Of a stretch of DNA of 64,000 nucleotides, positions 1 to 64,000 are shown piece after piece. Origin of the DNA: an uncultured Acidobacteriota bacterium (GTDB taxonomy: Bacteria > Acidobacteriota > Thermoanaerobaculia > UBA5066 > DATFVB01). Each line of letters begins with the position of its first letter. Positions within the stretch are counted from its first letter, which is position 1. Under the pieces are notes generated by a model that was given only the letters and a program-made list of their open reading frames with translations, was not told where the DNA came from and did no database searches. Location: positions 256,001 to 320,000 of the forward strand of contig CAWEYG010000003.1 in the NCBI GenBank assembly GCA_963813155.1. Direction: 5' to 3'. The position numbers were made by a program, and so were the translations under genes.

Positions 1-590
1 GCTCGGAAAGGAGCCCCGCATCGGCCGATACTTCCACCTCCCCGTGCAATCCGGTTCGGATCGGATCCTGAGCCGGATGAAGAGGCGCTACACGGCGAAG
101 CGGTACCTCGAGATCGTGGACCAGGTGCGCGGCAAGGCGCCGGACGTCGCGTTCTCTTCGGATTTCATCGTCGGCTTCCCGGGGGAGACCGAAGACGATT
201 TCCAGGACACGTTGAAGCTCATCGAAACCGTCCGGTTTGCGAGCCTGTTCGCGTTCGTCTACTCCCCGCGGCCGGGGACGGCAGCCGCACGCTGGGGCAC
301 CGAGTCGGAAATTCCCCGGGACGTCGCCAGCGAACGTCTGGCCCGGCTCCTCGACCTGCAGCGCGGACTTCAGCGGCAGCAGAATCGGGGCCTCGAAGGC
401 TCCGTGCTGAAGGTCCTTGTCGAAGGCGAGGGCCGAGGAGGGCTTTGGAAGGGCCGAAGCTCCTGCAACCGCATCGTCCACTTCCCCCGTCCCTCTTCGT
501 TCGCGCTCACGGCGGGCGACTTCGTCGACGTGAGGGTCGAGGAGGGACTGGAGAACTCCCTCGAAGGGTTCCCTCGCCGCCGCTGTCTGA
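1..590 (+). CDS. miaB: tRNA-2-methylthio-N6-dimethylallyladenosine synthase, 3' part (radical SAM C-terminus + TRAM)
   Basis: HLPVQSGSDRIL, SSDFIVGFPGETEDDF and FVYSPRPGTAA motifs. Truncated by the window edge. Probable true stop TGA 588-590; an indel fuses it to the next ORF in the track. Confidence 0.85.
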
Positions 591-613
591 TCGCCCCAAG
601 GAAGGAGACCGAC

Positions 614-1093
614 ATGAAGAAAATGGAGATCAAGGGGCTCTTGCTCGATCCGATCTCCAACACGCCCGTCGTCGTCCTGAAAGACCCGGAGGAGAAGTTC
701 TTCCTTCCGATCTGGATCGGCGTCTTCGAGGCCAACGCGATCGCCCTCAAGATCGAGAATGTCGAGACCGCGCGGCCGCTGACCCACGACCTGGTCTTCC
801 ACCTCCTCGAGGACCTGCAGACCCGCATCGAAAAGATCGTCATCAACGACCTTCGCGACAATACGTTCTACGCGAAGATCTTTCTGTTGCATCGGGGCGA
901 GGCCGTCGAGGTGGACAGCCGCCCCTCCGACGCGCTCGCGCTCGCGCTCCGATTCGACGCGGGAATCTTCGTGGAAGAAGAGGTTCTCGAGAAGAGCCGG
1001 AAGATCGAAGTCGAGGACCCGCGCAACCCCGAAAGGCTCAAGAAGTGGCTGGAAGAGATGGATCCCGAGGAGCTCGGCAAGTACAAGATGTGA
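614..1093 (+). CDS. Bifunctional nuclease family protein (DUF151)
   Basis: LPIWIGVFEANAIA, RPLTHDL and DSRPSDALALA motifs. AAGGAG RBS before ATG 614. Confidence 0.9.
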   Translation: MKKMEIKGLLLDPISNTPVVVLKDPEEKFFLPIWIGVFEANAIALKIENVETARPLTHDLVFHLLEDLQTRIEKIVINDLRDNTFYAKIFLLHRGEAVEVDSRPSDALALALRFDAGIFVEEEVLEKSRKIEVEDPRNPERLKKWLEEMDPEELGKYKM

Positions 1094-1142
1094 CTCTCGT
1101 TGACAGCGGGGGAGGGCGAGTCTATAGTCCCGCACGGCCCTC

Positions 1143-1891
<749 letters not shown>

Positions 1892-1899
<8 letters not shown>

Positions 1900-2737
1900 G
1901 CGTGGGTTGCCCAACCAGTCGAAAATGCGCCACGACGCGCACTTCGTCGACGCTCTCTCGGAGAGCTTCAGCGGAGCGATCGGAAAGCATGTTCCGGTCA
2001 GCGCGATCGAAACGAATCCGGGCCAGCCGCGCCAGAACGTCGGCGACCTGACCGAACTGAAGGCTTCGATCGAGAGCAAGGGGATACTCGAGCCGATCCT
2101 CGTTCGTCCGATCGCTTCCGGCAAGTACCAGATCATTTCGGGGGAGCGGCGGTTCCGCGCCGCGATCGAGGCCGGGCTCACCGAGGTGCCGTGCATCGAA
2201 TTCGACGTCGAGGAAAACGAAGTTCTCGAAATCGCGATGATCGAGAACCTGCACCGCAAGGACCTGACGCCGTTCGAGGAGGCGGAAGGCTTTCACTCCC
2301 TGATCGAGCGATTCGAGTACACGCACCAGCGCGTGGCCGAAACGGTCGGCAGATCGCGCGTCGGAATCACGGAGTCGCTGTCGCTCCTGCGAATCCCGGA
2401 GGACCTTCGGGACGAATGTCGGCGCGCCGACATCGCGAAGAGCGCCCTTCTGGAGATCGCCCGCGCGTCCTCCCGGGAGAAGATGGAGGAGTTGATCCTG
2501 GCTCTCCGCTCCGGCGCCACGCGCGACACTCTGCGGCAGAAGAAGGAAGAATCCTCGGCGGAAGAAAAGAAACAGCGGCCCCGGCCGTTTCAGTTCCGGT
2601 ACGCGCCGAAGAATTCTCCCTTTCGCCTGAACCTCGCTTTCAACAAGAGCAGGATCGCGAAGGAAGAGGTCGTGGAGGCGCTCGAGAAGATTCTCGCCGA
2701 ATTGAAGTCGGGGATCCTGGATCTGAAGAAACGATAG
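1892..2737 (+). CDS. parB: ParB/Spo0J family protein
   Basis: GTG start overlapping the parA stop. [15 protein letters not shown], arginine patch [21 protein letters not shown]. Confidence 0.9.
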
Positions 2738-2792
2738 GCAGGGCGGAAGCCATGGGATCTCGGCCGAGCATGACTAGGTCGCCTATTTCATA

Positions 2793-2820
2793 ATTTAACA
2801 TAATATACATTATCAGACAT
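2793..2820 (-). other. dif: dif site (XerC/XerD recombination site)
   Basis: Minus strand reads ATGTCTGATAA-TGTATA-TTATGTTAAAT. The XerD arm and 6-bp spacer are identical to E. coli dif and the XerC arm is variant. Forms an AT-rich island in an intergenic gap. Confidence 0.9.
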
Positions 2821-2890
2821 TGAATACGGAGCCCAGCGGGATCGCTATTTCCTCCTCGGGACACTAGACTCGCCTCCGAGGAACAAACCC

Positions 2891-5191
2891 TTGCGCCTGA
2901 TCTCGAAAAACGTCCTCCGCGAGATCGTTCCTCCCACGCTCCTCGGCCTCGCGGCCTACACCTTCCTGCTGCTGCTCCGGTCGCTGCTTCAGCTTTCCGA
3001 GCTTCTCGTCCGCCGGGGGCTTCCCATCGGGACGATCCTGCAGCTGCTTCTTCTCACGATGCCGCAGATCCTCGTCCTGACGATTCCCATGGCTTTCCTC
3101 TTCGGGATCCTGATAGGGGTCGGAAGGCTATCGGGCGATTCCGAGGTGATCGCGCTTCGGGCTTCCGGAGTTTCCCGCTGGGCCCTGTTTCGCCCGATCG
3201 CCGCCGTTTCCCTCGGCCTCGCCGCCTTCGTCTCCTTTCTCAGCGTCTGGGGATACCCTGCGGCCAACGACCGGCTCGACAAGCTGCAGAACAAGCTCTT
3301 CGCTTCCGCGGCCCTCGACATGGTGAGGCCCCGGGTCTTCGCCGCGCCCCGAACGGACTGGGACTGGGTCCTCTTCGCCGACCGGGATGCTCCGGGTGGC
3401 GCCGGCTGGCGGGGCGTTTTTCTTGACGACCGTTCCGACCCCGCCCAGGAACGCGTCATCCTCGCCCGCGAGGGACGCTTCCGAATCGAGGGCGATCGTC
3501 TCTGGCTCGACCTCAAGGACGCCGTCCAGCACCTGACCCGGCGCGACGACCCGCGCGGCTACAGCCAGAGCCGGAACGAGCTGCTGAGCATGCTCATCCA
3601 CGAGGTGCCGCAAGAGAGCGCCGCGATCACGTCGGAAAAGGGGCTGCGTCTGCAAACGCTGCCGGAGCTCGTTCGCACGGCGAAGCGTGAGCGCACCCTG
3701 TTTCCGGCGCGCTACCGGCTCGCCCGGGTGGAGATCCACAAGAAGTTCGCGATTCCGGTCGCGTGCATCGTCTTCGCGCTCGTCGGGGTCCCTCTCGGCA
3801 TCACGAATCGGCGAGGCGGAAAAGGGAGCGGGTTCGCCCTTTCGATCGGCATCATCCTCGGCTATTACCTGCTCTTCAACACGGGCGAAAACTGGGCCGA
3901 AGACGGACGCATCTCCCCCGCTCTTTCGATGTGGCTGCCGAACCTTCTTCTCGCGGTCGTGGGCCTCGCGCTCTTCTTCCGGAAGGAACAGGAAAAGCGG
4001 GGCCTTCGCGAGCGCCTGGCCGCGTGGTTCAAGGGTTGGTCGAAAAGCGGGCGCGCCCCGGCGCGCGTCGAATCGCGACCCGCCGCCCTGTCCGGCCTCG
4101 GCCGATTTCCCACGCGGCTCGACCGGTACGTCCTGGCGCCGTTTCTCGCCGCCCTCGCCGCGATCTACGCGACGGTCGCCTTCCTGTACGTGATCGTCGA
4201 CTACTCGGACCACGCGGACGACATTCTGAAGAGGCACATCCCCGCCACGGTCGTCAACTCGTACTACCGGGCGCTGCTGCTTCCGATCGCGGTCCAGATC
4301 CTGCCGTTCTGCGTTCTCCTCGCGGCGCTCGTCGCGCTCGGCTCGCTCTCCCGGCACAACGAGGACACGGCATTCCGGGCGAGCGGTGTTCCTCTCCTTC
4401 GGCTTGGCGTTCCGATCCTCTTTTTCGCGATCGCCGCCGGGGGCGCGGAGTACGTGTGCGGCGAGTACTTCCTGCCGTCCGCGAACCAGCGAATGCACCG
4501 GGAGCTCGACCGCATCAAGGGGCGCGCGGAGCGCCCGCCCGCGGCCCAGACCGGTGGGGTCTGGGTTCTCGGGGGCGACGGCTACCGGATCTGGAACTTC
4601 GACGGTTACGACCCCGCCGTAAGGCGGCTCTGGCACCCGTCCGTGTTCGAATTCGACCGCGACTACCGGATGACCCGGCGGGTGAGCGGACGGTCGGCGC
4701 GGTGGAGCGGATCCGGCTGGGTGTTCGAGTCGGGATGGGTGCGCACGTTCCGGGGACCGGTCGAGAGCCTTTTCCAGGAGTTCGGGGAGTCCGCCCTCGT
4801 CGCGGGCGACCCGCCCCGGCTCTTCTCGTCCCTGCGGCAGCGGCCGGACGAGATGCGGTATCGCGCCCTGGCCCGGTACGTCTCGCGCCTGGAAAAGACC
4901 GGCTACCCCGTCGCCACGCTGGCGACCGCGCTTGCGGGAAAACCGGCATCCGCGGCCCAGACGATCGTCCTCGCGCTCCTCGCGATTCCTTTCGCTTTCA
5001 CGATCGGAAAACGCGGCGCGCTCACCGGTGTCGGGCTGGGGCTCGCCTGCGGAATGCTCTTTCTCGTCCTCGCGGCGTTCTTCACGAAGCTCGGAGAAGT
5101 CGGGTCGCTGCCGCCCGCGCTGGCGGCCTGGTCCCCGGACCTGATCTTTTCGCTGTTCGCCGGCTACCGGCTCACGCGGCTGCGCACTTAG
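2891..5191 (+). CDS. Fused LptF-LptG LPS export permease (two YjgP/YjgQ domains)
   Basis: Two tandem permease domains with GRLSGDSEVIALRASG and LSRHNEDTAFRASG; C-terminal AAWSPDLIF. Confidence 0.85.
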   Translation: MRLISKNVLREIVPPTLLGLAAYTFLLLLRSLLQLSELLVRRGLPIGTILQLLLLTMPQILVLTIPMAFLFGILIGVGRLSGDSEVIALRASGVSRWALFRPIAAVSLGLAAFVSFLSVWGYPAANDRLDKLQNKLFASAALDMVRPRVFAAPRTDWDWVLFADRDAPGGAGWRGVFLDDRSDPAQERVILAREGRFRIEGDRLWLDLKDAVQHLTRRDDPRGYSQSRNELLSMLIHEVPQESAAITSEKGLRLQTLPELVRTAKRERTLFPARYRLARVEIHKKFAIPVACIVFALVGVPLGITNRRGGKGSGFALSIGIILGYYLLFNTGENWAEDGRISPALSMWLPNLLLAVVGLALFFRKEQEKRGLRERLAAWFKGWSKSGRAPARVESRPAALSGLGRFPTRLDRYVLAPFLAALAAIYATVAFLYVIVDYSDHADDILKRHIPATVVNSYYRALLLPIAVQILPFCVLLAALVALGSLSRHNEDTAFRASGVPLLRLGVPILFFAIAAGGAEYVCGEYFLPSANQRMHRELDRIKGRAERPPAAQTGGVWVLGGDGYRIWNFDGYDPAVRRLWHPSVFEFDRDYRMTRRVSGRSARWSGSGWVFESGWVRTFRGPVESLFQEFGESALVAGDPPRLFSSLRQRPDEMRYRALARYVSRLEKTGYPVATLATALAGKPASAAQTIVLALLAIPFAFTIGKRGALTGVGLGLACGMLFLVLAAFFTKLGEVGSLPPALAAWSPDLIFSLFAGYRLTRLRT

Positions 5192-5201
5192 AAAAGCGGA
5201 T

Positions 5202-9555
<4,354 letters not shown>

Positions 9556-9577
9556 TGTCGGAGAGATTATACGAAGA

Positions 9578-9868
9578 TCAGTCCAGGTCGATATCGCGCA
9601 CGGGTTTCGAGGTGTCGGCCTGCGCCTTCTTGAAGAGCTCGTCGAACTTTCTGTCCAGGACTTCCTTTTTGCTCTTCTCCGACTCCATGGCGACCTTGAA
9701 TTTCGCGTCCCTCTCCTGGTCGTGGGTCTTGAGATGCCCCATGGCTGCCTCGAGGTTTTCGAACGTCTTCGGGTCGGCCGGTTTCGTCGAATCGATGACC
9801 GCCTTCAGCTCGGTGTCGATCTTCAGGCGCGACTGGCACTGCGGACAGAGGGTCTCGAATTCCGCCAC
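9578..9868 (-). CDS. Small conserved hypothetical protein with N-terminal CxxC and coiled coil
   Basis: CPQCQ...FDELFKKAQ...RDIDLD. GTG start 7 nt after TAGAAT. Confidence 0.6.
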   Translation of the reverse strand: MAEFETLCPQCQSRLKIDTELKAVIDSTKPADPKTFENLEAAMGHLKTHDQERDAKFKVAMESEKSKKEVLDRKFDELFKKAQADTSKPVRDIDLD

Positions 9869-9899
9869 GGGACCCATTCTACTCCCCGGACGACGGCCG

Positions 9900-10289
9900 C
9901 TACCGCTTTCCCTTGAGCCTGCGCAGCGATCGCCGCTCCCGCGAATCTGGACGGCCCGAATGCACCGGACGCGAGAGCCGTTCGAAGCGCCGGGCCTCGA
10001 CCTCTTCGGGAGAGGGCGCGGGGGTGAGGTCCTCGTAGAGAGTCCGGGCTTTCGCCCTCGGAAGGGAGGACTCGCACGTCGCGACGACCCGAAGGATCCG
10101 CCGCCGGCCCGCCTCGAGAGTGACCGTCAGCAGATCGCCCGGCCGAACGAGCTTGTGCGGCTTGCCGCGGGTTCCGCCGACGTCGACTTTGCCGCCGTCG
10201 CACGCCTTCGCGGCGGCCGAGCGTGTCTTGAAGACGCAGGCAACGTCCAGCCACGTGTCGAGACGTTGCGGTTCTTTTCCCGGCTCCAA
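9900..10289 (-). CDS. hslR: Ribosome-associated heat shock protein Hsp15 (S4 domain)
   Basis: RLDTWLDVACVFKTRSAAAKACDGGKV...GRPDSRERR. Confidence 0.85.
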   Translation of the reverse strand: MEPGKEPQRLDTWLDVACVFKTRSAAAKACDGGKVDVGGTRGKPHKLVRPGDLLTVTLEAGRRRILRVVATCESSLPRAKARTLYEDLTPAPSPEEVEARRFERLSRPVHSGRPDSRERRSLRRLKGKR

Positions 10290-10315
10290 AGCGGCTCGAT
10301 CATAGAATAAGCGCC

Positions 10316-11767
10316 GTGAATGTTCGCATCCCCCCGCTCCGGTTTCGCACGAAGCTCGCGCTCGCGATGCTCCTCCTCTTCGTCCTGACCCTGGCGGTCC
10401 TGTTCGCCGTCGACACCTTCAACGAGCGGCGCTCGATCGAAGAGTTCGAGAACACCATGGACGCGGTGACGAAGGCGATCGAAGTCGCCTCCGACCAGGC
10501 GCAGATCTCGACGACGGGAGAGATCGATACCGAAGTTCTGCAGGACTACGCGGAGAAGCTCCGCCTCCGGGGAGTTCGGGAGATTCAGATCCTCAACCCC
10601 GAACGCACGGTGATCGCGAGCTCGCGCGGCGCCGACAAGCGACCCCGGGCCCGGCGCAAACCCGAGGACATCTCCATCAAGGGAACGATCGGCGCGGAAT
10701 CCGAGTCGAGCGCTCCGAAGCGCGAGTACAAGCTGATCATGCCGATCATTTCGCAGAACCAGAAGGTCGGCTACGTCACGGTCGACCTTCTCCTCGACGA
10801 CTACGAGTTGATCATCAAGCAGAATTTCGAGCGCCGCGCGATCGCCGTTTCGGTCATGTTCGGGGTCGGAATCATTTTCCTGCTCCTCCTGACGCGCAAT
10901 TTCACGCAGCCGATCGGGCAGCTCTCGGGAGCGGCCGAACGGGTCGCGGGCGGGAACCTCGACGCCGAGATCGTCTCGACGCGCAACGACGATCTCGGCG
11001 CGCTCGTCGCCACCTGGAACGAAATGGTCGCGCGTCTCAAGGAACAGCGCGCGCTGGAATCGCGCCTCGCGGCCGCCGAGCGCCGCGCGTCGCTCGGCCA
11101 TCTCGCCTCGGGAATCGCGCACGAGATTCGAAACCCGCTCAACACGATCGCCCTCGCGGTCGATTACCTTCGGCGCCGTTTTCTTCCCTCCGAGCCGGAA
11201 GACCGCCGGGAGTTCGAAGAGACGGCCGAGAGCCTCCGCGAGGAAATCGCCCGGCTCAACTCCCTGATCTCGAACTTCCTCACGTACGGAAAGCCGATGC
11301 GGCTGAACCCCGCGGCCTTCGAGGTCGCGGACCTCGCTCGGTCGGTCGGGAAGGAGCTTCAGCACGAGGCGGACCGGCGCGAAATCCGGATCGAGGTGAC
11401 CGGCGAAGGGGCGGAGATCACGGCGGATCGGGACCTTCTGAAAGCCGCGTTCCTGAACGTGGCGCTGAATGCCGTCCAGATGATGCCGGCGGGCGGAATC
11501 CTGCGGATCGAGGTTCTGGGCAAGGGCGAGGAGGTCCGCGTTCGATTCGACGACACGGGCCCCGGCATCGACGCCGCCCACCTCGCGAAGATCTTCGAGC
11601 CCTACTTCTCGACTCGAGACGCCGGAGTCGGACTCGGCCTCGCGATGACGAGAAAGATCGTGAACGATCACGGCGGCGATCTCACCGCCTCGAACCTCCC
11701 GACCGGGGGAAGCCGCTTCGAGTTCGTGCTCCCCCGCACGAACTCGGTCCAGGCCGTGTCCGCGTGA
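10316..11767 (+). CDS. Membrane sensor histidine kinase (HAMP, HisKA, HATPase)
   Basis: Two TM segments; GIAHEIRNPLN, NAVQ, DTGPGI, FEPYFST and GLGLA motifs. Confidence 0.9.
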   Translation: MNVRIPPLRFRTKLALAMLLLFVLTLAVLFAVDTFNERRSIEEFENTMDAVTKAIEVASDQAQISTTGEIDTEVLQDYAEKLRLRGVREIQILNPERTVIASSRGADKRPRARRKPEDISIKGTIGAESESSAPKREYKLIMPIISQNQKVGYVTVDLLLDDYELIIKQNFERRAIAVSVMFGVGIIFLLLLTRNFTQPIGQLSGAAERVAGGNLDAEIVSTRNDDLGALVATWNEMVARLKEQRALESRLAAAERRASLGHLASGIAHEIRNPLNTIALAVDYLRRRFLPSEPEDRREFEETAESLREEIARLNSLISNFLTYGKPMRLNPAAFEVADLARSVGKELQHEADRREIRIEVTGEGAEITADRDLLKAAFLNVALNAVQMMPAGGILRIEVLGKGEEVRVRFDDTGPGIDAAHLAKIFEPYFSTRDAGVGLGLAMTRKIVNDHGGDLTASNLPTGGSRFEFVLPRTNSVQAVSA

Positions 11768-13144
11768 AGACCGGGAAAGGGACCATTCTCCTGGTCGAGG
11801 ACGAGAAATCGGCGCTCGACCTCCTTCGAAAGATCCTGGACGCAGAGGGATTCACGGTCATCACCGCGGAGAACGGGCGCGTCGCCCTCGACCGGCTCGA
11901 GGAAACGATCGTCGACGTCGTCGTCGACGGACCTCCTGATGCCGGTCATGACGGGGACCGACCTCATCGCCCATCTTCAAACGCTCTCGGACCCGCCCCC
12001 CGTCATCGTCGTGACCGCCCACGGTTCCAAGGAGGCGGGACGGGAGCTCGTGAACCGCATGGGGGCTTTCGACTATCTCTCCAAGCCCTTTCAACCGGAC
12101 GATCTCATCCTCAAGATCGAGCGCGCGGTCGAAATGCGCGCCATGCGCGAGGCCAACCGCGTCCTTTCGGGACAGCTCAAGGGGCATGTCTCGCTCGACT
12201 CCCTCGTCGGGGAGTCGGAGGCGATGCAAAACGTCTTCAAGCTCGTGCTGAAGATCGCGCGTTCGTCGACCACGGTCCTGATTCGCGGCGAGTCGGGCAC
12301 CGGCAAAGAGCTGATCGCGCGGGCGATTCACCATCGGAGCCGCCGCGCGGGAAGCAACTTTTTCGACATCAACTGCGCCGCCATTCCCGAGACGCTCCTG
12401 GAGTCCGAGCTCTTCGGCTACGAGCGGGGCGCCTTCACGGGCGCCGACCGGCGGAAGATCGGGCTCTTCGAGGCCGCCTCGGGATCCACGCTGTTCCTCG
12501 ACGAGATCGGGGACCTCTCGCTGCCGCTGCAGGGAAAGATCCTGCGCGCCCTGCAGGAAAAGGAGATCCGGCGGCTCGGCGGCAACGAATCGATTCCCGT
12601 GGACGTCCGCGTTCTCGCGGCGACGAATCGCGACCTCGAGGAGATGATGAAGGCGGGGACCTTCCGCGAGGACCTGTATTACCGGCTGAACATCCTTCCG
12701 ATCGTCCTGCCTCCCCTGCGCGAGCGCCGGGAGGAGATTCCGATCATCGCGGAGCGCTTCGTCAAGCGTGTTGCAGCGGAGCACGGCAAGCCGATCACGG
12801 AAATCGACCCGGAGGCCCTGCGCGTTCTCCTGCGGTACGACTGGCCGGGCAACGTACGGGAGCTCGAATCGATCCTCGAGCGGGCGGTGCTGCTCACCGA
12901 GAACGAATCGATCGAGCCCGAGGATCTTCCGGCCCAATTGGTCCAGGCGCGCTCGCCCGCCGAGGTGATCGGCGTCGAGATTCCGCCGGAGGGGATCGAC
13001 ATCGAACAGGTGGAGCGATCCCTGTTGCTGCAGGCCATGCAGAAGTCCGACTGGGTCATCGCGCGGGCCGCAAAGCTCCTTCGCCTGACCTATCGCACCA
13101 TGCAGTATCGGCTCGAGAAGTTCGGGATCAAGAAGCCGGAATGA
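11764..13144 (+). CDS. Sigma-54-dependent response regulator (NtrC family), frameshift near 11930
   Basis: Receiver domain, GESGTGKEL, ESELFGYERGAFTGA, FREDLYYRL, WPGNVREL and a C-terminal HTH. Confidence 0.9.
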
Positions 13145-13217
13145 CCGATATGGGCCACCCGGTATCCCAAATGGGAGATCCGCGGAGCGAAAACCCCCGT
13201 TTTCGGCGCGTTCGCGC

Positions 13218-13233
13218 TGGCACTCCGTTCGCA
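13218..13233 (+). promoter_or_regulatory. Sigma-54 (-24/-12) promoter
   Basis: TGGCACTCCGTTCGCA, with GG (13219-20) and GC (13231-32) 12 bp apart, 13 nt before ATG 13246. Confidence 0.65.
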
Positions 13234-13245
13234 CGAGGGCGTTGC

Positions 13246-13668
13246 ATGGGAGTGTTACGCCCGGCCGGTCCCCTTCTCGCCGCGATCGTCGTCGGCGCGA
13301 GCGCGGCCGGATTCGCCCCCGGAGCCGCTCCCCCGACGTCGACGACCGCTCCGGCTCCCACCTCTTCGACGGCATCCCCGGCCCCGCGGCGGCCCCGGAT
13401 CCACAGCTTCGTGGGCGAGGTCGTCGAGGTTCAGGCGGATCAGAAACTGGTCGTTCGCGAGACTCTTCGCGACGGATCGCCGAAGACCACGACCTTCTCG
13501 ACGACCGCGAAGACGGCCATCATCCGGGGAACTGACGCCGCGACGATCGCCGACGTTCATGCGAACGACCACGTGACGATCAAATACCGGGAAGACCCCG
13601 CGAAGAACAAGGAAGCCGTGTCGATCCGGATCACCCCGTCCGCGGCACCGAAACAACCGTCTAAGTAA
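13246..13668 (+). CDS. Secreted small beta-rich (OB-fold-like) protein with Pro/Thr linker
   Basis: Signal peptide, PPTSTTAPAPTSST linker, then FVGEVVEV...ADVHANDHVTIKY. Confidence 0.6.
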   Translation: MGVLRPAGPLLAAIVVGASAAGFAPGAAPPTSTTAPAPTSSTASPAPRRPRIHSFVGEVVEVQADQKLVVRETLRDGSPKTTTFSTTAKTAIIRGTDAATIADVHANDHVTIKYREDPAKNKEAVSIRITPSAAPKQPSK

Positions 13669-14863
13669 TCTCGGTCGTCGGGCCTTCGACCCGGATTTTC
13701 CACGAATCGTGGTATTCCGGGCTCTCCACGGCGAGGGCCTCCGCGGTCGCTCGCAGCGGAGCGAACGTGTCGATCATCACCGCGAGCTCTTTCGTGGATT
13801 TCGCCCCGATCGAGGCCTCGTAGGCTCCGGGGTGGGGCCCGTGGGGAACTCCGGCCGGGTGGAACGAGATCGCTCCCGGGCCGACTCCCCGGCGGCTCGT
13901 GAAATTCCCATCGACGTAGAAGATGACTTCGTCGCAGTCCACCGAGGAATGCGGGTAGGGGCACGGGATCGCGTTCGGATGGGTATCGGTCACCCTCGGA
14001 ACGAACGAACAGATGACCGCGCCGCCCGACGCGAACGTGATGTGGATCGTCGGAGGGAGGTGAATCATGCCCGTCTTGGGCTGAAATTTCGCGATCGGAA
14101 ACGCGACGGGATAGACGTATCCGTCCCACCCGACGACGTCCAGGGGCGAGCCGGCGAGAACGCGCCGCGTCCAGGCGTCGTTCTTTTTCGCGAAGATCTC
14201 CCGCGGGACCGAGTCGGAATCGGAGGTGTCGGGCAGCGTGGGACGGACGAAATCGCGGTGGGTGTACGCCGCGTCCATCTTCAGTTGCCCGGCGTCGTTG
14301 CGGAACTGGGCCGGTACGTGAAAACCCCGCCGGCACTCGATGCCAAAGAGCCGGTTGGCGGGCCCGTCGAAGACGAGGCGGTGGATGCAGCCCTTCGGGA
14401 TGACGAGATAGTCGTGTTTCCGGAACGGCACGGTCCCGAACGGCGACTCGATGCGCCCCGAGCCCGCCTCGACGAAATACACGTCGTCCCCGTCGCCGTT
14501 GACGAAAAATGCGCTGTCCGAATCGGAGGGCCGCGAGACCGAGATCACGACGTCGGCATTGAAGAGGAGCGGGGTCCGCGCGTCGATCAGGGCCCCTCCG
14601 GCAGCCACCCGGTCCGAGTCGAAGAGCCGCCGGCGCAGAGTCGCGGGGTCGGCCGCGCCCGCCGGGCGGAGCGGGAATCCCCGCTCGGCCGGCTCCGTCG
14701 AAAGCTCCTGGGTCGGAGGCCGCCGGTGATAGAGGATCGAGTACGGCCCGTCGAATCCCAACCGAGTGAAGCATTCCTCGTAGAAGATCGCGCCCGATTT
14801 CGGATCGCGGAAGACCGTGTGCGGCTTCTCCGGAATGCTGCCTTGAGTCCAGCGGTCGATCAT
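13661..14863 (-). CDS. hmgA: Homogentisate 1,2-dioxygenase
   Basis: GFDGPYSILYH, PLDVVGWDGY, IHLPPTIH, PYPHSSVDCDEVIFY and HPAGVPHGPHPG motifs. hppD nearby. Confidence 0.85.
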   Translation of the reverse strand: MIDRWTQGSIPEKPHTVFRDPKSGAIFYEECFTRLGFDGPYSILYHRRPPTQELSTEPAERGFPLRPAGAADPATLRRRLFDSDRVAAGGALIDARTPLLFNADVVISVSRPSDSDSAFFVNGDGDDVYFVEAGSGRIESPFGTVPFRKHDYLVIPKGCIHRLVFDGPANRLFGIECRRGFHVPAQFRNDAGQLKMDAAYTHRDFVRPTLPDTSDSDSVPREIFAKKNDAWTRRVLAGSPLDVVGWDGYVYPVAFPIAKFQPKTGMIHLPPTIHITFASGGAVICSFVPRVTDTHPNAIPCPYPHSSVDCDEVIFYVDGNFTSRRGVGPGAISFHPAGVPHGPHPGAYEASIGAKSTKELAVMIDTFAPLRATAEALAVESPEYHDSWKIRVEGPTTEIT

Positions 14864-14893
14864 CCCGTCATTCTAGTCGGTTAAGATCGCCCC

Positions 14894-16102
14894 ATGAAGA
14901 TCCTCGTCGCGGACAAGTTCGAAGCCTCCGGCCTCGCGGGGCTGCGCGAGACCGGCTCCGAGGTGCTCTACGAGCCCGACCTGAAGGACGACGCGCTCGG
15001 CGCGCGCCTCGGGGAGACTTCCGCCGACGTGCTGATCGTTCGGTCGACGAAAGTGACGGCACCGATTCTCGAAGCCGCCCGGGGGCTCTCCCTCGTCGTG
15101 CGCGCCGGGGCGGGCGTCAACACGATCGACCTGAAGTCGGCGTCGCTGCGCGGCGTTTTCGTCGCGAACTGCCCCGGCAAGAACTCCATCGCGGTCGCGG
15201 AGCTCGCTCTCGGTCTCATCCTTTCTCTGGACCGGCGAATTCCCGAGAACGTCCAGCGCCTCCACGCCGGCGAATGGGACAAGAAGGAATTCTCGAAGGC
15301 GCGGGGCCTCTTCGGGCGGACGATCGGCATCGCCGGAATGGGGTCGATCGGCCGGGAAGTCGCGCGCCGCGCCCGGGCGTTCGGACTGCGCTCGCTCGCG
15401 TGGAGCCGGTCCCTGACCGCCGAAAAAGCGGCGGAGCTCGGCGTGGAGAAAGTCGACTCGGTCCACGACCTCGCGGAGAGAAGCGACATCGTGACCGTGC
15501 ACCTGGCGGCCGCCGCGGAGACGAAAGGCCTTTTCGGGCGCGAATTCTTCGCCCGGATGCGGAAGGGCGCGATGTTCGTCAACACCGCGCGAGCCGATCT
15601 CGTCGACGCGGACGCGCTCCTCGAGGCGATCGCCGAGCGGCAGATCCGCGTCGCGCTGGATGTCTATCCGAGAGAACCGTCCGTCGGCCAGGGGCCGATC
15701 GACGACCCCCTCGCGCTCGACAAGCGCGTCCTCGGCACGCACCACATCGGCGCGTCGACCGACCAGGCGCAGGAAGCGATCGCGGCCGAGACGGTTCGGA
15801 TCGTTCGCGAGTACCTCGAAACGGGGAAGGTCGAAAACGTCGTCAATGTGTCCCGCCGCCCTCCCGCGACGCACCTGCTCGTCCTGCGCCACCGCGACCG
15901 AGTGGGGGTCCTCGCGCACGTCCTCGGCGCCCTGAAGACCGACGGCATCTCCGTCCAGGGAATGGAAAACATCATTTTCGAGGGGGCGCAGGCGGCGTGC
16001 GCGCGAATCGAGCTCGACAAAGAGCCGGGGCCAGGCACCCTCGAGGCGATCCGCCGCGGCAGCGACGACATCTACTCCCTGACGGTCACCCCGCTGCGCT
16101 GA
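14894..16102 (+). CDS. serA: D-3-phosphoglycerate dehydrogenase-like D-2-hydroxyacid dehydrogenase with ACT domain
   Basis: RAGAGVNTID, GIAGMGSIG, VNTAR, HIGAST and a C-terminal ACT domain. Confidence 0.75.
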   Translation: MKILVADKFEASGLAGLRETGSEVLYEPDLKDDALGARLGETSADVLIVRSTKVTAPILEAARGLSLVVRAGAGVNTIDLKSASLRGVFVANCPGKNSIAVAELALGLILSLDRRIPENVQRLHAGEWDKKEFSKARGLFGRTIGIAGMGSIGREVARRARAFGLRSLAWSRSLTAEKAAELGVEKVDSVHDLAERSDIVTVHLAAAAETKGLFGREFFARMRKGAMFVNTARADLVDADALLEAIAERQIRVALDVYPREPSVGQGPIDDPLALDKRVLGTHHIGASTDQAQEAIAAETVRIVREYLETGKVENVVNVSRRPPATHLLVLRHRDRVGVLAHVLGALKTDGISVQGMENIIFEGAQAACARIELDKEPGPGTLEAIRRGSDDIYSLTVTPLR

Positions 16103-16108
16103 GCCGGG

Positions 16109-16309
16109 CTAGCCGAGCGTTCCGAGCGGCTCCCTCGGCATCACGGCCCACAGCACGAGGTACGCGAGGATCCCGGGGAAACAGTGGGAGAAAATCGAGA
16201 GGACCACGAATCCCACGCGTACGGCCGTGGGGTCCCACCCCGCGTTCTTCGCGATGCCGCCGCAGACTCCGGCGATCATCTTGTGATTCAGGGAACGGCG
16301 AAGAGCCAT
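16109..16309 (-). CDS. PspC domain protein
   Basis: RRSLNHKMIAGVCGGIA...YLVLWAVMP. Confidence 0.85.
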   Translation of the reverse strand: MALRRSLNHKMIAGVCGGIAKNAGWDPTAVRVGFVVLSIFSHCFPGILAYLVLWAVMPREPLGTLG

Positions 16310-16366
16310 TTCGAGCCTCCCGATTCCTATTACGAAAAACCGGGTTCGGAGTTCACCGGCTTTCCC

Positions 16367-17566
16367 CTACCCGACCGGGCGGCTCTCGTCGGCTCCGGGC
16401 GGGCGGGTGCCGGTTTCCTTCTGCTGCAGCTCGATCGACTCGAACAGCGTCCGGAAGTTGCCGTAGCCGAAGCCCGGGTCGCCTTCCCGCTGGATGACCT
16501 CGTAGAAGAACGGCCCCGCCTTCGTGTCGCCCCAGAGCTGCTGGCCGTCGCGCAGGAAGATCTGGAGCAAATATTTTTCGTTCTCCCCGTCCGCGAGGAT
16601 GTTCAGGCGCCGCAGATCGTCGATCGGCTCCTTGATACGGGAAACGTGTTTCTCGGAGAGCCACTTCGTGATGTTGTCGTAGTACGTCTGCGGCGCGTCG
16701 AGGAATTTCACTCCCCGGTGCTTCATTTCGTCGATGACCGGAATGATCTCCGGCACGCGCAGGGCGATGTGCTGGACGCCCGGCCCGCGGTTCTCCTCGG
16801 TGAAGATGTTCACTTGCGACTCGCGGAAGAACGGCTTCAGCGGCTCGTTCGTCGCGAATTTCAGCTCCGAGGCGGGGTCCCACATCACGATCGACTTCAA
16901 CCCGGACCCGTGCTCTCCCCCCTTTTTGACGTCCTCGGTGTGGAACTGGATGTTCCAGTATTCCGAGAACCCCATCACCTCGCGATACCAGAGGATGACG
17001 GGAGCCATCGTCTGGGCGTTCGACGTGATGTGGTCGAGGATCTGGAACCCGAGCCGGTTGTCCGGCGCCGACGACGAATCGTCCTTCGGGAGATCTTCGA
17101 ACTCGGGCGCGAAGCCCGCGTAGCCGCGCTTCTCGACGAACCGGTAGACGAGGTCGCCGAGCGGCGTCGCGATGAGGAACCGGCGGTACGCGCCCCCGCC
17201 GTCGTCGCGGTAGGTCTCGATGTCCGAGAGGAAAGTCGCTCCCCGGGGAGCCAGGAAATCCCACGCCTGGTCGATGTCCTTCACGCGGAAGGAGACGGAC
17301 GAAACGCCGTCGGGATGGTTCCGGAGGTACGTCGCCGCGCGTCCCCGGTTCGACAGGGGCGTCGAGACGACGACGCGGATGTCGCCCGCGGCATAGACGT
17401 TCGTCCGCTGCGCGCTGCGCTCCGTCAGGTCGGCGTCCGCGCGGGCGACGAGCGGCCAGTCCAGCAGCCGCGTGTAGAACTGATGGCTTCTTTCGATGTC
17501 GGCCACGAGGAAGTGAAAGGAATCGAACCCGAGCAGGCCGAGGCCCGCGGAACCTTGTTCGCTCAT
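16367..17566 (-). CDS. hppD: 4-hydroxyphenylpyruvate dioxygenase
   Basis: LDHITSN, SGLKSIVM, GPGVQHIAL, YLLQIF and FYEVIQR..GFGYGNFRTLFESIE motifs. Confidence 0.9.
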   Translation of the reverse strand: MSEQGSAGLGLLGFDSFHFLVADIERSHQFYTRLLDWPLVARADADLTERSAQRTNVYAAGDIRVVVSTPLSNRGRAATYLRNHPDGVSSVSFRVKDIDQAWDFLAPRGATFLSDIETYRDDGGGAYRRFLIATPLGDLVYRFVEKRGYAGFAPEFEDLPKDDSSSAPDNRLGFQILDHITSNAQTMAPVILWYREVMGFSEYWNIQFHTEDVKKGGEHGSGLKSIVMWDPASELKFATNEPLKPFFRESQVNIFTEENRGPGVQHIALRVPEIIPVIDEMKHRGVKFLDAPQTYYDNITKWLSEKHVSRIKEPIDDLRRLNILADGENEKYLLQIFLRDGQQLWGDTKAGPFFYEVIQREGDPGFGYGNFRTLFESIELQQKETGTRPPGADESRPVG

Positions 17567-17616
17567 CCGGTCAATCTACTGCCTCGCGAAAAGCGGGTCA
17601 ATGGCGAACGGTCGCC

Positions 17617-18354
17617 TCACGTCCCGGGGCCGCCCGTGACGAGGACGAACGCCTGATCGGCATCCGCCCAGGCGCGAAGCGACACTCCCGTCGCCGAGTC
17701 GCGGGTTGCGACCGCGGAGCGCGGCCAGGCAGCCGGGCTCGCGAGGTCCTGGCGCCGCGCGGTCAGGAGTGTCAGCGGCCGGGAGCCGGAGTCGAACGCG
17801 ACGAGAGCCGCGGGCGCTCCCGCGGCGGTCACCAGCGACGCGCACGCCCGGGCGTTGCGAGCCCCGGCGGGAGTCTGCGTCTCCAGGCCCGATTCGCGGC
17901 AGACCCAGGTGCGGACCTCGTCGGCGGAGCCGTCGCACATGTCGTACGCGAGCGCGCCCCGAAGCCGCTCGCGGTGAAGGCGAAGGGCGGCTCTCTCGAG
18001 CGGAGCGGCGATGGGGAGCGCCGGGTTTCCGACGCTTCCCGGCCCCGTCGTCCGCAGAAGCGCGACCGCGACGAGAAACGCCGCCGCCGCGGCCGCCGTC
18101 AAAAGGCGTGCCGCCCGCGGCATGGGCCCGCGCCGCAGGGCGGAGGCCGTGGGCCGCGGCATCGGAAGATCGGGAACCTCCGAGCGAACGGGGTTGCGCG
18201 CGAGGGCGACCACGCGCCCGATCGCTCTCGCCTGACGCTCGCACGAGCCGCAAGAAGCGAGGTGTTTCCTCAGAACGGCCGATTCGAGGGGCGGGAGCTC
18301 TCCGTGCACGAAGGCGGTCAATTTTCGAGAGGGATGTCGTTTCCAGAGGTCCAT
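17617..18354 (-). CDS. Zinc-finger (HxxxCxxC) transmembrane anti-sigma factor
   Basis: HLASCGSC followed by a TM segment, directly downstream of an ECF sigma factor. Confidence 0.75.
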   Translation of the reverse strand: MDLWKRHPSRKLTAFVHGELPPLESAVLRKHLASCGSCERQARAIGRVVALARNPVRSEVPDLPMPRPTASALRRGPMPRAARLLTAAAAAAFLVAVALLRTTGPGSVGNPALPIAAPLERAALRLHRERLRGALAYDMCDGSADEVRTWVCRESGLETQTPAGARNARACASLVTAAGAPAALVAFDSGSRPLTLLTARRQDLASPAAWPRSAVATRDSATGVSLRAWADADQAFVLVTGGPGT

Positions 18355-18357
18355 GCT

Positions 18358-18946
18358 TCAACCTTTCCCGTTCGGCGTTCCGAGCCGGCTGGCCAGAATC
18401 GCGTGCGCTCGATGGAGCCGCGACGCAACAGTTCCCTTTCTGCAGCCGAGGGCCTCGGCGATTTCGTCGTAGGAGCGATCCTCGAGATAACGAAGGACGA
18501 CCGGCGCGCGAAGCCGAAAAGGCAGTGCGTCGATCGCGCGCCACAGGAGCCGCTTCTCTTCGCTCTCCGCGAAACGGTCGTCCGGGCGCAACTCGGGGCT
18601 CGGCATTTCGTTCAGGGAGTCGGCGGCGGGAACGAGCCGCCGGGAACGCCGCGCCTCGTCGCGCGCCGCGTTGACGACGATCTGCACGAGCCAGGTTCCG
18701 AACCGGGACTCGCCGCGGAACGTTCCGATCATGGGTGAGCAGCTTCAGGAAGACCTGCTGCGTGATGTCGGCCGCCGCGTGCGAGTGCCGCGTCAGGAAG
18801 AGGGCCGTCGTGTAGACGCGTTCCCGGTAGAGGAGGAACAGCTCCCGGAACGCGTCCCGGTCGCCCCGGCGGCACGCCTCCAGCAGTCCCGGGGCGGCTT
18901 CTTCGGGCCGCCCCGGTTCCGTCACGCGCACGGGAAGGGAGTCCAA
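18358..18946 (-). CDS. ECF RNA polymerase sigma factor (frameshift near 18730)
   Basis: GDRDAFRELF, DITQQVFLK, FRGESRFGTWL and SYDEIAEALGCRKGTVASRLHRA motifs. Confidence 0.85.
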
Positions 18947-18951
18947 GGGGA

Positions 18952-19350
18952 CTACGGCCGCACGTCCGCTTTGAGCGTCAGCGCGACCTGCGGCCGCTCC
19001 GGGTCGTTGGAGACGACCGTGATCGTCTTCGTGATGGCCCCGCTGAGGTTCTTCGTTTCGACGGTCGCGTGAACGCTGCCGGATTTTCCCGGCGCGATCT
19101 CGCGGTCGAATGTCGCCACGGTGCAGCCGCAGGAGGGGCGGGCGTCCGAGATCCGGAGCGGCGCCGGCCCGGAGTTGCGCACCTCGAAGACCGCCTCGAT
19201 CTTCTCTCCCTTCCGGACGATTCCCGCGTCCCGGCTTTCCACCGGAATCGAAAGGTGCGGAAGGAGAACGGCGGGGTCGGCGCCCCGAACGGTGGCCGCG
19301 GCGACGAGGGCCAGGAGAACTCCGGAGAAGGGTCGAACGAATGTCTTCAT
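18952..19350 (-). CDS. DUF1573 Ig-like secreted protein
   Basis: Signal peptide; FEVRNSGPAPLRI..PSCGCT..IAPGKSG..SNDP. Confidence 0.8.
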   Translation of the reverse strand: MKTFVRPFSGVLLALVAAATVRGADPAVLLPHLSIPVESRDAGIVRKGEKIEAVFEVRNSGPAPLRISDARPSCGCTVATFDREIAPGKSGSVHATVETKNLSGAITKTITVVSNDPERPQVALTLKADVRP

Positions 19351-19403
19351 GAAACCTCCTATGCCGATGAGACGCGGGAAGGAGGAGTTTCTTCCCAGGA
19401 TTT

Positions 19404-20735
19404 CTAGGAGGCCCGCGCGGCGAGGTTCGCGGCCCCGAGAAGAGCTCGCAGCCGGGGCTCCGCCTCTTCGATGTCCCGCTCGGAGACCGCGCCGACCGAC
19501 AGCCGGAACCAGCCCGTTTCGGGCCGATAGCCGAACGCCTGGAAGGGGACGGCGGCGATCCCCGCCTTCTGGAGGAGCAGCTTGCGAATCTCCTCGTTCG
19601 TGCGGACGACCGTTCCCCCGACTTCCTGGCCCGCGAGGTCGAAGCGCGCGGAGAGGTAGATCGCCCCCTGCGGCTCGATCGCGTCGACCGGCAGACCCTC
19701 GCGCTTCAGCTTCGTGAAAAGAGAGTAGAGCCGGCGCAATCGCGCTTCGACTTTCGACAGGAAGTCGGACCGGTACGCCGCCACGGCTTCCGCATCGGCC
19801 AGAAACCGCGCCGTCGCGACCTGCTCGGGCTTCGGCGCCCACGCGCCGACGTGCCCCAGGATGTCCCGCATGCGCCGGATGAGCGCGGGCGGTCCGAGCG
19901 CCCAGCCGACGCGGAGGCCGGTCGCGGCGAACTGCTTGGAGATGCCGTCGAGCAACACCGTGTAGGGAAACATTTCGGCAACGAGCTCCGGCGGGCTCGA
20001 CCGCCGCGCGTTCTTCAGGTGAAGCGCCGAGTAGATCTGGTCGTAGAGAAGAAACAGGGCCTTGCGTCCCTGTTTCTTCCTTCGGGCGTTCTCTTCCAGG
20101 ACCATGACGCAGAGCTTCTTCAGGTCGTCCGGGTCCACGACCGTTCCGGTCGGGTTCATCGGGGAGTTCAGGACGAGCAGGCGGGCCTGCCGCAGGTGCG
20201 GTTCGAACTCTTCGGCCGTCGGGAAGAAACCGTTCTCCCGCCGGCCCTCGACCTCGACCGGGACGACTTCGAGGAGCTGGGAATAGTGGTTGTTGTTCCA
20301 CGAGGGCACGGAGTAGACCACCGTGTCCCCGCGGTCCAGGACGGTCCTGTAGGTGCCGTACAGGATCGGCCGGGCACCTCCGGCGATCAGGATGGATTCG
20401 ACCGGGTACCGGAGGTTCTGCTCGGTCTCGACGAACGCCGCGACTCGTTCGCGCAGGGCGAGAACGCCGTCCGACGGAGGGTAATTCGTCTGGTGCTCCC
20501 GGTACGCGCGGTCGATCTCGCGCTGCAGTCCCTCCGGAATCGGGAACTGATCCGGCGAGAAGTCGCCGACCGTGAGATTCAGGAGTTTTTCCCCGCGGGA
20601 AAGGGCCGCGCGCACGTCGGCGGCGATCTTCAGGATCTCGGACCCGATCACGCCCGTCGCGAGGGTCGAAAGCGAGGCATCGATCGCCGCGCCTTCCCCG
20701 AAGAATTCGGAAGCCTCCGTCGACGCGTTCTTCAG
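19404..20735 (-). CDS. PLP-dependent aminotransferase class I/II (start approximate)
   Basis: [29 protein letters not shown] and WFRLSVG motifs. Confidence 0.85.
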
Positions 20736-22435
20736 AAGACCACCGGCTCCTCGTAGGTCGCGAAGACCTCGCGCATGACGTCGGAAATCTCGCCGACCGT
20801 CGCGTACGTCTTGACGGCCTCCACGAGCTCGGGCATGACGTTGCCTCCGTCGCGGCAGACCCGCCGAAGGTCGCCGAGCTTCGAGACGACGGCTTTTCCG
20901 TCCCGGCGGCGCCGGACCTCCGCGAGCGCCTTTTTCTGAATGTCCTCGGTCGCGTTGTCGATGTAGAGGATCGGCAGCGGCGGTTCTTCGCCGGAATCGG
21001 TGAAGTCGTTGACGCCGACCATGATCTTTTCGCCGTCGTCGAGAGCGCGCTGATACCGGTACGCGGCGTCCATGATCTCCCGCTGCGGGAACCCGGCCTC
21101 GATCGCCTCGACCATTCCCCCGAGCTCGTCGATCCGCCGGAAGTAGTCGAACGCGCCCTGTTCCATGCGGGTCGTCATTTCCTCGACGAAATACGAGCCT
21201 CCGAGCGGGTCGATCGTGTTCGCCGCGCCGGACTCGTGGGCGATGATCTGCTGCGTGCGGAGCGCGACCTTGACCGCGAAATCGGTCGGCAGCGCGAGGG
21301 TCTCGTCGAGAGAGTTCGTGTGGAGGGAATTCGTGCCCCCGAGAACGGCAGCGAGGGCCTGGAGGGCCGTGCGGACGACGTTGTTGTAGGGCTGCTGCGC
21401 CGTCAGGGAGCACCCGGCCGTCTGCGTGTGGAAACGGCACATCCACGACCTCGGGTCTTTCGCGCCGAAACGGTCGCGCATCGTCTTCGCCCAGATCCTC
21501 CGCGCGGCCCGGAATTTCGCGATCTCCTCGAAGAAGTCGTTGTGCGAATTGAAGAAGAACGAGAGCCGGGGCGCGAACTCGTCGACGTCCATTCCCGCGT
21601 CGATGCCGTACTTCACGTACTCCACGCCGTCGCGAAGGGTGAACGCGAGCTCCTGGAGGGCCGTCGAGCCGGCTTCGCGGATGTGGTAGCCCGAGATCGA
21701 GATCGTGTTCCATTTCGGGACGTGCTTCGCGCAGAACTGGAACTGGTCGGTGATCAGCCGCATGGAGGGGCGCGGCGGAAAGATGTATTCCTTCTGGGCG
21801 ATGTATTCCTTGAGGATGTCGTTCTGGAGCGTGCCGCCGACGCGGCTCCAGGGAGTGCCGTGCTTCTCGGCGACGGCGAGGTACATCGCGAGCGCGATGG
21901 GCGCCGTCGAGTTGATCGTCATCGATGTCGTCACCGCCCCCAGGTCGATGCCGTCGAACAGCGTCTCCATGTCGGCGAGGGAGTCGATCGCGACGCCGCA
22001 CTTGCCGACTTCGCCCTTCGCCATTTCGTGGTCGGAGTCGTAGCCGTACAGCGTCGGGAGGTGGAAGGCCGTCGAGAGCCCCGTCTGGCCGTGGGCGAGC
22101 AGGTATTTGAATCGCTCGTTCGTCTGGCGGGCGGAGCCGTATCCGGCGAAGAGCCGCATCGTCCACGGCTTGCCCCGGTACATCGTCGGTTGCACGCCCC
22201 TCGTGTAGGGAAACTCGCCCGGCCATCCGAGGTCGCGGTCGAAATCGAAGCCGGGCTGGGAGTCGGGACCGGCGAGCGCCGGGACTTCCTGGGAAGACAC
22301 CGTCGTGAAATCCGTCTTCCAGGGCGCCTTCTTCTCGAAGGCCTTCTTCGCGGATTGTTCCCACTGGTCCCGGCCGGCCGCCACGCTCCCGGGCACGAGC
22401 GGATTCCGGTCGTTCCCCGACTTTTTGTCGCTCAT
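20732..22435 (-). CDS. B12-dependent acyl-CoA mutase large subunit, isobutyryl-CoA mutase type
   Basis: [35 protein letters not shown] and [10 protein letters not shown] motifs. No B12-binding domain (split enzyme). Confidence 0.85.
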
Positions 22436-22466
22436 TCGAAGAGAATTATACGTTACAGTGAAGAGC

Positions 22467-22913
22467 GTGTCGGGCGATCGAAAATACAGCCACCGGGGTT
22501 ACATGGACACCGGGCGAGAGCCGGGCCCGAGGTCGCGGGGTCCGATCGAGCCCGACCGATCTTCCTCTCCCGGAGCCCCCCGGGGGAGAAGCGCCGGAGT
22601 CGACAAGGACCTCGCGGTCGTCTGCAAGAAGTGCGGGACCCCCGTGCAGGGCCTCGACGAGATTTCGGCGGAAACCACTTGCTCGCGATGCGGACAGGCG
22701 ATTCACTCCTGCCTGCAATGCAACTTCTTCGATTCTTCGGCGCGATGGGAATGCTCGCGAAACGACCGGATTCCGGCGCGAATCGCCGTGAAGACCGCGA
22801 AGAACGAGTGTCCGGAATTCTCTCCCGCCGCGAGTTTCGACTTGACCGGACGAAAGGCCGCCGATTCACCGTCGGACGCGAAAAAGGCGTTCGAAGCCCT
22901 CTTCAAGAAGTGA
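22467..22913 (+). CDS. Cys-rich putative zinc-binding hypothetical protein
   Basis: Three CxxC pairs plus further Cys; ends [12 protein letters not shown]. Confidence 0.6.
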
Positions 22914-24341
22914 CATCGACCCCGCGCGCTGCGGCCGCGGCGGCGTTCTCTGGATCTCGTCGGCGGCCGTCCTCGCGCGTCCGGCCGCGCCGATCGCACC
23001 GGTGAAGGCTCCGACCGCGGCGGCGATCGTCGCGGTCGACCGCGGCCACGACTGGCCGAAGTATTGCGCGGACCTCGAGATGACCGGCAGGGCAAGCCGG
23101 GAGACGAAAATCTCGCCCGCCTCGGCGGCGACCCTGACGCGCGCGTGGCAGATCTCGCTCTCCGGCATCGATCGGCTCCACGCCCACGATCGTTGCGGGG
23201 TCGGTCTACATCGGCGATTGGGGGGGAATCGAATGGAGACTCGACGCCGCCACCGGCGCGGTTCTCGCCCACGCGGACCTCGGCACGACCGTCGCCGCGC
23301 AGTGCGGTCCTTCGAACCTCGGCATCACGTCGGTTGCGGCTTACGCAAACGGCAGGCTCTATCTCGCCGGGGGCGACGACTCCTTCTACGCTCTCGATGC
23401 GCAAACGCTCGAGACCGCCTGGAAAACGAAGCTCGGAGACAATTCAGCGGCGGGCGGCTATTACGGCTGGAGCTCGCCGGCGCCTCTCCCCGGGAAGATC
23501 TATCAGGGAGTCTCGAGCAACTGCGACAACCCTTTCGTCGCGGGAGAAGTCGTCTCCCTGGATCCCGCGACGGGGACGGTCGTCGACCGGGAGAATCTGT
23601 CGCAGACTTCCGACCCTTCGCATTTCGGGGCGGGCGTCTGGTCCTCGCCCGCGATCGATCTCGATTCCGGATCGGTCTTCGTCGCGACCGCGTCGGCGTA
23701 CCACTACGACGACGGCCTCGCGTACTCCATCGTCCGGCTCTCTCTGGACGACCTCGCGGTGCAGGACTCCTGGAAGATCACTCCCGACGACTTTGCCGAG
23801 ACGGCCGACCCGGACTGGGGATCGTCCCCAACCCTGTTCCACGACGCGAACGGGCGGCTTCTGGTCGGCGCGAGCCAGAAGAACGGCAAGTACTACGCCT
23901 TCGATCGCGCAAACCTTGCGCAGGGGCCCGTCTGGGAAACGCCCGTGGCGATCCCCGGCCCGTGCCCGCAGTGCGGCCAGGGAAGTATTTCAACGGCGGC
24001 CTTCGACGGAACCTGGCTCTACGTGGGAGGCGGGAACACCGGCTTTCCACGCTTCGACCCCGGTGGCGGTGACCGCGCTCGATCCGGCGACGGGCCGCGT
24101 GATCTGGTCGTATTCCTGGCAGCTGCAGGGCCCCGTCCTGGGACCGGTTTCGGTCGCCAATGGCGTCGTGTTCGCGGCGGCAGGAACGTCGTGCTTCGCT
24201 CTGGACGCCGCGAAGGGAACCCTGTTGTGGAAAGCGGACACGGCGGCGATGGTGTACGCGGGGGTCGCGATTTCCGACGGCCGCGTCTTCTTCGGCGATA
24301 CGGCCGGCAACCTTTATTGCTACGAGATCCCGAGACCCTAG
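22910..24341 (+). CDS. PQQ-type beta-propeller repeat protein (frameshifted)
   Basis: Repeated ALDAxxGxxxW blades, DWGSSPTL and VFFGDTAGNLY, across frames. Confidence 0.75.
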
Positions 24342-24356
24342 CGGGCCGCAGAGAAT

Positions 24357-25430
24357 CTAGCCGCGGGCGGGAAGCAGAGCTTCTTTGGCCAGGTGCGCCG
24401 CTCCCTTCAGCGAGAACGGAAGCGAAGACGTCATGAAGCACGAGTGGGTGCACCAGCATTCCCGGTTCGCGATCTTCCGGCGCATTTCCGTCGCTTTCGG
24501 CGAAAACCATGCCTTTCGAAACGAATAGTCGAAATCCCGGATGTTGCCGACTTCCCACTGGACTTCGCAGAGCGAGACCGTCCCCTCGGGATTGAGGACG
24601 CCCGAGACGCTTCCCGCGTAGCACGGATAGACCATTCGCTCCTGCTCCAGCGTTTCGAGCTCCGCCGTTCGGGCCGCGACCTTCAGTCGTTTCAGCACCG
24701 GCGAGTAACCGCCGAACCCGTTCCAGTAGGGCCGGAGGAAACGAAGGCTCTCGGCGTATTCGGCGGGAGTCAGCGCCCGGATCGTCGGGTCCGGAAACGG
24801 TGGCCGAAGCAGCTCGAAGGAGTGGAAATCGATCTCCGGAAGGTTCGCGCCGACCCACCCCGTGATCTCCGGCAGGTCGTCCTTGTTGAACGACGCGAGC
24901 ACCGTCTGGACGTTCAGCGTGAACCCCGCTGTCTTTCGCTTGAGGGCCGCGAGGCGGCGGTACGTCTCCCCGACTTTCGGAAAGTTGCCCGGCGCGCCCC
25001 GAATCTCGTCGTGCTTCTCGAACAGGTGATCGAGCGAGAGCCCGACGGTGAATGTCTGGCGCTCGTCGGCGCGCGACTCGAGCACGCGGGAGACGATCGC
25101 CTCCACCTGCTCCGGGATGAGGGAGTTCGTCGGCATCGTGACGTTCGAGGCATCGTGCCGGCGGTAAAGGATCCGCGTGATCTCCGGAAGGTCGCGGTTG
25201 AGCGTCGGCTCGCCGCCCGTCAGGACGACGGAATAGAGCTCCCCCAGGTCGGCGAGCGAGCGGTCGTATTCCTCGAGGGAGAGCTCGAGATGCCGGTTCA
25301 CGTTGAGGTGGTCCCAGTAGAAGCACGTCACGCATTTCGAGTTGCACAAATTCGTCATCCCCAGGATCAGATACCGGGGAAGCGTCTCGCGGCCCTGGAG
25401 CCACTGGCCGGCCAGGTGGGCCCGGTTCAC
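24357..25430 (-). CDS. Radical SAM protein with SPASM/twitch domain
   Basis: CNSKCVTC and TGGEPTL motifs; C-terminal CYAG..GTVSLCE..CWCTHSC. Confidence 0.85.
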   Translation of the reverse strand: MNRAHLAGQWLQGRETLPRYLILGMTNLCNSKCVTCFYWDHLNVNRHLELSLEEYDRSLADLGELYSVVLTGGEPTLNRDLPEITRILYRRHDASNVTMPTNSLIPEQVEAIVSRVLESRADERQTFTVGLSLDHLFEKHDEIRGAPGNFPKVGETYRRLAALKRKTAGFTLNVQTVLASFNKDDLPEITGWVGANLPEIDFHSFELLRPPFPDPTIRALTPAEYAESLRFLRPYWNGFGGYSPVLKRLKVAARTAELETLEQERMVYPCYAGSVSGVLNPEGTVSLCEVQWEVGNIRDFDYSFRKAWFSPKATEMRRKIANRECWCTHSCFMTSSLPFSLKGAAHLAKEALLPARG

Positions 25431-26437
25431 GGCGTCGCCTTCGCGACCGGGCCGGTGGACGCCGGCCGCCGGCCGAACGCCGCCCGGAAAGCCCCGGCGA
25501 CCAGGCCGGCGAGCGTCGCGACCCAGTAGTTCGCGTGGTGAACCGCGAAGACGAACGGGGCAACGGGGAACAACGCCGGGTCCCGTCGCCAGATCGGGAA
25601 CGAGAGCGCCCAGACCCCCGCCGCGTAGAGCCCCGCCGCGATCGCAACGAAGCGAATGCCGAGGAGCGCCGCGAGAACCGCCACGGCAGGGCCGCCCGCG
25701 AGGAACGCGAAAATCAATCCCCGCGGCAGCGCCGAGGGCTTTTGAACGAGCAAAAGGCCGGTCTTCCAGCGGTACCGCCACCGCTGACGCAGGAAAGCCG
25801 AGGGAAAGGCGCGCCGGTCGTGAAAGACCACGAGGCCGGGATCGAGCACGGGCGTCTCCCCCGCGGCAAGGGCGCGCCCCACGAAGTCCGTGTCCTCGCC
25901 GATGTAGCCCAGGGTTTCGTCGAAGCCGCCGAGCGAGTCGAAGAGCGACCGCGCGACGACGAGATTGCACAGCGCCAGGTCCGAGGCGCGCCGGACTTGG
26001 CCAGCCCGAGGCGACCGCTCGTGCGCCGCCACATGGGAGCCGATCACGGGAGTGGCGAGGAGGAGGTCCGAAATCCGCTCCGGGAACGGCGCGCCCGAAG
26101 GCAGGAGATCGGGCCCTCCGAAGAGCGCCGCCGTCTTCGCCGTTTCGGCCGCTCTCGCGATCCAGTCGGGCGCGGCGCGGGCATCGTCGTCGAGGAACGC
26201 GAGGAATTCTCCCGCCGCGAAGTCCGCCGCCCGGTTTCGCCGCAGCGCGGGATTCCGGTCGGGCGACCTCACCCACCCCACGAGCAACCTCGAAAGCGGA
26301 GGCGGTTCCGTCTGCGACGCGACGAGCACCTCGAAGGGCGGCGCGCCGACCTGTTCCTCCAGCGAACGCAGGCATGCGAGCAGCGCCGGACCGTCCCGGT
26401 CCGACGCGATCACGACGGAAATCGCCGGTTTCGCCAC
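25427..26437 (-). CDS. Family 2 glycosyltransferase with C-terminal TM helices
   Basis: ISVVI, FLAFLDDDA, GGFDETLGYIGEDTDF and QRWRY motifs. Confidence 0.85.
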   Translation of the reverse strand: MAKPAISVVIASDRDGPALLACLRSLEEQVGAPPFEVLVASQTEPPPLSRLLVGWVRSPDRNPALRRNRAADFAAGEFLAFLDDDARAAPDWIARAAETAKTAALFGGPDLLPSGAPFPERISDLLLATPVIGSHVAAHERSPRAGQVRRASDLALCNLVVARSLFDSLGGFDETLGYIGEDTDFVGRALAAGETPVLDPGLVVFHDRRAFPSAFLRQRWRYRWKTGLLLVQKPSALPRGLIFAFLAGGPAVAVLAALLGIRFVAIAAGLYAAGVWALSFPIWRRDPALFPVAPFVFAVHHANYWVATLAGLVAGAFRAAFGRRPASTGPVAKATP

Positions 26438-26483
26438 GCCGCCATCATAGACGCGTCTGGATATAATCGCGAGCGGAGGGGGA

Positions 26484-27503
26484 ATGGGCCAACTCACGCA
26501 GGATCAGCGGTTGGAGCTGTACCGGTTCATGCGGATGAACCGCGTCGTGGAAGAGCGGCTCGTCAACCTCTACCGGCAGGGGAAAGTCGTCGGCGGCCTG
26601 TACCGTTCGCTCGGCCAGGAAGCCACCTCCGTGGGAAGCGCGTTCGCGCTCGAGGACGGAGACGTCCTGAGCCCGCTCATCCGCAACCTGGGATCGGTTC
26701 TCGTGCGGGGGTTCGCTCCGCGAGAGCTCTTCGCGCAATATCTCGCGCGCCAGACCTCCCCTTCCGGAGGCAAAGACGGAAACCTCCACTTCGCGTCCCT
26801 CGACCGCGGCGTGATCGGGCCGATTTCGATGCTGGGAGAGCTCATTCCGATCATGGCGGGCGTCGCCCTCGCCGCGCGCATGCAGCGGAGAAAAACCGTC
26901 TGCCTCACTTACATCGGAGACGGCGCGACCTCGACCGGCCCTTTCCACGAGGGAATGAATTTCGCATCCGTGCAGAAACTTCCCCTTGTCGTCGTGGGCG
27001 AGAACAACCACTGGGCCTACTCGACGCCGATCTCCCGGCAGATGGCGTGCGCGAACCTGGCGGACCGCGCGAAAGCCTACGGAATCCCGAGCGCGATCGT
27101 CGATGGCAACGACGTGGAAGCGGTCCACGCCGCGACCCGGGAAGCGGTCGACCGGGCCCGGCGGGGCGAGGGCGTCACGTTTCTCGAGGCCGTCACCTAC
27201 CGGATGAAGGGCCACGCCGAGCACGACGCACAGGAGTACGTCGACCCGGGCGAGCTCGAGGAATGGAAGAAGAGAGATCCGATCGACCGCTATGCCGAAA
27301 GCCTCGTCGCGGGGCGATTCGCGTCCGCGGACGAACTGCGCCGCATCGACGAGAGAGTGGCAGCGCTCGTCGACGAGGACCTGCAGAAGGCCGAGGCGGA
27401 TCCGCTTCCCGACCCGCTTGAGGCGCTCCGGAACGTTTACGCGGAGCGCCCCGCCGACGCGGAGCGGTCCGCGCTCCGTTACGCGGACGAGAGGGCTCAT
27501 TGA
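26484..27503 (+). CDS. 2-oxoacid dehydrogenase E1 alpha subunit
   Basis: TPP motif GDGATSTGPFHEGMN..ENN and YRMKGH. Confidence 0.9.
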   Translation: MGQLTQDQRLELYRFMRMNRVVEERLVNLYRQGKVVGGLYRSLGQEATSVGSAFALEDGDVLSPLIRNLGSVLVRGFAPRELFAQYLARQTSPSGGKDGNLHFASLDRGVIGPISMLGELIPIMAGVALAARMQRRKTVCLTYIGDGATSTGPFHEGMNFASVQKLPLVVVGENNHWAYSTPISRQMACANLADRAKAYGIPSAIVDGNDVEAVHAATREAVDRARRGEGVTFLEAVTYRMKGHAEHDAQEYVDPGELEEWKKRDPIDRYAESLVAGRFASADELRRIDERVAALVDEDLQKAEADPLPDPLEALRNVYAERPADAERSALRYADERAH

Positions 27504-28474
27504 GCGGAACGACGTACGTCGAGGCGATTCACGACGCGCTCTGGGAAGAGATGGAGCGGGACGACCGGGTTTTCATCCTCGGAGAGGACGTCGGCGTCTA
27601 CGGCGGGGCGTTTCGCGCGACCGCCGGAATGGCGGAGCGATTCGGGAGGGAGCGGGTCCTCGACACGCCGATCTCGGAGGACGCGATCGTGGGGGCGGCG
27701 ATCGGCGCCGCGATGATGGGGCTGCGGCCCGTCGCCGAGATGCAGTTCATGGACTTCATCGCGTGCGCCTTCGACCCGATCACGAACTTCGCCGCGAAAT
27801 CCCGATACCGCACCGGCGTGGGGATTCCGATCGTCGTTCGCGGCCCCTCCGGAGGCGGAGTCCACGGCGGGCCCTTCCACTCTCAGAATCCGGAGGCCTA
27901 TTTCACCCACACGCCCGGCCTGAAGGTCGTTCAGCCGGCCACGGCGTACGACGCGAAGGGGCTGCTCAAGGCCGCGATCCGCGACGAGGACCCGGTGATT
28001 TTCTTCGAGCACAAATATCTGTACCGGCGGATCCGCGAGGAGATCCCGGCCGGGGACTTCGTCGTCCCGATCGGGAAGGCCCGCATCGCCCGGCCGGGGC
28101 GCGACCTCTCGATCATCACCTACGGAGCGATGGTCTGGGTCGCCCTCGACGCCGCTCGCCAGCTCGAAACGGAGGGCATCGACTGCGAAGTGATCGACCT
28201 TCGCACGTTGCTCCCGCTCGACGACGAGACCGTCTTCGAATCCGTCGGAAAGACGAACAAGGCCCTCGTCCTGCACGAAGACACGCTGACCGGCGGCGTC
28301 GGGGCGGAAATCTCGGCGCGCCTCGCCGAAAAATGCTTCGACAAGCTCGACGGACCGATCCTCCGCGTCACCGCCCCCGACACTCCGGTTCCGTTTTCTC
28401 CTCCGATGGAGGAGTTTTTCCTTCCGAATGCCGAAAAAGTCGCCCGCGCGGCCCGAGCGCTGGCGGGGTACTGA
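27500..28474 (+). CDS. 2-oxoacid dehydrogenase E1 beta subunit
   Basis: GEDVGVYGG, DTPISE, EMQFMDF, HSQNPE and FFEHKYLY motifs. Confidence 0.9.
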   Translation: MSGTTYVEAIHDALWEEMERDDRVFILGEDVGVYGGAFRATAGMAERFGRERVLDTPISEDAIVGAAIGAAMMGLRPVAEMQFMDFIACAFDPITNFAAKSRYRTGVGIPIVVRGPSGGGVHGGPFHSQNPEAYFTHTPGLKVVQPATAYDAKGLLKAAIRDEDPVIFFEHKYLYRRIREEIPAGDFVVPIGKARIARPGRDLSIITYGAMVWVALDAARQLETEGIDCEVIDLRTLLPLDDETVFESVGKTNKALVLHEDTLTGGVGAEISARLAEKCFDKLDGPILRVTAPDTPVPFSPPMEEFFLPNAEKVARAARALAGY

Positions 28475-28485
28475 AAGGAGACTCG

Positions 28486-29871
28486 ATGGCCACCGATGTC
28501 ATCATGCCGCAGATGGGCGAGTCGATCGCCGAAGGCACGATCACGAAATGGATCAAGAACGTCGGCGACTCGGTCGCGCGCGACGAACCGCTCTTCGAGA
28601 TCTCGACCGACAAGGTCGACGCGGAGATTCCCTCGCCCGCCGCGGGCACCTTGCTCGAGATCCTCGTTCAGCCGGGCCAGACCGTCGGCGTGAATTCGGT
28701 CGTGGGGCGAATCGGAGAATCCGGCGAAAAGCCGGCCGTAAAGCCCGAGCCGCCCCCCGCGGAGGCGCCGAAGGCGGCCTCCCCGGAGCCGCCCAAAGCG
28801 GCGCCCGCGACGCCCGCCGAGGCCCCAAAGGCCGCGGCTCCCGCTGCCCCGAAGCCCGCCGAGAGTCGGGAAGCCCCGAAGGCGGCGGAGGCGGCCCCGG
28901 CAACTCCGGCACCGGCCGCTTCGGCGCCGTCGTCCTTCGAGGAGAGGATCCGGACGAGGTCCTCGCCCCTCGTGCGGAAGATCGCCGCGGAAAACGAGAT
29001 CCCCATCGGCGAGGTCGAAGGAACGGGGATCGCCGGACGCGTGACGAAGAACGACATCCTGTCCTTCATCGACAATCGCAAGGCCGCCCCGCGACCGAAG
29101 CCCGCTCCGGCAGCCGCCCCCGCGGCGGCCCCGGCGGCCCCGCCGGCTCCGGCCCCTCGCGCCGCCCGGGACGAAGTCGTCGCCATGTCGGTCATGCGGC
29201 GCAAGATCGCCGAGAGGATGGTCGAGTCCCGCCGCACGTCGGCGCACGTCGCGACGGTCTTTTCGATCGACTACAGCGCGATCGACCGCCTCCGCCAGGC
29301 GAACAAGGAATCGTTCCTCGCGGCCAACGGCGTGAAGCTGACGTTTCTGCCGTTCATCTTCCAGGCCATCACTTCCGCGCTCAAGAAATATCCCGAGCTC
29401 AACGCCTCCATCGACGGGGAGGACATCGTCTATCACCGCGACGTTCACCTCGGAATGGCCGTCGCGCTCGACTGGGGCCTGATCGTCCCGGTGATCAAGA
29501 ACGCCGACGAGAAGTCGATCCTCGGTCTGGCGCGGGCGAGCCAGGACCTCGCGGAGCGAGCGCGGTCGAAGAAACTCAAGCCGGAGGAGGTCGCCGGAGG
29601 AACGTTCACCGTGACGAACCCGGGAGTCTACGGGTCGCTCTTCGGCACGCCGATCATCGTTCAGCCGCAGGTCGCGATCCTGGGCGTCGGCGCGATCGAG
29701 AAGCGGCCGGTCGTCGTCACGGACGCGAACGGAAACGATTCGCTCGGGGTTCGCACGATGGGTTACCTCGCGTTGTCGTTCGACCACCGGCTGATTGACG
29801 GCGCGGTGGCCGACCAGTTCATGGCGGAGGTCAAGAAGACGCTGGAATCCGGCAGCTTCTCCCTCGCCTGA
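28486..29871 (+). CDS. Dihydrolipoamide acyltransferase E2
   Basis: Lipoyl motif STDKVDAE, Ala/Pro linker, E3-binding SPLVRKIA and FDHRLIDG. Confidence 0.9.
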   Translation: MATDVIMPQMGESIAEGTITKWIKNVGDSVARDEPLFEISTDKVDAEIPSPAAGTLLEILVQPGQTVGVNSVVGRIGESGEKPAVKPEPPPAEAPKAASPEPPKAAPATPAEAPKAAAPAAPKPAESREAPKAAEAAPATPAPAASAPSSFEERIRTRSSPLVRKIAAENEIPIGEVEGTGIAGRVTKNDILSFIDNRKAAPRPKPAPAAAPAAAPAAPPAPAPRAARDEVVAMSVMRRKIAERMVESRRTSAHVATVFSIDYSAIDRLRQANKESFLAANGVKLTFLPFIFQAITSALKKYPELNASIDGEDIVYHRDVHLGMAVALDWGLIVPVIKNADEKSILGLARASQDLAERARSKKLKPEEVAGGTFTVTNPGVYGSLFGTPIIVQPQVAILGVGAIEKRPVVVTDANGNDSLGVRTMGYLALSFDHRLIDGAVADQFMAEVKKTLESGSFSLA

Positions 29872-29875
29872 GCCG

Positions 29876-31108
29876 TTGCCGGAAAAGAGGGATCGGGCGC
29901 TACTCTTCGCCGTCGCGTTCGCGGCCCGCCTCGCGGCAGCCGCCGCGCGCGGCCTGCTCTCGGTCCGGTTCGGGGACTCGCTCGCGTACGTCAGTGCGGC
30001 CCAGAGGCTCGTCCGGGAGGGCTCGTACCCGGGCAACACGGACCGGTTCTTCTTTCGGGCGCCCGGATATCCCTTCTTCCTCGCCGCCAGCACGCTCGGC
30101 CATCCCGGGTGGATCGCGCTGGACAAGGTCTGGAATGCGCTTCTCGGCGCCCTGTTCGTCGTCGTCCTCGCAGCGATCGCCCGCCGCGTGTTCGCGAGCC
30201 GGGAAGTCGCGCTCGCGGTCGGGGGAATCGCGGCCCTCCATCCCCCGTTTCTCTTTCTCGGTTCCCAGATCCAGAGCGAGCCGCTGTACCTCGTGCTCGC
30301 GGCGGCCGCGGGCTTTCTCCTGCTCGTGTGCGTCGACCGGCCGTCCTCGGGAATGGGCCTGCTCGCCGGCGGTTCTCTCGCCCTCGCGTCCCTCGTTCGC
30401 CCTTCCGCCCTCGTCCTTTTCCCGCTGCTCGCCGCTCCCCTGTTCGATCGGCGCTACCCCCCGAGGGTGCGCCGGGCGCTCGCGGGCTCCGCGGTGCTCG
30501 GCTTCTGCCTCGCTCTCGCGCCCTGGACGCTGCGAAACGCCGTCCGCTTCCACGCGGTCCTGCCGGTCAACGACGAGGCAGGGTTTACGTTCTACCAGGG
30601 AAACAGCGATTGGAACGTTCGGTTCTACCGGCTCCGGTCGGGCGACGACTACCGAAAATGGATCGCGGAGATGAATCTCGCGATGCAAAGCCGATGGGGA
30701 TCCGACATCCCGGGGCTCGCGGACCCGAACCCCTCGCGGCGATCCTTCGCGCTCGCGGCGGCGGGCATTCGCTGGGCGCGAGCTCACCCGCGGGAAGAGG
30801 CCTGGCTGCTGGGAAAGAAAGCGCTGGAGTGGCTCCGTCCCGGCGCGAGCCCTCTCGTTCGAAGCCGGACGGTCGTCGCGCTGACGACGATCTACTACGG
30901 AGCTCTTTTTCTCGTGGCGGCCGTCGGCCTCGCGACCGCGCGGCGGCGCGGAATCGTCGGCTTCTGCATCGCAACGCTCGCGATCACCATGGCCCTCCAC
31001 GTGGCGCTCCTCGTTCTCCTCCGGTATCGAATGGCGTCGTGGGATCCGATCTTGATTCTGTACGCTCCGTCGGGCATCCTTCGGGTCCTCGGGGGAATTC
31101 GCCGTTGA
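29876..31108 (+). CDS. GT-C fold membrane glycosyltransferase (ArnT/PMT-like; start approximate)
   Basis: Many TM segments; GDSLAY, RAPGYPFFL, QSEPL and PWTLRN motifs. Confidence 0.7.
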   Translation: MPEKRDRALLFAVAFAARLAAAAARGLLSVRFGDSLAYVSAAQRLVREGSYPGNTDRFFFRAPGYPFFLAASTLGHPGWIALDKVWNALLGALFVVVLAAIARRVFASREVALAVGGIAALHPPFLFLGSQIQSEPLYLVLAAAAGFLLLVCVDRPSSGMGLLAGGSLALASLVRPSALVLFPLLAAPLFDRRYPPRVRRALAGSAVLGFCLALAPWTLRNAVRFHAVLPVNDEAGFTFYQGNSDWNVRFYRLRSGDDYRKWIAEMNLAMQSRWGSDIPGLADPNPSRRSFALAAAGIRWARAHPREEAWLLGKKALEWLRPGASPLVRSRTVVALTTIYYGALFLVAAVGLATARRRGIVGFCIATLAITMALHVALLVLLRYRMASWDPILILYAPSGILRVLGGIRR

Positions 31109-31797
31109 AGACCGTCGACGTTCGGCAGCTCGGAAGGATCGAATACGGGCGCGCGCTCGCGCTGCAGGCCGAAGCGGCCGAGCGGTGCCGTTCCTCCGGA
31201 GCGGAGACGCTGTTCCTCCTCGAGCACGATCCCGTCTACACGCTCGGACGAAACGCCGATCCGGGCGAGATCCTCTTCACGCCGGGCCGCCGCGCGGAGC
31301 TCGGAATTTCCCTCTACGAAACGGACCGCGGGGGCCGGGCTACCTACCACGGTCCGGGGCAGCTCGTCGGCTACCCGATCCTCGACCTTTCGCCCGACCG
31401 GCGCGACGTCCGCCGATACGTCCGGGACCTCGAAGAATCGCTCATCCGGACGCTCGCCGAATTCGGAATCGAGGGAAAGCGAAGCCCGTTGAAAGACCGC
31501 GTCACCTCCGTCTGGGTCGGCAACGACAAGATCGCCGCGATCGGGGTTCACCTCTCGCGGTGGATCACGACGCACGGCTTCGCCCTGAACGTGGCGACGA
31601 ACCTGGAGCATTTCCTCGGAATCATTCCGTGCGGAATCACGGACGGCGGCGTGACTTCGATGGAACGCGTTCTCGGCCGCCGCGTCGACCCGGCGGAAGT
31701 CGGCCGCGCCTTTCTCGGACATTTCGCGGAGATCTTCGGGCGGCGGATTTCCGCCCCGGCGCGCGAGCTCAGCGCACCATTCGCCGGATCGTCTTGA
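31105..31797 (+). CDS. lipB: Octanoyltransferase
   Basis: LLEHDPVYTLGR, DRGGRATYHGPGQLVGYP, KIAAIG, HGFALN and IIPCGI motifs. Confidence 0.9.
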   Translation: MKTVDVRQLGRIEYGRALALQAEAAERCRSSGAETLFLLEHDPVYTLGRNADPGEILFTPGRRAELGISLYETDRGGRATYHGPGQLVGYPILDLSPDRRDVRRYVRDLEESLIRTLAEFGIEGKRSPLKDRVTSVWVGNDKIAAIGVHLSRWITTHGFALNVATNLEHFLGIIPCGITDGGVTSMERVLGRRVDPAEVGRAFLGHFAEIFGRRISAPARELSAPFAGSS

Positions 31798-32233
31798 CCG
31801 CCGCGTAGCGCTCGGCGATGTGCGGATCGTACGGCTTGTGCCGGGGGTTCGCCGCGACGTCGCGGTATTCCGCGTCGCAGCGGTAGCAGATCGTCACGGG
31901 ACCGATCCGCCAGGCCAGCACCCAGTCGACGAGCACCGTCGCGAGCAGGACCGGCGTGAAATAGATCCAGCCGTATTTCCACCCGATCGCGAGCGCGAGG
32001 CCGAGCGAAGCCGCCATGATCGCGCAGCCGACCCGCTGGTCGAAATCCCTCTGGACGAAGAACGCCCGGTTGCCGCAGAACCCGCATCGGTCCACGAGGT
32101 TCGACGCGAGCTCGGCCGGAGTCGGCTCGAACGTCCACGCTGTCGCGCACTTCTCGCAGACGCCGGAGGAAGCGGCCGGCGTCCCGAGATCGTTCCGGCG
32201 GAAACAGGACGGACAGTATCGCCGGATCTTCAC
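31769..32233 (-). CDS. Zinc-ribbon membrane protein, hypothetical
   Basis: Four CxxC pairs flanking two TM helices. Confidence 0.6.
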   Translation of the reverse strand: MKIRRYCPSCFRRNDLGTPAASSGVCEKCATAWTFEPTPAELASNLVDRCGFCGNRAFFVQRDFDQRVGCAIMAASLGLALAIGWKYGWIYFTPVLLATVLVDWVLAWRIGPVTICYRCDAEYRDVAANPRHKPYDPHIAERYAAVKTIRRMVR

Positions 32234-32982
32234 GCCGGAAATCCGGTGAGAACCGTCAGGTAAGCCGAGAGGAGCTCGCCGATCAGGACGAAAATGAGCG
32301 CGACGTACAGAAGGCCCGTTGCGGCCTGGTTCGAGCGCATCTTCGAGGTCTGGAAGATGAAGTACGAAAGCGCGAGCGGGCCGACGATTCCCCAGACGAT
32401 CCGAAACAGAAAGAACAGCCCCTCGCGATCGACCGAAGTGAGCGCCTCCCAGGCGGCCGCTTTCGGGGGCTTCGCCGCGACGGCCGCGAGAAAGCCCGCG
32501 CGCGCGAGGCAGGCGGCGGCATAGGAGACGGCCGCGCGAAACAGCAGCGACAGCGGAAGCGACCGCGACACGAGGTACCAGTGGCCGAGATTCATCGTGA
32601 GCAGGACGGTCCCGAAGAGGATCGAGCCGAGCGCCGCGCCGGCCGCGATCCATCCTGCCGCCGCCGGGTCGATCGAACGGGCGAAGGAGGCGAGGATCCA
32701 GAACTGGCCGGCCGCGGCGGCGAGAAGCAGGGCCCTCGCGCCGCCCATCCGGCCGATCCGGGCCAACAGCGTGTACAGGGCGAGCAGGGCGATGCAGACG
32801 CCGCCGGCGGGACCGATCTCGCGCGGCGAGACGGCCGCGGCGAGAGCCAGCGCGACAAAGGCGATCAAGCCGTGGAGGGCGAAAAACCCCTTGCCGAGCA
32901 AGCGCGTCGGGTAGAACGCGAGCAGCAGAGAGATCCCGGCCGACATCTCGACGAGGAAGAGGCCGAGGGAACGAATGACCAT
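32230..32982 (-). CDS. Polytopic membrane protein, hypothetical
   Basis: About 8 TM segments; MNLGHWYL and SNQAATGLLY motifs. Confidence 0.6.
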   Translation of the reverse strand: MVIRSLGLFLVEMSAGISLLLAFYPTRLLGKGFFALHGLIAFVALALAAAVSPREIGPAGGVCIALLALYTLLARIGRMGGARALLLAAAAGQFWILASFARSIDPAAAGWIAAGAALGSILFGTVLLTMNLGHWYLVSRSLPLSLLFRAAVSYAAACLARAGFLAAVAAKPPKAAAWEALTSVDREGLFFLFRIVWGIVGPLALSYFIFQTSKMRSNQAATGLLYVALIFVLIGELLSAYLTVLTGFPA

Positions 32983-32994
32983 CGGTCGCCGCGG

Positions 32995-34366
32995 TCAGCG
33001 GACCGTTTTCTTCGGGGCCGGGGGCGGGGGCGCTGCGGCCGCGGGGACCTTCTTTTCCGCGGCGACGACCTTTTCGATGTCCGCGCTCGGCACGAGGAGC
33101 GCGGCGGGCCGGCCGGAGACCTCGACGGCGACGCGGCCCGGGGTCTCCGGCCGCACGGCCGCGGAGATCGTTTCCCCCGTGGTCAGGCCGATCTTCCAGC
33201 TCGCGGTTTCGGGCTGGCTCGCGAGGCCGCGGGTCGCGGCTTCGGCGAGGAAGTCCTTCGCGTCCAGAGCGGCGATCGCGGTGAGCACGTCTTCGACGGC
33301 CTGCGCCGGAATCGTCTTCCCGCCTTCTTTCCATTCCGCGCCGTCTTTCCGGACGGACCGGCTCGTCTCCCCGGTCTTGAAGTCGAGCTGGCGAACGGCG
33401 GGCGTCTCGAAGCGGGCGACCTTCGTCTCCCTGTACGCATCCGCCTCCTTCGACAGCTCGTCGGTCAGCGTGGCCTCGATCGCGAAAGCCTGATCGCCGC
33501 AACGGGCGTAGACGGACTTGCCGTCCGAGCGGGTGGCGCCGACTTCGAGCACGACCGGCTTCCGGGAGACCGTCATCGTCACGGTGTAAATCGGGGGCGC
33601 GAGACCGTCGCCGCCGAGGTCGGCCTTCGAAATCTTCAGAAATTCCGTGACGTTCGCGGCGAGGAGGTCCTCGATCAGGCGCGTCACGGGGGCGGAAGCC
33701 GCGAGGTCCGTCTCCGGCCGCGTCATCCACCACGATGTCCTTCCGCTTCTCGAAATCGATCCGGCCCCGCCCGCGGAGGATCGACAGCTGGCCGACGTCG
33801 GCGCTCGAGCCCGAAAAGACCTTCTTGCTCTTGTACTCGTCGACCGGCTTCAACAGGTCCGCGGCGAGGCTCGAGCGGAGGAAAACCGTCCGGTTCTCCC
33901 CTTTCACGCGCGCCGCGACGGTGTCGGTCCCCGGGATCTCCTTTCCGATCGAGAGCGTGTGGATCTCGCCCTTCTTTTTCGGCGCCTTCGAGTCGGCCGA
34001 GGTGATCGTCACGACCGCCCGGGGCGTCACGAGGCCGTAGTCCGGCTCGTTCGCGGCGGCCGGCGCCTCTCCTTCCCGGGGCGGCTTCGCGAGGTCGAAG
34101 ACGAGCGACGAGAGCGATCCGCCGTCGGCCGGGTACGATTCCGGCCGCACCATCTTCCAATCCCCGGGAGGAGTCCTCGAAAACTCGAGACCGGGGCCGT
34201 CCCGCATGATCTCGATCTTCGCGATGTCGCCCTCGGCGACCTGCCACAGCACGTCTCCCCGGTCGAGCCGCTCCTGGGTCGTGGGCATCCGCCTCTCGAG
34301 GACCAGGATGAACACGAGAAGAACGGCGAGAATGCCGGTCAGGAGCCCGAGGCGGCGAAGCGTCAT
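32995..34366 (-). CDS. DUF4340 domain protein (frameshift near 33730)
   Basis: N-terminal TM and repeated W(M/K)..P..YPAD / DYGL..P units; typical partner of Gld-type ABC systems. Confidence 0.7.
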
Positions 34367-34391
34367 TTCCTGCTGTTTCCGCTGCGGGGCA

Positions 34392-35873
34392 CTAGCTGCG
34401 CCTCTTCGTCCAGACCACGATGCCGGCCAGGATCGCGAGCCCGGGAATTCCGAAGAGACAGAGCAGGCCGACTCTCTTGAGCGTCGACGCCGAGATCGTG
34501 AGCGACGTCTGCTCCATCGACTTCGGGGCGATCCCGACGAGCTCCGTGTTGCCGATCAGCCAGTGCGCCGTGTTCAGGAACAGGTTCGCGTTCGAAACGT
34601 TCTGCAGCTCGCCGTTGCAGGCGAAATCGGAATCGCCGAAGACGGCCAGGCGCGCGCCGGCCGCCGGGTCCGGCCCCGCCGTCGCGGCGGACGCCGAGCG
34701 GGAAATGGCGACCGCGAGGGTCACGGGAGCGGCGACGTCGTTGGCGTCCTTCTTGACGGCCGACAGGTTCTGAAGATCGGTCTCGCCCCACCCGTCCGGC
34801 GTGGTCTGGAGAAGGGGCGTCGCGGTGAACCCGGCGTGCGTCGCCGTCCCCGGCTGCACCGAACGGGCGAGCGGAAGGATGACGGCCGTCTTCGCGGAAT
34901 CGAGCGGCGCCACGATTTCATGGGACCCGAAATGGTTCACGTAGACCGTCTCCGCGCCGATGAAGGGAAGCGTGTTCCCCGGGTCGACGACGATGTCGGT
35001 GTCGAGCTTCGCGCCCCAGGCCGCGAGCAGGGTCGAGAGCCCGAGGTCCGCGGGCGGGCCGGCGGGCCGCGGAAGAATCGGGTCGATCAGGAAGAGGACG
35101 TGTCCTCCCCCGGCAAGGTATCGGTCGAGCGCGTCGCGCTCGGGCTGCAGCAGGGCCGTCTGCGGCCCCGCGAGGACGACGAGGTCCGCGTCGGACGGAA
35201 CGACGGCCCTGCCGAGCGAATCCCACGTGGCGGCCGTGTCGTTGTCCTTGCCGAGAAGGTCCTTGACCTCCGAGAGGCCGCGCTCGCCGGAGTCGTCGAT
35301 CGCCTTCTCGCCGTGCCCCGACATGAAGTAGATCTTCGGCGACCGCTGCGAGGTGACCGCCAGAATCGCAGACGTGAAGGCCTGCTCGCCCTTGAAGTTC
35401 TTGAGGCCGCCGGGCTGGCCGGGGCCTCCCGAGAAGTCCATGTCTCCGAGCTGGTCCTCCGTCACGTACTTCTTCTTCGCCCCCGACTTGAACACGATCG
35501 TGTTCTGGCGCACGTTGTATTCGGACACGAGCGCCTGCGCGCGGGCGAGGTTGCGGCGGGGATCCAGGTGCTCGATCCGGATCATCGCCGGCGAGAGCTT
35601 CTTGTACCGCTCGAGCAGCTCGTTGACTTCCGGGTAGGTGCGGGACTCGCGGCTCATGAAGACGGTCACGTCGACGGGAGTTTTGACTTTCGCGACGATC
35701 TTCTTCGTCGTGTCCGAAAGCGAATAGATCTTCGCCCGCGTCCAGTCGCCGCGGGACCAGTGGCGATAGCCGAGGTAGTTGACGAGAACGAAGATCGCCG
35801 CGACGATCGCGACGGATCCGGAGAAGATCCCGGCGCTCGCGGCGCGCCGGCGGCCTCCGAGAGTGGTCTTCAT
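34392..35873 (-). CDS. GldG-like ABC transporter auxiliary component
   Basis: DWTRAKIYSLSDTT, YFMSGHGE, LAVFGDSDF and NANLFLN motifs; C-terminal TM. Confidence 0.8.
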   Translation of the reverse strand: MKTTLGGRRRAASAGIFSGSVAIVAAIFVLVNYLGYRHWSRGDWTRAKIYSLSDTTKKIVAKVKTPVDVTVFMSRESRTYPEVNELLERYKKLSPAMIRIEHLDPRRNLARAQALVSEYNVRQNTIVFKSGAKKKYVTEDQLGDMDFSGGPGQPGGLKNFKGEQAFTSAILAVTSQRSPKIYFMSGHGEKAIDDSGERGLSEVKDLLGKDNDTAATWDSLGRAVVPSDADLVVLAGPQTALLQPERDALDRYLAGGGHVLFLIDPILPRPAGPPADLGLSTLLAAWGAKLDTDIVVDPGNTLPFIGAETVYVNHFGSHEIVAPLDSAKTAVILPLARSVQPGTATHAGFTATPLLQTTPDGWGETDLQNLSAVKKDANDVAAPVTLAVAISRSASAATAGPDPAAGARLAVFGDSDFACNGELQNVSNANLFLNTAHWLIGNTELVGIAPKSMEQTSLTISASTLKRVGLLCLFGIPGLAILAGIVVWTKRRS

Positions 35874-36607
35874 TGTCCTTTTTTCACCTCGAGAGTCGCC
35901 TGCGCCAGAAACAGGAATCCCGCGGCGGCGGAGACGTAGTACACGACGTGCCGGGTGTCGACGACCCCGCGCGCGAACTCCTCCATGTGGTCCCAGATCG
36001 TGACGTAGCTCAGGAAATCGCGCCACGACGGCTCGTTCGCGAGCGACTGGAGCAGCCCCGCGGAGAACACGATCAGGATCATCACGAACCCGAGGATCGC
36101 GGCGATGATCTGGTTCTTGGACAGGCTCGACGCGAACGTGCCGATCGCGAGGAAGTAGGCCCCGAGCAGGAGCACCGCGAGGAGGCTCGACGCGACGATT
36201 CGCAGGTCGATCGTCGCGAACTTCTCGAGGATGAGGGCGTAGAGAACGACGGGCGCCCAGAGCACGGCGTAGAACAGAAACGCGGCCGTGAACTTGCCGA
36301 GGATGATCGTTCCCGAGGTGACCGGCGAAGTCAGCAGCGTCTCGATGGAGCCCGATTTCCTCTCTTCGGAGATGAGCCGCATCGTGATCACGGGAATGAA
36401 GAAGATCATGAAGATCCAGAAGAACGTGTTGTTGAACAGGATCCCGAGCGGCTGCATCGAGCGGGCCCCCGGCTGGCTCAGGAATCCGAGGATCGTCGAG
36501 AAGATGAATCCGTTGAGGAACCAGAAGGCGGCCAGGATGATGTACCCGAGCGGCGAGTAGAAATACGCGAGCCACTCGCGCTTCACGATCGCGAAGAACT
36601 TCCTCAT
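35870..36607 (-). CDS. GldF-like ABC-2 permease
   Basis: KREWLAYFYSPLGY, MRLISEERKSGSIETLLTSP and SKNQIIAA motifs. Confidence 0.85.
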   Translation of the reverse strand: MRKFFAIVKREWLAYFYSPLGYIILAAFWFLNGFIFSTILGFLSQPGARSMQPLGILFNNTFFWIFMIFFIPVITMRLISEERKSGSIETLLTSPVTSGTIILGKFTAAFLFYAVLWAPVVLYALILEKFATIDLRIVASSLLAVLLLGAYFLAIGTFASSLSKNQIIAAILGFVMILIVFSAGLLQSLANEPSWRDFLSYVTIWDHMEEFARGVVDTRHVVYYVSAAAGFLFLAQATLEVKKGQ

Positions 36608-37572
36608 GAAGCGGCCTCCTCCGGCTCGGCCGTCTCCGGCGCCGAGTGGTCCTGCGTCGTCAGGCGCACGAAAACGTCCTCCAGGGTCGCCGTCTCCCCG
36701 GCCAGCTCCCTCAGCGTCCAGCCGCTCGCGACGGCCTTTCGGAACACGTCTTCGCGGCAGTCGACGCCCTCGTCGCACTCGAGGCGGACGCGCGTCTCGC
36801 CGGCCTCGGACGACTGGTGGATTGCCCGGACGCCTTCGAGCGACGAAAGGACCGGCCTCGCGTCCAGCTCGCCCGCGAACGTCGCGCGGACGATCGTTGC
36901 GCCCGCGCCGCGCCGCCGCAGCTCCGCCGGGGTGCCCTGCGCGACGATCTTGCCGCGGTCGATGATGAGCACCTGGTCGCAGATCGCCTCGACCTCGGGA
37001 AGGATGTGGGTGGAGAGCAGAACGGTCCGCTCCTTTCCCAGCTCCTTGATGAGCTCGCGAATCTTGATGATCTGCTTCGGATCGAGGCCGACGGTCGGCT
37101 CGTCGAGGATCAGGATCGGCGGACGATGCACGAGAGCGCCGGCGAGCGCGACCCGCTGCTTGTAGCCCTTCGAGAGCGTGCCCGTGATGCGGTCCGCCAC
37201 GTCGTCGAGCAGGCAGCGATCCACGACGTCGTCGACCCGCGCCTTCCGGTCGGACGACGAGATCCCCTCCAGGTCGGCGCGGTACTTCAGGTATTCGCGG
37301 ACGCGCATCTCGGGATACAGCGCCACGTTCTCGGGCAGATAGCCGATGGAGGCCCGGGCTTTGATCGGATCGCGGACGACGTCGTGCCCGGCGACCTTGA
37401 TTTCTCCCTCGGTCGGCGGGAGAAATCCCGTGAGCACGCGCATCGTCGTCGTCTTCCCCGCGCCGTTGGGCCCGAGGAAACCGACGATCGCGCCCTCCGG
37501 GATCTCGAACGAGATGTCGTCCACGGCCGGCGGGCCGTAATACCTCATCGTGAAATTTCGGACTTCGATCAT
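36604..37572 (-). CDS. GldA-like ABC transporter ATP-binding protein
   Basis: GPNGAGKTT, LSKGYKQR, LDEPTVGLDP and STHIL motifs. Confidence 0.9.
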   Translation of the reverse strand: MIEVRNFTMRYYGPPAVDDISFEIPEGAIVGFLGPNGAGKTTTMRVLTGFLPPTEGEIKVAGHDVVRDPIKARASIGYLPENVALYPEMRVREYLKYRADLEGISSSDRKARVDDVVDRCLLDDVADRITGTLSKGYKQRVALAGALVHRPPILILDEPTVGLDPKQIIKIRELIKELGKERTVLLSTHILPEVEAICDQVLIIDRGKIVAQGTPAELRRRGAGATIVRATFAGELDARPVLSSLEGVRAIHQSSEAGETRVRLECDEGVDCREDVFRKAVASGWTLRELAGETATLEDVFVRLTTQDHSAPETAEPEEAAS

Positions 37573-37587
37573 TTCTCTCCCGGTTAG

Positions 37588-37603
37588 AGCAACCCCAGTG
37601 CCA
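37588..37603 (-). promoter_or_regulatory. Sigma-54 (-24/-12) promoter of the Gld-like ABC operon
   Basis: Minus strand TGGCACTGGGGTTGCT matches the TGGCAC-N5-TTGC consensus. Confidence 0.75.
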
Positions 37604-37716
37604 TGCCGAAGCCCGCGCAGTCTAACGACTTTCCCGCGCGAATCAAAACCTGCCCGGGTCGTTTCGGCGCGAGCGCGCCAAATCCGCCCGCCAGATGAGC
37701 GTGTTATTCTTCGCGC

Positions 37717-38801
37717 ATGTCAGAGAAAAAACCGGCCGCGGCGGCGATCGCGGAGAGACTGAAGACGGCCCGCGCGAAGCTCGCCCAGTCGGGCGCCGAC
37801 ATGCTCTTCGTGACTCCCTCGACGAATCTTTTTTACCTGGCCGGCATCTCCTTTCACCGCAGCGAGCGCCTCACGGCCGTCCTGATTCCGAAGGACGGCG
37901 ACCCGGTTCTCGTCGTCCCGGCGTTCGAAGAGACGCACGCGCGGTCGATGACGCCGATCGAGCGGATCGTGACATGGCAGGAAACAGAGGACGCGTTCGC
38001 GAAAGCGGCTTCGTTTCTCGGAACGTCGAAAGGCACCCTTCTCGTCGAGCCCTCGACGGCGTTCGACGACGTCGAGAAACTGCTCGCCCACGCCTCCGGC
38101 TGGAACGCGAAGTCGGGAGCGAACGCTCTTCGCCGCGATGCGGATGGTCAAGAGCCCGGACGAGCTCGCGGCGATGCGGCGCGCGATCGAGCTGGGCGTC
38201 GGACGTTTCAAGGCCGCCTTCTCGAAGCTGCGCCCGGGCGTCGCCGAGAAAGAGATTTCCGCCGCCTTCGGCGGCGACAACGTCGTCCAGTTCGGGCCCT
38301 CGGCGGCCGTTCCGCACGGAGAGGCGTCGGAGCGAAAGCTCTCGAAGAACGAAGCCGTCCTCATCGACGCCTGGGACAATCCCGGAAGGGTATTTCTACG
38401 ACATCACCCGTTCGACGTTCTATGGAACCCCGACCGACGAGTACCGCAAGGTCTGGGACATCGTCCACGAGGCGCAGGGGGCGGGCATCGAGGCTGCGCG
38501 TCCAGGAGTTCCGTGCTCGCAGGCGGACGCCGCGGCGCGGCGCGTCATCGAAAAGGCGGGCTACGGCGAGTACTTCACGCACCGGCTCGGCCACGGCCTC
38601 GGCATCGACGTCCACGAGCCTCCGTACATGGTCTCCGGCAACGACATCCTGCTCGAGCCGGGAATGACGTTCACGTCCGAGCCGGGGATCTACCTGCCGG
38701 GCAAGTTCGGCGTGCGGATCGAGGACGACGTCGTCGTGACGGAGAAGGGCTCGGAAGTCCTCTCCCCTCGCCCGTCGAAGCTCGAGCCGATCGAGGCGTA
38801 G
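37717..38801 (+). CDS. Cytoplasmic Xaa-Pro peptidase (M24B), two frameshifts
   Basis: [39 protein letters not shown] and GVRIEDD motifs. Confidence 0.85.
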
Positions 38802-38804
38802 ACT

Positions 38805-39040
38805 CCAACCCCACCCCGACGCTGGACGCGCCACCCCTCCCCGCATTGCAAGGAGGGGAAAACACCGCAATGTCATTCCCGCGAAAGCGGGAATCGCCCG
38901 GCGCGGGCTCGACCTCACCCGGCCTCACGGCCACCCTCTCCATGTGGAGAGGGTAAATCGAGCATTCCCTTTAGTCGCGCCGAAGCCTTCCGACTTCGCC
39001 AAAGCGCTTCGTCGCGACGGCGAGTGGCGAAGGCGGATGT
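38805..39040. repeat. Cluster of REP-like GC-rich hairpins
   Basis: ATTCCC-GCGAAAGC-GGGAAT (38875-94), ACCCTCTCCATGTGGAGAGGGT, CCCTCCCCGCATTGCAAGGAGGGG and GCCTTC...GAAGGC. Confidence 0.55.
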
Positions 39041-39127
39041 CCCCTTTTTCCGTTTCCGCGATGAGCAGGGCGAGGGAGAACCTCGAAATGCAGGAAGGCG
39101 CAAGAAAGGCGTATACTCTACGAGCCA

Positions 39128-40120
39128 TGCCAGCGGCACCGATTCCTCCCCCGGCGCCCGGCCCGCGCCTGCTCGATCGCGTACGGGTTTGCGTACGTGC
39201 CCGCCACTATTCGATCCGCACCGAAGAGGCCTATGTTGGGTGGATCCGCCGATTCATCCTCTTCCACGGCAAGCGGCACCCGAGCGAGATGGGAGAGCCG
39301 GAAATCAACGCGTTTCTCTCGCACCTGGCGACGGCCAACAAGGTTTCGGCCTCGACCCAGACTCAGGCGCTCTCGGCGCTGTTGTTTCTGTACCGGGTGG
39401 TTCTCCTCAAACCCTTTCCCTCGATCGCCGACCTTATCCGCGCGAAGAAACCGAAACGTCTGCCAACCGTTCTCACCCGGGAGGAAGTCAGAGCCGTGCT
39501 TTCGCAGCTCGACGGTGTCCCGAAACTCGTGGCTGCCGTTCTCTATGGTTCGGGGCTTCGGCTTCTCGAAACCTTACGCCTTCGAGTGAAAGACATCGAT
39601 ACCGAAAGAAACCAGATCACCGTCCGTGACGGGAAGGGCCAGAAAGACCGTCTCACGATGCTGTCGGTTTCGGCCCGAGCAGGGCTCATCGAACATCTCG
39701 AGGGCGTTCGCCGCTTGCACCGCGAGGACCTCGGCCGGGGGGTTCGGAGCGGTTTTTCTCCCAGACGCTCTGGCTCGGAAATATCCCGGCTCCCCGAAGG
39801 AATGGGCCTGGCAATGGGTCTTTCCCGCGGATTCTCGTTCCGTTGATCCTCGGTCACAGGCGGTTGCCCGCCACCACGTTCATGAGCGCCTGATTCAGAG
39901 AGCCGTGAAGCAGGCCGTCCGAAAAGCAAAGATCTCGAAACCGGCAGCCTGCCATACTCTCAGACATTCATTCGCGACACACCTTCTGGAGGATGGCTAC
40001 GACATCCGGACCATCCAGGAGTTGCTTGGCCATAAGGACGTTTCAACCACGATGATCTACACCCATGTGCTCAACCGGAGCGGCGGACTGGGGGTGAGAA
40101 GTCCAATGGACAAGCTATGA
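39128..40120 (+). CDS. intI: Integron integrase (frameshift in the G-run near 39740)
   Basis: [40 protein letters not shown], integron-specific insertion [36 protein letters not shown] and [14 protein letters not shown]. Confidence 0.95.
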
Positions 40121-40281
40121 GCCCGTGTCGTTTTGACCGGTCGGGTTTTCGATCTTCGGCGACAAATCTCGTCGTGTTGATCGGTTCGTCAGGTGGCGAG
40201 GAAGTCGAGGGTCTAAAATGGGTTGGATGATAAAAGTGCCAGAAATGCAAATCGACTTAGGCGACAGATTTCGACGCGTTT

Positions 40282-40316
40282 GCCGAATCCTTTGGGACGC
40301 CGAATACATGTTCGCC
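40282..40316 (+). other. attI: attI site (crossover G40310|T40311)
   Basis: GCCGAAT-ACAT-GTTCGCC simple site with an upstream GCCGAAT direct repeat. GTTCGCCCACCC is complementary to the cassette 1 end GGGTGGGGCGAAC. Confidence 0.8.
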
Positions 40317-40326
40317 CACCCGAGCA

Positions 40327-40695
40327 ATGTTTAGGTCCATCGTCTTCCTCGGTCTGGTGGGGTTTATTGTCACGCCTGACGCCAGGGCTCTCCCTTCCGA
40401 CAAGATCACGGTTCCCGAACTGCTCGACCGGGTAGAGCCGCAGACGGTTCCACTGCCGAGTCCCCTCATTATTCGAAACCCGGAACTCAGGCTTCAGATA
40501 ACCGTCGACCCGACCGGCAAGGTCGACGACATCAAGGTGTTACGTTCCGTTCAACCTCGAGTTGATCGGGCCTGGGTGGCAGCGGTGAAACAGTGGCGGT
40601 ATAAGCCCGCGATGCGTAATGGGACGGCCATTCAGTACAAAATTAAACTCGTGACATGGGTCCACGCGGAACGATGGCCACGCGAAGCGAAGTAG
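40327..40695 (+). CDS. Cassette 1: secreted TonB C-terminal domain protein
   Basis: Signal peptide; ITVDPTGKVDDIKVLRS..DRAWVAAVKQWRYKPAMRNG. Confidence 0.75.
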   Translation: MFRSIVFLGLVGFIVTPDARALPSDKITVPELLDRVEPQTVPLPSPLIIRNPELRLQITVDPTGKVDDIKVLRSVQPRVDRAWVAAVKQWRYKPAMRNGTAIQYKIKLVTWVHAERWPREAK

Positions 40696-40705
40696 TGCGG
40701 GGTGG

Positions 40706-40766
40706 GGCGAACATCGGCGTGCAGCGGATGTCGCTTCGCTCCACCGCTGACGCCGGGTCGTTATGC
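40706..40766 (+). repeat. attC 1
   Basis: GGCGAAC...GGCGTGCAGCGG/CCGCTGACGCC...GTTATGC, extrahelical G. Confidence 0.9.
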
Positions 40767-40789
40767 CACCTAATCGGCGACGGGGGCAA

Positions 40790-41097
40790 ATGACGACGCG
40801 GGAGGATAACTTGCTTTCCGGCCGAGGGCGGTGGGCTCTTGGAGCGATCGCGATCTCCCTCGGGCAGGCTGCTTGGCTCTACAACACGGTCAAAACTGCA
40901 AACATTCTCAACGCGGCGCAGATACGGCCCATCTTGCTTCTTGGTCTAGTGGGCTGGTCTGTCGGCCTTGCCATGGGACTCGCGGGAATCCGAGTCGGCT
41001 CTCCGTCGCAAAACTCGTCTCAGCGCTCGGAATCATTGCAAACTTGGCCGGTGTCGCAGTCACGCTGTGGAAAATGGCGACCTGGTGGGTGGCCTAA
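40790..41097 (+). CDS. Cassette 2: small membrane protein (one frameshift)
   Basis: Three hydrophobic segments over two frames; TAA lies inside the attC inverse core. Confidence 0.6.
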
Positions 41098-41152
41098 CAT
41101 GCGCGTGCAGCGGATGTCGCTTCGCTCCACCGCTGACGCCGGGTCGTTAGGC
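41092..41152 (+). repeat. attC 2
   Basis: GCCTAAC...GTTAGGC, same internal palindrome. Confidence 0.9.
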
Positions 41153-41165
41153 CGCCGAGACTGAT

Positions 41166-41569
41166 ATGCCTTTGAGACCAAGGGATCTGGAGGCGCAGGG
41201 AATCCCGATCACGTTCGAACAGCCAGGCGAGGTGACCGTTCGCGTCGGCCCCTGCTCAGGGCAGAGATTAGAGCGCAAGAAGATCCCTTGGACGGCCGTC
41301 GCTACATCTGTGCTGGCACGATCTTCTTGAAGAACGGGTCGAAGCTTCAGGCAAACTTCGAAATCGAGACGCACAGCTTTGATTTCCTCGACCGCGAGAG
41401 CGTTCAGTGCCTCATCGGCGACGCTTGGTACGGAATCGACGAACCCGAGCTGTGGGCGGTACTCGGCATTTCCCAGAAGGATGGCTTGCCAGATTGCTGG
41501 TTGCCGGATGTCCCACTCGATTACCACGTCCCCGGCCCTTACCCGATGAACTGGAAGGGCAAGAAATGA
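41166..41569 (+). CDS. Cassette 3: hypothetical protein (one frameshift)
   Basis: MPLRPRDLEAQGIP... joins ORF 41288-41569. Confidence 0.55.
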
Positions 41570-41576
41570 CCCAGCG

Positions 41577-41637
41577 GCCTAACCCGCGCGTGCAGCGGAT
41601 GTCGCTACGCTCCACCGCTGACGCCGAACCGTTCGGC
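41577..41637 (+). repeat. attC 3
   Basis: GCCTAAC...GTTCGGC. Confidence 0.9.
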
Positions 41638-41654
41638 AACGTTAAGGAGCGTCG

Positions 41655-42030
41655 GTGGCTCAAGAAAAGCTGATCGTGCCCGATGATCGGCCACTGACGA
41701 GCGGTGAGCGTGAGTTGATCACGTGGCTGCTCGATCATGGGTCGGCGGAAGCGGCGGCATATCGCGGCCAGCTGTCGCGGGTTCATGTCGTTTCGAGGTG
41801 TGGGTGCGGCTGTCCGACCGTCGATCTCGCACTTGCCGGAAGCATCAAGCGGTCTGGATCGTCGGCGATCCTGGCCGACTTCACCGGCCGTTCACCAGAA
41901 GGCGTCCTAGTCGGCGTCATGCTTACTGGTCGCGAGGGCGAACTCTCGGAGCTTGAGGTTTATTCAAAGGATGGGGCAGGTCGCCACCTTCGGGGGGCTG
42001 CCCGTGCCGGTGGATCTGGAGTCGGCGTGA
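41655..42030 (+). CDS. Cassette 4: hypothetical protein with CGCGCP motif (DUF6984-like; 3' frameshift)
   Basis: AAGGAG RBS; RPLTSGERELI..RCGCGCPTVDL..GELSELEVY; probable stop TGA 42028-30. Confidence 0.6.
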
Positions 42031-42034
42031 CGTT

Positions 42035-42098
42035 GCCGAACATCGGCTTGCAGCGGACTGCGCCCTGCGGGCTTGCCGCTGAAGCCGGGTCGTTCGGT
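42035..42098 (+). repeat. attC 4
   Basis: GCCGAAC...GGCTTGCAGCGG/CCGCTGAAGCC...GTTCGGT (second attC type). Confidence 0.9.
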
Positions 42099-42103
42099 CG
42101 TCG

Positions 42104-42402
42104 ATGAGTCGCGATGACGGTCAGAAGTTCATCGATCGTTATGACGAGAAGCAGAGTCACAACCTCGACCCCGGATATTTCACGGGCGGTCGCCTGGAGC
42201 CGGTCTTCTTGGCGAGGAGGCCGAATAAATGGGGCTGGACGCTGCTCGTGGGCGGGTTCACGGCACTCGGGCGATCGTGTTGAATCGTGCAGATACGACC
42301 TGGTGGGAAAGTGGTCGTCGGCTCGTCGGCGTCGCTAGTCTCATGATCGTTGCGGGCGTCAAAGCGCGCCGGTGGCCGAATCGACGCGGAGGAAAACCGT
42401 GA
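42104..42402 (+). CDS. Cassette 5: small membrane protein (frameshifted; absent from the ORF track)
   Basis: MSRDDGQKFIDRYDEKQSHNLDPGYFTGG..WGWTLLVGG, then ..LVGVASLMIVAGVK..KP*. Confidence 0.5.
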
Positions 42403-42415
42403 GAAGGTCGAGACG

Positions 42416-42476
42416 ACCGAACATCGGCGTGCAGCGGATGTCGCTGCGCGCCACCGCTGACGCCGGGTCGTTAGGG
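42416..42476 (+). repeat. attC 5
   Basis: ACCGAAC...GTTAGGG. Confidence 0.9.
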
Positions 42477-42487
42477 AGACGGTAACC

Positions 42488-42902
42488 GTGAGAAGTTTCG
42501 TGAAGCCGCTTACCACCATTGTTCGTCGCCGTTGTCCTCACTTCCCTTTTCTGGAATTTGGCTTTCCGCCACGTTCCCGGGTCCATGGTGCTGTTTAACA
42601 TCGGCAGACTGGCCATCGCGGCGTGGGCAGGCTGGCGCGTTGTGTCACTCGGCTCGGGAAGTCTTTCCCAAGCCGCCCTATCCGGTGCGATCGTCTTCTT
42701 GATCGACCATGTGTTCTTGAAGGGTGGGTATTTTCTGGGCGAGGCCGTGCTTACTACCGGCGTCGACCGGCATAAGTACCTCCTCGCGTTCGGCGGCGTC
42801 TGCGTGTCCTATCTCATGTTTGTCGCAATCCCGGTCGGCCTCGCGGTTTGCGGAGGCTTAGCGGCCCGGTCGCGCAAGAGGGCAGAAGATGCGCCTGCCT
42901 AA
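42488..42902 (+). CDS. Cassette 6: four-TM membrane protein (likely 5' frameshift)
   Basis: ORF 42519-42902, hydrophobic; GTG 42488 has an AGGGAG RBS; TAA in the inverse core. Confidence 0.6.
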
Positions 42903-42957
42903 CATGCGCGTGCAGCGGACTTCGCTACGCTCGCCGCTGACGCGCAAGGCGTTGGGC
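42897..42957 (+). repeat. attC 6
   Basis: GCCTAAC..GCGCGTGCAGCGG/CCGCTGACGCGC..GTTGGGC. Confidence 0.9.
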
Positions 42958-42986
42958 AGCCAAAGTAAGGGTGGCGTGGAAAACAT

Positions 42987-43343
42987 ATGAAGTTGAGCAC
43001 TTCTAGGCACGTTCTTGTCGGCTCGGCTAGCCTTGTAGCACTCAGCACTGCAGTTCTGCCGTCGGTCACAGGATATGGGACCACGCTTTTCCAAATCGTT
43101 GTGCTTGGCGCCTGGTCGATTGTTGCACACCTATCCTCTGGAGCCTTCGCTGACCAACATCAGGGCCCGGTGTGGTTCGTCACGCTCATCCTTAATGTGG
43201 TGCTCTTTCTGGTCCCAGCATTGGCGGTCTATGTACCGGGACGAAAGCGTTTGCCGATGTTGACAGTGGTCGTTCTACTCTCTTGGCTGAGCTTCTACCT
43301 CGCATCGCTGTTCTTTCTCTCCCCGGCAACGGATGGACCATGA
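42987..43343 (+). CDS. Cassette 7: small membrane protein
   Basis: 118 aa, 3-4 hydrophobic segments. Confidence 0.65.
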   Translation: MKLSTSRHVLVGSASLVALSTAVLPSVTGYGTTLFQIVVLGAWSIVAHLSSGAFADQHQGPVWFVTLILNVVLFLVPALAVYVPGRKRLPMLTVVVLLSWLSFYLASLFFLSPATDGP

Positions 43344-43362
43344 TGGCAAGCGCGGCCGGGCT

Positions 43363-43426
43363 GCCCAACATCGGCTTGCAGCGGACTTCGGCCTGCGGCC
43401 TTGCCGCTGAAGCCGGGTCGTTGGGC
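43363..43426 (+). repeat. attC 7
   Basis: GCCCAAC...GTTGGGC. Confidence 0.9.
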
Positions 43427-43440
43427 GACGAGAAGCGGCG

Positions 43441-43756
43441 ATGACGGCACCTTCCATCTCGCGAGCTGTTGCCAAAGATGCTATCTGGGCTCGCCTCGGG
43501 CAGCTCCGAGTCGAGGTCTTATGACGATCTGCGGGACCTTGCTGATTCTAAGGAGAACCTCCGAGTCGACGGCGTTGACGCGACACTGTGCGTTTTCCGC
43601 GAGGCCCAGAAGGACGGCTCGATTTGGGTTATCGGGCAGCTCGCCACGCCATCACGACCTTTCCTCGTCGTATTCAGCAGCCGACAACTGTTCGCAGAAG
43701 GTCTTGAAGCGCGCTCTGACGGCTCTGTTCGCGTGCTAAGCGTAGAGGGAACTTGA
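43441..43756 (+). CDS. Cassette 8: hypothetical protein (frameshifted)
   Basis: MTAPSISRAVAKDAIWARL.. joins ORF 43469-43756. Confidence 0.5.
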
Positions 43757-43776
43757 TTACTTCACCGCAAGGCGTC

Positions 43777-43840
43777 GCCCAACATCGGCTTGCAGCGGAC
43801 TTCGGCCTGCGGCCTCGCCGCTGAAGCCGGGTCGTTCGCG
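43777..43840 (+). repeat. attC 8
   Basis: GCCCAAC...GTTCGCG. Confidence 0.9.
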
Positions 43841-43846
43841 CCCCGG

Positions 43847-44209
43847 ATGCAGGTCCTGCGCTCGATGGCGACGCCGGGTCTGGTCTTTCTACTTGTGGCT
43901 TCGCTGGCTTGCGTCAGTGATCAGCCATGCAGCACGCAATCGCCGAAGCCCATGAAGGCCGACTTTGAGGTGCCCCAGAACTTCTGGGATAAACATTCCG
44001 AGGGGAGCGTCACGCTTCGGGTCATCGTTGGGACCGATGGACGCATCACTTCGCCGGAGATTCTCCAGAGCAGCGGTCCAGACTATTCTGCGATCGCCCA
44101 GGAAAGCGTCTTGCGGTGGCAGTATCACCCAGTGATCTGCCGCGGTGCTCCCATTTCCTTCTATCTCACGGTGACGGTCAACTTCACAAAGAGTGGCAAG
44201 AGTGGATAG
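43847..44209 (+). CDS. Cassette 9: TonB C-terminal domain lipoprotein
   Basis: Lipobox-like SLAC; EGSVTLRVIVGTDGRITSPEILQSS..AQESVLRWQYHP..G.PI..TVTVNF. Confidence 0.8.
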   Translation: MQVLRSMATPGLVFLLVASLACVSDQPCSTQSPKPMKADFEVPQNFWDKHSEGSVTLRVIVGTDGRITSPEILQSSGPDYSAIAQESVLRWQYHPVICRGAPISFYLTVTVNFTKSGKSG

Positions 44210-44221
44210 CCGAGAGCGGGT

Positions 44222-44282
44222 CGCGAACACCGGCGTGCAGCGGATGTCGCTGCGCTCCACCGCTGACGCCGAATCGTTCGAC
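44222..44282 (+). repeat. attC 9
   Basis: CGCGAAC...GTTCGAC. Confidence 0.9.
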
Positions 44283-44300
44283 GGTCGAAGGGAGCCTAGG

Positions 44301-44717
44301 TTGGTGAACGCTGTTCTCGCCTTGGCAGCGGCGGCGATGTTCGGCACCTCGATTCTGCTCGCGCAGGGCGCGACGGGAGTGGGCGAGCCTCAGCCAGTCG
44401 AGATTCGTATTCCGGAATACCCGCTCTGGGCACGGAAGGCCCGTGTCCAAGTGACAATCGTCGTACGCGCCTCGATCGGTCCCGACGGCACCGTTAACCG
44501 TGCCCTCACGGTCAAAGACCCCTTTGCTAACCACAAACTCGACGATCTCCTGGAGGAATCGCTGAGTCGGTGGCGATTTCCCGCAGCTTCCGGACAAGCG
44601 GTTCGGGCTTCAGACATTACGTTTCATTTCGTCTTAGGCGACGAGACTCTCGTTAAGTACCTTCCACCAAACGAAGTCTTCATCGAGGCGACGATACCGC
44701 CCTTGGTGACTCGCTAG
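44301..44717 (+). CDS. Cassette 10: secreted TonB C-terminal domain protein
   Basis: Signal peptide; PEYPLWARKARVQ..IGPDGTV..SLSRWRF..ITFHF. Confidence 0.8.
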   Translation: MVNAVLALAAAAMFGTSILLAQGATGVGEPQPVEIRIPEYPLWARKARVQVTIVVRASIGPDGTVNRALTVKDPFANHKLDDLLEESLSRWRFPAASGQAVRASDITFHFVLGDETLVKYLPPNEVFIEATIPPLVTR

Positions 44718-44727
44718 CTATGCGACC

Positions 44728-44788
44728 GTCGAACATCGGCGTGCAGCGGATGTCGCTACGCGCCACCGCTGACGCCGGGTCGTTATGC
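44728..44788 (+). repeat. attC 10
   Basis: GTCGAAC...GTTATGC. Confidence 0.9.
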
Positions 44789-44802
44789 GACTCGAGACCG
44801 TC

Positions 44803-45231
44803 GTGAAGGGTCAACAATCGTTGCGCAATACGCTCGTGGTCGTGGGGGCATACTTCCTGGGGGCGCAGGTCGCCGTCCTGCTCTTCTGGCCGATGTCGCT
44901 ACTCATACCAACCTATTCTTCAGGGGAGGCAACCGCGGAGGCGAGGAAGATGGCGGTTATCGACGCCTTCTACCGTGTACCGATATTCATGGGAGCGGTT
45001 CTCGCAGGCGTCGGCGTCGGTGTGTGTCTTCAAAGTGCTCGGCCTCGGGTGTGGATCGTCGTAACCGGCGTGGTCGTCGCCCTCTGTACCCTATCCTCGG
45101 CTGCGTGGAGTCTTTTCCCTCTTGCCCAGGCGGTTCACCACTTCGAGCGCGCCGTGGCTGCTGGCTTGCTCTCATCGCTCGCATGCCTAATGACCCTCCG
45201 AAAGCGAAAGGCCGTGAATGCGACCGCATAA
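44803..45231 (+). CDS. Cassette 11: four-TM membrane protein
   Basis: ORF 44785-45231 with in-frame GTG at 44803; TAA in the inverse core. Confidence 0.65.
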   Translation: MKGQQSLRNTLVVVGAYFLGAQVAVLLFWPMSLLIPTYSSGEATAEARKMAVIDAFYRVPIFMGAVLAGVGVGVCLQSARPRVWIVVTGVVVALCTLSSAAWSLFPLAQAVHHFERAVAAGLLSSLACLMTLRKRKAVNATA

Positions 45232-45286
45232 CATGCGCGTGCAGCGGATGTCGCTACGCGCCACCGCTGACGCCGAATCGTTACGG
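45226..45286 (+). repeat. attC 11
   Basis: GCATAAC...GTTACGG. Confidence 0.9.
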
Positions 45287-45679
45287 CTTACCGTAACGAT
45301 TCTGCTCCGCGTCTGCGCTCTGGTGGTTGGGTTCCTAGCGGTTGTCTTTTTGCTGATGCCAGTTTACTTTCTGCGCTATGGGGCGGCGCCGATAGGAGAT
45401 GCAATCGCATCAGTAGGCGTTATCCTCTTGTCCCTCCTCTGTATGCGCTGTTTTCGATGGCTGTGGCGGCGCACTCGTTTTTGGACTGATTCACGATCAT
45501 TTAGTGAGGTCGCAGCACTAGCGGCAGCGATCGCTCTTTGGCCAGTCGCGATATATTTTGAGCGCAGAACGGTCGGAGTAGCAATAGATATCGTGCACAT
45601 GGTCGACGTTTCTGCTTATCGTCGGTGCTTACACCCTAGCTCGTCGTTGCTGGCACCAGAAGGCCAATCACAGTGCTGA
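45281..45679 (+). CDS. Cassette 12: membrane protein lacking an obvious own start codon
   Basis: Hydrophobic ORF open from the crossover TTA onward. Confidence 0.55.
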   Translation, partial: LRLTVTILLRVCALVVGFLAVVFLLMPVYFLRYGAAPIGDAIASVGVILLSLLCMRCFRWLWRRTRFWTDSRSFSEVAALAAAIALWPVAIYFERRTVGVAIDIVHMVDVSAYRRCLHPSSSLLAPEGQSQC

Positions 45680-45680
45680 G

Positions 45681-45756
45681 CCCTAACAACTGCGCCCAGC
45701 GGACTTCGGCCCGCGGCTTCGCCGCGGCCCTCGCCGCTGACGCTCATCCGTTAGGT
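45681..45756 (+). repeat. attC 12 (long type)
   Basis: CCCTAAC..CAGCGG..GGCCCGCGGCTTCGCCGCGGCCC..CCGCTG..GTTAGGT. Confidence 0.85.
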
Positions 45757-45766
45757 GCCAAGAAGT

Positions 45767-46114
45767 ATGGCATTCGCTGAGATCGAACTTGCTAAGTACC
45801 GGCGCACTCTCGACGCCTGGATCGAGAAGAATCGACCGCCCCCAGAAGTCCGGCCGAAGCTCGATTTCGGGTACCGCATCGCCGGGCAGAGTGTCGAACT
45901 CTTTGAAATTCGCTCGACCTTCGGCCGCCCCGGTGAGAAGCGCGAGAACCCCTTTGCCAAAGCGACGTGGAACAGGAGCCGTGGCGTCTGGCAAGTTTAT
46001 TGGCAGCGGGCGGATCTCAAATGGCATTCTTATCAACCGGTGAAGGCCGTAGGAACGCTGGATAAGTTTCTCCAGACGGTTCGCGAGGACAAATATGCAT
46101 GCTTTTTTGGCTAG
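45767..46114 (+). CDS. Cassette 13: DUF3024 domain protein
   Basis: RPPPEVRPKLDFGYRI..SVELFEIR..AKATW..WQVYWQRADLKWHSY..DKYACFFG. Confidence 0.85.
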   Translation: MAFAEIELAKYRRTLDAWIEKNRPPPEVRPKLDFGYRIAGQSVELFEIRSTFGRPGEKRENPFAKATWNRSRGVWQVYWQRADLKWHSYQPVKAVGTLDKFLQTVREDKYACFFG

Positions 46115-46126
46115 GCCCGGCGCGGC

Positions 46127-46187
46127 CCCTAACATCGGCGTCCAGCGGATGTCGCTGCGCGCCACCGCTGACGCCGGGTCGTTGGGG
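46127..46187 (+). repeat. attC 13
   Basis: CCCTAAC...GTTGGGG. Confidence 0.9.
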
Positions 46188-46195
46188 AGCCGAAG

Positions 46196-46762
46196 ATGAC
46201 GAATCGGTCGATCGCCGGTCTCGTTTTCAAGGTCTGGGGAATCATTTGGATCGTGTCGGCGGCATCATCGGTCGGCAGCGTAACGGCGCTCCTCATGGCC
46301 TCCTCGCCGCCCGGACCTGAGAATGTGATGATGCACTGGACCAAGATGTCTTACGTTTTCGGTACAGTGTCACTGCTGGCCGCCGGAATCGCTTTGTCGT
46401 GCTTTGCCAGTCGAATATCCCGCAGTCTTTTTCCGACGGAAGAGCCTGTCCACCTTGATTTCAGCGCGGCAGCGCTTCAAGCCGCTTTATTCGCCGTTCT
46501 CGGAATCCATTTTGCGATCCGTGCTCTTCCTGGGGTCGTCTCCATCGTTTACGTGCTTCGCACGAAGCCATCTTGGGACGCGCAGTCAGCCGCGTCGTAC
46601 GCGTGGGACCGCAAGCGCGAAGCGGTTCTCAGCTCCACCGTGGAGCTAATCGCGGGCGTAACGCTATTCTTCTCCAGCAACGCCCTGAGTAGCCTCTGGC
46701 GTCGGTTGCGCCCGCTCTCGGAAACCCCTCAGCCGGCCGATCCTCCCAAAGAGGCCGAATGA
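46196..46762 (+). CDS. Cassette 14: four-TM membrane protein
   Basis: 188 aa, hydrophobic, ends ..LSSLWRRLR... Confidence 0.7.
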   Translation: MTNRSIAGLVFKVWGIIWIVSAASSVGSVTALLMASSPPGPENVMMHWTKMSYVFGTVSLLAAGIALSCFASRISRSLFPTEEPVHLDFSAAALQAALFAVLGIHFAIRALPGVVSIVYVLRTKPSWDAQSAASYAWDRKREAVLSSTVELIAGVTLFFSSNALSSLWRRLRPLSETPQPADPPKEAE

Positions 46763-46772
46763 GATCGCGGCT

Positions 46773-46833
46773 CCCCAACACTGGCGTGCAGCGGATGGCA
46801 CTTCGCTCCATTGCTGACGCCGGGTCGTTAGGC
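46773..46833 (+). repeat. attC 14
   Basis: CCCCAAC...GTTAGGC. Confidence 0.9.
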
Positions 46834-46838
46834 GGCCG

Positions 46839-47243
46839 GTGAAACGCGGAGGTGGAAAGCTGGTGGGCCTGCTTCTCCTGCCCGCCATTGTCCTGATCGC
46901 CGATTTTGTTGTTCGACAGGTTTTTCATCCATACGGCGCCGCCCGAATTACGTTGAACGTTGTCCACGCAGCGGTTGTTGTCTGGGCAGGATTTCGAATG
47001 ACGAGATCCGGATTCAATATGTCGCAAGCCGCATGGGTCGGTGTAGGTCTTCTATTTTTTGATCTGGTCGTCGTCGCAGGGCCATTCTTCGCAATTAGGG
47101 GCCTGGCAGTTCCAGGTGGTTGGAGGTCAGCGCTAGGCGGCGGCGTGGTTGCTTCGGTGTTCGGTGCTCCCTTGGCAGCAGCACTGGCCGCCCTAGGTGG
47201 GCTCGCCGGGCGAAAATGGAGGCCTACCAGTGCGGCCGTCTAA
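46839..47243 (+). CDS. Cassette 15: four-TM membrane protein related to cassette 6
   Basis: WAGFRM..SQAAWVG..FD..GGLAGRK; TAA in the inverse core. Confidence 0.65.
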   Translation: MKRGGGKLVGLLLLPAIVLIADFVVRQVFHPYGAARITLNVVHAAVVVWAGFRMTRSGFNMSQAAWVGVGLLFFDLVVVAGPFFAIRGLAVPGGWRSALGGGVVASVFGAPLAAALAALGGLAGRKWRPTSAAV

Positions 47244-47301
47244 CATTGGCTTGCAGCGGACTTCGGCCTGCGGCCTTGCCGCTGAAGCCGGGTCGTTCGG
47301 C
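47238..47301 (+). repeat. attC 15
   Basis: GTCTAAC...GTTCGGC. Confidence 0.9.
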
Positions 47302-47317
47302 AACCCAATCTCCGTGA

Positions 47318-47624
47318 TCAGCTGCGGCGTCGCCAGTAGCCCGGGCGCCGCCTCGTGTGCGCGACGGCCCAGACGATCAGGTCGTCGCCTCGTCGCTCGA
47401 AATGGAGAACGTACGGGAAGCGGCTCAGCGGCACCTTGCGGAACGTCGTGGTCCTCGACCTTGGTCGGTGTTCCTGGGAGCATTCCGGAGGCAGCCTTAT
47501 CGACGTAGTCGTCGACCTCCGCCTGAAAATCCACACCGAGCCCCGGTCGGGCATTTTCGTAGCGTGTCGCGGCCGCGAGGTACTCGTCGCGAGCAGCCTC
47601 GTGAAATCGAACTCGCGCGCTCAA
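47318..47624 (-). CDS. Cassette 16: RelE/ParE family toxin (one frameshift)
   Basis: FHEAARDEY..YENARPGLGVDF....SRFPYVLHF..IVWAVAHTRRRPGYW. Confidence 0.85.
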
Positions 47625-47857
47625 CCGCGCTTCAGGGCTTTCGAAACTTCGGCCTTGACCGTCTTTCCATCGATCAGGAGCGCCTTATCGGCGTCGGACT
47701 CCCGCACCCGGCTCTCGACTTCGGCGTCCCAGGCAGCCTCAACGCCGGCGTCGGGCTCGCCGTCAAGGCTGGCGATCAGCTCAGAAGCCAGTTTCGCGCG
47801 GTCTTCCCTGGGCAACTTCAAGGCTGTGTCGAGCAGGGTTCCCGCGGATGGGCTCAT
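47621..47857 (-). CDS. Cassette 16: addiction module antitoxin
   Basis: ALKLPREDRAKLASELIASLD..VEAAWDAEVESR; stop overlaps the toxin start. Confidence 0.85.
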   Translation of the reverse strand: MSPSAGTLLDTALKLPREDRAKLASELIASLDGEPDAGVEAAWDAEVESRVRESDADKALLIDGKTVKAEVSKALKRG

Positions 47858-47886
47858 GACCCTCATTCTAACCCGGCGGGCGAGGT

Positions 47887-47962
47887 GCCGAACATCGGCT
47901 TGCAGCGGTCATTCGCTTTCGCCTTGCTTCGGTCGGCTGCCGCTGAAGCCGGATCGTTCGGG
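47887..47962 (+). repeat. attC 16 (long type, last in array)
   Basis: GCCGAAC..GGCTTGCAGCGG..CCGCTGAAGCC..GTTCGGG. Confidence 0.85.
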
Positions 47963-48030
47963 CGGTCGGAAACACGCTGATGGTTAAGCGGCGCAACGCA
48001 GCGATCAGCATCGAGCGACCCGGTCGCTGA

Positions 48031-48288
48031 ATGCAGTTCCTTCGCGAGTTGCGGGATCGAATCCGATCGGGCGAGATCACCTGCACCGTTCGCCTGTGGC
48101 AGCGCTCGCATGTGAAGGTCGGGGGGCGGTACTCGCTACCCCCTGGACACGTCGTCGTGACCGGCACTACCGAGATGTCACTGGACGACATCACGCCGTC
48201 TCTTGCGCGGCGATCCGGATTCGTCGGAGTGGTCGATCTCCTCAAGACGGCGAAGCACGGGCCTGGACCGCCGGGTTTTTCTGATTGA
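48031..48288 (+). CDS. ASCH/PUA-like hypothetical protein (3' end uncertain)
   Basis: IRSGEITCTVRLW..VKVGGRY..ITPSLARRSGF. Confidence 0.55.
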   Translation: MQFLRELRDRIRSGEITCTVRLWQRSHVKVGGRYSLPPGHVVVTGTTEMSLDDITPSLARRSGFVGVVDLLKTAKHGPGPPGFSD

Positions 48289-48339
48289 ATTCCTCTATGA
48301 GGCGGCCGGCAAACGGCGGGCGAGCTGGCGGCCTGCCCG

Positions 48340-48736
48340 ATGAGCGCTCGCGGTGTTCGCGTTTCCGACGCCCGGAAGATGCTCCTGAAGCTTGACGGCG
48401 TCGTCGAAGGCACGTCGTACCGGATGCCTTCGTTCCTCGTGAACGGCCGGTTCTTCGCGCGATTCCGCGACGACGATACGGTCCTGGTCCTGCAGCTCAA
48501 GGCGATCGCCGACCGGGACGTTCTGATGGAGATCGATCCGCAGGCGTTCTTTTTCACCGACGCACTACCGGAACTACCCCGCCGTTCTCGTCCGGCTCGC
48601 CGAAGTCCGGCGGTCGCTCTTGGAAGATGTCGTCAAGGAAGCGTGGCGGCACGTGTCGACCCTTCCTCCGGCCCGGCCGCGGCCGAAACCCGCGCGACCC
48701 CGTCCTCGGAAACCGCGAAAGCCGAAGCTGAACTAG
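48340..48736 (+). CDS. MmcQ/YjbR family protein (one frameshift)
   Basis: EGTSYRMPSFLVNGRFFAR..DPQAFFFTDHYRNYPAVLVRL..EAWR. Confidence 0.75.
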
Positions 48737-48745
48737 CCGTCGGCG

Positions 48746-50643
48746 CTCATCTGCGCCCGACTTTCGCGGGATCCGGGATGGGCGCGGGCGCGAGGCAGCC
48801 GCCTCTCCTCGTCGCGCAGCCGCCCGTGGCGCGGCCTCCCAGTTCGCCGCGAGCGCCGCCGCATCGAGCGAGCCGAGCCCCGTCGTCTGGTCGTAGCCCG
48901 CGCCGGAGGAATAGCCGGTGACTCCCGGCACGCTGTTGTCGCCCTCGACGACGTCGTGGAAGACCGCCGCGCCTCCGCGCGCGAACTGGTTCGCGCCGAG
49001 CCGGTAGAGGTTCGGGTTGATGTTGCCCTGCCGCTCGCCTGTCTTCTGGACGATCAGCGCCATGATCCCCGCCATCGAAGGCGTCGAGACGGACGTTCCC
49101 TCCGCTCCGGAGAGGCCGGACGAAGAGGCGGACGCGCCCTGGACGATGAGGTACGGAACGCTCCCGGCCGCCGCGAACGAGATGTCCGGCACCTGTCGCC
49201 GGCCGCCGGCGGCGATGCCGGGAACCCCCTGTTGCCAGGACGGCTGCGGAACAGCGTGCTGGTGCCGCCGCCGGTCGACCAGAGGCCCGAACCGCCGGGC
49301 GTCTTTCCGCTCTCGTTCCACGCGGCTTCGGGAATGTAGGACAGCGCGGAGCCGAGCCGCGCGTCGCTGGAGTCGGCCCAGTACCGGCCCGGGTCGCCGT
49401 GGTCGTCGAACTGGGTGCCGCCGACGCAGACGTCGTTCGGGGTCGTGCACAGCCCCGAGACCGCCCTTCCCGAGCCCTCCGAATCGTCGGCGGTGCTGCA
49501 GGCCGACGCGCCGCTGTCCATGGACGCGACGAACACGGTCATTCCCTGGGCCGCGGCCTGGGCCCAAAGGTTCTTGTACAGCGCGCTCGCCGCGGTGCCC
49601 ATCTCGGCCTCGCAGTTTCCGAAGCTGACCGACACGATCGGCGCCAGGTTCTGGTCCACGATGTACTGCGCGGACAGGTCGATACCGTCGGTCGCGGCCG
49701 TCGACCCGGAGACGACGAGTTTCACGGCCGCGTTCGGGGCGATCGCCCCGGACCACTCCACGTCCAGGTCCGCTTCGAACTCTTCGTACCCGCCGAGATT
49801 GCCCGGCGAAGGCCCGTTGCGCACGAGGACGGGATCGTTCGCGGGAAGGCCGAACAGTTTTCGAAAAGCCGAGACGTCCGCGACGGAGATTTCCGTCCGA
49901 CCCGCGATCGCGATCGTCACGCCGGCCGCCGTCACGCCCGCCGCGTGCAGCGGCGCGACGCCGTAGATCGTCGCGAAGTCCTCGGGAGCGAGAGCGCGGT
50001 CGGCAGAACCGCCGCCGTAAGCGAGGCTTCGGGCAGCGGAGGTTCGATGGCTCATCGGCCGCCGCGAGGCGCTTCCGAGCGAGGCAAGGCCGGCGACCAA
50101 TCCGGAGATTTCGCGGGGCATCGTCAGGGAATCCACTCGAACGGGGCGCTCGCCCTCCGCATTCGAGAACGTGTGGATCCTCGTTCCGAAAGCCGACTCC
50201 ACGCGCGAGACGGGCCCCGAGACGTTGATCCACCCGCGTCCCTGGCCGATCTCGTCGATCGTCAGCCCCTTCTGCTCCAGCCAGGCTGCGACTCGCGACT
50301 TCGTCGTCGGTGATCCCGAAGCGGCGGCCGAATTCCGCCGGCGCGAGCCAGCGGTGATACTCGGCGGAGGCGGGGTGCTGCTGGGCCTCCAGGAAACTTT
50401 CCAGTCTCGCATTCGCCTCGGGCGAACGGGTCAGAACGAGGATCATGCGGTCGAGCGGGGCGTCCAGGGCCGCCGGCCCGAGGTCGACGGCATCGACCGG
50501 GACGGCGATCCTCTCCGCGAGACGAACGGAATCCGCCTTCGAAGACGGCGACGCCGCCGCGGAAGAGTCGCGGGCGACGCGCCCGCGGCGCAGGCCGCGA
50601 CGACGCCCAGAACGATTTTCAGCCGAGTCGGCACAGATCTCAT
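48746..50643 (-). CDS. S53 (sedolisin/kumamolisin) peptidase with prodomain (frameshifted; 3' end approximate)
   Basis: Signal peptide, QQHPASAEYHRWL, EADLDVEW, DSG, GTSVSTP and GYDQTTGLGS motifs. Confidence 0.85.
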
Positions 50644-50848
50644 CGGATTCCCCCTTTGCACCTCCCGTGAAAGAGCAGGATCGGGGCCCTCGAGAACGGG
50701 ACGTCCGAACGAAGGCCAACTCCCGGCGAAAGCGGCAGATCGCCGTTCGGGAGAAACCGAGAGGTCGGCTCGCTTCCCGCAGCGGGAGCGGAATTCTGGA
50801 AAGGAGACCCGAGCCTCGCTCGAATAGAATCGAACGCGGGAGGAAACG

Positions 50849-51292
50849 ATGCCCAACACGATCCGTCTTCACCGGGTGCTCCGGACCACGCCCGAGAGGG
50901 TCTATCGGGCGTTCCTGGACCCCGACGCGATGGCGAAATGGCTTCCGCCGAACGGATTCACCGGCAAGGTCCACCAGATCGACGCGAAGGTCGGCGGGAC
51001 CTACAAGATGTCGTTCACGAACTTCACGAGCGGCCAGAGCCACTCCTTCGGCGGAAAGTACGTCGAGCTGGTGCCGAATGAGCGCATCCGCTACACGGAC
51101 CAGTTCGACGACCCGAACCTGAAGGGCGAGATGCAGGCGACGATCACGCTGAAGAAGGTGTCGGTCGGGACCGAGCTCCAGATCGTGCAGGAAGGCGTCC
51201 CGGACCTCATCCCCGCCGAGGCCTGCTACCTCGGCTGGCAGGAATCCCTGACGCTGCTGGCGAAGCTCGTCGAGGCCGAGATCCCGGGCTAA
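50849..51292 (+). CDS. SRPBCC/AHSA1-like domain protein
   Basis: PERVYRAFLDPDAMAKW..VGGTYKMSF..GWQESL. Confidence 0.85.
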   Translation: MPNTIRLHRVLRTTPERVYRAFLDPDAMAKWLPPNGFTGKVHQIDAKVGGTYKMSFTNFTSGQSHSFGGKYVELVPNERIRYTDQFDDPNLKGEMQATITLKKVSVGTELQIVQEGVPDLIPAEACYLGWQESLTLLAKLVEAEIPG

Positions 51293-51309
51293 AGGGAACC
51301 CGGCCGTTC

Positions 51310-55440
<4,131 letters not shown>

Positions 55441-55448
<8 letters not shown>

Positions 55449-57228
55449 GCGCGGCCGAGCGCCTGCCCTTCGAAGCGACCCGGGACGGGGCCCCCTTCTT
55501 TCGGGCCGGGGGCTTTCCCTCCCCCGCCCCGTCGTAGAACGACGACAGCGCCGACACGATCCCCCGGGCAACGGATTCCCGGTACTTGCGCGTCTGGATG
55601 AGCGCGAGGTCTTCCTCGTTGTTGAGGTTGCAGACTTCCACGAGCGCTCTCGCGGGAACTTCGTTGTAGCGAATCACCGCCGGCACCCACTGGCGGCCGG
55701 AGCGGATGACGCTTTCGCGAATCGGCTGAAACGCGTGGACGGGAAGGTTGTCGTGGCGGAACGCGCCGACGATCTTCTCCGCGAGCCCCCGCGATACTCC
55801 CTCGGCCTCGAGTCTTTCGCGGCGGGAGAACGAAACCCGCGGAGCCTGCCGGTATTCCCGCCGGGCCTCGTAAATCGATCCCGACTTTCCGAAAGAGTCC
55901 TTCAGGAACTTTTCGCCGGGGATGTAGACCATCGCGCCGCGCACCGAGGGGTGGAGAGAGTCCGCGTGGAACGAGAGGAACACGACGTGAGCGGCGTCCC
56001 CGCCGCGCGAAATGACGGACCGGAGGAGCGAGTTCGAGAGGTACCAGCGCAGGTGCACGCCGGGGACGGTGTCGTCGATGGGGTACGGCGGGCTCGTCAT
56101 GACGCGGCCGCCGGAGGAAGCCGAGAGCCGGTCCCTATCCGTCGCGCCGGAAACCGACGGATCCTCGACCGTGACGACGACGCGCGCCCGTGTGTTCTTC
56201 CGCAGGAGCGCCGCCGTGCGCATCGTGATGTCGTAGACGTAGCGCGATTCCGCGACGCCCGACACGAGCGCGCCGGTGTCGCGGCCCCCGTGCCCCGGAT
56301 CGAGGATCACGGTGACGCCCTCGAGGTCCGCGGCCTTGAGGCGATTCACGAACTGCGCCGCCTCGAGCTTCGAGTGCTCGTACGCGATCCGCTTCGGGTC
56401 GTCCGAGGAACGGTAATCCGGCAGGAGATCGTCGACCGGAATCCGGATCTCGTATCCGACCGGTATCGCGTGCACGTTCGCGACGCCGCTTCGCTCGGCG
56501 ATCTTCTGCGCCTCGGCGTTGACCTCTTCGGCGTACACGAGCCCGGTGAACCGGACGACGACCGCCGAATAGAGGGCTTCCCCCTTCTGGAGGCGGTACG
56601 ACGCGTACGGTCCCTTCGCGTCTTTCCCGAACGAAAGAGGAGGCGGCCCCGTCACTTCCTTCGCGACCGCCTCCGCTCGAAAAACGGGCAGCAGGAGGTC
56701 GATCGGGATCTTCAGCTTCTGGCCCTTTTCGGTTTCCAGCGAGGTCACGGCGTTGGCCTTCTTGATCTTTTCGTAGTTCGCGCCGTCCCCGGTGAACCAC
56801 TCCGCGATCCGCCAGAGGCTCTCCGGCTCGCCGGAGAGGCCCGCGACCGTGTGCGTCCAGCCCTCCGACGACGCGCTGTCGCCCGAGAAGAGCGCCTGCA
56901 TGGCGATCTTCTTGTAGTTGCCGGACAGCAGCTCGTAGGGAACGCGGAGAAAGATCGCCTGGTGGAGGACGTCGCTCTCCTTGTTGAGCGACAGGATTCG
57001 CGCCTTCGTCGCCGGATCTTCCGTGAAGCGGCGAACGAAGGCGTTGATGCCTTCTCCCGGCAGCGGTTTGGCGAAGAGGTAGACGAGGTCTCCGCGCGCC
57101 ATGCCGACCTTCAGCTCGTCCGAAATGACGACCGTCTTGGAAAACTCGGGCTCTTCCGCCGCGCCGCCCGCGACCGCGAGCGCGCAGAAGGCCAGAACGA
57201 GGCTAGGCCGCGATCGGAGGAACCGCAT
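55441..57228 (-). CDS. N-acetylmuramoyl-L-alanine amidase (Amidase_3) with LysM-like domains
   Basis: ESLWRIAEWFTG, YRLQKGEALYS, ILDPGHGGRD, FLSFHAD and LVEVCNL motifs. Confidence 0.85.
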
Positions 57229-58651
57229 CCGTGAAACGCGTCTCCCGTTCGTAAGCCGCCGCCGCGGCGAACACCGAATCGTCGCGGCCGCGGTCGGCGA
57301 CGATCTGAAGTCCGAGGGGCAGGCCCGAGGCCGCCGGGCCCGACGGCACCGAGATCGCGGGAAGTCCCGCGAGGGAGGCCGGCGTCGTGAAGATGTCGGA
57401 GAGGTACATGGAAACCGGATCGTCCGCTTTTTCGCCGAACCGGAATGCCGGGCCGGGAACCGTCGGCGTCACGATCACGTCCACCTGGGAAAAGGCCTCT
57501 CGGAAATCCGCGCGCAGCAGGGCGCGAGCGCGCTCCGCCCGGCGGTAGTACTCGTCGGCATATCCCGCGGAGAGAACGAAGGTCCCCAGGAGAATCCTGC
57601 GCTTGACCTCTTCGCCGAATCCGAGCGTCCGCTGTTCCGTGTAGAACTCCTCCACGGTCGGCATCTCCACGCGGGGTCCGTATCGGATCCCGTCGTAGCG
57701 GGCGAGGTTGGAGGACGCTTCGGCATTCGCGACGACGTAGTAGATCGGAATCGCGTACGGCGCGCGCGGGACGGACACTTCCCGAACCGTCGCGCCGAGG
57801 CTCCGCAGGACGTCGACCGCGCGGGAGAAGTTCTTCTCGACCTCGGGGTCGAGCTCGCCGTTCACCGCCTCCTTCAGCACCCCGATCTTCATTCCGCGGA
57901 TCCCCTGCCGGACCGCGCCGACGGGATCGCCGACGGGCTCTCGCAGCGACGTGGAATCGCGCGGGTCGGGCCCGGCCATCGCGGCGTAGATCCTCGCGGC
58001 GTCTTCGACCGAGGTCGCGATCGGCCCGATCTGGTCCAGCGAGGACGCGAACGCGATGAGCCCGTATCTCGATACCCTGCCGTAAGTGGGCTTGTAGCCC
58101 ACGACTCCGCACAGGGCCGCGGGCTGGCGCACCGAGCCGCCCGTGTCCGACCCGAGCGCCACCGGGACCTCCCGGGCCGCGACGGCGGCCGCGCTGCCCC
58201 CGGACGACCCGCCCGGCACCCGCTCGGGATCCCAGGGGTTGCGGGTGAGTTGGAACGCGGAGTTCTCCGTCGAGGAGCCCATCGCGAATTCATCGAGGTT
58301 CGTCTTGCCCGCGATCACCGCACCGGCGGCCTTGAGCCGCTCCACGGCCGTCGCGTCGTAGCCCGGCGAGAAACCGCGGAGAATCTTCGACGCGCAGGTG
58401 GCCGTGTAGCCCGAGACCGCCATGTTGTCCTTCACCGCGACGAGCACCCCGGCGAGCGGAAGATTCTCCCGGGCGCTCGCCCGGCGATCCACCTCCCGGG
58501 CGTCCGCGAGGACGCGGTCCTCCTCGAACGAGAGGAACGCCCGAATGCCCGGTTCTCGTTCCGCCATGCGCGCGAGCGCCTCTCGCGCGAATTCCTCCGC
58601 GGAGTGCCGGCGCGAGGTCACCGCGGCGGCAATCTCGACGATCGAGCTCAC
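57203..58651 (-). CDS. gatA: Glu-tRNA(Gln) amidotransferase subunit A
   Basis: GKTNLDEFAMGSSTENS, GGSSGGSA, GSDTGGSVRQPA and GFGEEVKRRILLG motifs. Confidence 0.95.
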   Translation of the reverse strand: MSSIVEIAAAVTSRRHSAEEFAREALARMAEREPGIRAFLSFEEDRVLADAREVDRRASARENLPLAGVLVAVKDNMAVSGYTATCASKILRGFSPGYDATAVERLKAAGAVIAGKTNLDEFAMGSSTENSAFQLTRNPWDPERVPGGSSGGSAAAVAAREVPVALGSDTGGSVRQPAALCGVVGYKPTYGRVSRYGLIAFASSLDQIGPIATSVEDAARIYAAMAGPDPRDSTSLREPVGDPVGAVRQGIRGMKIGVLKEAVNGELDPEVEKNFSRAVDVLRSLGATVREVSVPRAPYAIPIYYVVANAEASSNLARYDGIRYGPRVEMPTVEEFYTEQRTLGFGEEVKRRILLGTFVLSAGYADEYYRRAERARALLRADFREAFSQVDVIVTPTVPGPAFRFGEKADDPVSMYLSDIFTTPASLAGLPAISVPSGPAASGLPLGLQIVADRGRDDSVFAAAAAYERETRFTDAVPPIAA

Positions 58652-58958
58652 CGGGCCGGGTCCACCACTCGGGGCACGGGGACGAGGCCGTGGACGAGCT
58701 GGCCGGCGTTCGCCTCGAGCTCCTGCGGCCGGTGCCGGCCGTGGGCTCGTCCAGGCGAAGCGTCGTTTCGGAAGGCAGGGACGGTTCGGGCAGCTCGGAA
58801 TCCGGAATTTCCCTCAGTTTCCGCACGTGCTCGACGATCCGCTCCATCTGCTCGCCCCAGCGCCCGAGGCTTCCGGCGTCGATCCGGAGGCGCGCCAGCC
58901 GGGCGACGCGCTGGATGCCTTCGGGGGACAGGAAGACATCTTCGGCGTCGCCTCGCAT
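58648..58958 (-). CDS. gatC: Glu-tRNA(Gln) amidotransferase subunit C (frameshift)
   Basis: RVARLARL..IVEHVRKL..LRLDEP..VPRVV, immediately upstream of gatA. Confidence 0.75.
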
Positions 58959-58999
58959 GGCGCTCATTGTAACCTCTTCGCCGCGGAGGAAGACAATTC

Positions 59000-60197
59000 C
59001 GGGAACGAAGAAGCTCGAGAAGATCGTTCGCGCGTTCGCGCGCCGGCAGCCCGGGAACCCGGTCTACCTCGTCGGCGGCGCCGTGCGCGACCGGCTGCTG
59101 GGACTCCCCGTGTCCGATTTCGATTTCGCCGTCGCCCGGGGCGAGGCGGACCTCGCGCGCGGGAGCTCGAGGGGGCCGGCTTCGGACGGGCGGTTCGAAT
59201 TTCTCCGGAGTCGTCGCCCGTTTCCGTCTGGCGTCTCGCGGGGCGCGGCTTGACCGCGGACATCGCCCGTTTCGAAAAGGACGGGTCGATCGAGGACGAT
59301 CTCGCGCGGCGCGATTTCACGGCGAACGCGATCGCGCGGGACGTCGTCTCGGGGCGCCTCGTCGATCCTTTCGGCGGCCGGGCGGACATTCGCCGGAAAC
59401 GAATCCGGATGATCGCGCCGGCCAACCTCGACGCCGACCCGATCCGGATCCTTCGCGCCTACCGCCTCGCCGCCGCGCTCGGATGGACGATCGCACCGCG
59501 GACCCGCTCGGCGATTGCGGCGACGATCCGCGACTCTGGCGGCCGAGGCGAAAGAGCGGATTCGCGGCGAGCTCGTGCGGCTCTTCGGCGCGCGGAGAGC
59601 CTCGCGGCCGATCGCCTGGGCCTCCCGCGACGGCGTTCTCGCGGCCTGTCTCGGCCTGCCGGCAGCCTCGCCGGCGGCGATCGCGCGGCTGCTCTCCCCG
59701 TTCGACGCGCCGCGCCTCGAAGAACGGCTGCGATTTCCCTTCCGTCTCGCGACGCTGATCTTTCGTTCCGGCGGCGCCTCGGAAAACGTCGGGGCAGACC
59801 TCGTGAACCGCGGCTTCTCGCGATCCGAGGCCTCCGCCGTCGCCACGGCAGCTCGCTTTCTCGCGGCCGCGTTCTCCGGCGAGATCGGCCCCGCGGGTCC
59901 TCTTCGAGTTTCGCGAACAGTGGAAGGACCTCCGGGTTCTCCTTCGCCTCGCGGCGAGAAACGCGAAAGAAGAGAAGAGGGCGCGCGCGCTCGCGGCTCG
60001 CGCCCGGCGGTGCGATTTCGGACCGGCGCCGGTCGACGGGCGGCGACATCGCCCGCTGGCTCGCGATTCCGCCGGGGCAACGCCTGGGCCGCGCGCTCGG
60101 TCACGCGGCTTTTCTGCATTTCACCGGGGAAGCGCGAACCCGCGCGGAGATCGAGCGGGCCGTGCGGTCGTTTGACGGGGCGCGGGCGGAGGAGTAA
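59000..60197 (+). CDS. CCA-adding enzyme / poly(A) polymerase family nucleotidyltransferase (frameshifted; start approximate)
   Basis: YLVGGAVRDRLLG..DFDF, DLARRDFTANAIA, DPFGGRADI, DPIRILRAYR and ERIRGEL motifs. Confidence 0.8.
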
Positions 60198-60219
60198 TCT
60201 GCCCGGAAGGGAGGGGTGC

Positions 60220-61659
60220 GTGGATCTTTCCGAACTCCTCAAGTTCACCACAAAGAAAGGCGCGTCGGACCTGCACCTGAAGCCGATGCGGCCGCCGCTC
60301 CTGCGATTGAACGGGAAGATGGTCCCTCTCAAGACCGAACCGATGAGCCCGAAGGTCCTGGAAGAGATGCTCCTCCCGATCCTGACGCCCGTTCAGCGCG
60401 AGAGGCTCGGAGCGCGACTTCTCCGTCGACATCGGGTACGGCCTTCAAGGCGTCGCGCGTTTCCGCTGCAACATTTTCACCCAGCGCGGGTCGTACGCGG
60501 CCGCGTTCCGCCGCATTCCCTTCACGCTTCCGACGATCGACGAGCTCGAGCTCCCGGAGGTGCTGAAGTCCTTCGCGCACCTCCCCGGCGGCCTCGTCAT
60601 CGTCACGGGCCCGACCGGCTCGGGAAAATCGACGACGCTCGCCGCGATCATGCGCGAGATCACCGAGAAGCGCCCGGTTCACATCGTGACGATCGAGGAC
60701 CCGATCGAGTATCTCCTCTCCGACGGCCTCGCCGCGGTGTCGCAGCGGGAAGTGGGCACCGACACGCCCTCGTTCCACGAGGCGCTGCGAAACATGATGC
60801 GGCAGGATCCGGACGTCATCATGGTCGGCGAGATGCGCGACTGGGAGACTATGCAGACGGCGATCACCGCGGCGGAGACGGGTCACCTCGTCTTCTCGAC
60901 CCTCCACACGAACAACGCGGCGCAGTCCATCGACCGCCTGATCGACTCCTGTCCGGGTAGCCTCCAGAAACAGGTGCGCGACCAGCTGGCGCTGGTGCTT
61001 CGCGCGATCGTTTCCATGAAGCTCGTCGAGCGCGCGGACGGCAAGGGCCTGACGGCCGTCGTGGAAATCATGATCAACTCGCCGAAGATCGCGAAGCAGG
61101 TCGAGCTCGGCGAGACGAAAGACATCCTGGACGAAATCGAGTCGTCGGTGGGCTACCGGATGCAATCGATGAACCAGTCGCTTCTCGCGCTTCTCGTTCA
61201 CCAGAAGATCTCGTACGAGAAGGCAATGGAGATCTCGACCGACCCCGAGGACCTTTCGCTGAAGCTGCGCAAGCTGTTTCCGCAGATCGAGGAATCTTTC
61301 CGAGGAGGAAAAATGTCGTTCAACGATTTTTCCATCGTCACCGGGCTCATGGATACCCAGAAGCTCTACGACGAGCAGGAAGAGAAGTGGAAGATGCGGG
61401 TCGCCGAATTTCAGGAGGAAGTCGGCCGGCTTCGCCAGGAAGTCGAGGACCAGCGCCGGCTCATGGACGCGAAGACGAAGGGCTACGCGGACCTGGAAGC
61501 CGAGACCTCGCGGCTGCGCGGCGAGGCGGACCGGATCCAGAAGGACGCCGCCAGAAGATCGCGGCGCTCAACGACCGCATCAAGCAGCTCAACGCGCAGC
61601 TCGCCGACGTTGCGGGAGCCCGGAAAGCCACCGCGACCGAAGGGTTTTTCAAGAGGTAG
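60220..61659 (+). CDS. PilT/PilU type IV pilus retraction ATPase with C-terminal coiled-coil extension (frameshifts)
   Basis: GASDLHL, GPTGSGKSTT, TIEDPIE, RQDPDVIMVGEMRD and AETGHLVFSTLH motifs. Confidence 0.85.
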
Positions 61660-61740
61660 GCGCTCGACGCCCGGTTACCCGCAAGGACAACCAGACCCGC
61701 AGCCTTTCCGGCCGCTATGGAAACGAGCGCCGTGAGTCCG

Positions 61741-63821
61741 TCAAATCGACAGTCCAACGTCGCCTTCGAGCACCGATGTCTTCAGCTGCGGGCGCTCTCC
61801 GCTCTTCCACAGCGCAGCCGTGTGTAAGACCCGATACCGGAGTGGCCCGCCGTCCGGTTTTTCGCTGCGCGTAATGGGGCGCGGGATGCAGACAAACTCG
61901 GTGCGCATCTCATCGGCCGACAATCGGACCTTCGCATAGCCGTGTCCTCCCAGATCGACGAACTCGAGGTGCGGAGCCAGATCCGGGTTGGACAGCGACC
62001 GGGCGCGCTTGCAGGTCGAAGCTCTTGGCATATTCGAGGCACGAACGGACGCCGTGCTTCAGCAGCATGTTGTAAGGTCCAGTCCGGCTTCGCGCCGTCC
62101 CTGCCTGTCGGCGAGGAACAGAGGCTCGCAGCGGAGCGTCCTTCGGAAGATTGTGCTCATAGGCTTCCATGGGGCCGGGGCTGGTGAGTGACGCGCCGAC
62201 GAAGCTCAAGCCGACCGGCTCGAACTTGCCGGGCGGAAGTTCCGCGGTCGCGTATCCGGCCCAGAAGCTGTGGCGATCGCCCGAGACGATGGCGAAGCCG
62301 GTGATCTTCGCGTCGCGCACGAGATCGTAGATCTCGGCGCGCTCTGCGTAGGCCGTGCCGTAGTCAGCGTGGGCCCATGGTTGCGTAACCGTCGTCTTTC
62401 GGCCACGACTCCTTGGTGAGACCCGGCGGCAGGTTCTGCGGGTCGGCGCGCTCATCGAGCGCGCCCTCCGAGTTGCGCCCAGATTTTCCACGTCGCGGTC
62501 GAGCTCTTGAGCTGGTCCTTGAACCACGCCTTCTGCTCCGCGCCGAGAATCGTTTGCGGCGGCGCGTTGCGTTGCGGATTGGGAACATGCGCATCGTTGA
62601 ACGCTGACTTCCGCCGGCGGATTGCCGCCGTTGAAGGCACGCCCGCCGTCGAGAATCTGCATCATCGACTCAGGAGACATGTCCGATGAACTCGTCGCCG
62701 CCGAGCTTCGCGAGAGACGGGATCGCTGAAGCGGGTCGGCGCTCCGATAGCTGTGCTGGTCGGTGATGATCAGGTCGAGGTGCCGGCCGTAGCGGAAGCG
62801 CCCGGTAGCCCTTGAGGCTGTTGATCGCCGTCAGGTTGTTCGGCTCGACCCCCAGGCCATCGCTGTCCCACTTGTCGATCGGGACGTTCTTCACCGCGGG
62901 TGGATCGAAGCTGCTCGAGCGATCCGCTTGGCGGCAGACGCGAGCGGGAGATATTCGAACCAGGCCTGATTCGCCGCGACCTTGACGGTCTGGCCCGGGA
63001 CTCGAACTTCGGCGTCTTGACGATGCTTTGCCAGCCCTGCCACGAGAATTCGTGGTTGTCCCAGATGGCGACGAACGGCCAGCGCGCGCGAGCGTCCTGG
63101 AGGTCGGGGTCGGCGAGATAGCCTTTGTAGACGGCCCGGTAGCCATCGACGGTCAGCGGGATGTGGAAGTTGCCGACCTTTTGGCTGTCTCGTCGGATAA
63201 CCGCGCGACCTCGTAGATCGTGCGGTCGTAGCGCGTCTTCACCTCGTCGGGATACTCGACCACCTCGTAGATGAAATCGCCGAGGTGCAGGACGAAATCG
63301 AGCTGCTCGGCGGCGGGAGCGCGTTCGTCTTCGTAGATCATCCGGCGATAGGCGTTGAGCTTGCCCTCGTTGACATCCTGACAGCTCACGAACGCGAAGT
63401 TCACGGGGCGCGGATCGTTGGGCAACGGCGCCGTGATCGTGCGGCCGACCCGGCTGCCGTTGCCGTCGGCGTCGGTAAACCGATACCAGTAAGTGCGCGC
63501 CGGCTTGAGTCCGCCGATCAGAACGCGCGCGGTCCAGTCCGCGACGCTCGAGACCGGCGCCTGCGCGTGCGCAATGACTCGGCGGAATGCCTCATCCTCG
63601 GCGACCTCGACGGTCAGGAGCTGGCGCGTGCCCTCGGCAAACGGACGCCTCGTCCACAGGATGACGCTGTGCGGATCGGGATCGCCCGAGGCGACCCCTT
63701 GGGGATAGAGATCACGCCGCTCACGCCAGTGGACACGCGAACCTCGAGCCGGCCCGACCCACGCGAGCGAAGCACCCATTGCGGCTGCAGATTTGAGAAA
63801 GGATCGGCGGCTGATCTTCAT
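61741..63821 (-). CDS. phoD: Tat-exported alkaline phosphatase D family protein (many frameshifts)
   Basis: MKISRRSFLK, GVASGDP, VILWTR, LHLGDFIYE, WDNHE (from DNA) and SGDRH motifs. Confidence 0.85.
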
Positions 63822-64000
63822 CGTCTCACTCCGTCCGGGCGAACGCCCGCCAGAACAGGTACGTACTCTACGCTCGTAAGTTGGGGCGTTGCTGTCAGAA
63901 TCCTGCGATGATAGCCTAGCTAATCCTCCGAGATGGCAGTCGTGAAGCTGTGTGGGGCCGAACGGAAGTCACACGTTATTCAGCCCGGGTGAAGGGCGGA

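Follow-up and report, generated by a model that had tools for sequence, protein, structure and literature searches.

An ATG at the attI crossover point and a common reading frame in the integron cassette arrays of two sister families of Thermoanaerobaculia

The integron locus, its attI site and its first cassette

The window (the whole 64,000-nucleotide stretch analyzed, from an uncultured Acidobacteriota bacterium) carries an integrase gene and an array of 16 cassettes, with the array downstream of intI and both on the same (+) strand. The intI gene is split: an N-terminal part of 205 aa (39127-39741, +) matches TIGR02249 over profile positions 1-188 (E 1.2e-70, 238.4 bits), and a C-terminal part of 125 aa plus stop (39743-40120, +) matches positions 193-315 (E 1.3e-61, 208.8 bits). 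The two halves abut in different frames at a run of six G (39737-39742, +), where the intI frame shifts by one base; each scores below the 265-bit whole-protein cut-off of TIGR02249, and jointly they span profile positions 1-315. The frameshift may be an assembly error or the mark of a real pseudogene. A covariance model built from nine of the window's own attC copies (model R1) located 16 attC sites between 40705 and 47963 (E 1.4e-25 to 9.4e-08), every one of them on the + strand, and the corresponding array extends from 40311 to 47956 (+). From its integrase gene and attC array, the locus can be read as a chromosomal integron.

The attI core (40282-40310, +) comprises two copies of GCCGAAT (40282-40288 and 40299-40305), a TTTGGGAC box and a terminal TACATG that leads up to the crossover G. 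It aligns with the consensus of related attI sites, ...TTRGGnnGTCTAAtacATG/TTAGGC, in which the slash marks the cut. Read directly from the sequence, the junction is TTTGGGACGCCGAATACATG / TTCGCCCACCCGAGCAATGTTTAGG, and attI ends in an ATG (40308-40310, +) whose G is the crossover base. Integrons are cut between the G and the TT of the core site. The TTCGCCC that follows the ATG matches, in reverse complement and without mismatch, the R'' box GGGCGAA-C of the first attC, a rule that cassettes 3 and 4 also obey exactly and cassette 2 with one mismatch, which places the boundary of cassette 1 directly after G 40310. An earlier note on this DNA had proposed that the attI ATG ends at the recombination point, and the coordinates and the boundary rule agree on this. 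The same rule suggests that IntI has acted at this attI.

Cassette 1 (40311-40760, +) is limited by the attI G at 40310 and the R' G of its own attC at 40760; that attC lies at 40705-40767 (+) and scores 88.3 bits with model R1. Its gene (40327-40695, +) encodes a predicted secreted protein of 122 aa with a TonB_C domain (PF03544, E 1.8e-11; TIGR01352, E 2.6e-11) and a signal-peptide-like N-terminus, and ATG 40327 is the first ATG, GTG or TTG of this ORF. Reading from the crossover ATG gives the peptide MFAHPSNV, closed by a TAG (40332-40334, +) that is supplied by cassette 1, 21 nt into the cassette. This TAG begins 5 nt past the A of the gene's ATG (40327-40329) and overlaps the start of the gene (ATGTTTAG), just as the earlier note had read it. 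If both lie on a common mRNA, which we assume, the overlap between leader stop and gene start has the geometry expected of a translationally coupled pair.

Frame 0 here denotes the reading frame that places the crossover G at the third codon position. It is open through all 16 attC sites of the window, in line with the earlier proposal that the attI ATG shares its frame with ORFs that bridge the attC sites, and in every one of these sites the spacing from AAC to GTT is 2 mod 3. Upstream of the crossover, frame 0 is open to 40137 and holds in-frame ATGs at 40218, 40227 and 40245. The first of these begins a 38-codon leader ORF (40218-40334, +) that crosses attI and the crossover (peptide MGWMIKVPEMQIDLGDRFRRVCRILWDAEYM before the cut, FAHPSNV and the stop beyond it), has the crossover ATG at codon 31 and runs to the TAG at 40332-40334. 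A Shine-Dalgarno (SD)-like box, GAGGG (40207-40211, +), lies 6 nt 5' of ATG 40218. The hexamer TAAAAT, a candidate -10 element, overlaps this ATG.

The strength of candidate SD sequences was expressed as the duplex energy of the 20 nt upstream of a start with the 3' tail of the genome's own 16S rRNA, which carries the usual CCTCCT at its end. For comparison, 20-mers drawn at random from the genome average -4.18 kcal/mol, with 23% at or below -6 and 10% at or below -8. On this scale, ATG 40218 reaches -10.3 kcal/mol, and the start of the cassette 1 gene, ATG 40327, has no SD (-2.2 kcal/mol). The crossover ATG 40308 stands at -3.9 kcal/mol; the GGGA that precedes it (40294-40297, then a 10-nt spacer), which the earlier note had offered as a possible ribosome binding site, therefore pairs no better than random 20-mers do. 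The mean at the crossover ATG across ATG-type sites, with the unpublished genome G004 included, is -4.22. All of these energies are relative measures only: crude genome-wide starts (the first ATG or GTG of 4886 long ORFs, 1500 of them sampled) barely exceed background (28% vs 23% at or below -6). Judged by these values, ATG 40218 is most likely the initiator in the window and ATG 40308 a second, weaker entry. Since no stop lies between the two, ribosomes that start at 40218 would read the crossover ATG as an internal methionine.

A sigma-70 consensus scan of 38900-40800 returned no promoter sites, and TAAAAT, for which the earlier note had suggested the role of a -10 element, has no -35 partner hexamer in that scan. 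Predicted RNA structure across 40200-40380 is not unusual (z -0.39), so that unmasking of a hairpin is not indicated for cassette 1.

The crossover triplet in related integrons

IntI relatives were found in 191 of 401 sampled genomes of the class Thermoanaerobaculia. DNA downstream of intI was taken for 80 relatives, plus 29 shorter loci, and attC sites were located with models R1 and R2. The attI site was placed at the best match to the reverse complement of the first attC R'' box, and also after a CTAA-type box; 11 loci without a clear attI were left out (L118, L123, L129, L150, L157, L169, L171, L178, L182, L183 and L190). Twenty of the arrays analyzed, sampled by best IntI score, come from f1 and f2, which are the window's own host family and its sister. 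Among 60 loci searched, attC matches occurred in 35, and in all 35 they lay downstream of intI on the same strand.

The 58 published attI sites carry ATG (21), TAG (12, from four families), GCG (7), GAG (6) or CTG (5) at the crossover, with GGG and AAG at two sites each and CGG, TGG and TCG at one each. ATG/TT is found in 21 of the 25 published sites of f1 and f2 (4/4 in f1, 17/21 in f2) and in none of the 33 sites of other families, so the conservation that the earlier note had named as a check on homologous attI sites holds within these two families and ends there. The remaining four f2 sites have CTG, and their IntI lineage is nested inside the ATG clade; of the unpublished genomes, G004 has ATG, and G104, which belongs to the window's own genus, has AAG. 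With these exceptions, the term universal starter, as the earlier note had put it, is too strong. The IntI tree was built from the C-terminal 125 residues and has a poorly resolved backbone; the ATG triplet could have had one or two origins.

An AT in front of a fixed G is about a 1-in-16 event in the window taken alone, and the case beyond chance comes from its relatives only. Among the ATG sites, the three to four bases preceding the triplet differ in both sequence and number (tac, atg, gttg, gta, gcat, taac, tcac, atc). Because other lineages keep triplets of their own (TAG, GCG), conservation by itself is no proof that the ATG is used as a start codon.

The sequences upstream of the crossover were compared in a set of 21 ATG-type sites (20 published plus the one from unpublished G004). 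Nine of them read TAA-NNN-ATG, with an in-frame TAA two codons upstream; eight of the nine have no start of any kind that feeds this TAA, and the other (L113) has only a TTG. At these nine sites the in-frame TAA leaves the crossover ATG as the sole possible start of a leader. Six of the nine have an SD energy at or below -6, vs 23% of random 20-mers, and the source is a TTGGGCGG or TTAGGACG box. Ten others, including the window and both integrons of one f1 genome, have an upstream in-frame ATG with an energy at or below -7.3, at distances of -33, -39, -72, -87 and -90; an additional site, L091, has such an ATG at -87 with an energy of -6.6. In three f2 arrays the intI stop lies only 13 nt before the crossover ATG. 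The TTGGGCGG / TTAGGACG box also resembles an integrase-binding repeat.

Three of the four CTG sites read ATG-CAG-CTG/TT or ATG-CAA-CTG/TT, with an in-frame ATG two codons before the cut. Across f1 and f2, ATG-started ORFs cross the crossover in frames 0, 1 and 2 at 25, 6 and 0 of 25 sites; 21 of the 25 frame-0 crossings are a consequence of how the group was defined. For the 33 sites of other families, the corresponding counts are 1, 16 and 8, frame 1 being the frame of ORF-11, the leader known from class 1 integrons.

A reading frame through attC sites and cassette starts

In the arrays behind an ATG-type attI, 162 of 167 attC sites have no frame-0 stop in the last 60 nt or more leading up to the crossover; the other two frames are similarly open in 34 and 84. 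Frame 0 is open in 13/50 attC sites of TAG-type arrays and in 5/37 of the rest. In ATG-type arrays, 156 of 165 attC sites have a distance of 2 mod 3 between the AAC of R'' and the GTT of R', a spacing that is shared by length classes of 50, 53, 56, 59, 65, 68 and 86. At the position of the crossover triplet these attC sites carry CCG, TCG or ACG. A start codon (ATG, GTG or TTG) occurs within 60 nt in 99 of the 167 sites, and an ATG in 43. In the 162 complete cassettes, the dominant ORF ends before R'' in 89, on a TAA inside R'' in 45 and inside attC in four; in 23 cassettes it reads on beyond the crossover, 21 times in frame 0, and one cassette has no dominant + strand ORF. A set of 80 IntI loci from other phyla gave only 22 attC matches with model R1, too few for frame statistics.

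Cassette starts were analyzed for 295 cassettes from 35 arrays, with the duplicate array L114 and five attC matches that lacked a GTT at the expected place left out, and the 16 arrays behind an ATG-type attI were compared with those behind other attI types. Gene starts here are approximate, being read off ORFs in high-GC DNA rather than taken from a gene caller. In ATG-type arrays, 55 of 183 cassettes have their first frame-0 stop (within 120 nt) overlapping the ATG or GTG of an ORF that is 50 codons or longer, compared to 13 of 183 for frame 2; the values for the other arrays are 10 and 9 of 101. Phase counts were made after leaders at least 80% alike had been removed (279 left). Sorted by the phase of their TGA relative to the crossover, ATGA and GTGA starts of ORFs of such length number 70:23:17 in ATG-type arrays (p 1e-10) and 12:25:16 in the other arrays; when only the first start of each ORF is counted, the ratios are 49:10:6 and 10:10:11. 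Phase 0 is strictly the highest in 12 of the 16 ATG-type arrays (lower in three, tied in one) and in one of the 14 others. An overlap of this kind requires the gene to be in one particular frame: of 126 cassettes, 61 have their longest + strand ORF in that frame and 33 and 32 in the remaining two (p 0.0016), and the distribution in other arrays is uniform. The four CTG-type arrays of f2 replicate all three features, namely the open frame, the attC spacing and the phasing of starts (40/42, 41/43 and phase counts of 14:5:6).

In the window, the first frame-0 stop coincides with an ATGA or GTGA start in cassettes 2, 5, 7, 11, 14 and 15, whose ORFs are 59-188 aa long; the same overlap occurs in cassette 8, but its ORF has only 27 aa. 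Frame 0 is open into the gene in cassettes 9, 10 and 12, and a plausible start lies within 11 nt of the frame-0 stop in cassettes 1, 3, 4 and 13. Cassettes 6 and 16 have no overlap, fusion or near start in frame 0. A looser phase count restricted to the window gives 6:5:1. The protein that would result from the frame-0 fusion in cassette 12 had no homologues among 297 candidates and is an orphan.

Together, these counts indicate that the cassette pool of f1 and f2 hosts is arranged around frame 0, as the earlier note had anticipated in describing the cassette leaders as matched to the frame that the ATG sets. Since f1 and f2 are sister families and supply every ATG array, shared descent confounds the association of attI type with cassette phasing. 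Starts in the coupled position often have an SD of their own (48% at or below -6, vs a 23% background), so that they need not depend on coupling. The base before the first TGA was also tried as a measure of coupling and does not discriminate: A is equally enriched in frame 0 (53/156) and frame 2 (45/132).

Proposed leader translation, its alternatives and known translation aids

We propose that attI carries a short frame-0 leader that would run from the integron platform into whichever cassette sits first. In the window, ribosomes would start mainly at ATG 40218, with weaker entry at ATG 40308; they would stop on the TAG at 40332-40334 that the cassette supplies and then reinitiate at ATG 40327, the start of the TonB_C gene, which overlaps this stop and lacks an SD, a case of termination-reinitiation coupling. 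In related integrons the crossover ATG itself would be the start of the leader. For later cassettes, frame 0 would arrive through attC, either from a gene that reads through (14% of cassettes) or from a start codon inside the attC. As frame 0 is kept open in attC and genes start on its stop, a cassette would meet the same incoming frame behind attI or behind another attC. That frame-0 leaders are translated, and that coupling matters to the genes behind them, we infer from the geometry, conservation and frame statistics given above, and we put the explanation as a whole at about even odds (a probability of roughly 0.5).

A rather unlikely alternative is that the ATG is a feature of the recombination site only, co-evolving with the IntI lineage, and that the phasing of cassettes stems from attC-borne ORFs and read-through. 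Each lineage does keep its own triplet (TAG 12, GCG 7, GAG 6, ATG 21), a AACATGTT in some attI sites forms a palindrome around the cut, the SD energy at the crossover ATG equals background, and the ATG has been lost in the CTG lineage and in unpublished G104 while the attC type persists. What such an account leaves unexplained is the frame-0 ATG ORF at 25/25 f1 and f2 sites (21 by definition, against 6 and 0 in the other frames), the in-frame ATG 6 nt upstream in 3/4 CTG sites and the recurrence of SD-led in-frame starts at five distances. The CCG, TCG or ACG found at the same positions in attC further indicates that the integrase accepts alternatives to AT, in folded attC at least.

We regard as improbable the exact version in the earlier note, in which ATG 40308 with its GGGA is the initiator here and a universal starter for first cassettes. 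The geometry is as it described, and nine related sites (one of them from unpublished G004) have the crossover ATG as their sole possible start. The CGAATAC before the window's ATG (CTAATAC in relatives) is AT-rich in a GC-rich genome, and an AT-rich stretch in such a genome favors SD-independent initiation. However, the pairing of GGGA (-3.9) is no better than random, and a far better in-frame initiation site (-10.3) lies 90 nt upstream. What stands of the attI ATG as a starter is its conservation in f1 and f2 and the match of its frame to their cassette pool; in the window ATG 40218 makes it unneeded, and the earlier interpretation is, as a whole, partly supported. Least probable in our estimation is that ATG, leader ORF and stop-start overlap came together by chance in a decaying integron with a broken intI. 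The 1-in-16 odds of an AT before the G, the frameshift in intI and the weak window-only phase count (6:5:1) would all fit a coincidence, but conservation and frame statistics over 16 ATG-type and four CTG-type arrays are far from chance, and the frameshift sits in a run of six G.

The leader explanation can be extended, more tentatively and at somewhat less than even odds, to the whole cassette pool of the two families: the crossover base would fix one reading frame for all cassettes, and the array would be translated as a ribosome relay. On such a reading, attI starts the frame with an ATG at or just before the cut; each attC lets it run through, having no stop in this frame and a length divisible by three; and cassette genes either carry their start codon at the point where the frame stops or are read as its continuation. 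The attI start codon would then be part of a broader constraint, in which the recombination sites of the entire pool keep to one reading frame and the cut point doubles as a codon boundary. If this relay exists, a captured gene would be expressed wherever it is inserted, without initiation signals of its own, and cassette gene starts in such arrays could be annotated from the crossover frame. A 3-periodic attC spacing together with a stop-free frame would be the signature by which such arrays could be recognized in metagenomes.

Integrons are the textbook system for the capture of promoterless genes, and the translation of their cassettes has been studied almost only in class 1, where ORF-11 is the case in point. 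If our reading is correct, environmental chromosomal integrons have solved cassette translation differently and more thoroughly. Full-text searches, conducted outside the subscription journals (which include the original ORF-11 and attC papers), turned up nothing on a start codon placed at the crossover, nor on frame-constrained attC sites.

The closest counterpart is ORF-11 of the class 1 site attI1 (Hanau-Bercot et al. 2002). As its account in PMC8876359 has it, ORF-11 has an SD and an ATG and reads across the crossover into the first cassette, whose core site (GTTRRRY) provides the stop, usually a TAG, at positions 3-5; through translational coupling it supports cassettes that have no translation initiation region. 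The same account describes ORF-17 of attI1, and the ORF-11/ORF-17 idea is repeated in a passage of PMC11511950. Like the ORF-11 of these accounts, the window leader has its own SD and ATG (40218) and extends over the crossover to a stop that the first cassette provides. Unlike ORF-11, it has no TAG at core positions 3-5: the core reads GTTCGCC, and the TAG lies at 40332-40334. Its frame is one base off that of ORF-11, and it therefore reads through the core site to whatever stop the cassette leader offers, in the cassette pool often one on the gene's start codon. The two differ further in that a start codon here lies exactly at the crossover, the attC pool shares its frame, and the platform is chromosomal with intI co-stranded with the cassettes. 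In other families of Thermoanaerobaculia, ATG-started ORFs that cross attI are mostly in the ORF-11 frame (16/33, vs 1/33 in frame 0).

ORF-18 of attI1, which PMC8876359 presents as a special case from one cassette family (blaOXA-1) with a stop 45 bp before the gene, is similar to the window in another respect: by that description, it is an attI-started leader that runs into the cassette leader without a core stop and still supports translation. Running into the leader, exceptional there, is the rule here, and the stop commonly overlaps the start. For attC, PMC8876359 cites Jacquier et al. (2009) for short ORFs that relieve the attC hairpin by termination-reinitiation. There, translation through attC aids the next cassette, and the frame-0 bridge in the window's attC sites is its counterpart; the short ORFs of that citation belong to single resistance-cassette attC sites, whereas the constraint here is pool-wide (162/167 and 156/165). 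As to orientation, the window and related loci, with intI and cassettes on one strand, resemble the atypical integrons of Treponema, in which intI is transcribed towards attI (PMC3607928); the passages of that paper on these integrons contain nothing on translation signals in attI. Judged from sequence, the window leader would work like ORF-11 but is not the same element; it is best described as a variant of a known translation aid.

Split reading frames and cassette contents of the window array

The intI gene of the window is split by a one-base frameshift at 39737-39742, inside a run of six G, and the halves on either side of it are each an otherwise intact match to the integron integrase model. 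This frameshift may be an assembly error. Overlapping pairs of ORFs in different frames also occur in cassette 2 (40790-41164 and 40831-41097) and cassette 3 (41166-41330 and 41288-41569). The halves of each pair resemble a single protein, one beginning and the other finishing with helix-like stretches, and both pairs may reflect further assembly frameshifts. The second ORF of cassette 2 takes its stop codon from the TAA of the attC R'' box.

Three of the 16 cassettes code for small, secreted TonB_C-domain proteins (PF03544): cassette 1 (40327-40695; E 1.8e-11), cassette 9 (43847-44209; E 6.2e-11) and cassette 10 (44277-44717; E 9e-07). The product of cassette 13 is a DUF3024 protein (E 1.2e-34). 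The crossover G of the 16th attC lies at 47956, and model R1, the covariance model built from nine attC copies of the window, identified no further attC between 47957 and 64000; its weak matches beyond the array, at 48965, 51760 and 63512, all had E > 0.5.

attI architecture in the sister family

Three integrons in f2, the family that is sister to the window's own (loci L126, L127 and L131, in genomes G208, G192 and G320, respectively) place the crossover ATG only 13 nt after the stop codon of intI, which itself sits within the attI boxes. Between intI and attI, this arrangement leaves no space for a promoter dedicated to the cassettes. Here a small ORF led by a Shine-Dalgarno sequence (-11.5 kcal/mol) begins inside the end of intI and spans attI.

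Within genus g8 of the same family, the attI sites of L101, L115 and L091 carry leader ORFs of 30 codons, conserved in frame and length, with the common residues M.....S.MISRS..IRR.....GK.N/KYM. These leaders partly overlap the end of intI, which is read in another frame.

Crossover triplets and reading frames in other lineages

Beyond this family and the window's own, the triplet that ends on the crossover base takes other forms. TAG|TT, where the bar marks the cut, was present at attI in twelve integrons (L145, L151, L161, L162, L167, L168, L177, L179, L181, L189, L154 and L136) from four other families (f3, f5, f8 and f16). The TAG is a stop codon that matches the ATG of the window (40308-40310) in both position and frame. 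Most AAC-to-GTT distances within the attC sites of these arrays equal 1 mod 3, as do 11 of 11 and 15 of 15 copies in two arrays, and this spacing brings the R'' TAA into frame with the crossover.

Among same-strand integrons of other phyla, the inferred attI reads ...AATCATTG|TT or ...AAGTATTG|TT in four of eight (L011, L007, L037 and L039, from Actinomycetota, Coriobacteriia and Omnitrophota records), so that their crossover triplet is TTG, a rare start codon.

Among the Thermoanaerobaculia loci, L113 (G256) and L114 (G124) have identical attC match patterns, scores and attI context across 8.8 kb, and their genomes are listed as representatives of different species; this array entered the counts once.

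Of 33 attI sites outside the window's family and its sister, 16 have an ATG-started ORF running over the crossover in the frame closed by the core-site TAG, where most such ORFs lie. Five of the seven gene read-throughs in these arrays likewise end in this frame. It is the frame of ORF-11, the small leader ORF in attI1 of class 1 integrons.

Follow-up and report, generated by a model that had tools for sequence, protein, structure and literature searches.

Short ORFs in attI1 and in attC have already been published. In one study of class 1 arrays, translated stretches raise downstream expression, extension of translation to attC leads to a 2-fold gain, and in most cassettes downstream expression changes little when attC is deleted (PMC11511950); the last result counts against the relay proposed below, as the attC hairpin may not be a strong barrier. 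Here, we describe an array lying in a 64,000-nucleotide stretch of DNA, which is called the window below. The element is an integron in the chromosome of a soil bacterium of Acidobacteriota type, and its recombination sites are built into the reading frame of short bridge ORFs. These bridge ORFs probably serve as a relay that passes ribosomes from cassette to cassette in any cassette order.

The integron and its common reading frame

The integron parts in the window are intI, attI and 16 attC sites (40710-47958; Table 1). A frameshift at about 39740, close to a G run, breaks intI into two ORFs (38944..39846 and 39626..40120). The first ORF matches the Pfam profiles Phage_int_SAM_4 (E 1e-29) and Phage_integrase, and the second matches positions 95-169 of the Phage_integrase profile. 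In relatives, intI homologues adjoin the arrays and share their strand.

All 16 attC sites (AAC..GTT) are on the + strand, with lengths of 53 nt (10 sites), 56 nt (four) and 68 nt (two). Since these lengths are all 2 mod 3, the AAC of the inverse core and the TTN after the crossover (written here as G/TT) are codons of one frame, which we call frame 0. Stop-free passage of this frame through all 16 sites, as claimed in the preliminary description, is found in the sequence (16/16); frame 2 is open in 1/16, being closed in the other 15 because of a conserved GCTGA. The open frame alone is weak evidence, because 11/16 can be read through in frame 1 as well. This second open frame fits an explanation by chance and repeat conservation, which we consider hardly credible, namely that GC-rich attC copies happen to be stop-free and that gene ends are freely chosen. 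It can also appeal to the commonness of NTG codons, TGA stops and A at position +4 of starts, to the overlap of 40% of ordinary genome stops by some start codon, and to the assumed frameshifts on which several gene ends in the window rest.

Distinct sites were counted in family f1, in soil contigs, in family f3, which is of the same order as f1, and in family f2. The length from AAC to GTT is 2 mod 3 in 82/90, 63/63 and 96/101 sites of f1, the soil contigs and f3, respectively, versus 29/70 in f2, and frame 0 is open through attC in 86/90, 63/63 and 98/101 versus 21/70. The second open frame is not the same in f1 and f3, so that only frame 0 is common to both. Length classes with 2 mod 3 in two families are 47, 50, 53, 56, 59, 62, 68, 71, 86, 89 and 110 nt; that about 11 classes all obey this rule, in two families differing in attC sequence, argues against chance. 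Related cassettes are found behind attCs of differing length (53/56, 53/59 and 62/59) with the register kept, and in other samples cassettes occur in other orders, joined exactly at G/TT. In f2, unlike f1 and f3, the bridge features (attC length, entry phase, exit and attI) are all absent, which is again not expected by chance.

The attI site shares this phase. Its leader ORF crosses the crossover (G 40310 / TT 40311) in frame 0, with an ATG whose G is the crossover G and with TTN as the next codon, in a conserved ACATG/TT; contigs from other samples, with junctions of 40309 to 41146 and of 40309 to 46181, confirm the crossover position. The motif or a close variant is present at attI in 10/12 integrons examined, mostly within an ORF led by an SD, which either stops at or close to the start of the first cassette or fuses into it.

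Table 1. Integron features in the window, with the entry and exit of each bridge ORF
Feature	Position	Strand	Details
intI (integron integrase)	38944..40120	+	cassettes on same strand
attI leader ORF	40218..40334	+	38 codons; SD GAGGG, 6 nt spacing, ATG; stop TAG 40332 gives 8-nt overlap with cassette 1 ATG 40327
Cassette 1 gene, TonB_C domain	40327..40695	+	stop TAG 40693
Bridge 1, 32 codons	40695..40793	+	TAGTG entry; attC1 40710-40762; TGA 40791 overlaps ATG 40790
Bridge 2, 21 codons	41099..41164	+	TAAC-ATG entry; attC2 41096-41148; TGA 41162, 1 nt before ATG 41166
Bridge 3, 35 codons	41566..41673	+	ATGA on cassette 3 stop; attC3 41581-41633; stop 41671 is 19 nt inside next ORF (GTG 41655)
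Bridge 4, 26 codons	42027..42107	+	GTGA entry; attC4 42039-42094; ATGA exit 42104
Bridge 5, 28 codons	42399..42485	+	GTGA entry; attC5 42420-42472; TAA 42483, 2 nt before GTG 42488
Bridge 6, 28 codons	42904..42990	+	TAAC-ATG entry; attC6 42901-42953; ATGA exit 42987
Bridge 7, 34 codons	43340..43444	+	ATGA on stop of 42987..43343; attC7 43367-43422; ATGA exit 43441
attC8	43781..43836	+	frame 0 open from 43757, no start beside upstream stop; fuses into TonB_C lipoprotein-like gene (ATG 43847..44209)
Bridge 9	44202..44717	+	GTG 44202; attC9 44226-44278; fused in frame to cassette 10 TonB_C gene, which has its own SD and TTG 44301
Bridge 10, 28 codons	44720..44806	+	ATG 2 nt past TAG 44715; attC10 44732-44784; GTGA exit 44803
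Bridge 11	45233..45679	+	TAAC-ATG; attC11 45230-45282; fused to cassette 12 membrane-protein-like ORF
Bridge 12, 35 codons	45673..45780	+	GTG 45673; attC12 45685-45752 (68 nt); stop 45778 is 14 nt inside DUF3024 gene (ATG 45767)
Bridge 13, 30 codons	46107..46199	+	from TTG 46107; attC13 46131-46183; ATGA exit 46196
Bridge 14, 27 codons	46759..46842	+	ATGA on stop of 46196..46762; attC14 46777-46829; GTGA exit 46839
Frame-0 ORF from GTG 47230	47230..47508	+	crosses attC15 (47242-47297)
Cassette 16	47318..47866	-	antitoxin 47621..47866 and ParE-like toxin 47318..47554
attC16	47891..47958	+	68 nt; final attC of array

Several gene ends in the window are uncertain owing to single-base indels in the assembly. 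The caution about frameshift-corrected gene ends in the preliminary description was justified: cassettes 2, 3, 4, 5, 6 and 8 need a frameshift in the assembly. One of these corrections has independent backing: a short-read soil contig has an extra T after 41287, which makes the cassette 3 gene 41166..41569 a single ORF, and short-read contigs show 1-nt differences at 45612 and 47442, the base at 47442 being absent in three of them. In the one contig that lacks the base at 45612, the cassette 12 gene would end on TAAC instead. The end of the gene upstream of bridge 2 hinges on a frameshift or read-through. A long ORF, 41655..42107, shares the frame of bridge 4; it has a weak match to DUF6984 that extends to about residue 107 of 150. 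Residues 5-115 of 45767-46114 match positions 3-112 of the 112-position DUF3024 profile, which fixes both ends of this gene. For the cassette 15 protein, conservation in one relative extends from 46836 onward. In cassette 16, the antitoxin has a Pfam Unstab_antitox match (E 2e-11) and the ParE_toxin match is weak.

Entry into the bridges from the upstream gene

In 14/15 forward cassettes, a start in frame 0 lies on or close to the stop of the upstream gene; each entry start previously named is indeed in frame 0 and open to attC, and cassette 8 stands as the exception. In a test made without gene calls, motifs within 63 nt upstream of AAC were counted by phase, with frame 0 first. ATGA is distributed 59/10/6 in f1 (183 flanks) and 36/8/2 in f3 (154), with 3/1/0 in f2 (125), and GTGA 40/14/7 in f1; the controls in the same interval have no bias (CTGA 8/13/10, TTGA 9/7/5, ATGT 12/10/7). 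By ORF calls, the stops of f1-type genes are ATGA in 21/76, 21/21 of these being in frame 0; this rate (20/69 by protein cluster) compares with 229/1990 genome-wide. Of 14 ATGA stops in f3, 13 are in frame 0. Phasing of ATGA without phasing of CTGA and TTGA contradicts an origin by chance.

The phasing might be a relic of cassette genesis, in which a trailer, attC and ATG were copied from a template and the phase was inherited rather than selected. Within a lineage, attCs resemble one another closely and mostly fall into a few sequence classes, as such copying would leave them; we nevertheless find it very improbable, since the distance from ATG to AAC ranges between 12 and 48 nt in 3-nt steps among unrelated trailer sequences, the ATG shares bases with the stops of unrelated genes, and the leader side, which comes from a different cassette, is phased too.

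Two points on the entry side speak against the relay reading: about half of the entry junctions have no tight juxtaposition of start and stop, and SD-like motifs upstream of bridge starts are not enriched (5/27 by a strict definition versus 25% at genome ATGA/GTGA stops). The notion that attCs beginning AAC-ATG follow genes ending on TAAC applies to the three cases in the window, but elsewhere to only 1/13 called TAAC-ending genes; the association is weak overall (10/64 versus 5/128).

Exit from the bridges and in-frame fusions

In the window, seven bridges (1, 4, 6, 7, 10, 13 and 14) end by an exact ATGA/GTGA overlap with the next start, two (2 and 5) stop 1-2 nt ahead of the start, two (3 and 12) stop within the next gene, and in-frame fusions occur downstream of attC8, attC9 and attC11; all the exit juxtapositions of the preliminary description, from exact overlaps to fusions, are present in the sequence. 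Non-fused bridges (11/15) have 21-35 codons. Their consistent length could suggest that the peptides are functional small proteins; the probability of this is practically negligible, since attC DNA dictates their sequence, which is not the same for f1 and f3 attC classes, and their ends change with each pair of cassettes. The toxin-antitoxin cassette behind attC15 is in reverse orientation, so that frame 0 enters it without a + strand gene downstream to couple to.

ORF length was the sole criterion for gene calls, and 81 of about 190 f1-type junctions were unambiguous; the counts cover related cassettes and genomes that are not independent of one another. In 77 f1-type junctions, frame 0 gives 27 fusions, 22 exact overlaps with the first start and 10 stops 0-10 nt before the start, 59/77 together, versus 15/77 in the frame 1 control; 18/77 exits have no tight juxtaposition. 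The scoring of starts and stops in three frames that had been proposed as a check finds frame-specific juxtaposition, against chance. The frame-0 stop falls on the first start in 22/31 ORFs of the permissive frame (frame 2) versus 10/46 ORFs of the others. By these sequence counts, juxtaposition of starts and stops with the attC frame is far above chance. In the f3 genome G010, the ORFs are mostly in frame 1 and exact overlaps are few.

ORFs entered by run-through are nearly always signal-peptide-like and often lack their own start codon. Hydrophobic N-termini are found in 26/27 fusions versus 27/50 of the remaining ORFs, and in 14/27 fusions the hydrophobic stretch begins ahead of the first ATG, GTG or TTG, in nine of them by at least four residues. 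About one third of the junctions fuse in frame into ORFs of this signal-peptide-like kind, many of them start-less, so that the bridge would also act as a donor of start codons. It is unlikely, though conceivable, that the main role is such donation of a start codon and leader to start-less secreted or membrane cassettes, the extension being removed with the signal peptide and exact stop/start overlaps disposing of the incoming ribosome where a cassette has its own start. Besides the fusions, this is favoured by the frame of ORFs relative to G/TT, in which frame 0 is the commonest (34, 7.7 and 28.3 of 70, cluster-weighted), and by the attI ATG, which lies next to the crossover and is fused directly to a lipoprotein-like signal peptide in the second integron of G004. 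However, about two thirds of the cassettes are non-fused, many fusions have an SD and start of their own, and an extension of 20-35 residues before a signal peptide is unusual. Donation complements the relay and does not exclude it.

Many downstream starts also have good SD sites of their own, as they should if bridge translation provided ribosome cover only, shielding the RNA between cassettes from RNases and Rho while the downstream genes initiate alone. For class 1 arrays, the study cited above reports that losses of mRNA and of downstream expression correlate with how long the untranslated stretches are (PMC11511950). Cover alone is nonetheless improbable as the whole account: it leaves unexplained both the frame-0 stops placed exactly on the first start and the start-less fusions.

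A probable relay of ribosomes along the array

The relay reading is built on two parts of each cassette. The end module consists of an ATG or GTG on or abutting the gene stop (mostly ATGA), a frame-keeping trailer and a stop-free attC of 2 mod 3; in the leader, frame 0 stops on the gene start (NTGA or stop-TG) or a few bases before it, or runs into the ORF. Both halves of the bridge are set relative to G/TT, so that cassettes in any order form complete bridges. The earlier proposal of a half-bridge at each cassette end, joined in register at G/TT, is thus supported as architecture by the phasing in f1 and f3, the exits and attI.

With the attI leader ORF and these modules, ribosomes would always reach G/TT in the same phase. 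A ribosome ending on one gene would re-initiate at the overlapping start, and by translating the bridge it would melt the attC hairpin, which may otherwise be paired with the leader that follows and with the SD there. After attC, it would re-initiate on the next gene or continue into it. In this way, ribosomes could keep the polycistronic RNA covered, cassettes that are distal or RBS-poor could be expressed, and polarity might be limited, as the preliminary description proposed. In predicted RNA folds, pairing at the base of the hairpin is between the R'' flank and the next leader; at bridge 13, which also has an in-frame ATG at 46095, the SD of the next gene, GGGGAG, is predicted to pair with the R'' flank.

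Integron anatomy and the arrays compared

The 16 attC repeats 3′ of the attI region share an invariant AAC (R″) and an invariant GTT (R′), and their arms, CAGCGG and GCTGA with one bulged base, are likewise invariant across the 16 sites, whose hairpins are present in predicted RNA folds. A tyrosine-recombinase gene (intI) lies beside the array and the palindromic attCs are spaced by single-gene cassettes, as in an integron. Cassette spacing in the window is ~330–600 nt, with a median cassette length of 495 nt, and the contents include three TonB_C proteins, one DUF3024 protein, several small membrane-like ORFs and a reverse antitoxin/ParE pair. Homologues of intI adjoin the arrays of relatives, and the gene is co-oriented with the cassettes in the window and in every relative examined, unlike the divergent integrase gene of class 1 integrons. 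The break in intI, near a G run at ~39740 and at a spot without contig cover, may be an assembly error, or the gene may be a real pseudogene. A promoter scan of 39950–40400 found nothing.

Features of the integron in the window
Feature	Position	Strand	Remarks
intI, tyrosine recombinase	38944-40120	+	Pfam Phage_int_SAM_4 + Phage_integrase; two ORFs via frameshift
attI leader ORF	40218..40334	+	GAGGG, 6 nt, ATG 40218; crosses 40310|40311; stop TAG 40332 in cassette 1
Antitoxin/ParE-like pair, last full cassette	47318-47866	-	Reverse-oriented

A covariance model built from the 16 attCs of the window located 32 sites in the host genome, some of them in clusters without an integrase, and gave hits in 97 of 151 genomes from the same order. 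The 16 attC-like sites outside the window lie at C3:144.7 kb, 183.9–186.6 kb (-) and 583.1–587.6 kb (-), C2:497.4 kb and C1:552.6 kb; several have degenerate R″ or R′ boxes, and no integrase was found alongside these clusters. With attCs located by the covariance model, we compared arrays of the window's own family, f1 (genomes G001, G004 and G006), with those of two other families of the order, f3 (G010, G014, G098 and G024) and f2 (G033 and G019), together with 34 soil metagenome contigs bearing the same attC type. The relatives in the counts are not independent, and the positive families sampled are two. Three loci (L053, L058 and L065) contributed no more than two junctions to any one count; the upstream-motif phase count leaves them out.

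For calling cassette genes, GC3 frame plots led nowhere, and a hexamer coding model trained with 1241 of the genome's long ORFs, which found the correct frame in 544 of 600 native fragments, gave mostly negative scores on cassettes and was dropped. An ORF-length rule was used, which demanded 70% or more of the cassette for the top frame and under 55% for the second. The rule keeps a minority of junctions, namely 81 exit and 82 entry junctions of f1-type, and 14 of each from the f2 genome G033.

The soil contigs also bear on the order of the cassettes and on the quality of the assembly. In contigs from other soil samples attI (40309) is joined to 41146 (cassette 3) or to 46181 (cassette 14), and at further junctions, such as 42090|41630, attC ends are joined to different cassettes. 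These joins fall exactly at G|TT, the point of recombination, and the array therefore occurs in several natural orders; the contigs show that the joined forms exist, not their origin. Single-base indels relative to short-read soil contigs occur at 41287, 45612, 47442 and 38927 of the window, that at 47442 being seen in three runs of two studies, which suggests homopolymer-type assembly errors or strain variants. The differences at 45612 and 47442 mean that the window assembly is not error-free. When all window ORFs were compared with the fetched arrays by tblastn, almost only attC-encoded stretches were matched, with real matches for cassettes 1, 9, 15 and 16 only, and the window frameshifts are therefore not settled by homology. 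The preliminary description had rightly warned that some gene ends lean on assumed frameshifts; one such end is backed by an extra T after 41287 in one short-read contig, which unites 41166..41569.

A reading frame common to attI and the attCs

Frame 0 is the frame in which the inverse-core AAC and the TTN after the G|TT crossover are codons; frames 1 and 2 are the other two. The preliminary description held that this frame is open through every attC, and it does cross 16 of 16 in the window. Openness alone is weak evidence, because frame 1 is also stop-free in 11 of the 16 sites, and because the 16 are copies of one consensus. The relatives are more informative. In f1, in f3 and in the soil contigs, nearly all distinct attCs have an AAC..GTT length of 2 mod 3 and a stop-free frame 0 (see the table of attC phase), with length classes of 47, 50, 53, 56, 59, 62, 68, 71, 86, 89 and 110 nt. 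Besides frame 0, f1 has frame 1 open and f3 has frame 2, so that frame 0 alone is common to both. In f2 (G033 loci L006–L009 and G019 locus L070) the attC design is the opposite of that in the window: TAAC, an internal TGA and GTTAG put a stop in every frame. Since translation alone measures distance in triplets, the data speak for selection of a translated frame running through attI and each attC.

attC phase and upstream motif phases by family (attC rows, distinct attCs; motif rows, phases 0/1/2 within 63 nt upstream of AAC)
Measure	f1	Soil contigs	f3	f2
AAC..GTT length 2 mod 3	82/90	63/63	96/101	29/70
Frame 0 stop-free	86/90	63/63	98/101	21/70
Flanks in motif count	183		154	125
ATGA	59/10/6		36/8/2	3/1/0
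GTGA	40/14/7		34/10/26	5/1/2
CTGA (control)	8/13/10		20/11/10	6/3/2
TTGA (control)	9/7/5		8/9/3	3/3/0
ATGT (control)	12/10/7		10/2/4	3/1/0

The same frame is present in attI. Ten of the 12 integrons inspected carry ..ACATG|TT.., or a near variant of it, in attI, and since the crossover G is the G of the ATG, ATG-TTN is frame 0. This ATG lies mostly inside an ORF of 20–40 codons with a canonical SD, as in G004 (GGAGG, 5 nt, ATG), and the ORF ends on the start of the first cassette (by ATGA or GTGA in five cases) or nearby. In a second G004 integron it fuses directly into a lipoprotein-like ORF. The two integrons of this complete genome (L010, at G004:C1:3086–3093 kb, and L003) have near-identical attI leader ORFs, and the same lipoprotein-like cassette follows attI in one integron and an attC in its counterpart, and is in frame at both places.

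Entry into and exit from frame 0

A bridge is a short frame-0 ORF that crosses an attC from the stop of the upstream gene toward the start of the next cassette. Every entry start that the preliminary description had placed at an upstream stop proved to be correctly located and in frame 0, and the exits were borne out as well: seven are exact ATGA/GTGA overlaps, two stop 1–2 nt before the next start, two overlap it by 14–19 nt and three continue in frame. The observation is confirmed. The rule that attCs starting AAC-ATG follow genes ending in TAAC did not generalise. The non-fused bridges of the window have 21–35 codons.

On the entry side, motif phases were counted without gene calls. The control motifs are flat over the three phases in f1, and in f3 neither CTGA (p = 0.11) nor TTGA (p = 0.21) deviates significantly, while ATGT leans to phase 0 there (p = 0.04), as do other in-frame ATGs. 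The phase bias of TGA is thus specific to stops forming ATG or GTG. The ORF calls agree: ATGA stops end 21 of 76 distinct f1-type genes, all 21 in frame 0, with the ATG 12 to 48 nt from AAC in steps of three, while over the whole genome 229 of 1990 stops are ATGA. By protein cluster, 20 of 69 have a frame-0 ATGA stop, and in f3 the ATGA stops are in frame 0 in 13 of 14 cases. Of the 37 entry stops in a compatible frame, 29 share bases with a start, the 21 ATGA included. SD motifs are not enriched upstream of bridge starts.

The exit side was scored at 77 distinct junctions of f1-type whose downstream ORF was unambiguous. From frame 0, translation would continue in frame at 27 of them; at 22 the frame stops exactly on the ORF's first start (NTGA 20, stop-TG 2), at 10 it stops 0–10 nt before the start, at 9 it overlaps by 2–30 nt, and 9 have other outcomes. 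Frame 1, scored in the same way, gives 3 continuations, 7 exact overlaps and 5 stops 0–10 nt before the start. Fused, exact or adjacent exits thus number 59/77 in frame 0 versus 15/77 in frame 1 (Fisher p about 1e-12). Where an ORF lies in the sole frame permitting overlap from frame 0, exact overlap is found in 22 of 31, compared with 10 of 46 in equivalent control situations. Cluster-weighted, the ORF frames relative to G|TT are 34 / 7.7 / 28.3 in f1-type arrays. Within f3, G014 resembles f1 (of 30 junctions, 9 are fusions, 9 overlap exactly and 4 have an adjacent stop) and G098 has 2 fusions and 4 exact overlaps among 7 junctions; G010 is a misfit, with 12 of 18 ORFs in frame 1. About a quarter of junctions do not conform.

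A hydrophobic N-terminal stretch resembling a signal peptide or lipoprotein signal is present in 26 of 27 fusions, versus 27 of 50 other junctions, and in 14 of the 27 it starts ahead of the cassette's first ATG, GTG or TTG, by at least four residues in 9. Because the stretch precedes any start of their own, these ORFs seem to require a start codon from upstream of the cassette boundary. In predicted RNA folds of eight window junctions, the hairpin base pairs the R″ flank with the first bases of the next cassette, and at attC13 the paired region includes the SD (GGGGAG) of the next gene.

A predicted ribosome relay and its relation to known systems

The preliminary description proposed that each cassette has half a bridge at each end, joined in register at G|TT, so that any order keeps ribosomes moving. 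As an architecture this is supported; the relay function itself is a prediction from phase rules, overlaps, attI ORF, start-less fusions and lineage distribution, which can all be seen in the sequence. An outline would be as follows: a ribosome ending on a cassette gene would re-start at the overlapping ATG, unwind the attC hairpin, and then either initiate anew on the next gene or run on into it; translation would persist along the transcript and distal cassettes would be expressed. Each hand-over shifts the frame by -1, from gene frame 1 to bridge frame 0 to gene frame 2, as produced by both ATGA and TGATG overlaps. The juxtaposed stops and starts are those that termination-reinitiation would require, and in having a start inside or close before the attC, an open frame through the stem-loop and a stop near the next start, the bridges match the attC-internal short ORF described for class 1 cassettes.

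In bacterial operons, translational coupling by 4-nt (ATGA) and 1-nt (TGATG/TAATG) overlaps is well established. The overlap types and the -1 step are the same here, but the partner is a non-genic ORF over a recombination site, whose halves come from different mobile units.

The class of mechanism is already known in integrons, as the parts of a review consulted here (PMC8876359) describe it. ORF-11, ORF-17 and ORF-18 of class 1 attI1 are short, have their own SD and enhance translation of the first cassette, and the ORF-11 type is thought to pass ribosomes to a cassette with poor initiation signals (PMC8876359). The putative attI leaders of the window and its relatives have the same structure, being SD-led from an ATG in attI, crossing the crossover and taking their stop from the inserted cassette. 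Unlike the attI1 ORFs, they have an ATG on the crossover G, the first cassette is read ATG-TTN, and the phase is continued at every attC, whereas ORF-11 as described in those parts ends at the TAG of GTTAG (frame 1 here) and serves the first cassette only (PMC8876359). The same source credits Jacquier et al. 2009 with a short ORF in an attC that relieves the stem-loop by termination-reinitiation. This ORF and the relay proposed here would share restart after the upstream gene, opening of the hairpin and re-initiation on the next cassette; as far as the review tells (PMC8876359), the class 1 case concerns individual attCs of resistance cassettes, whereas the window type spans a lineage, occurring in soil contigs and in the sedentary chromosomal arrays of two families, and adds quantised attC lengths, ATGA entry in a locked phase, phased leaders and fusions in frame. 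Fused gene cassettes, in which an ORF runs from one cassette into the next, arise by attC loss according to the same parts of the review (PMC8876359); in window-type arrays the attC is intact and read through.

Carvalho et al. 2024 (PMC11511950) worked experimentally with class 1 cassettes carried in a plasmid system; bridging ORFs are not described in the passages covered here. In their arrays the expression of downstream cassettes depends on translation upstream; the longer the RNA left untranslated, the lower it is, and it rises 2-fold when translation is extended up to attC. These findings fit the logic of a relay. In the same passages attC deletion is mostly neutral in class 1 cassettes, an argument that the hairpin is not necessarily a strong barrier. 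Beyond the attI1 ORFs, the attC ORF of the review and the 2024 work, our literature search, with most subscription journals outside its coverage, found nothing on phase-locked attCs, nor a lineage-wide design of sedentary chromosomal arrays that has mod-3 attC length, an ATGA phase-lock, phased leaders, an attI crossover ATG and in-frame start donation to exported-protein ORFs.

A broader reading, which we hold tentatively and at somewhat under even chances, is that the integron of these Acidobacteriota is a platform for protein assembly as well as gene shuffling. A large class of cassettes would be start-less ORFs for exported proteins, their start and N-terminal leader coming from the attI crossover ATG or from the ATG-trailer-attC module of the preceding cassette; attC would be frame-constrained coding sequence (length 2 mod 3, no stops), and G|TT recombination an in-frame splice of mobile units. 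If so, one ribosome-loading site in attI could drive translation of the whole array. Of the promoter-distal cassettes of long chromosomal integrons, most are usually viewed as silent, and on this reading the distal cassettes of large arrays would not be.

How promoter-distal, RBS-poor cassettes of long chromosomal integrons are expressed is the problem that phased sites would address. Frame-phased recombination sites would explain it simply in at least one lineage, by a hand-on across every attC in any cassette order, and translation would then join recombination among the functions through which selection can shape attCs. This matters for attC models and cassette annotation, since gene starts and ends at the cassette borders of these genomes are probably mis-called at present. 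Scoring attCs for the length rule and for the phase of ATGA is simple and can be applied to every integron in databases.

Two cassettes of the window deserve separate mention. Reverse orientation, as in the last full cassette, is usual for toxin-antitoxin cassettes of chromosomal integrons; the frame-0 ORF entering this cassette has 92 codons and no partner gene. Cassette 4 has an ORF (41655–42107) that stays in frame 0 across the cassette's own attC as far as the ATGA at 42104. Its weak match to DUF6984 stops close to residue 107 of 150, and the ORF may represent either a genuine read-through protein or a further frameshift. ORFs of the read-through kind account for 4 of 76 called genes in f1-type arrays and for 4 of 64 in f3.
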